Shown here piece after piece: positions 1 through 12,607 of a stretch of 12,607 nt of DNA. The DNA comes from an uncultured Rhodopirellula sp. Its GTDB lineage: Bacteria > Planctomycetota > Planctomycetia > Pirellulales > Pirellulaceae. The stretch spans positions 1 to 12,607 of the forward strand of contig CAXGRW010000082.1 in assembly GCA_964012125.1 (NCBI GenBank), read 5' to 3'. A program made the translations under genes and the position numbers. Each line of letters starts with the position of its first letter. Positions within the stretch are counted from its first letter, which is position 1. The notes under the pieces are model-generated. The model was not told where the DNA came from and made no database searches. It saw only the letters and a program-made list of their open reading frames with translations.

Positions 1-183
1 CTTCGTTTCGACCACAGGCTTTTCAATTGTTCGGCTTATCTTCCGATAGACAATTCCCGTTTGCGGATCGGTGAAGAAGCCAGTCTGGGCAGTTGCCTCA
101 GCGGTCAATGAAGTGATGCTGGTTGCTGCTGTTACCAACGCAATGAGTTGGTAGACAACCTTGGATAAGATCCGACCAGTCAT
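1..183 (-). CDS. Hypothetical secreted protein, N-terminal fragment; the gene runs off the left edge of the window
   Basis: Hand translation of the minus strand from the ATG at 183..181 gives 61 codons with no stop to position 1: MTGRILSKVVYQLIALVTAATSITSLTAEATAQTGFFTDPQ... The basic N-terminus, hydrophobic core and A-x-A-like site look like a signal peptide. A GAGGGA purine run lies about 8 nt upstream. The ORF is absent from the supplied track, probably because it is truncated. No homology assignment is possible. Confidence 0.4.
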   Translation of the reverse strand, partial: MTGRILSKVVYQLIALVTAATSITSLTAEATAQTGFFTDPQTGIVYRKISRTIEKPVVETK

Positions 184-340
184 GGCAATCCCTCGCCTGT
201 GATACGGACAGATGGTTGTGATTTTGCTGCTGGTGTAACCTTGTCAGGATTGGCAAAGGTGCCAAATGCTTTTGAAGGTTACCTTTTCCCTCTCCCTTTC
301 TTTTTCGGTCCCAACAGACATTTCAGCTGAGAGAAAATCG

Positions 341-619
341 ATGCTCGAATCAAAATTGATAGACATGTTGCGTTGCCCGATTGACGGTTCTCGTTTGCAT
401 TTGCTCACCGATGATGAGGTTTTACGCATCAATTCGGCACTTGAATCCGGCAATTTGCGAGATCGACTCGATCAACGAATCAGCTGTCCTTTGGATGCCG
501 GGCTGCTGAATCGACAGGCGAATCGGGTTTATCCTGTTCGGGGAGGCATCCCGTCGCTTGTCTCCGATGAGGCGGTTGAGTTGCCTGAGGGATTCTTTGG
601 CGAGGGTTTGGGGGAATAG
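341..619 (+). CDS. Trm112-family small protein (UPF0434/YcaR-like)
   Basis: The ORF track frame is 266..619. The internal ATG at 341 gives MLESKLIDMLRCPIDGSRLHL...NRVYPVRGGIPSLVSDEAVEL. This matches the Trm112p-like signature as I recall it: N-terminal L-x-x-L-x-CP strand and C-terminal YP-[IV]-x-x-GIP-x-[LM]-x-x-[DE]-EA. The 25 codons upstream of 341 (LLKVTFSLSLSFSV) look non-coding. TAG stop at 617..619. Confidence 0.75.
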   Translation: MLESKLIDMLRCPIDGSRLHLLTDDEVLRINSALESGNLRDRLDQRISCPLDAGLLNRQANRVYPVRGGIPSLVSDEAVELPEGFFGEGLGE

Positions 620-654
620 GGCGCAGGGCGATGTCCTGCCGATCATCCTACTTG

Positions 655-909
655 CTACCAATCCGTTTGGTCTGGCCCTTGCTCATCATCGTCGGGTTTT
701 GTGTCCCCACACCAACGAGCCAGTGATTTCAGCACCTCGTTGCGGCCGCTAGTGTTGGTCCACAAGGAGTCGTCCACATCTAATCTGACTTCGTAGTCCC
801 CCTCGTGCATGCACTCGGGTTCACCGCAGAAGTGAGGGACGTCGCTGACCCATACAACTCGATATAGCGGGATATGTTTATCGTCGATCTTGATGAGTGG
901 TGAAGTCAT
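655..909 (-). CDS. Hypothetical small protein (84 aa) with an H-x-C-x4-C-x-H cluster
   Basis: ATG at 909..907 and stop at 657..655. Codon choice by eye prefers C/G-ending codons, as in the neighbouring genes. The product contains HFCGEPECMH and an acidic C-terminus. I recognise no family. It lies downstream of and co-directional with proC, and convergent with the Trm112-like gene. Confidence 0.5.
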   Translation of the reverse strand: MTSPLIKIDDKHIPLYRVVWVSDVPHFCGEPECMHEGDYEVRLDVDDSLWTNTSGRNEVLKSLARWCGDTKPDDDEQGPDQTDW

Positions 910-1095
910 GGGTTCAAATCTCGATAATAAGCGGTTGAGAAAAGAGCGGTATCAAAATTTTTGGTTGAAACAAATTAGGTGCGATTAGGCGGGCGATTCG
1001 AATCACTGAGTTTTGTGTTGTTCTGCGATGCGATTATTTCTTCGGTCTTCTCAGGCTAGCCTGGTTTCGACCTTGCCAAGTCTGAGGTGAAAAGC

Positions 1096-1905
1096 TCAGT
1101 CGTCCTCTCCCATTTCTTGGCTTCGTTCTGCCGAGGCTGCCACTGCTTCAATCAACGCGCCTCGGATTCCATTTTGTTCGAGAACAGAGATCGCCTCAAT
1201 CGTCGTGCCTCCCGGGCTGGCTACTGCATCCTTTAGTTCTGCCGGGTGCCGTTTGGTTTCTGCGATCATGGTAGCCGTGCCAAGCACCGTCTGGGTGGCG
1301 AGCTTGAGTGCTAGTGGACGTGGCAAGCCAGCGAGCACTCCACCATCGGCAAGTGCCTCTATGATGATACAGACATAGGCAGGGCCAGAGCCACTGAGTC
1401 CAGTCACTGCATCCATTTGCGTCTCGGCGACCTCAACTGCCAGACCAACTGATTCAAGCACGGATTGAATCCAGGTTCGATCTTCAGCGGAAACTTCACT
1501 ACCGCAGCAGTAGCCACTTGCGCCTTGGCGAACCAGGCTTGGGGTGTTGGGCATTACTCGGGCAACCTTGGAGTGCCCTAACGCGTGGCTGAGATCATCA
1601 AGGCCGATACCTGCCGCGATCGAGATAACAAGCTTGTCCTGCCATGCAGAGCGGACTTCATCGATCACTTCGAGCAGGATATTGGGTTTGACCGCCAGCA
1701 GGGCAGCGTCGCACTGTGCGACGGCGGAGGCTAGTTCTGCGAAGCTGACTGAGGGGTGGTTATCTGTCCACCATTGGCGTGATGTGGCATCTGGTTCCAC
1801 CAAGATGACCTGAGAGGCCGATATTACCTTGCTCGCCACAATTCCCCCAACCAATGCGCGGCCCATTTGTCCGCCGCCAATTACTGCCAGTTTTTGCACA
1901 CTCAT
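1096..1905 (-). CDS. proC: Pyrroline-5-carboxylate reductase
   Basis: N-terminal Rossmann motif [14 protein letters not shown], plus [14 protein letters not shown] and SPGGTT motifs typical of ProC. I chose the ATG at 1905 ([12 protein letters not shown]), which has AGGAAA 8-13 nt upstream. The track start at 1935 is a TTG that adds 10 basic residues. Confidence 0.93.
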
Positions 1906-1926
1906 ACGGGCTTTCCTTGTTCTATG

Positions 1927-1939
1927 CCGTTTCAAACGG
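1927..1939. promoter_or_regulatory. 13 bp perfect palindrome CCGTTTCAAACGG in the proC/argB divergent intergenic region; candidate operator or 5' UTR hairpin
   Basis: The palindrome is read directly from the sequence. It lies 22 nt upstream of the proC ATG (1905) and about 90 nt upstream of the argB ATG (2028). It does not match the enterobacterial ARG box as I recall it. A regulatory function is purely inferred. Confidence 0.2.
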
Positions 1940-2027
1940 GGGTTCTCAATTGACCCTTTCTCGGGCCGACTCTAAATTGATCGGTTTTTCCCTTCCCGAA
2001 AACCCCATTAGCCCCCTCGCGTGGATT

Positions 2028-2942
2028 ATGAAATCGACAATCGCGAAGCGACTGGTCGGTGATATTGGAGATTTCTGCGTGGATGAAGCAATCGGAAAAG
2101 CAAATACGCTAATCGAGGCAATGGGCTGGATTCGACGCTTTCGCGGTAAAACCACCGTGATCAAGCTGGGTGGAAGCCTATTGGATGACGAATCAGCCCT
2201 GATGCACATCTTACTTGATGTGATTTTCATGGAATCGGTTGGAATGAAGCCGGTGATTGTCCACGGCGGTGGGAAAGCTATCAATCGAGCACTGGCCGAA
2301 GCGGGAATTGAAGCGCATTTCGTGCGTGGCCGCCGCGTGACCGATGAGGCGACCCTGGAGGTTGTGCAGAGAGTTCTCGCCAAAGAACTCAACGTCTTCC
2401 TAACCGAAGAGATTGAGAGGCTGGGCGGAAGAGGGATGAATCTCTCGTTTGAAACCACCAATGTTCTGTTTGGGCAAAAGCTGAAAACAGATCCTCAAGA
2501 GGATCTTGGCTTTGTGGGCGAGGTCACTCGGGTTGATCGTAGTGTTATTGAGGGACTGTCCTACACTGATCAAGTTCCTGTCATCCCTTCGATGTGCGAA
2601 GGAACGAACGGTGAGCGTTACAATGTCAACGCAGATACCGCTGCCATGGCTGTTGCTCAGAGCCTTGGAGCCGAAAAGCTAGTGTTCCTGTCGGATGTAA
2701 ATGGCGTTCGAAGAGATAAAGAAAATCCGGACACCATCATCCATTCTTTGTCGGCAGACGATGCTCGCCAACTCATTGACGAGGGAGTGATTGATGCCGG
2801 CATGATTCCCAAGGTTGAAGCTTGTATTGAAACCCTTGGGCGTGGTGTTCGGAAAATTCACATCGTTGATGGTCGCCTGAGGCACTCGCTTCTGCTCGAA
2901 ATATTCACGACCAGTGGTGTGGGTACTGAAATCCACAATTGA
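2028..2942 (+). CDS. argB: Acetylglutamate kinase (N-acetyl-L-glutamate 5-phosphotransferase)
   Basis: Amino-acid kinase family motifs are present: [19 protein letters not shown] and YNVNADTAA. The product is about 304 aa from the ATG at 2028 (MKSTIAKRL...). The track frame opens at 1854, but those upstream residues overlap the proC 5' end and look non-coding. TGA stop at 2940..2942. Confidence 0.93.
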
Positions 2943-3031
2943 TCCGTGCGACATCCCGCTTTCTCGTCCGGTCAATGATCTTCGCTGATCACCGGTTTTC
3001 GTTTCCTGTTTCCAATGTTGAACGGATTGTC

Positions 3032-5119
3032 ATGAGTGACATGGATGAACCCGAAGAGGCAATCGATTCCACGTCGGAGGATGTATCTGACAGGGGTGCC
3101 GACAGTTCAGTGAAGGAAACTGCAGCAAGTCAGGGTGAATCGGTCCAAAACGATTCGCAAAAATCTGGTGAGTTCGCTGAAGAAGCACCAGTCGAAAGTG
3201 ATGATGTTATGGAAAAAAAAGTCATCCAAGAAAGTAACGACGACGAGTACGAAGATGACGACTCAGAAGATGACGACTCAGAAGATGACGACTCAGATTA
3301 CGACGACTCAGATTACGACGAGTACGAGGATGAATCAGAGGAGGATGAATCAGAGGAAGATGATTCACAGGGGGACGAGCACGAGGACGATTCAGAAGAT
3401 GATGAGCGCGACGATGAGTCAGAAGACGATGAATTAGAAGACGAAGACGAATCAGAGGAGTACGAAGACGATTCAGAAGACGACGAGTACGAGGATGAAT
3501 CAGAGGAAGGTGATTCACAGGGGGACGAGCACGAGGACGAGTCAGAAGATGATGAGCGCGACGATGAGTCAGAAGACGATGAATTAGAAGACGATGAATT
3601 AGAAGACGATGAATTAGAAGACGATGAATTAGAAGACGAAGACGAATCAGAGGAGTACGAAGACGATTCAGAGGAGGATGATTCCGAAGATGAGTCCGAT
3701 GACGAAGAAGTAGAGGGGCTAGGAGACGGCGACGTAGATTTGGCCGCATCGACTGATGTTGGTGGTGATGGAAAAATCGCTGACGATGTTTTGGCACATG
3801 AGTCTCAGCATCCTGCCATGCACGAAAGTGGGGCTGAACCAATTCAGCAAAGTGTAGTGAGTGACCGAGTTGCAAGCTCAGGTGTTAACGGTGAGGACGA
3901 AGCACGTGCACTGACTGCCGGTTCCGCTAAACATGCAGAACTGCAGTTTCAGGCTGTTGACCTGCCCATCATGCACGGTGAACCTTTCGGGATGCGTCGC
4001 GCTGATAGAAATGGGTGCGAACTTCTAGATGCAATGGCAGGACGCAACTCCGTGTTTGGCTTTGGTTGTACGCCAATTCGTGAATCTCTTGTGTCTGGTC
4101 TCTCAGATTATTTGGGTGAAGGTAGCCGCTTTGCGGATGTCGAGGATGCTGGCGAGTCAGTACTGTCAAAAAAATTGCAGCAAGTGTTTGATGGTGCAAG
4201 TTCCGTGTCCGTTGAGTCGATGGCACTATTGCCTTCACCAGATTTGGCGGTCGAGTATGCATTGCAGCTGACGAGACGATTTCGTTCTGAAAAAGCGTTT
4301 CGTACAATCGCTCTGACAGGCAGTGACCATGGTCGCACTGGTATGTGTCGAACTGCCAGTGGACAGCCGCAGTTGCACGACGGGCTTGGCCCCATGATGG
4401 CAGGGTTCAGTCATCTGCCTGTGGGAGACTTGGATGCTTTGCGAGCTTCCATGGACGAGCAAACAGCAGGAGTACTACTGTCGCCGATCGATTTGGGTAG
4501 TGGAGCAGTCGCTTGCGAGGCCGAGTATCTTGCCGGAGTGCGTGCTGCCTGTAATGAGCGTGGCGCCCTTTTGGTCATTGATGAAACACAACTTGTATTT
4601 GGGGCAACTGGCAACCACTTTTCCTTTTCTTCAATTGCTGATATCCACGCTGATATCGTGGTAACCTCAAGTGGACTCTTTGCCGGTTTGTCTGGTGGAT
4701 TGGTTCTTGCGTCTCAGCATGCTTCAACGCGGGTTGTGCGCGATCTAGAGCAGTATCCTCTTGTTGCCGCGGCATTGATGGCCACCTTGGACGAAATGGA
4801 ACTGCATGGTTTGCCGGATAATGTGCATGGCTCGGCACAGGAATTGGCTGTTTTGATTGCAGAACGGTTGAGTGGCTTTGAGTTTGTGCGGGACATGAGA
4901 GTGAGCGGGATGACGATTGGCATTGAATGTGACGTCAATGCGATTGATGTCGTGGCCGCTGCGGCCGCCAATGGCCTGCGAGTTGAGACTGCGGGAGACA
5001 CGGCGATACGTATTCAACCTCCGTTGCTGATTAGTGAGGAAGACCGGCAGCTTTTGTTGAAACGACTGGTTGAAACAATGGAAGCAATTGAGCGGGAAAC
5101 TGCCGAGCTGACGTTGTAG
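3032..5119 (+). CDS. Polyacidic-repeat protein with a C-terminal class-III aminotransferase-like (ArgD-like) domain lacking the PLP-binding lysine
   Basis: The frame is uninterrupted from 2939 to 5119. The first ATG is at 3032 (MSDMDEPEE...). A TTG at 2939 overlaps the argB stop as TTGA. An internal in-frame ATG at 3971 would encode the aminotransferase-like part alone. From about 3935 the product aligns by eye along its length with acetylornithine/class-III aminotransferases (motifs recalled from memory): GRNSVFGFGCTP vs GG.AV..LGH.HP, DHGRT vs FHGRT, SPIDLGSG vs EPIQGEGG, LVIDETQLVFGATG vs L.FDEVQTG.GRTG. The [GSA]-K Schiff-base position reads T-S-S (Ser codon at 4670..4672). The gene sits between argB and argF. 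The start coordinate is uncertain. Confidence 0.8.
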   Translation: MSDMDEPEEAIDSTSEDVSDRGADSSVKETAASQGESVQNDSQKSGEFAEEAPVESDDVMEKKVIQESNDDEYEDDDSEDDDSEDDDSDYDDSDYDEYEDESEEDESEEDDSQGDEHEDDSEDDERDDESEDDELEDEDESEEYEDDSEDDEYEDESEEGDSQGDEHEDESEDDERDDESEDDELEDDELEDDELEDDELEDEDESEEYEDDSEEDDSEDESDDEEVEGLGDGDVDLAASTDVGGDGKIADDVLAHESQHPAMHESGAEPIQQSVVSDRVASSGVNGEDEARALTAGSAKHAELQFQAVDLPIMHGEPFGMRRADRNGCELLDAMAGRNSVFGFGCTPIRESLVSGLSDYLGEGSRFADVEDAGESVLSKKLQQVFDGASSVSVESMALLPSPDLAVEYALQLTRRFRSEKAFRTIALTGSDHGRTGMCRTASGQPQLHDGLGPMMAGFSHLPVGDLDALRASMDEQTAGVLLSPIDLGSGAVACEAEYLAGVRAACNERGALLVIDETQLVFGATGNHFSFSSIADIHADIVVTSSGLFAGLSGGLVLASQHASTRVVRDLEQYPLVAAALMATLDEMELHGLPDNVHGSAQELAVLIAERLSGFEFVRDMRVSGMTIGIECDVNAIDVVAAAAANGLRVETAGDTAIRIQPPLLISEEDRQLLLKRLVETMEAIERETAELTL
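3251..3310 (+). repeat. In-frame 15-nt tandem repeat: GAAGATGACGACTCA x3 perfect, plus one copy with 3 mismatches (encodes EDDDS x3, then DYDDS)
   Basis: Counted directly: units at 3251-3265, 3266-3280 and 3281-3295 are identical. Unit 3296-3310 is GATTACGACGACTCA. Confidence 0.9.
3317..3676 (+). repeat. Tandem duplication of a ~150-nt core unit (copy A 3317..3481, copy B 3482..~3676) inside the acidic coding tract
   Basis: By hand alignment the two copies differ by only two substitutions in the shared core (aagatgatt vs aaggtgatt; gacgattcag vs gacgagtcag). They also differ by whole 15-nt units: copy A has TGAATCAGAGGAGGA/TGAATCAGAGGAAGA doubled, and copy B has GATGAATTAGAAGAC four times against once in copy A. 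Confidence 0.9.
3578..3637 (+). repeat. Four perfect in-frame copies of the 15-nt unit GATGAATTAGAAGAC (encodes DELED x4)
   Basis: Counted directly: units at 3578-3592, 3593-3607, 3608-3622 and 3623-3637 are all identical. The paralogous position in copy A of the larger repeat carries a single unit. Confidence 0.95.
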
Positions 5120-5155
5120 AATAAGGCCATTCTGGATTTGGGATTGGAATAAAAT

Positions 5156-6103
5156 ATGCAACATTTATTGAGTTTGTTTGATCTTTCAGTAGGGGATTTG
5201 CGTTCCCTGCTTGCCACGGCAAATGTTTTGAAAACGAGGTTGGCTGCTGGCGATCGACCGCCAGTGCTGGAACGTCGTGTGCTCGCCCTCCTATTTGAAA
5301 AGCCCAGTTTGCGGACGCGTGTCAGTTTCGAAACTGGCATCGCACAATTGGGTGGTTCAAGCCTGTTTCTCGGTGATGATGTGGGCTGGGGCAAGCGTGA
5401 GTCGGCTTCAGATTTTACGCAGGTCCTTGGTCAATTCGTTGATGCCGTGGTTTGCCGTGCGAAATCGCATACCAAAGTCGAGCAGTTGGCAAGTTACAAT
5501 TCGCTTCCAGTCATTAACGGTTTGACCGACTTGTGCCACCCATGCCAAGCTTTGGCTGACGTCATGACCGTTCATAACGCCTTTGGAACGGTCGCTGACA
5601 AACATCTGGTTTTTGTCGGTGATGGAAATAATGTGGCACAATCCCTCGCCTTGGTCTGTGCGATGTTGGATATGCGTTTCACACTTTCGTGCCCTGCTGA
5701 GTACGAGATGGATAAGGCATGGATGGAAAAAGTTTTTGAACAATATCCAACCGCCAAAATCAGCACGGTATCGGATGCCAAAACTGCGGTAGCGGATGCT
5801 GATGCCATTTACACAGATGTTTGGACCAGCATGGGGCAGGAAGCTGAAATGGCAGAACGCCGAAAAGCGTTTTCCGATTTTCAGGTCAATAGCAAGTTGA
5901 TGTCGGCCGCGCCACAGCATGCTCGTGTACTGCATTGTCTGCCCGCAGTCCGCGGCGAAGAAATTACGGATGATGTGATTGATAGCGACCAAAGTGATGT
6001 GATCGTGCAAGCCGGTAATCGAATGCACGCCCAGAAAGGGTTGCTGGTCTGGCTGCTCAATCGTCCATGGATTGAGCAAAACGTTACTGATGCTGCTTTT
6101 TAG
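5156..6103 (+). CDS. argF: Ornithine carbamoyltransferase
   Basis: Transcarbamylase carbamoyl-phosphate motifs SLRTR (S-x-R-T-R) and HPCQ are present. The ornithine-specific motifs DVWTSMG (D-x-x-x-SMG) and HCLPA (HCLP) are also present. This argues for a true OTCase rather than an acetyl- or succinyl-ornithine transcarbamylase. ATG at 5156, 36 nt after the preceding stop. TAG stop at 6101..6103. Confidence 0.93.
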
Positions 6104-6132
6104 TTTTTTGTTCCCCGGAGAGATCTCTACGT

Positions 6133-6831
6133 ATGCGCCCACATGACCAACTTCGCGATGTCGAAATACAACGTGGTTATCTTGATTCTAATCCTGCCAG
6201 CGTTCTTTATCGCTGTGGACGCACAATCGTTCTTTGCACCGCTTCGATCGAAGCATCGGTGCCACCATGGCTCGAAGGGAAAGGTAAAGGCTGGGTTACT
6301 GCTGAGTACAACATGCTGCCTGGCAGCACCAGCCCTCGCAAGCGGCGTGATCGCGGTGGGAAAATCGATGGAAGGACCACGGAAATTCAACGTTTGATCG
6401 GACGCAGTTTGCGTGCCATCGTTGATCTGCAAAAGCTGGGTGAGCAAATGATCACCGTCGACTGTGATGTTCTGCAAGCTGACGGAGGGACTCGTACGGC
6501 ATCAATCACCGGAGGCTTCATCGCACTTGCACAAGCAGTTTCCCTGTTAATGCCTGACTCAAGTATTGGTGATGGTCCGCTGACCGATTCAGTAGCGGCT
6601 GTCAGTTGCGGTCTGATCGGTGATGACGTTGTGCTGGATCTTGATTATCAACTCGATTCGGCGGCTGACGTCGACATGAATGTCATCATGACTGGTGGCG
6701 GTCGGTTTGTTGAAATTCAGGGCACCGGCGAAGAGGCAACTTTCGATGACCAGCAGCTAGCTGAGTTGCTGAGATTGGCAAAACAGGGTATCAGTACATT
6801 GACCGAAAAACAGATGCAGGCCCTGCAGTAG
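6133..6831 (+). CDS. rph: Ribonuclease PH
   Basis: The product is 232 aa with GWVTAEYNMLPGST, GRTTEIQRLIGRSLRA and DCDVLQADGGTRTASITGG, characteristic of RNase PH. GGAG at 6117..6120 lies 12 nt upstream of the ATG at 6133. The gene starts 29 nt after argF. Confidence 0.93.
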   Translation: MRPHDQLRDVEIQRGYLDSNPASVLYRCGRTIVLCTASIEASVPPWLEGKGKGWVTAEYNMLPGSTSPRKRRDRGGKIDGRTTEIQRLIGRSLRAIVDLQKLGEQMITVDCDVLQADGGTRTASITGGFIALAQAVSLLMPDSSIGDGPLTDSVAAVSCGLIGDDVVLDLDYQLDSAADVDMNVIMTGGGRFVEIQGTGEEATFDDQQLAELLRLAKQGISTLTEKQMQALQ

Positions 6832-6996
6832 ACATTTGTCTGGCATGCGTTTTTTTGTTGGGAGCACTCTGAACTGCTGCGAGAGACTTTCAACGGTGGT
6901 GCTGGCTAGAGCGACCGTTGCAAATGCTGGCAGCGGGGGCGGGGTCTGCGGAACAGCTCTCAGGCGAGGTTTTCTGACGATCGTTACTGACGAGGG

Positions 6997-8139
6997 TTAC
7001 TGACGAGGGTTCTCGTACCAGACAACGTTGTTGCTGGCCCGCCCTGCGATTAGCAGATCAAGGTCACCATCGGCATCAAGGTCGACGGTTCGGATGTCGT
7101 AGGCTTCCTGATTTTCGGCGACGATATGGGGTATGAAATTACCTTTGCCGTCATTTTCATACCACATGACGACTTGGTCTCCGTAGCCGCACGTGGCCGC
7201 ATCAATATCGCCATCCGAGTCCATGTCGACGGCTGCGAGGCAATGGGGTTCCTTCAGGTTGGCGTCGATGTCGTGGCACTTCCATTGAGGAGCTTCAAAC
7301 CAGATCACGCCCTTGCCATGGCCACGTGATGCGATGAAGTCTTGCCTGCCGTCACCATTCACATCGGCGGGATGAATGTTGGTTGCTCCCGGTTCACGGT
7401 CACTGATCAGATGTTTTTTCCACGCTTGTTGTGGCTGTTCTGGTGCTTCCCACCAAGCAAACCATTCACCCGTCGATGTAGCCGTTGGACCACCTTTGGC
7501 TCCCGTGGTAGCGTCGAGTCGTCCATCCTGGTTGACGTCGCCAACTCCGATGTAGTGAGTCAGCCCAGGGGCATCCTGTTTCGCGAGAACGTTGGGGTGC
7601 CATTGGGTGGCTTTTTTTGCTTCAGGGGGTGTCGAAAACCAAACGAGTGACTCGGGGTAGGGCGCTGTGGGTTGAGCGCTGGTCGCGAGCAGATCGGGCT
7701 TTCCATCCTTGTCGATATCGCCTTTCATCAGTCCATGGATCCCGTGGACTGTATTGGCAATCAACCTTTTTTTCCAACGTTGCGATGCTCCTTGTTCAGG
7801 TTGTTCCAGCCATGTGATCAGTCCCGGATTGTATCTCGCACCGATGTAGTCAAGATCACCATCACCATCAATATCGAAGCATTCGCTGTGAATGTAGCCC
7901 CGATCTTCACTGTGGTCGTCGAGGACAATCTGTTGCCAATCAGGCGCGACAAATAACAGCGTACTACCGCCAACTTCTGCAATGACGTCCGGTAATCCGT
8001 CTCCGCTAAAGTCGCCTGAGATTGCTGTTAAGCTACGTTTTCCCTCCTGTAGGACGTGCTTCTTCCAATGCTCCTCTGCGGAAGAGACTGTAACCAGGCT
8101 GGTTAGAATGGAAACGGCAGTAAATACTCGGACTTTCAT
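6997..8139 (-). CDS. Secreted FG-GAP/VCBS-repeat (integrin-alpha-like beta-propeller) protein
   Basis: N-terminal signal peptide MKVRVFTAVSILTSLVTVSSAEE. About seven spaced Ca-binding-type D-x-[DN]-x-DG motifs follow: DFSGDGLPD, DIDGDGDLD, DIDKDGKPD, DVNQDGRLD, DVNGDGRQD, DMDSDGDID and DLDADGDLD. Each is followed by hydrophobic strands and W-rich segments, typical of FG-GAP/VCBS propellers. Confidence 0.85.
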   Translation of the reverse strand: MKVRVFTAVSILTSLVTVSSAEEHWKKHVLQEGKRSLTAISGDFSGDGLPDVIAEVGGSTLLFVAPDWQQIVLDDHSEDRGYIHSECFDIDGDGDLDYIGARYNPGLITWLEQPEQGASQRWKKRLIANTVHGIHGLMKGDIDKDGKPDLLATSAQPTAPYPESLVWFSTPPEAKKATQWHPNVLAKQDAPGLTHYIGVGDVNQDGRLDATTGAKGGPTATSTGEWFAWWEAPEQPQQAWKKHLISDREPGATNIHPADVNGDGRQDFIASRGHGKGVIWFEAPQWKCHDIDANLKEPHCLAAVDMDSDGDIDAATCGYGDQVVMWYENDGKGNFIPHIVAENQEAYDIRTVDLDADGDLDLLIAGRASNNVVWYENPRQ

Positions 8140-8258
8140 CGCAGGACCTTGGAGTGTGGATCAAACTCGCTCATGATGTGCGTTAACATTAATGCGTGTG
8201 TTTGCAGAATGCCACTGCTGACCGATTTTGTTCTACCGGTGATCCGAGTTGAGTGCTG

Positions 8259-8882
8259 ATGGCAAAATTGTATTTTTATTATTCATCGATGAACGCGGGG
8301 AAATCCACGATTCTGTTGCAGTCCAGCTACAACTATCGCGAGCGTGGAATGCAAACTTTGATCCTGTCTCCTGAATTGGATGATCGGTTTCAAGTTGGAA
8401 AAGTGACATCTCGTATCGGTATCGAAGCCGACGCGTTAACCTTCACGATCAGTGACAATCTGCTGACGATGGCGCTGCGCTTCAATGAACAAGAGAAGAT
8501 CGCGTGCATTTTGGTCGATGAAGCTCAGTTTCTTACAGAGTCGCAGGTGCGACAACTCAGTGACCTGTGTGATGATCACAATATTCCGGTGCTCGCGTAT
8601 GGGCTGCGTACGGATTTTCGCGGTGAGCTATTTGAGGGAAGTCAACATTTGTTGGCATGGGCCGACAGTTTGGTTGAAGTCAAAACGATTTGTCACTGCG
8701 GAAGCAAGGCGACGATGGTGCTGAGAATCGATGCTGATGGGCGTGCGATTAAAGATGGACGGCAGGTGCAAATCGGCGGTAACGAACGCTACCTGTCGGT
8801 TTGTCGCCGCCATTTCAAAGCAGGTGTACCCAGTGCCGATTCAGAGCCACAAGGCAGCAGTTCCGAAGATCTGCTCTTTTGA
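8259..8882 (+). CDS. tdk: Thymidine kinase
   Basis: [31 protein letters not shown] is nearly collinear with enterobacterial Tdk as I recall it. P-loop [22 protein letters not shown] and the zinc-ribbon cysteines CHCG...CRRH are present. I chose the ATG at 8259; the track start at 8253 is a GTG two codons upstream. Confidence 0.93.
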
Positions 8883-8992
8883 AATCTTGCAGTTGATGAT
8901 TCATTGCTTGCGGCTGGCGATAAGCAGAACGCATCCCAGTCAATATGTCATGTACGCGTGATGTTCGCTTCAGGCACGATGACTCGTAGTAC

Positions 8993-10144
8993 TCAGGATT
9001 CAGATTCCAGCAGTCCGATGACCGCCCATGCGGTTCCCCAGTAATTTGATGTGGGTGTTGGCTTGTTGCGGGTTGTTTTTTTGGTGCCCGGTACCTTCCA
9101 CGATCCATCTGATGATTGGCTGGTTGTCAGAAAAGAAATCGCTTTGGAAATCGCGATCTTATTTTTGTTGGCATCGTGGCGACTCAATGCATAAATAGCC
9201 ATGCCGGTCGCCAGCGCATCGCTAGGCTCCGCTGTCAGCCAGCCCCAGCCCCCGTCAGGCTGCTGTTTTTCGATCAGGGTATCACAAAGAGTACTCGAAT
9301 TCATCTCCTGCCGTTTCTCTGCCAGCAGCAAGTGTACTACCCACCATTCGGTTGACGCTGGGTTTGTATTTTGAATGGCTGCGAGTGCCAAAAGCTCCCG
9401 GTCGGCTGTTGTCTGATAGCTGTCGAGAGCTAGCAGAGTCCACGCAGTAGTGACCTGCGTTGTTTCCTCAAGCGAGCGTTTCTGAGCAGGAAGTTGTCCG
9501 CATGGTTTCCATCCACCCTGCCCTTGTTGATTTTTGACAAGAGCCTCGACAAACATTTTTCGCCAAGCTGTGGAGCCGTGTTTTTCAACAATCGCAATTT
9601 GAGTGGAGGCTCTGTCGTTAGCATGTTGGACAGAAGCTTTGCCAGCGGCAACTCGAGGGCTGTCAGGTATGCCAAGCAATAATGCGTTGAGTGTGTCAAT
9701 GTTCGCCGCCAGCGTTGGAGCGACTTTCATGTCAGGCTTCTGGGCCGGTTTGACGAAGTTTTGGACCTCTGTCGACCATGCTGCCCACTTTTTCAGGCGG
9801 GGTCGATTGATCGGATAGCCCCGCGTTTCAGCTGCAGACAAGCTCCACAACATGAACGGAACTTGGTGGCAAGAGACACATTGCCGTTTCTCGATCCAAG
9901 CCTCTCCGGCACGCTCAAGATAGGGGATAGCTCGCTTCACCGTTTCTTTAACGGTATGGGCTCCCTCAGACGCTGCCTTGGATGCGGACTCAGAGTTTTC
10001 GGTCCCACTAATTTTGGGTCCAGAGTCTGTGTGCTCGAGGCCGTCAGGACCATACTCGGCTGCCGCGATGAATTGACTCGTTGCAATCAACGAAACCAAT
10101 AGCATCGCGGTCAGACTTACCAAGGCAGCAGGACGTTTTCGCAT
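8993..10144 (-). CDS. Secreted protein with one CXXCH motif and QW-type (prenyltransferase/squalene-cyclase-like) repeats
   Basis: Signal peptide MRKRPAALVSLTAMLLVSLIATSQFIAAAE. A single c-type heme-attachment-like motif CVSCH lies at nt 9866..9880. Three Q-x-x-x-G-x-W motifs (NQQGQGGW, KQQPDGGW, SQSSDGSW) resemble the QW repeats of alpha/alpha-toroid terpenoid cyclase/prenyltransferase folds. The start lies 9 nt downstream of the preceding redoxin gene. Confidence 0.8.
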   Translation of the reverse strand: MRKRPAALVSLTAMLLVSLIATSQFIAAAEYGPDGLEHTDSGPKISGTENSESASKAASEGAHTVKETVKRAIPYLERAGEAWIEKRQCVSCHQVPFMLWSLSAAETRGYPINRPRLKKWAAWSTEVQNFVKPAQKPDMKVAPTLAANIDTLNALLLGIPDSPRVAAGKASVQHANDRASTQIAIVEKHGSTAWRKMFVEALVKNQQGQGGWKPCGQLPAQKRSLEETTQVTTAWTLLALDSYQTTADRELLALAAIQNTNPASTEWWVVHLLLAEKRQEMNSSTLCDTLIEKQQPDGGWGWLTAEPSDALATGMAIYALSRHDANKNKIAISKAISFLTTSQSSDGSWKVPGTKKTTRNKPTPTSNYWGTAWAVIGLLESES

Positions 10145-10153
10145 AACAGCGAA

Positions 10154-11332
10154 TTACTCAACAGCAGTTTCGGCTTGGCCCTGTGGTTCGCCAAGCAGTT
10201 CCTTGAGCAGTCGATTCAGCTCTTGGCCGCGGGCACTCAGTGAAACCACTTTTCCTTCTTTGTCGACCAGAATCGCAGTTGGAATACCGGAGACTCCGTA
10301 GTACTGCACAAGTGGGTTATTCCATCCCTGCTCGCCTTCTTTCATGCTGAACAGGTTTGGCCAATCGAGGTCTTCCTGTGCAACGTATTTATCACAGGCA
10401 TCCAAGGTGTTGTCGAGATTGATACCAACAATCGCGAAGCCCTGTTCACCGTAAAGTGCAAGTTGCTCTTTCATGTTGGGAACTTCTCTTCGGCAAGGGC
10501 CGCACCAGCTGGCCCAGAAGTCAACCAGCACAGTCTTGCCACGGTAGGAAGCCCAGTCAAACTCTTCGCCTGTTGTGGTGGTTCCTGTGATCACCATCTC
10601 ATTGCCCATCAGACGCATGCGACGTGCAGCTCCGCGGGTGTTTTCGGCTCGTGATTTGATCGCTTCGTCTTTGGACGCAAGCATCATGTCAGCAAGCTGG
10701 TCGTAGAAAGAGGCGGCCAACTCAGCATTGGAGGACAATGAACGTGCCAAGGTATTTCCAAGTGAGAAGCTTTCGCGATCGATGCCATTGTCACCGACCA
10801 TTTTTTTGAACTCGCCGATAACCTCTTTCTGTTCGGCTTCTGTGCCTCTTCCGGCGTTCGCAATTTTGCTTTTGAACGCTTCCATCTTGCCAAGGCGGGC
10901 CAATGTCGGGTTGGAGCTTGTTTCCAGCTCTTTCATCAAGTTGGACATTTTGACTTTCATGGCAGGATTCATCCGACTCAGGAACGTCAGTGCAGCAATC
11001 TCTTCGCGGACAGCCGCGACCTGCATTGGCTCAGGTACGTCTTTGAGCTTTCGGATGGCTTCGGCACCAGCGACAGCAGCAGTGGCTGCTTTGGTGACCG
11101 TTTCCATGGTTCGGCCCCGATTTTGTTTCGCATTAGCGATGAATTTCATCAGCTCTTCCGCGGTGGCACCCTCAGGAACCGTAAATGGATCAGCTCCCTG
11201 CTCCGCTTCCGCGGGGGCTTGGGCAGCTGCGGGAGCTTGTGCCATTGCTTGAGGTGTGAGTAGGAGAAGACCGATCAATGCAATGAAATTGACGCGAATC
11301 AAGTTGCGGCGCCGTTTGGGCTGGAGTGCCAT
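10154..11332 (-). CDS. Secreted TlpA/ResA-like thiol:disulfide oxidoreductase (thioredoxin fold) with a ~250-aa helical N-terminal domain of unknown function
   Basis: Signal peptide ...LIGLLLLTPQAMAQA. The C-terminal part reads GKTVLVDFWASWCGPCRREVPNMKE...FAIVGINLD...GIPTAILVDKEGKV. This is the classical TlpA/redoxin arrangement, with the WCGPC active site at nt 10493..10507. Confidence 0.88.
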   Translation of the reverse strand: MALQPKRRRNLIRVNFIALIGLLLLTPQAMAQAPAAAQAPAEAEQGADPFTVPEGATAEELMKFIANAKQNRGRTMETVTKAATAAVAGAEAIRKLKDVPEPMQVAAVREEIAALTFLSRMNPAMKVKMSNLMKELETSSNPTLARLGKMEAFKSKIANAGRGTEAEQKEVIGEFKKMVGDNGIDRESFSLGNTLARSLSSNAELAASFYDQLADMMLASKDEAIKSRAENTRGAARRMRLMGNEMVITGTTTTGEEFDWASYRGKTVLVDFWASWCGPCRREVPNMKEQLALYGEQGFAIVGINLDNTLDACDKYVAQEDLDWPNLFSMKEGEQGWNNPLVQYYGVSGIPTAILVDKEGKVVSLSARGQELNRLLKELLGEPQGQAETAVE

Positions 11333-11343
11333 GTTTTTTCTTT

Positions 11344-11387
11344 GGGCAGGAAGTTAGGTAGGGTCCGGCAGGAACGACATCCTGCCC
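11344..11387. promoter_or_regulatory. Three copies of GGCAGGA immediately upstream of the redoxin gene start: two direct, one inverted. Candidate alternative-hairpin leader or protein-binding site
   Basis: GGGCAGGAA lies at 11344-11352, GGCAGGAA at 11367-11374, and the inverted TCCTGCCC at 11380-11387. On the minus-strand transcript the 5' copy can pair with either of two downstream UUCCUGCC elements. One of these lies 13-20 nt upstream of the ATG at 11332. A regulatory function is inferred only. Confidence 0.25.
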
Positions 11388-11944
11388 GCGTACGACCGAA
11401 CTTGAAGTTTAGCGGTCATTGCGGCGGGATACAAACCACCCGATTCAATAGCGGGCTTTTTTCAGTAGAATTCCTGCTCTTTCAGCCGCAGGTATCATGT
11501 TCCAAATCGGGACTTTTGGCTCGGCAGGTTATGCCTCGGGGCAAACCCTCTTGGGTCGTTCGTAATCGTCCTCGGGTACCGGGGTATCACCGGGATGGAG
11601 ATTCATCGCTGGAGGCTTTCGTTTCATTGCTTCTGCCTCGTTCGAGTGCGATGAAATCGAGGTTTTTAGATATTCGTTTTTACCAATGCACCGAACGCTG
11701 CGCCAGACTGAGTGCCATTTCTGCCTGCTGACAGAAATGGGGCGAGGGCAGACTCTATGCGACAGAAGGGCACGCTATCGCAATCGTCAAACAGTCACTG
11801 CATGGATGGTGCAATTTTGAGCCGTGTCGGTTTTTTAACCTTGGGCGTTTTGCCGAACGAAACGCCGTTGCCACCACGTAAGTCTCTGGTATCGAAACGT
11901 TTCTTACTTTGAGTCTATGGCTCAACAGAGTTGGAATGAGCTGA

Positions 11945-12607
11945 TCAGCACTTTTTGCCGGGCTCAGGTTTTTTGCCAGAAGCCTCGTTACCAGACGCCT
12001 CGTTACCAGACGCATAGATCGCTGGGTTCAGTGTCGGATCGTTGTACATCTTGAGTTGTCGATAGACCTTGTGCTGCTTCGCACCTGAGAAGAGGTCGTT
12101 GAGCAGTTGCTGCAGTGACAAAGAAAGGTCACGTTGCTGCTGTTCGCACAAATTGATTCGCTGGAGAACTTTTTGGCGATGTTTTGAATCCAAGTCCGGG
12201 CGTTCTTGTTGTTCTCGGTAGTGGTACAGGCGAAGGGCCATGATCGACAATCGGTCGATCACACTTCCGGCAGTCTCGGTATTGATGGGCGCGTCTTCAG
12301 CCCTTTCAATGTCCGCCTCGTTGATGAGTTTTGAAATCTCATCATCGATCTTTTCAATCAGATCGTTTCGGCTCTGATTTAGTTTGTCGATTTCGCGTTT
12401 GACGCGGGCTATGTCTCCAGCTGTGGCATCAGGGCTTCGGCAGATGTCCTCTTGATGCCACAGTCGGTAGTTGCACTCATGTTGCTCGCAAATCAGCTCG
12501 CTGATTCCATGATATGGATTTTCAATGGGTTGCTGATGCCAAGCTGCAACGCACTCCGTTTGGAGCTGCGTCAGTTCTTGCGCCGAGGGGAATGAGTGGG
12601 AGGTCAC
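11945..12607 (-). CDS. Conserved hypothetical protein, probably DUF4254 family; the 5' end lies at or beyond the right window edge
   Basis: The minus-strand frame is open from the window edge (GTG at 12607..12605) to the TGA at 11947..11945. The product contains WH...ENPYHG...EQHECNYRLWHQEDICR...KREIDKLNQSRNDLIEKID. From memory this resembles the DUF4254 signature (H-x-x-N-x-x-LWH-x-ED, then NQ-x-RN). The family assignment needs an HMM check. The C-terminus carries ASGNE ASGNE ASG. Confidence 0.7.
   Translation of the reverse strand: MTSHSFPSAQELTQLQTECVAAWHQQPIENPYHGISELICEQHECNYRLWHQEDICRSPDATAGDIARVKREIDKLNQSRNDLIEKIDDEISKLINEADIERAEDAPINTETAGSVIDRLSIMALRLYHYREQQERPDLDSKHRQKVLQRINLCEQQQRDLSLSLQQLLNDLFSGAKQHKVYRQLKMYNDPTLNPAIYASGNEASGNEASGKKPEPGKKC
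11982..12011 (-). repeat. In-frame 15-nt tandem repeat (GCCTCGTTACCAGAC x2, plus a partial flanking copy) encoding ASGNE repeats at the C-terminus of the DUF4254-like protein
   Basis: Counted directly: 11982-11996 and 11997-12011 are identical. Flanking GCCAGAA and GC give partial extra copies. Confidence 0.85.

What the first reader, a model, noticed from the sequence alone, without database searches (positions are those of the whole stretch)
3032..5119. The argD slot of an argB-X-argF-rph block holds a fusion of a huge polyacidic region and an ArgD-like domain
Seen in sequence: argB (stop 2942), this ORF, argF (start 5156) and rph are co-directional, with gaps of 89, 36 and 29 nt. The ORF is one continuous frame. 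Its last ~390 residues resemble class-III aminotransferases. They are preceded by ~300 residues with no aminotransferase similarity. Within these, a 160-residue stretch (nt 3236..3715) has, by my hand count, 118 Asp/Glu, 2 Arg and no Lys, for a net charge near -116. Established knowledge: bacterial ArgD proteins are about 400 aa single-domain PLP enzymes without such extensions. Inference: the acidic tract is an intrinsically disordered polyanion tethered to an arginine-pathway fold. It might act as a scaffold or condensate former for ArgB/ArgF. It might sequester cationic metabolites such as arginine, ornithine, polyamines or divalent cations. It might also act as a regulatory or solubilising tail. 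None of these functions is demonstrated here.
Basis: partly seen in the sequence, partly recalled or inferred. Interest (0 to 1): 0.75.

Follow-up and report, generated by a model that had tools for sequence, protein, structure and literature searches.

The report
Dead ArgD with hypervariable polyacidic tail
In a family of marine planctomycete bacteria, the gene in the place of the arginine-pathway enzyme ArgD encodes a folded, conserved copy that has lost its catalytic lysine and cofactor site and carries a huge, fast-changing tail of aspartate and glutamate; what it now does, and which enzyme performs the missing reaction, are open.

Summary
ORF 3032..5119 is one 695-aa frame between argB and argF. 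Residues 69-228 hold 60 Asp, 58 Glu, 2 Arg and no Lys (net -116), and a class-III aminotransferase fold follows from about residue 301.

The Schiff-base lysine is Ser547, and the PLP-stacking Phe, the phosphate-binding residues and the GEGG loop are replaced. All 110 close homologues also lack the lysine, as do more distant relatives in Rhodopirellula, Allorhodopirellula, Crateriforma and 'Stieleria marina'. All sit in the same argB-X-argF slot. Other planctomycetes keep a canonical ArgD there, so X is its positional orthologue.

X evolves 3-4 times faster than its neighbours but stays under purifying selection (dN/dS about 0.1).

The acidic tail is in frame in every complete locus. Its length differs between near-identical strains, and it is built from different repeat units in different lineages. 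It is N-terminal in Rubripirellula and C-terminal in Rhodopirellula. No other ORF in 591 kb of flanking DNA has such a tract.

Best reading: a conserved, non-catalytic ArgD-derived protein with a tail selected for charge. Its role is unknown. I could not establish which enzyme supplies acetylornithine aminotransferase activity.

The parts
3032..5119 (+). Whole ORF X: 695 aa, net charge -168. Positional orthologue of planctomycetal argD.
   Evidence: synteny
3032..3235 (+). N-terminal cap, aa 1-68 (MSDMDEPEEAIDSTS...), acidic (net -16) and non-repetitive. The first ~15 residues are conserved among close relatives.
   Evidence: pLDDT <50
3236..3715 (+). Polyacidic tandem-repeat tract, aa 69-228: D60 E58 S19 Y7 K0 R2, net -116. 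Units such as DDSED and DDELE; periods 15, 27 and 42 nt; a 131-nt duplication 3317-3447 / 3467-3597.
   Evidence: all four D/E codons used about equally: 31/29/32/26
3716..3934 (+). Non-repetitive disordered linker, aa 229-301, net negative and evolving nearly neutrally.
3935..5116 (+). ArgD-derived class-III aminotransferase fold, aa ~302-695, without a PLP site.
   Evidence: Pfam; PDB alignment; AF2 pLDDT 85.5 and Foldseek TM ~0.8 to ArgD structures
4670..4672 (+). Codon AGT = Ser547, at the position of the Schiff-base lysine (canonical T-A-K-G-L; here T-S-S-G-L).
4325..4327 (+). Codon GAC = Asp432, replacing the PLP-stacking Phe of the FHGRT motif. It is the family signature 'GSDHGRTG'.
3971..3973 (+). 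Internal ATG (Met314). It lies about where tail-less family members begin, so an additional short isoform cannot be excluded.
2028..2942 (+). argB (acetylglutamate kinase). The probable true start is ATG 2028 (304 aa, as called in homologous loci), not 1854.
5156..6103 (+). argF (ornithine carbamoyltransferase).
6133..6831 (+). rph (RNase PH), last gene of the co-directional block.
1096..1935 (-). proC (pyrroline-5-carboxylate reductase), divergent from argB. The arrangement is conserved in the related loci.
3222..3875 (-). Antisense 217-aa ORF. It is a by-product of GAN codons (the complement NTC holds no stops), not a gene.

Best explanation
X is a real, fully translated gene. It is the positional orthologue of planctomycetal argD. 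In a clade of Pirellulaceae (Rubripirellula, 'Stieleria marina', Crateriforma, Rhodopirellula, Allorhodopirellula and many MAGs) it has lost the PLP Schiff-base lysine and most cofactor- and substrate-binding residues. It still keeps the complete class-III aminotransferase fold. It is therefore a conserved pseudo-aminotransferase, not an acetylornithine aminotransferase.

It remains in the argB-X-argF operon and is still under purifying selection, so the folded protein does something non-catalytic (inferred). The most likely role is as a structural or regulatory partner in arginine/ornithine metabolism. Transamination would then be done by another aminotransferase encoded elsewhere (inferred, not shown).

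The polyacidic region is an intrinsically disordered appendage. It is generated and resized by in-frame slippage of GAN-codon repeats and maintained for its charge rather than its sequence. It has arisen at the N-terminus in some lineages and at the C-terminus in others. It most likely acts as a polyanionic arm: an electrostatic bristle that keeps the cofactor-less fold soluble, and/or one that binds a cationic partner or ions.

Shown: the anatomy, the loss of catalytic residues, orthology by position, the selection regime, and the variability and specificity of the tail. Inferred: lack of activity, the non-catalytic role, and the function of the tail.
For: Dead active site:
- In the alignment to T. 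maritima ArgD (2e54), TAKGLGGG aligns with TSSGLFAG.
- Across the window protein and 109 homologues the lysine column is A65/S23/G21 with no K. SG[T/A]EA becomes S[A/P]D, FHGRT becomes DHGRT (107 of 110), EPxQ becomes SPxD, and the phosphate-binding Thr becomes D/N.
- There is no invariant Lys anywhere in the family.
- In 70 diverse Lys-less versus 63 canonical sequences, 19 canonical-conserved sites have lost constraint. These include N401, G403, E405, the GEGG loop, Q520, R525, T571-G573 and the substrate Arg623 position.
- TIGR00707 scores 145 bits against a cut-off of 410.

Fold kept: AF2 pLDDT 85.5; Foldseek top hits are ArgD structures at TM ~0.8.

Positional orthology: proC|argB-X-argF-rph holds in L001-L040, wherever the contig extends far enough. 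Fuerstiella, Botrimarina and other planctomycete MAGs carry a canonical ArgD next to argB, and where the contig shows them, before argF and rph (L041, L048-L050). It shares the HEGLGPMMAGF motif. Rhodopirellula europaea and a basal Lys-less form occupy the same slot.

Selection: X is 40-52% identical where ArgB is 80-86%. dN/dS is 0.09-0.15, against 0.02-0.05 for argB, argF and rph in most comparisons.

Tail translated and specific:
- It is in frame in all 12 complete loci with an extension of at least 100 aa.
- It has 0 stops against 13 and 41 in the other frames.
- Extension length is 236-311 aa among proteins 97-100% identical in the domain.
- Repeat units differ between lineages.
- C-terminal tails of 27-205 aa occur in the Rhodopirellula-type subclade.
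- All 23 D/E-rich ORFs in 591 kb are X.
- Residues 1-300 are predicted disordered.
Against: - No biochemical data exist: absence of PLP binding and of activity is inferred from sequence.
- I could not show that a separate functional acetylornithine aminotransferase exists in these genomes.
- Many family members have little or no tail, so the tail is not essential to whatever the domain does.
- ArgB and ArgF are acidic, so there is no obvious electrostatic partner next door.
- The former active site shows mostly loss of constraint rather than a new conserved pocket. This gives little support to a ligand-sensing role.
- The N-terminal cap and linker evolve almost neutrally. Evidence that they are translated therefore rests on frame and composition, not on codon-position bias.
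Confidence: 0.6

Rival explanations
1. Expressed relic. X has no function of its own. The ORF is kept open because it sits between argB and argF in a tightly coupled operon. Purifying selection only prevents a misfolding, toxic product. The acidic tract is a neutral by-product of repeat slippage in a protein whose termini tolerate anything benign.
For: dN/dS is 3-4 times higher than in the neighbours. 19 formerly conserved sites are now free. Tail length ranges from 0 to about 350 aa and differs between near-identical strains. In R. europaea the stop and start codons overlap, consistent with translational coupling.
Against: The gene persists at full length, with a confident fold, across several genera at 29-40% identity, despite the bacterial bias towards deletion (established knowledge). 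dN/dS of about 0.1 is far from neutral. Seven positions are conserved only in the Lys-less clade. Neutral slippage does not explain why only this gene among about 2000 ORFs has such tracts. It also does not explain why tails arose at both termini, always acidic, or why the distal end of the Rhodopirellula tail is a conserved motif.
Confidence: 0.2
2. Inactive partner subunit of a heteromeric aminotransferase. X dimerises with a lysine-bearing class-III aminotransferase encoded elsewhere and is needed for its activity or specificity, as Ser4 is for Ser5 in SerTA.
For: There is precedent: the Lys-less Ser4 forms an active heterotetramer with Ser5 (PMC11726168). Class-III aminotransferases are obligate dimers with shared active sites (established knowledge). 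The full fold is retained.
Against: No second class-III aminotransferase lies within about 8 kb in any of 45 Lys-less loci (44 fetched loci and the window), whereas ser4 and ser5 are adjacent. The Thr that X would contribute to a partner's phosphate site is replaced by Asp/Asn, which should disfavour PLP binding in a shared site (inference).
Confidence: 0.1
3. X is still the acetylornithine aminotransferase and uses non-canonical chemistry. It might hold PMP/PLP non-covalently with another residue as base, as in the Lys-to-His enzymes ColD and E1.
For: It occupies the argD slot in organisms that keep argB and argF highly conserved. The Asp that binds the pyridine nitrogen (D517) and the His of the HGR motif are retained. 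At least one genus relative, R. baltica SH1, grows on glucose plus ammonium (PMC2754498).
Against: The lysine is replaced by Ala, Ser or Gly, not by a catalytic residue. The phosphate-binding Gly-Thr and Thr*, the stacking Phe and the Glu are all lost, several of them to Asp, which would repel the cofactor phosphate. No invariant Lys or His substitute is present. The evolutionary rate is accelerated.
Confidence: 0.07
4. The acidic tract is not translated. The protein starts at ATG 3971 and the upstream 940 nt is a repeat-rich leader.
For: Met314 lies where tail-less homologues begin. Neither start has a clear Shine-Dalgarno sequence. Two public gene calls start downstream of the tract (P0010, P0025).
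Against: The tract has the same frame as the domain in all 12 complete long-tail loci. It has 0 stops against 13 and 41 in the other frames. All repeat spacings are multiples of 3. D and E are encoded by all four codons about equally. The ORF start stays about 85-125 nt after argB regardless of tail length. The two short gene calls are explained by a frameshift in a 7x long-read contig and by a 100-N gap. In Rhodopirellula the tail is C-terminal, between the domain and the stop codon.
Confidence: 0.05

Closest known systems
Acetylornithine aminotransferase ArgD (EC 2.6.1.11; class-III, fold-type I PLP enzymes; e.g. PDB 2e54, 2pb0, 7nn1)
   Same: Same fold over its full length (TM ~0.8). It is the best sequence match among all families. 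It has the same operon position as ArgD of other planctomycetes and shares lineage-specific motifs with them (HEGLGPMMAGF).
   Different: No Schiff-base lysine, no PLP-stacking Phe, no phosphate-binding residues and no GEGG loop. It scores a third of the family cut-off. It evolves 3-4 times faster than its neighbours. It carries a polyacidic disordered tail of up to about 350 aa that canonical ArgDs lack.
Ser4 of the SerTA heterotetramer (Serratia sp. ATCC 39006; PMC11726168)
   Same: A natural fold-type I aminotransferase homologue that lacks the catalytic lysine and is retained for a non-catalytic contribution.
   Different: Ser4 is truncated at both ends and is encoded next to its active partner Ser5. 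X has the complete fold, no adjacent active paralogue and an acidic tail. Ser4 belongs to the sugar-aminotransferase group, not class III.
Lys-replaced PMP/PLP enzymes of the aspartate-aminotransferase superfamily (ColD, CDP-hexulose 3-dehydrase E1); from my own knowledge, not tested here
   Same: Members of the same superfamily that naturally lack the Schiff-base lysine.
   Different: They put a catalytic His at that position and keep the cofactor-binding residues. X has Ser/Ala/Gly there and has lost the cofactor site.
Proteins with polyacidic disordered tails (e.g. HMGB1 and ANP32 acidic tails, prothymosin alpha, calsequestrin; the highly acidic E. coli proteins MsyB and YjgD used as solubility tags; the acidic carrier LysW of the ArgB/ArgD-homologous lysine pathway); from my own knowledge
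   Same: Long D/E-rich, Lys/Arg-free, disordered segments whose charge rather than sequence matters. LysW is an acidic protein that works with ArgB/ArgD homologues.
   Different: None is fused to an aminotransferase fold. Unlike LysW, X's tail has no zinc-finger cysteines and the distal tail ends seen differ between lineages. Tracts of this size are rare in bacteria (own knowledge).

Membership tests
ArgD / acetylornithine aminotransferase (TIGR00707, class-III PLP aminotransferases) | Class-III (fold-type I) aminotransferase fold | tested here: met
   PF00202 E=1.8e-37, residues 324-681. AF2 pLDDT 85.5; Foldseek TM ~0.8 to ArgD structures.
ArgD / acetylornithine aminotransferase (TIGR00707, class-III PLP aminotransferases) | Score above the curated family cut-off | tested here: not met
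   TIGR00707 gives 144.9 bits against a cut-off of 410. All ArgD equivalog models are far below their cut-offs.
ArgD / acetylornithine aminotransferase (TIGR00707, class-III PLP aminotransferases) | Schiff-base lysine (T-A-K-G-L motif) | tested here: not met
   Ser547 in the window. 0 of 110 family members have Lys. There is no invariant Lys anywhere.
ArgD / acetylornithine aminotransferase (TIGR00707, class-III PLP aminotransferases) | PLP-binding residues: S-G-T/A-E-A phosphate loop, stacking Phe of FHGRT, Glu of EPxQGEGG, Thr of the partner subunit | tested here: not met
   SPDLA, DHGRT, SPIDLGSG and the T-to-D/N change. 19 canonical-conserved sites are unconstrained in the clade.
ArgD / acetylornithine aminotransferase (TIGR00707, class-III PLP aminotransferases) | Asp that binds the pyridine nitrogen (DExQ) | tested here: met
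   D517 is invariant.
ArgD / acetylornithine aminotransferase (TIGR00707, class-III PLP aminotransferases) | Location in an arginine-biosynthesis gene cluster | tested here: met
   argB-X-argF in the window and, where the contig extends far enough, in L001-L040, L051-L055.
ArgD / acetylornithine aminotransferase (TIGR00707, class-III PLP aminotransferases) | Acetylornithine:2-oxoglutarate aminotransferase activity | not testable with these tools
   Needs an enzyme assay or complementation.
Pseudoenzyme (inactive homologue of an enzyme family, retained by selection) | Clear homology to an enzyme family, with essential catalytic and cofactor residues lost | tested here: met
Pseudoenzyme (inactive homologue of an enzyme family, retained by selection) | Retained under purifying selection across lineages (not a pseudogene) | tested here: met
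   dN/dS 0.09-0.15. Intact ORFs occur in more than 100 clusters and several genera.
Pseudoenzyme (inactive homologue of an enzyme family, retained by selection) | Demonstrated absence of the ancestral activity | not testable with these tools
   Needs biochemistry.
SerTA-type heteromeric aminotransferase (inactive plus active subunit) | An active lysine-bearing paralogue encoded adjacently | tested here: not met
   tblastn with a canonical ArgD finds only X itself in each of the 44 fetched Lys-less loci and the window.
SerTA-type heteromeric aminotransferase (inactive plus active subunit) | Physical heterocomplex with an active subunit | not testable with these tools
   Needs co-purification, or multimer prediction against the full proteome.
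LysW/ArgW amino-group carrier protein | Small zinc-finger globular domain and a conserved C-terminal acidic EDWGE-type end that carries the substrate | tested here: not met
   The window's extension (aa 1-312) holds no Cys. The C-terminal tail ends differ between lineages (...NEETEKL...DPETQS...AETGAV).
MocR/GabR-type regulators (aminotransferase-fold sensor fused to a DNA-binding domain) | N-terminal winged helix-turn-helix domain | tested here: not met
   Pfam finds only PF00202. Residues 1-300 are predicted disordered.

The most novel reading that the evidence does not exclude
Across a clade spanning several Pirellulaceae genera the ancestral ArgD was displaced from catalysis by a non-orthologous aminotransferase. 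The old protein was then recruited as a polyanionic regulatory pseudoenzyme. The relic fold would report on pathway state, by binding an arginine-pathway intermediate or enzyme. The polyacidic arm, with its conserved distal motif, would capture or mimic a partner: for example it could titrate a cationic DNA-binding regulator as a DNA mimic, or buffer polyamines or divalent cations. This would be a new type of operon-embedded bacterial pseudoenzyme in which a disordered polyanion is the effector.
Probability: 0.15. Interest if true: 0.85.

Novelty: new variant of a known kind. Interest (0 to 1): 0.7.

Why it matters
- Databases name these proteins 'acetylornithine aminotransferase' or 'PLP-dependent enzyme'. 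Metabolic reconstructions of Pirellulaceae therefore count a step as present when this gene probably cannot perform it. At least one genus relative grows on glucose plus ammonium (PMC2754498), so an unidentified enzyme must supply the reaction.
- This is a clean natural case of an essential-pathway enzyme turning into a conserved pseudoenzyme while keeping its operon position. Intermediate forms survive: basal members keep the SGSEA loop but have already lost the lysine.
- An extreme polyacidic disordered tail has arisen at either end of the same domain and is resized between strains. Together with its specificity to this gene, this makes the system a tractable bacterial model for asking what charge-only disordered regions do.
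- The repeat breaks or misleads metagenome assemblies and gene callers.

Tried and rejected
- **Search for a second, functional argD in the same genomes.** The single genome-contig scan went to mapping the family. A search with the Botrimarina canonical ArgD returned only Lacipirellulaceae-type proteins at 73-100% identity among its best 120 hits. tblastn of a canonical ArgD against all fetched loci found only X. The question stays open.
- **Literature.** Searches on Rubripirellula or Rhodopirellula with arginine or argD, and on Lys-less class-III aminotransferases, found nothing on this family. One relevant precedent, Ser4/Ser5, came up.
- **Electrostatic scaffold for ArgB/ArgF.** Rejected as a simple model, because both are acidic in the clade (net -12 and -9). 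Tail charge against ArgB charge gives r=-0.47 (n=27) without correction for phylogeny, so I give it no weight.
- **Ligand-sensing relic pocket.** I first took the 'VRD' arginine for the retained substrate-binding Arg. The larger column analysis shows the canonical Arg position (623) is mostly His/Asn in the clade and that the pocket mainly lost constraint. The idea is downgraded.
- **LysW-like carrier role for the tail.** Rejected: no zinc-finger cysteines and no conserved terminal Glu.
- **P0010 and P0025 as evidence that the tail is untranslated.** Rejected: they are assembly artefacts.
- **RNA and signal scans.** Rfam, tRNA and promoter/terminator scans found nothing relevant between argB and rph.
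- **Codon-position bias in the cap and linker.** Too weak to prove translation on its own.


Full report
**1. The observation**

The window carries proC (1096..1935, minus strand). On the plus strand it carries argB (ORF listed from 1854; probable start 2028; stop 2942), an ORF at 3032..5119, argF (5156..6103) and rph (6133..6831). The ORF is one uninterrupted frame of 695 codons.

Residues 69-228 contain 60 Asp, 58 Glu, 19 Ser, 7 Tyr, 2 Arg and no Lys, for a net charge of -116. The whole protein has a net charge of -168.

The tract is made of tandem repeats with periods of 15, 27 and 42 nt and a 131-nt duplication at 89% identity. Every spacing is a multiple of three. All four Asp/Glu codons are used about equally (31/29/32/26), so the conservation is at the amino-acid level.

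Pfam PF00202 covers residues 324-681 (E=1.8e-37). In a full-length AlphaFold model, residues 1-300 have pLDDT below 50 and no secondary structure, and the fold is confident from about residue 301. By charge and hydropathy the tract lies far on the disordered side (mean hydropathy 0.19, net charge per residue 0.73).

**2. The ArgD-like domain has no PLP site**

The domain scores only 145 bits against the ArgD model TIGR00707, whose cut-off is 410. Aligned to solved ArgD structures, the window differs at these positions:

| Canonical ArgD | Window protein |
|---|---|
| T-A-K-G-L-G-G-G (Schiff-base lysine) | T-S-S-G-L-F-A-G (Ser547) |
| S-G-T-E-A | S-P-D-L-A |
| F-H-G-R-T | D-H-G-R-T |
| E-P-I-Q-G-E-G-G | S-P-I-D-L-G-S-G |
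| T-F-G-G-N-P (partner-subunit Thr) | missing |

This is not peculiar to the window. In an alignment of the window protein with 109 homologues the lysine column reads Ala 65, Ser 23, Gly 21, with no Lys. The stacking Phe is Asp in 107. The eight canonical ArgDs in the same alignment keep every one of these residues. No lysine is invariant anywhere in the family.

I then compared 70 diverse Lys-less sequences with 63 canonical ones:
- 19 positions strongly conserved in ArgD are unconstrained in the Lys-less clade. They include the N-x-G-x-E cofactor loop, the GEGG loop, Gln520, Arg525, Thr571-Gly573 and the substrate arginine position 623.
- Three positions are conserved but different: Phe to Asp, Thr to Ser, Lys to Ala.
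- Seven positions are newly constrained.

The fold itself is intact. The domain model has pLDDT 85.5 and pTM 0.85, and its best structural matches are ArgD from Salmonella, Thermotoga, Campylobacter and Mycobacterium at TM about 0.8. The low-confidence loops are those of the former active site.

**3. X is the positional orthologue of ArgD, and the clade is broad**

A scan of one genome per species found 40 loci of the family. They come from Rubripirellula species, 'Rhodopirellula sp.' and Pirellulaceae MAGs, Rubripirellula obstinata and 'Stieleria marina' K23_9. Wherever the contig extends far enough, the order is proC | argB - X - argF - rph, often followed by the same FG-GAP protein and tdk.

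The same scan also picked up ten loci from Fuerstiella, Botrimarina and other planctomycete MAGs. There a fully canonical ArgD lies next to argB in eight of the ten and, where the contig shows them, before argF and rph (L041, L048-L050). It has SGAEANE, FHGRT, EPxQGEGG, DEVQ, LAKGL and STFGGN, and it shares the motif HEGLGPMMAGF with X.

An exhaustive search of 1.84 billion cluster representatives showed that the Lys-less signature extends to sequences only 30-37% identical to the window. Named members include Crateriforma conspicua, Rhodopirellula europaea and Allorhodopirellula solitaria. R. bahusiensis, R. islandica, R. halodulae and other Rhodopirellula also carry it.

R. europaea has argB-X-argF with overlapping stop and start codons. 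A basal form (P0159) still has the SGSEA loop and a Tyr for the Phe, but already has Ala for the lysine. It sits in proC | argB - X - argF - rph. In a neighbour-joining tree the Lys-less proteins form one clade next to planctomycetal canonical ArgDs. That tree is a rough guide only.

**4. Selection**

| Comparison | ArgB | X / ArgD | ArgF |
|---|---|---|---|
| Within the Lys-less clade | 80-86% | 40-52% | 69-81% |
| Between canonical planctomycete loci | 52-68% | 58-70% | 49-59% |
| Lys-less versus canonical loci | 65-69% | 29-36% | 52-55% |

(All.) Canonical ArgD is as conserved as ArgB, so X has accelerated.

X is nonetheless not decaying freely. Nei-Gojobori dN/dS of the domain is 0.09-0.15. 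The neighbours give 0.02-0.03 for argB (0.08 in the closest pair), 0.02-0.05 for argF and 0.02-0.05 for rph. Differences from a 90%-identical relative fall 21/17/104 on codon positions 1/2/3. X is a gene under purifying selection, relaxed three- to four-fold.

**5. The tail**

The N-terminal extension ranges continuously from 0 to about 350 residues and is always net negative. Among proteins 97-100% identical in the domain it ranges from 236 to 311 residues, with net charge -90 to -149.

Repeat units differ between lineages. Examples are DDELE and DDSED in the window, ESEDAE[CY]ED, EAEYEEEDEVEDE, DDEHDDEH and EEAEEEAEEE.

In all 12 species-level loci that have complete upstream sequence and an extension of at least 100 aa, the tract is in frame with the domain. 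The ORF begins about 85-125 nt after argB, whatever the tail length.

Two public gene calls start downstream of the tract. One is explained by a frameshift in an A-run of a 7x long-read contig, the other by a 100-N scaffold gap inside the repeat.

Most tellingly, the Rhodopirellula-type subclade has no N-terminal extension. It carries a polyacidic tail of 27-205 residues at the C-terminus instead (net charge down to about -98). In Rhodopirellula that tail ends in a conserved motif, TELExNELDEFESNEETEK[LH].

In 591 kb of DNA flanking these loci (2039 stop-to-stop ORFs of at least 100 aa), every one of the 23 ORFs with at least 25 D/E in a 50-residue window is X itself. The canonical ArgDs aligned here have no acidic extension. 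The tail is therefore linked to the Lys-less domain. It is resized rapidly by in-frame slippage and keeps composition rather than sequence.

**6. How it most likely works**

Shown:
- X is a full-length, selected, ArgD-derived protein without the residues needed for PLP chemistry.
- It is co-directional with argB and argF, and in at least one genus overlaps them.
- It carries a disordered polyanion.

Inferred:
- X is catalytically inactive as an aminotransferase.
- Another enzyme supplies acetylornithine aminotransferase activity.
- X has a non-catalytic role connected with arginine metabolism.

For the tail I favour a charge-only function. It may act as an electrostatic bristle that keeps a cofactor-less, more acidic fold soluble and unaggregated; the domain has net charge -24 against -11 for canonical ArgD. 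It may also, or instead, act as a polyanionic arm for a cationic partner or for ions.

A direct electrostatic hold on ArgB or ArgF is not supported, since both are acidic. A precise ligand-sensing pocket is not supported either, because the old site mostly lost constraint.

My confidence is about 0.8 that X is a translated pseudo-aminotransferase with a disordered acidic tail, and about 0.35 for any particular non-catalytic mechanism. The overall figure given is 0.6.

**7. Rivals**

- **Expressed relic with a neutral slippage tail (0.2).** This fits the relaxed rate and the variable length. It does not fit retention across genera, the tail's specificity to this gene, tails at both termini, or the conserved distal motif.
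- **Inactive partner of a heteromeric aminotransferase, like Ser4/Ser5 in PMC11726168 (0.1).** No adjacent active paralogue exists, and the residue X would lend to a partner's phosphate site is Asp/Asn.
- **Still active by unusual chemistry (0.07).** This is contradicted by the loss of nearly the whole cofactor site.
- **Tail untranslated (0.05).** This is contradicted by frame conservation and by the C-terminal version of the tail.

**8. Comparison with known systems and novelty**

[quoted passage not shown] It fails the defining catalytic features of ArgD and should not be filed, or annotated, as acetylornithine aminotransferase. It meets the sequence-level definition of a pseudoenzyme.

Lys-less fold-type I proteins are known: Ser4, and from my own knowledge the His-substituted ColD and E1. 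Acidic disordered tails are also known. I found no description of this family, of a dead ArgD occupying the argD slot across several Pirellulaceae genera, or of polyacidic tails acquired at either end of one domain. I rate it a new variant of a known kind.

R. baltica SH1 grows in mineral medium with glucose and ammonium chloride (PMC2754498). Every Rhodopirellula species recovered has the Lys-less form, but SH1 itself was not confirmed. Taken together, this suggests that a non-orthologous enzyme performs the step.

**9. Limits**

- No complete genome could be searched for other aminotransferases.
- The tree is neighbour-joining on a fast alignment.
- dN/dS is a simple pairwise estimate, and dS is saturated for the more distant pairs.
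- Inactivity is inferred from sequence alone.

Noticed in passing
window 1854-2942 (+) and 1096-1935 (-): The argB ORF as listed starts at 1854 and overlaps proC on the other strand. Homologous loci call a 304-305-aa ArgB, which puts the real start at ATG 2028.
   Followed up: partly
window 3222-3875 (-): A 217-aa antisense ORF rich in Arg, Leu and His lies opposite the acidic tract. It is a by-product of GAN codons, whose complement has no stop codons, and is not a gene.
   Followed up: yes
L001-L003, L005, L006, L008, L026 (contig ends); L052:3550-3650 (100 N); L051:3700-3760: Metagenome assemblies often end, gap or frameshift inside the acidic repeat, and gene callers then start X downstream (P0010, P0025). 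The tract is a practical assembly and annotation hazard.
   Followed up: yes
P0189, P0423-P0432 (Rhodopirellula spp.), C-terminal 20 residues: The C-terminal acidic tails of Rhodopirellula end in a conserved motif, TELExNELDEFESNEETEK[LH], across species that are 73-100% identical in the domain. P0174 and P0200 share a different conserved end (…EVKRSQF[ED]GE…DSDS.TDPE[TN]QS). These could be short linear binding motifs.
   Followed up: partly
L053:5141-8429 (Rhodopirellula europaea): argB and X overlap by 4 nt, and X and argF by 1 nt. This suggests translational coupling through the acidic C-terminal tail.
   Followed up: no
L054:2631-3878 (P0159) and P0209, P0169, P0158: Basal Lys-less forms keep the SGSEA phosphate loop and a Tyr at the stacking position but already have Ala/Ser for the lysine. 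The lysine may therefore have been lost early, with the rest of the site decaying later.
   Followed up: partly
L035:6981-9162: Both argB and X appear split by frameshifts in this MAG. The likely cause is sequencing error rather than pseudogenisation.
   Followed up: no
window 11945-12607 (-): A DUF4254 protein (PF14063, E=2.9e-50) ends in three ASGNE repeats followed by a Lys/Pro-rich end.
   Followed up: no
window 266-619 (+): A small 117-aa ORF upstream of proC is conserved in most related loci (36-80% identity) and has a faint Trm112p hit in one of them. Its function is unknown.
   Followed up: no
loci L004-L040 (ArgB against tail charge): Across 27 loci, a more negative tail goes with a slightly less negative ArgB (r=-0.47). 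The figure is not corrected for phylogeny and may be meaningless.
   Followed up: no
window 6997-11332: The genes downstream of rph are typical planctomycete cargo. They are an FG-GAP/VCBS beta-propeller protein (-), thymidine kinase (+), a prenyltransferase/squalene-cyclase-like repeat protein with a signal-like N-terminus (-) and a thioredoxin/TlpA-like protein (-). FG-GAP and tdk are syntenic with the arg block in many loci.
   Followed up: no

What the first reader, a model, noticed from the sequence alone, without database searches (positions are those of the whole stretch)
4232..4690. The ArgD-like domain lacks the Schiff-base lysine and several PLP-contact residues, suggesting a pseudoenzyme
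Seen in sequence: between ...RFRSEK (K) and ...RQLLLK (K) there is a stretch of about 255 residues with no lysine at all. This stretch spans the whole region where class-III aminotransferases carry the catalytic Lys. Using the family pattern recalled from memory ([DH]-[LIVM]-x-x-x-[GSA]-K), the segment D-I-V-V-T-S-S (4652..4672) places Ser (AGT at 4670..4672) at the Lys position. Other conserved positions are also changed. The phosphate-binding N-S-G-x-E-A reads P-S-P-D-L-A (from 4232). F/Y-H-G-R-T reads D-H-G-R-T. E-P-I-Q-G-E-G-G reads S-P-I-D-L-G-S-G. D-E-V-Q-x-G-x-G-R-T-G reads D-E-T-Q-L-V-F-G-A-T-G (from 4580), which retains the Asp and Gln but loses the Arg. Established knowledge: the internal aldimine lysine is essential for fold-type I aminotransferase chemistry. 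Inference: the protein probably cannot perform acetylornithine transamination and has been repurposed, while keeping its place in the arginine operon.
Basis: partly seen in the sequence, partly recalled or inferred. Interest (0 to 1): 0.7.

Follow-up and report, generated by a model that had tools for sequence, protein, structure and literature searches.

The report
Catalytically dead ArgD with acidic tail
The gene in the acetylornithine-aminotransferase slot of this planctomycete's arginine operon keeps the enzyme fold but has lost the catalytic lysine and most cofactor contacts, is still kept by selection across a whole bacterial clade, and has gained a long poly-acidic tail, so it very probably now does something other than transamination.

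Summary
The gene at 3032..5119 lies between argB and argF. It encodes a class-III aminotransferase fold (Pfam E 2e-37; AF2 pLDDT 85; TM 0.78 to Salmonella ArgD). Ser (4670..4672) occupies the Schiff-base Lys column. The phosphate loop, the ring-stacking Phe/Tyr, both Glu of EPIQGEGG, the Arg of GRTG and the partner-subunit Thr are also replaced.

This is not a local accident. All 147 relatives in a monophyletic Pirellulales clade lack the Lys (A/S/G). The clade includes Rubripirellula, Novipirellula, Stieleria, Roseiconus, Crateriforma, Rhodopirellula europaea and Allorhodopirellula. Every examined locus has the gene in the same argB-X-argF slot. Related lineages (Rosistilla, Thermogutta) hold a canonical, Lys-bearing ArgD in that slot, so this gene is its positional orthologue.

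dN/dS is 0.09-0.15, which is purifying selection, though the protein evolves 3-5 times faster than argB, argF or rph.

Poly-Asp/Glu tails are specific to the dead clade. They are N-terminal here (296 aa, net charge -143) and C-terminal in Rhodopirellula.

The "pseudoenzyme" reading is supported. The retained function, and the enzyme that now makes acetylornithine, are unknown. No description was found in the searchable literature.

The parts
1096..1935 (-). proC (pyrroline-5-carboxylate reductase), divergently oriented neighbour conserved with the cluster
   Evidence: Pfam P5CR_dimer 8e-42 and F420_oxidored. Present at the same place in most related loci.
2031..2942 (+). argB (N-acetylglutamate kinase). 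The start at ATG 2031 (MKSTIAKRL) is inferred from relatives.
   Evidence: Pfam AA_kinase 2.9e-46. 76-99% identical across Pirellulales, dN/dS 0.02-0.03.
3032..5119 (+). Whole gene for the Lys-less ArgD-like protein (695 aa from ATG 3032). It lies 89 nt after the argB stop and 36 nt before the argF start.
   Evidence: ORF list. Start shared with relatives. Gaps computed.
3032..3919 (+). N-terminal poly-acidic, low-complexity tail: 296 aa, 52% Asp+Glu, net charge -143. The core at 3209..3766 is 67% Asp+Glu.
   Evidence: Composition. Tail length varies from 0 to about 330 aa among relatives. Poly-acidic tracts are almost confined to this gene among 724 ORFs of the loci.
3239..3676 (+). Imperfect DNA tandem repeats (periods 15, 21, 27, 30, 42) that encode the acidic tract
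   Evidence: Tandem Repeats Finder. Protein length differs (612-731 aa) among relatives at least 86% identical.
4001..5074 (+). Aminotransferase class-III (fold-type I) domain
   Evidence: PF00202 E 2e-37, residues 355-712 of the TTG ORF. AF2 pLDDT 84.8, pTM 0.86. Foldseek best hits are ArgD structures 4jf0 and 2pb2, TM 0.78.
4232..4249 (+). P-S-P-D-L-A in place of the N-S-G-[AST]-E-A phosphate-binding loop (Gly to Pro, Ala/Ser/Thr to Asp)
   Evidence: G114A is inactive in a real AcOAT (PMC13412850).
4325..4339 (+). D-H-G-R-T in place of F/Y-H-G-R-T. The ring-stacking aromatic is replaced by Asp, which is 86% conserved in the dead clade.
4481..4504 (+). S-P-I-D-L-G-S-G in place of E-P-I-Q-G-E-G-G
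4580..4612 (+). D-E-T-Q-L-V-F-G-A-T-G. The Asp (pyridine-N partner) and the Gln are kept; the Arg of G-R-T-G is lost.
   Evidence: The Asp is 99% conserved in the dead clade.
4670..4672 (+). Ser codon (AGT) at the Schiff-base lysine position
   Evidence: phmmer alignment to 2ord and 4jez. Column is A/S/G/T/P in 147 relatives and K in 212 canonical enzymes.
4745..4762 (+). L-E-Q-Y-P-L in place of H-G-[ST]-T-[FY]-G-G-N-P-L. The partner-subunit phosphate-binding Thr is lost and three residues are deleted.
   Evidence: T296A is inactive in a real AcOAT.
4898..4900 (+). Arg aligned with the conserved C-terminal carboxylate-binding Arg. It is kept in this sub-lineage but is His in most of the dead clade.
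   Evidence: canonical R 95%; dead-clade consensus H 54%.
5156..6103 (+). argF (ornithine carbamoyltransferase, with S-M-G and H-C-L-P motifs)
   Evidence: Pfam OTCace_N and OTCace. 63-97% identical across loci, dN/dS 0.02-0.05.
6133..6831 (+). rph (RNase PH), conserved downstream neighbour
   Evidence: Pfam. Synteny.

Best explanation
The gene is the positional orthologue of argD in a large Pirellulales clade, and it has become a pseudoenzyme.

Shown:
- It keeps the class-III aminotransferase fold.
- It has lost the Schiff-base Lys, both phosphate-binding elements, the ring-stacking aromatic, both Glu of EPIQGEGG and the Arg of GRTG.
- The loss is shared by the whole clade.
- The gene stays intact in the argB-X-argF slot under purifying selection.
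- Related lineages carry a canonical ArgD in that same slot.

Inferred:
- It cannot bind PLP covalently and very probably cannot transaminate N-acetylglutamate semialdehyde.
- The reaction is therefore supplied by another aminotransferase encoded elsewhere. argB and argF remain strongly constrained, and a species of a genus that carries the dead form grows on glucose plus ammonium.
- The protein is kept for a non-catalytic role tied to arginine synthesis.

Most likely role: a partner or scaffold for neighbouring pathway enzymes, or a ligand-binding subunit that uses the remodelled pocket. That pocket has new conserved Asp residues at the phosphate and ring-stacking sites, plus the retained His, Arg and Asp. 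The repeatedly acquired poly-acidic disordered tails point to a new electrostatic interaction with basic proteins, polyamines or basic amino acids, or cations.

My probabilities: no aminotransferase activity about 0.85; a selected non-catalytic function about 0.8; that this function is regulation or scaffolding within arginine biosynthesis about 0.4.
For: - Lys column and other motifs.
- All curated ArgD models are failed.
- Fold is retained.
- Mutagenesis benchmark: G114A, K268A and T296A each inactivate a real AcOAT (PMC13412850).
- Clade-wide loss: 147 sequences. The named members are Rubripirellula, Novipirellula, Stieleria, Roseiconus, Crateriforma, Rhodopirellula europaea and Allorhodopirellula.
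- The argB-X-argF slot is conserved in the 45 of 49 genome-scan Pirellulaceae loci long enough to show both neighbours and in 4 further contigs with more divergent members.
- Canonical ArgD occupies the same slot in Rosistilla ulvae, Thermogutta and an unnamed Pirellulales contig whose ArgB is 76% identical to the window's.
- NJ tree: the Lys-less clade is monophyletic in 100/100 bootstraps and sister to canonical planctomycete ArgD in 88/100. Canonical branches are short and dead branches long.
- dN/dS is 0.09-0.15, against 0.02-0.05 for argB, argF and rph.
- Basal members (P0170, P0171, P0173) still have S-G-S-E-A and/or Y-H-G but no Lys. This suggests Lys loss came early and the cofactor site decayed afterwards.
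- Acidic tails are N-terminal in the Rubripirellula group and C-terminal in the Rhodopirellula group, and absent from canonical planctomycete ArgDs. Sixteen of the 17 poly-acidic ORFs among 724 are this gene.
- R. baltica grows on glucose plus NH4Cl mineral medium (PMC2754498).
Against: - No biochemical data exist. Loss of activity is inferred from sequence alone.
- I could not inspect whole genomes, so the presence of a substitute aminotransferase is an inference.
- The prototrophy argument uses R. baltica, while the Lys-less protein was confirmed in R. europaea, not in R. baltica itself.
- No ArgB or ArgF feature co-varies convincingly with the dead versus canonical state, so no partner is identified.
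- The protein evolves 3-5 times faster than its neighbours, so constraint is relaxed.
- Most clade members have little or no tail, so the tail cannot be essential to the core function.
- The NJ topology may be affected by long-branch attraction.
Confidence: 0.6

Rival explanations
1. Prozyme-type partner. The dead subunit forms a heterodimer with a catalytically competent class-III aminotransferase encoded elsewhere and activates, stabilises or regulates it. This is how dead paralogues of AdoMetDC and deoxyhypusine synthase work in trypanosomatids. It is a specific form of the best explanation.
For: Class-III aminotransferases are obligate dimers whose active sites use residues of both subunits, for example the partner-subunit Thr. 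The fold and many core and interface-proximal residues are retained. Selection is purifying.
Against: No candidate partner was found. The dead gene is the positional orthologue rather than an extra paralogue. The dead subunit has lost the Thr it would donate to a partner's phosphate site, so a heterodimer would have at best one crippled site.
Confidence: 0.12
2. It is still an enzyme, with altered chemistry. It might use non-covalently bound PMP/PLP, as the Lys-less fold-type I sugar dehydratases ColD and E1 do, or it might use no cofactor at all.
For: The Asp that pairs with the pyridine N is 99% conserved, and the His-Gly of the FHG motif is 95-98% conserved. Basal members keep S-G-S-E-A and Tyr. 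The gene remains inside a biosynthetic operon.
Against: The Lys position holds Ala, Ser or Gly, none of which is a catalytic group; ColD-type enzymes have His there. Both phosphate-binding elements are lost, and Asp now sits at the phosphate-loop and ring-stacking positions. The protein evolves fast, unlike the slow canonical clade. Single mutations at three of the changed positions kill a real AcOAT.
Confidence: 0.1
3. It is a decaying relic with no protein-level function, kept only as an open frame for operon expression or translational coupling between argB and argF.
For: Amino-acid evolution is accelerated relative to the neighbours. Start and stop codons overlap with argB and argF in R. 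europaea.
Against: dN/dS of 0.09-0.15 is far below neutrality. The frame is intact in 49 genomes and in members down to about 30% identity. Clade-specific conserved residues exist: D136, R144, G259, R324, D338. The AF2 model is confident. A new feature, the acidic tail, was gained more than once.
Confidence: 0.05
4. The Lys-less form is an ancient paralogue or a horizontally acquired gene that displaced canonical argD at the locus, rather than an orthologue that degenerated in place.
For: In the NJ tree the dead clade is sister to all canonical planctomycete ArgDs, including Rosistilla (Pirellulaceae) and Thermogutta. It is not nested among them as the species tree would predict.
Against: That topology is the expected long-branch artefact of rate acceleration. 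The slot, orientation and flanking genes are identical. No genome with both forms was seen, though sampling was weak.
Confidence: 0.1

Closest known systems
Acetylornithine aminotransferase ArgD (EC 2.6.1.11; PF00202 class-III, fold-type I; structures 2ord, 2pb0/4jez, 1vef, 7nn1)
   Same: It has the same fold (TM 0.78) and gives the best sequence and structure hits of any family. It occupies the same operon slot between argB and argF. It retains the Asp-Glu-x-Gln motif, the His-Gly-Arg-Thr core and, in this sub-lineage, the C-terminal Arg.
   Different: It has no Schiff-base Lys, no phosphate loop Gly, no stacking aromatic, no partner-subunit Thr, no EPIQGEGG glutamates and no GRTG Arg. It scores about 150 bits against curated cut-offs of 372-616. 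It evolves 3-5 times faster and carries poly-acidic tails.
Pseudoenzymes that partner with or regulate active homologues (Arabidopsis PDX1.2 in vitamin B6 synthesis; trypanosomatid AdoMetDC and deoxyhypusine synthase prozymes)
   Same: It is a catalytically dead homologue of a metabolic enzyme, kept by selection within the same pathway context.
   Different: Those are extra paralogues with a known active partner. This gene replaces the orthologue in its own operon slot, and no partner is known.
Lys-less PMP-dependent fold-type I enzymes (ColD, CDP-6-deoxy-hexulose-3-dehydrase E1)
   Same: Both are fold-type I proteins that naturally lack the Schiff-base lysine.
   Different: Those enzymes have His at the Lys position and an intact cofactor phosphate and ring site. 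This protein has Ala, Ser or Gly there and a dismantled cofactor site. They also belong to a different subfamily (DegT/DnrJ/EryC1).
MocR/GabR transcription factors (aminotransferase-fold effector domain)
   Same: An aminotransferase fold is used for something other than metabolic catalysis.
   Different: MocR proteins keep the Lys and PLP, carry an N-terminal wHTH domain, and belong to class I. Here no DNA-binding domain was detected and the PLP site is lost.
LysW/ArgW amino-group carrier proteins of the Thermus/Sulfolobus lysine-arginine pathway
   Same: A strongly acidic polypeptide is associated with ArgB/ArgC/ArgD-type enzymes, and electrostatics drive the enzyme contacts.
   Different: LysW is a small zinc-ribbon protein with a C-terminal EDWGE acceptor and needs an ATP-grasp ligase. 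Here the acidic part is a repetitive disordered tail at either terminus, it is absent in many members, and no ligase lies nearby. This is a resemblance only.

Membership tests
ArgD / acetylornithine aminotransferase (TIGR00707, NF002325 and related) | Class-III aminotransferase fold (PF00202) | tested here: met
   Pfam E 2e-37. AF2 pLDDT 84.8. Foldseek TM 0.78 to 4jf0 and 2pb2.
ArgD / acetylornithine aminotransferase | Schiff-base lysine in the D-x-x-x-x-[SA]-K motif | tested here: not met
   Ser at 4670..4672. The column is A/S/G/T/P in 147 relatives and K in 212 canonical enzymes. No invariant Lys anywhere in the family alignment.
ArgD / acetylornithine aminotransferase | PLP phosphate binding: the S-G-[AST] loop and the Thr of the partner subunit | tested here: not met
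   The loop is S-P-D and the Thr segment is L-E-Q-Y-P with a three-residue deletion. G114A and T296A are inactive in CsAcOAT.
ArgD / acetylornithine aminotransferase | Aromatic residue stacking on the PLP ring (F/Y-H-G) | tested here: not met
   Asp here, 86% conserved in the dead clade against Phe in 88% of canonical enzymes.
ArgD / acetylornithine aminotransferase | Asp pairing with the pyridine N, and Gln to O3' (D-E-x-Q) | tested here: met
   D-E-T-Q at 4580..4591. The Asp is 99% conserved in the clade; the Gln is kept here but variable across the clade.
ArgD / acetylornithine aminotransferase | Score above the curated family cut-off | tested here: not met
   Best scores are 147-157 bits against cut-offs of 372 (NF002325), 410 (TIGR00707) and 457 (NF002874).
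ArgD / acetylornithine aminotransferase | Location in an arginine biosynthesis gene cluster | tested here: met
   argB-X-argF in the window, in the 45 of 49 genome-scan loci long enough to show both neighbours, and in 4 further contigs.
ArgD / acetylornithine aminotransferase | Acetylornithine:2-oxoglutarate aminotransferase activity | not testable with these tools
   Needs purified protein or complementation.
Pseudoenzyme (dead homologue retained by selection) | Clear homology to an enzyme family with loss of residues essential for its chemistry | tested here: met
Pseudoenzyme (dead homologue retained by selection) | Maintained by purifying selection; not a pseudogene | tested here: met
   dN/dS 0.09-0.15 in seven pairwise comparisons with unsaturated dS. 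The frame is intact in 49 genomes. Clade-specific conserved residues exist.
Pseudoenzyme (dead homologue retained by selection) | Experimentally inactive | not testable with these tools
PMP-dependent Lys-less fold-type I enzymes (ColD/E1 type) | His (a catalytic base) at the Lys position with an intact cofactor site | tested here: not met
   The position holds Ala, Ser or Gly, and the phosphate and ring contacts are lost.
MocR/GabR-type regulators | N-terminal GntR-type wHTH domain fused to the aminotransferase fold | tested here: not met
   Only PF00202 is detected. The N-terminus is a 52% Asp+Glu low-complexity tract.
Prozyme-type heterodimer partner | A co-encoded active paralogue with which it dimerises | not tested
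   Whole genomes could not be inspected. No contig-length match was found between Lys-less and canonical hits, and this was a weak test.

The most novel reading that the evidence does not exclude
In a major clade of Pirellulales, including the model genus Rhodopirellula, the operon-encoded 'ArgD' is a non-catalytic protein. Its remodelled, newly acidic pocket and its recurrent poly-acidic tails let it bind a basic ligand (arginine, ornithine or a polyamine) or basic pathway proteins. In this way it would regulate or scaffold ArgB, ArgF or the wider arginine machinery. The acetylornithine aminotransferase step would then be carried out by an unrecognised, non-orthologous aminotransferase.
Probability: 0.3. 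Interest if true: 0.8.

Novelty: new variant of a known kind. Interest (0 to 1): 0.68.

Why it matters
- **Annotation.** Databases label these proteins 'acetylornithine aminotransferase' or 'PLP-dependent enzyme'. Metabolic reconstructions of Rhodopirellula, Rubripirellula, Stieleria, Novipirellula and relatives therefore count a step as present when the annotated gene very probably cannot perform it. The real enzyme is unidentified.
- **Evolution.** This is a rare, clean case of a core biosynthetic enzyme's orthologue turning into a pseudoenzyme in place. It has living canonical relatives in the same slot and basal intermediates that have lost the Lys but still keep part of the cofactor site. 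That allows stepwise reconstruction of how an enzyme dies and is re-used.
- **Mechanism.** Poly-acidic tails were gained independently at either terminus and only in the dead clade. This is a concrete, testable lead to a new interaction linked to arginine metabolism.

Tried and rejected
1. The word-indexed homologue searches suggested a sharp gap between a compact Lys-less family and canonical enzymes. The exhaustive HMMER search showed that picture was an artefact: the Lys-less clade is much broader and grades down to about 190 bits. I dropped the 'compact family' view.
2. I looked for a canonical ArgD in the same genomes by matching the longest-contig lengths of Lys-less hits (for example 9,719,866; 3,914,721; 7,182,433) to canonical hits. 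There was no match, but only the best 120 of thousands were listed. This neither shows nor excludes a second copy.
3. Cluster look-ups for the nearest canonical hits from the first search gave almost no organism names.
4. tblastn with canonical aminotransferases against all fetched loci found only the gene itself.
5. I looked for ArgB or ArgF insertions, deletions or basic patches that track the dead versus canonical state. The only difference was a 4-9 residue ArgB C-terminal tail in three canonical lineages, which is too few to use.
6. The first motif read-out from hmmalign had a column-mapping bug, corrected.
7. Six literature searches for a Lys-less ArgD or a planctomycete argD pseudoenzyme found nothing relevant. 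A further search for 'Rhodopirellula' with 'acetylornithine' returned only unrelated papers.
8. I considered and rejected: a sequencing error or pseudogene (the loss is shared by 147 sequences under purifying selection); a MocR-like regulator (no HTH domain); and a LysW-like carrier (different architecture, no ligase).


Full report
**What is in the window.** The finding lies inside one long gene. The mechanical ORF runs 2939..5119 from a TTG. Relatives begin at MSDMDEPEE, so the real start is most likely ATG 3032, giving 695 aa. The gene sits 89 nt after argB (AA_kinase, E 2.9e-46) and 36 nt before argF (OTCace_N and OTCace). proC lies divergently upstream and rph downstream. Only one Pfam family matches the protein: Aminotran_3 (PF00202, E 2e-37), covering the C-terminal 360 residues. 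The first 296 residues are a poly-acidic low-complexity tract with 52% Asp+Glu and net charge -143. Its core is 67% Asp+Glu, and it is encoded by imperfect tandem DNA repeats at 3239..3676.

**Checking the observation.** Lys occurs at ORF residues 452 and 708 with none between. That stretch alone is only modest evidence because the domain is Lys-poor overall. The aligned column is what counts.
- phmmer against all solved structures gives ArgD as the best hits (2e54 and 2ord at 4e-31; Salmonella 4jez at 2e-29). It aligns DIVVTSSGL with DVLTTAKGL and DILTSAKAL, which places Ser (AGT 4670..4672) on the Schiff-base Lys.
- From the tagged-chain numbering in that alignment I mapped the Salmonella residues. 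K255 is Ser here. E193 and E198 are Ser and Gly. D226 and Q229 are retained. R144 is retained. The partner-subunit T284 falls in L-E-Q-Y-P, next to a three-residue deletion.
- All NCBIfam ArgD models are missed by a wide margin, about 150 bits against cut-offs of 372-616.
- Published mutagenesis of a bona fide AcOAT shows that G114A, K268A and T296A each abolish activity, with F148 stacking on the ring and R151 forming a salt bridge (PMC13412850). Here the three indispensable positions are Pro, Ser and Glu/Gln, and the stacking Phe is Asp.

**The fold is intact.** An AF2 model built on a 24-sequence family alignment has mean pLDDT 84.8 and pTM 0.86. Foldseek's best PDB matches are Salmonella, Thermotoga, Campylobacter and M. 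tuberculosis ArgD, with TM about 0.78.

**The loss is a clade property.**
- The first homologue search found about 98 relatives down to 39% identity, all without the Lys. The named ones are Rubripirellula, Stieleria varia and 'Rhodopirellula' maiorica.
- A scan of one genome per GTDB species found 49 Pirellulaceae loci, from Rubripirellula, Novipirellula, Stieleria, Roseiconus and MAGs.
- An exhaustive HMMER search of 1.84 billion representatives showed the Lys-less group is much wider. It grades down to about 190 bits through several divergent subgroups, none with Lys.
- Named members of these subgroups include Crateriforma conspicua, Rhodopirellula europaea and Allorhodopirellula solitaria.
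- In a pooled alignment, 147 sequences have A (94), S (31), G (20), T (1) or P (1) at the Lys column, and 212 have K.
- About 19 positions that are at least 85% conserved in canonical enzymes are lost in the dead clade.
- Conversely, a set of positions is conserved only in the dead clade: D136, R144, S147, L152, G157, A161, G259, A314, F322, D325 and Q366.

**Position and origin.**
- In every locus long enough to show it, the order is (orf84, proC on the minus strand) then argB, X, argF, (rph).
- The same holds for divergent Lys-less members on other contigs (L054, L055, L058, L062). In R. europaea the start and stop codons overlap those of argB and argF.
- The closest canonical enzyme to the family profile, P0191, has FHGRT, EPIQGEGG, GRTG and AKSL. 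It sits in the same proC | argB-argD-argF arrangement on a contig whose ArgB is 76% identical to the window's.
- Its relatives are canonical ArgDs of Rosistilla ulvae and R. carotiformis, Candidatus Laterigemmans, strain SH139 and Thermogutta. The Rosistilla and Thermogutta genes also lie between argB and argF.
- The window's gene is therefore the positional orthologue of a canonical argD.
- In a neighbour-joining tree with 100 bootstraps, the Lys-less sequences are monophyletic (100/100) and sister to the canonical planctomycete ArgDs (88/100). Canonical branches are short and dead branches long.
- The sister position, rather than nesting within Pirellulaceae, is what long-branch attraction would produce. 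Displacement by a paralogue is not excluded.
- Basal Lys-less members (P0170, P0171, P0173) still carry S-G-S-E-A and/or Y-H-G. This suggests the Lys went early and the cofactor site decayed afterwards.

**Selection.** Where dS is unsaturated in pairwise Nei-Gojobori estimates against close relatives, dN/dS is 0.09-0.15 for this gene. The values for argB, argF and rph are 0.02-0.05. Across deeper comparisons its protein identity falls to 36-50% while ArgB stays at 80-88% and ArgF at 68-78%. The gene is under purifying selection but with relaxed constraint. That is the usual signature of a pseudoenzyme and not of a pseudogene.

**A new feature: poly-acidic tails.**
- In the Rubripirellula subgroup the protein carries an N-terminal tail of up to about 330 residues with 40-60% Asp+Glu. 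Its length differs even between proteins more than 86% identical.
- In the Rhodopirellula/Allorhodopirellula subgroup the tail is C-terminal: 125 aa with 52% Asp+Glu in P0190, and 157 aa with 56% in P0182.
- Canonical planctomycete ArgDs are 388-436 aa and have no tails.
- Among 724 ORFs of at least 200 aa in all fetched Planctomycetota loci, 17 contain an 80-residue window with at least 45% Asp+Glu. Sixteen of those are this gene.
- The tail is thus specific to the dead clade and was acquired at least twice. Many members lack it, so it cannot be the core function.

**How it most likely works.**
- Shown: the fold is retained; the catalytic and cofactor residues are lost; the loss is clade-wide; the slot is orthologous; selection is purifying; acidic tails are specific to the clade.
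- Inferred from established PLP enzymology: without the Lys, the phosphate loop, the partner Thr and the stacking residue, and with Asp now at two of those sites, the protein should neither hold PLP nor perform the 1,3-prototropic shift.
- Inferred from context: the pathway is still in use, because argB and argF are tightly constrained. Rhodopirellula baltica grows on glucose plus NH4Cl mineral medium (PMC2754498), and the Lys-less form was confirmed in its congener R. europaea. I did not confirm it in R. baltica itself. Another aminotransferase must therefore supply the step.
- Speculative: the retained function is non-catalytic. It could be a scaffold or regulator of neighbouring arginine enzymes, or a ligand-binding subunit using the remodelled acidic pocket. 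The tails would add an electrostatic interaction with basic partners or ligands.
- Rivals are listed separately: a prozyme-like heterodimer, altered chemistry, a functionless relic, and paralogue displacement.

**What I could not do.** Matching contig-length fingerprints between Lys-less and canonical hits gave no co-occurrence, but that was a weak test. No ArgB or ArgF feature tracks the dead versus canonical state. Seven literature searches found no description of this protein family. The searchable library omits most subscription journals.

**Verdict.** It concerns a whole Pirellulales clade, the orthologous operon slot, surviving canonical relatives and intermediates, and a clade-specific poly-acidic appendage. 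I rate it a new variant of a known kind (a pseudoenzyme derived from a PLP enzyme), with interest 0.68.

Noticed in passing
window 3239..3676 (within 3032..3919): The acidic tail is encoded by imperfect tandem repeats (periods 15-42 nt). Its length differs between near-identical relatives (612-731 aa at 86% identity or more). This suggests rapid repeat expansion and contraction, and probably assembly-dependent length errors in metagenomes.
   Followed up: partly
P0190 (L062 8001..9491), P0182, P0194: In the Rhodopirellula/Allorhodopirellula subgroup the poly-acidic tail is at the C-terminus instead of the N-terminus (125-157 aa, 52-56% Asp+Glu). The same kind of appendage was therefore acquired independently.
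   Followed up: partly
window 2939..3031: The mechanical ORF starts at a TTG that overlaps the argB stop. Some database entries start at MIFADHRF or MITGFSF upstream of the conserved MSDMDEPEE. Gene callers disagree on the start; ATG 3032 is the shared one.
   Followed up: partly
L051 (CAXQOB010000221.1): A contig labelled as a Nitrosopumilus MAG carries a Pirellulaceae-type Lys-less argD fragment, argF (75% identical to the window's), rph (81%) and the DUF4254 gene. This is almost certainly bin contamination.
   Followed up: no
window 655..909 (-): An 84-aa ORF with no Pfam match (MTSPLIKIDDKHIPLYRVVWVSD...) is conserved next to proC in most Pirellulaceae loci and in the canonical-ArgD contig L056, at 51-95% identity. 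It is a conserved small protein of unknown function.
   Followed up: partly
window 11945..12607 (-), running off the window end: A DUF4254 protein (E 2.9e-50) whose C-terminus contains the short repeat ASGNE-ASGNE-ASG. It is conserved in several related loci at varying distance from the arg cluster.
   Followed up: no
window 2031..2942 versus L056, L060, L061: ArgB of the three lineages with canonical ArgD ends with an extra 4-9 residue C-terminal tail that all ten examined dead-ArgD lineages lack. The sample is too small to interpret.
   Followed up: partly
L055 5505..8530: In this low-coverage long-read contig, argB, the Lys-less gene and argF are split or fused by frameshifts; one gene was called with both AA_kinase and Aminotran_3. 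This is an assembly artefact, not a real fusion.
   Followed up: no
window 266..619 (+); 6997..8139 (-); 8253..8882 (+); 8993..10144 (-); 10154..11332 (-): The other genes of the window are a Trm112-like small protein, a secreted FG-GAP/VCBS repeat protein, thymidine kinase, a prenyltransferase/terpene-cyclase-like alpha-toroid protein and a TlpA-like thioredoxin-fold protein. Their order is largely conserved within Rubripirellula.
   Followed up: partly
AF2 model residues 138-149 (window about 4331..4366): The segment just after D-H-G-R-T (G-R-T-G-M-C-R-T-A-S-G-Q) is the only internal region with pLDDT below 50. It nonetheless contains clade-specific conserved residues (R144, S147, G148). It may be a mobile lid over the former active site.
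   Followed up: no
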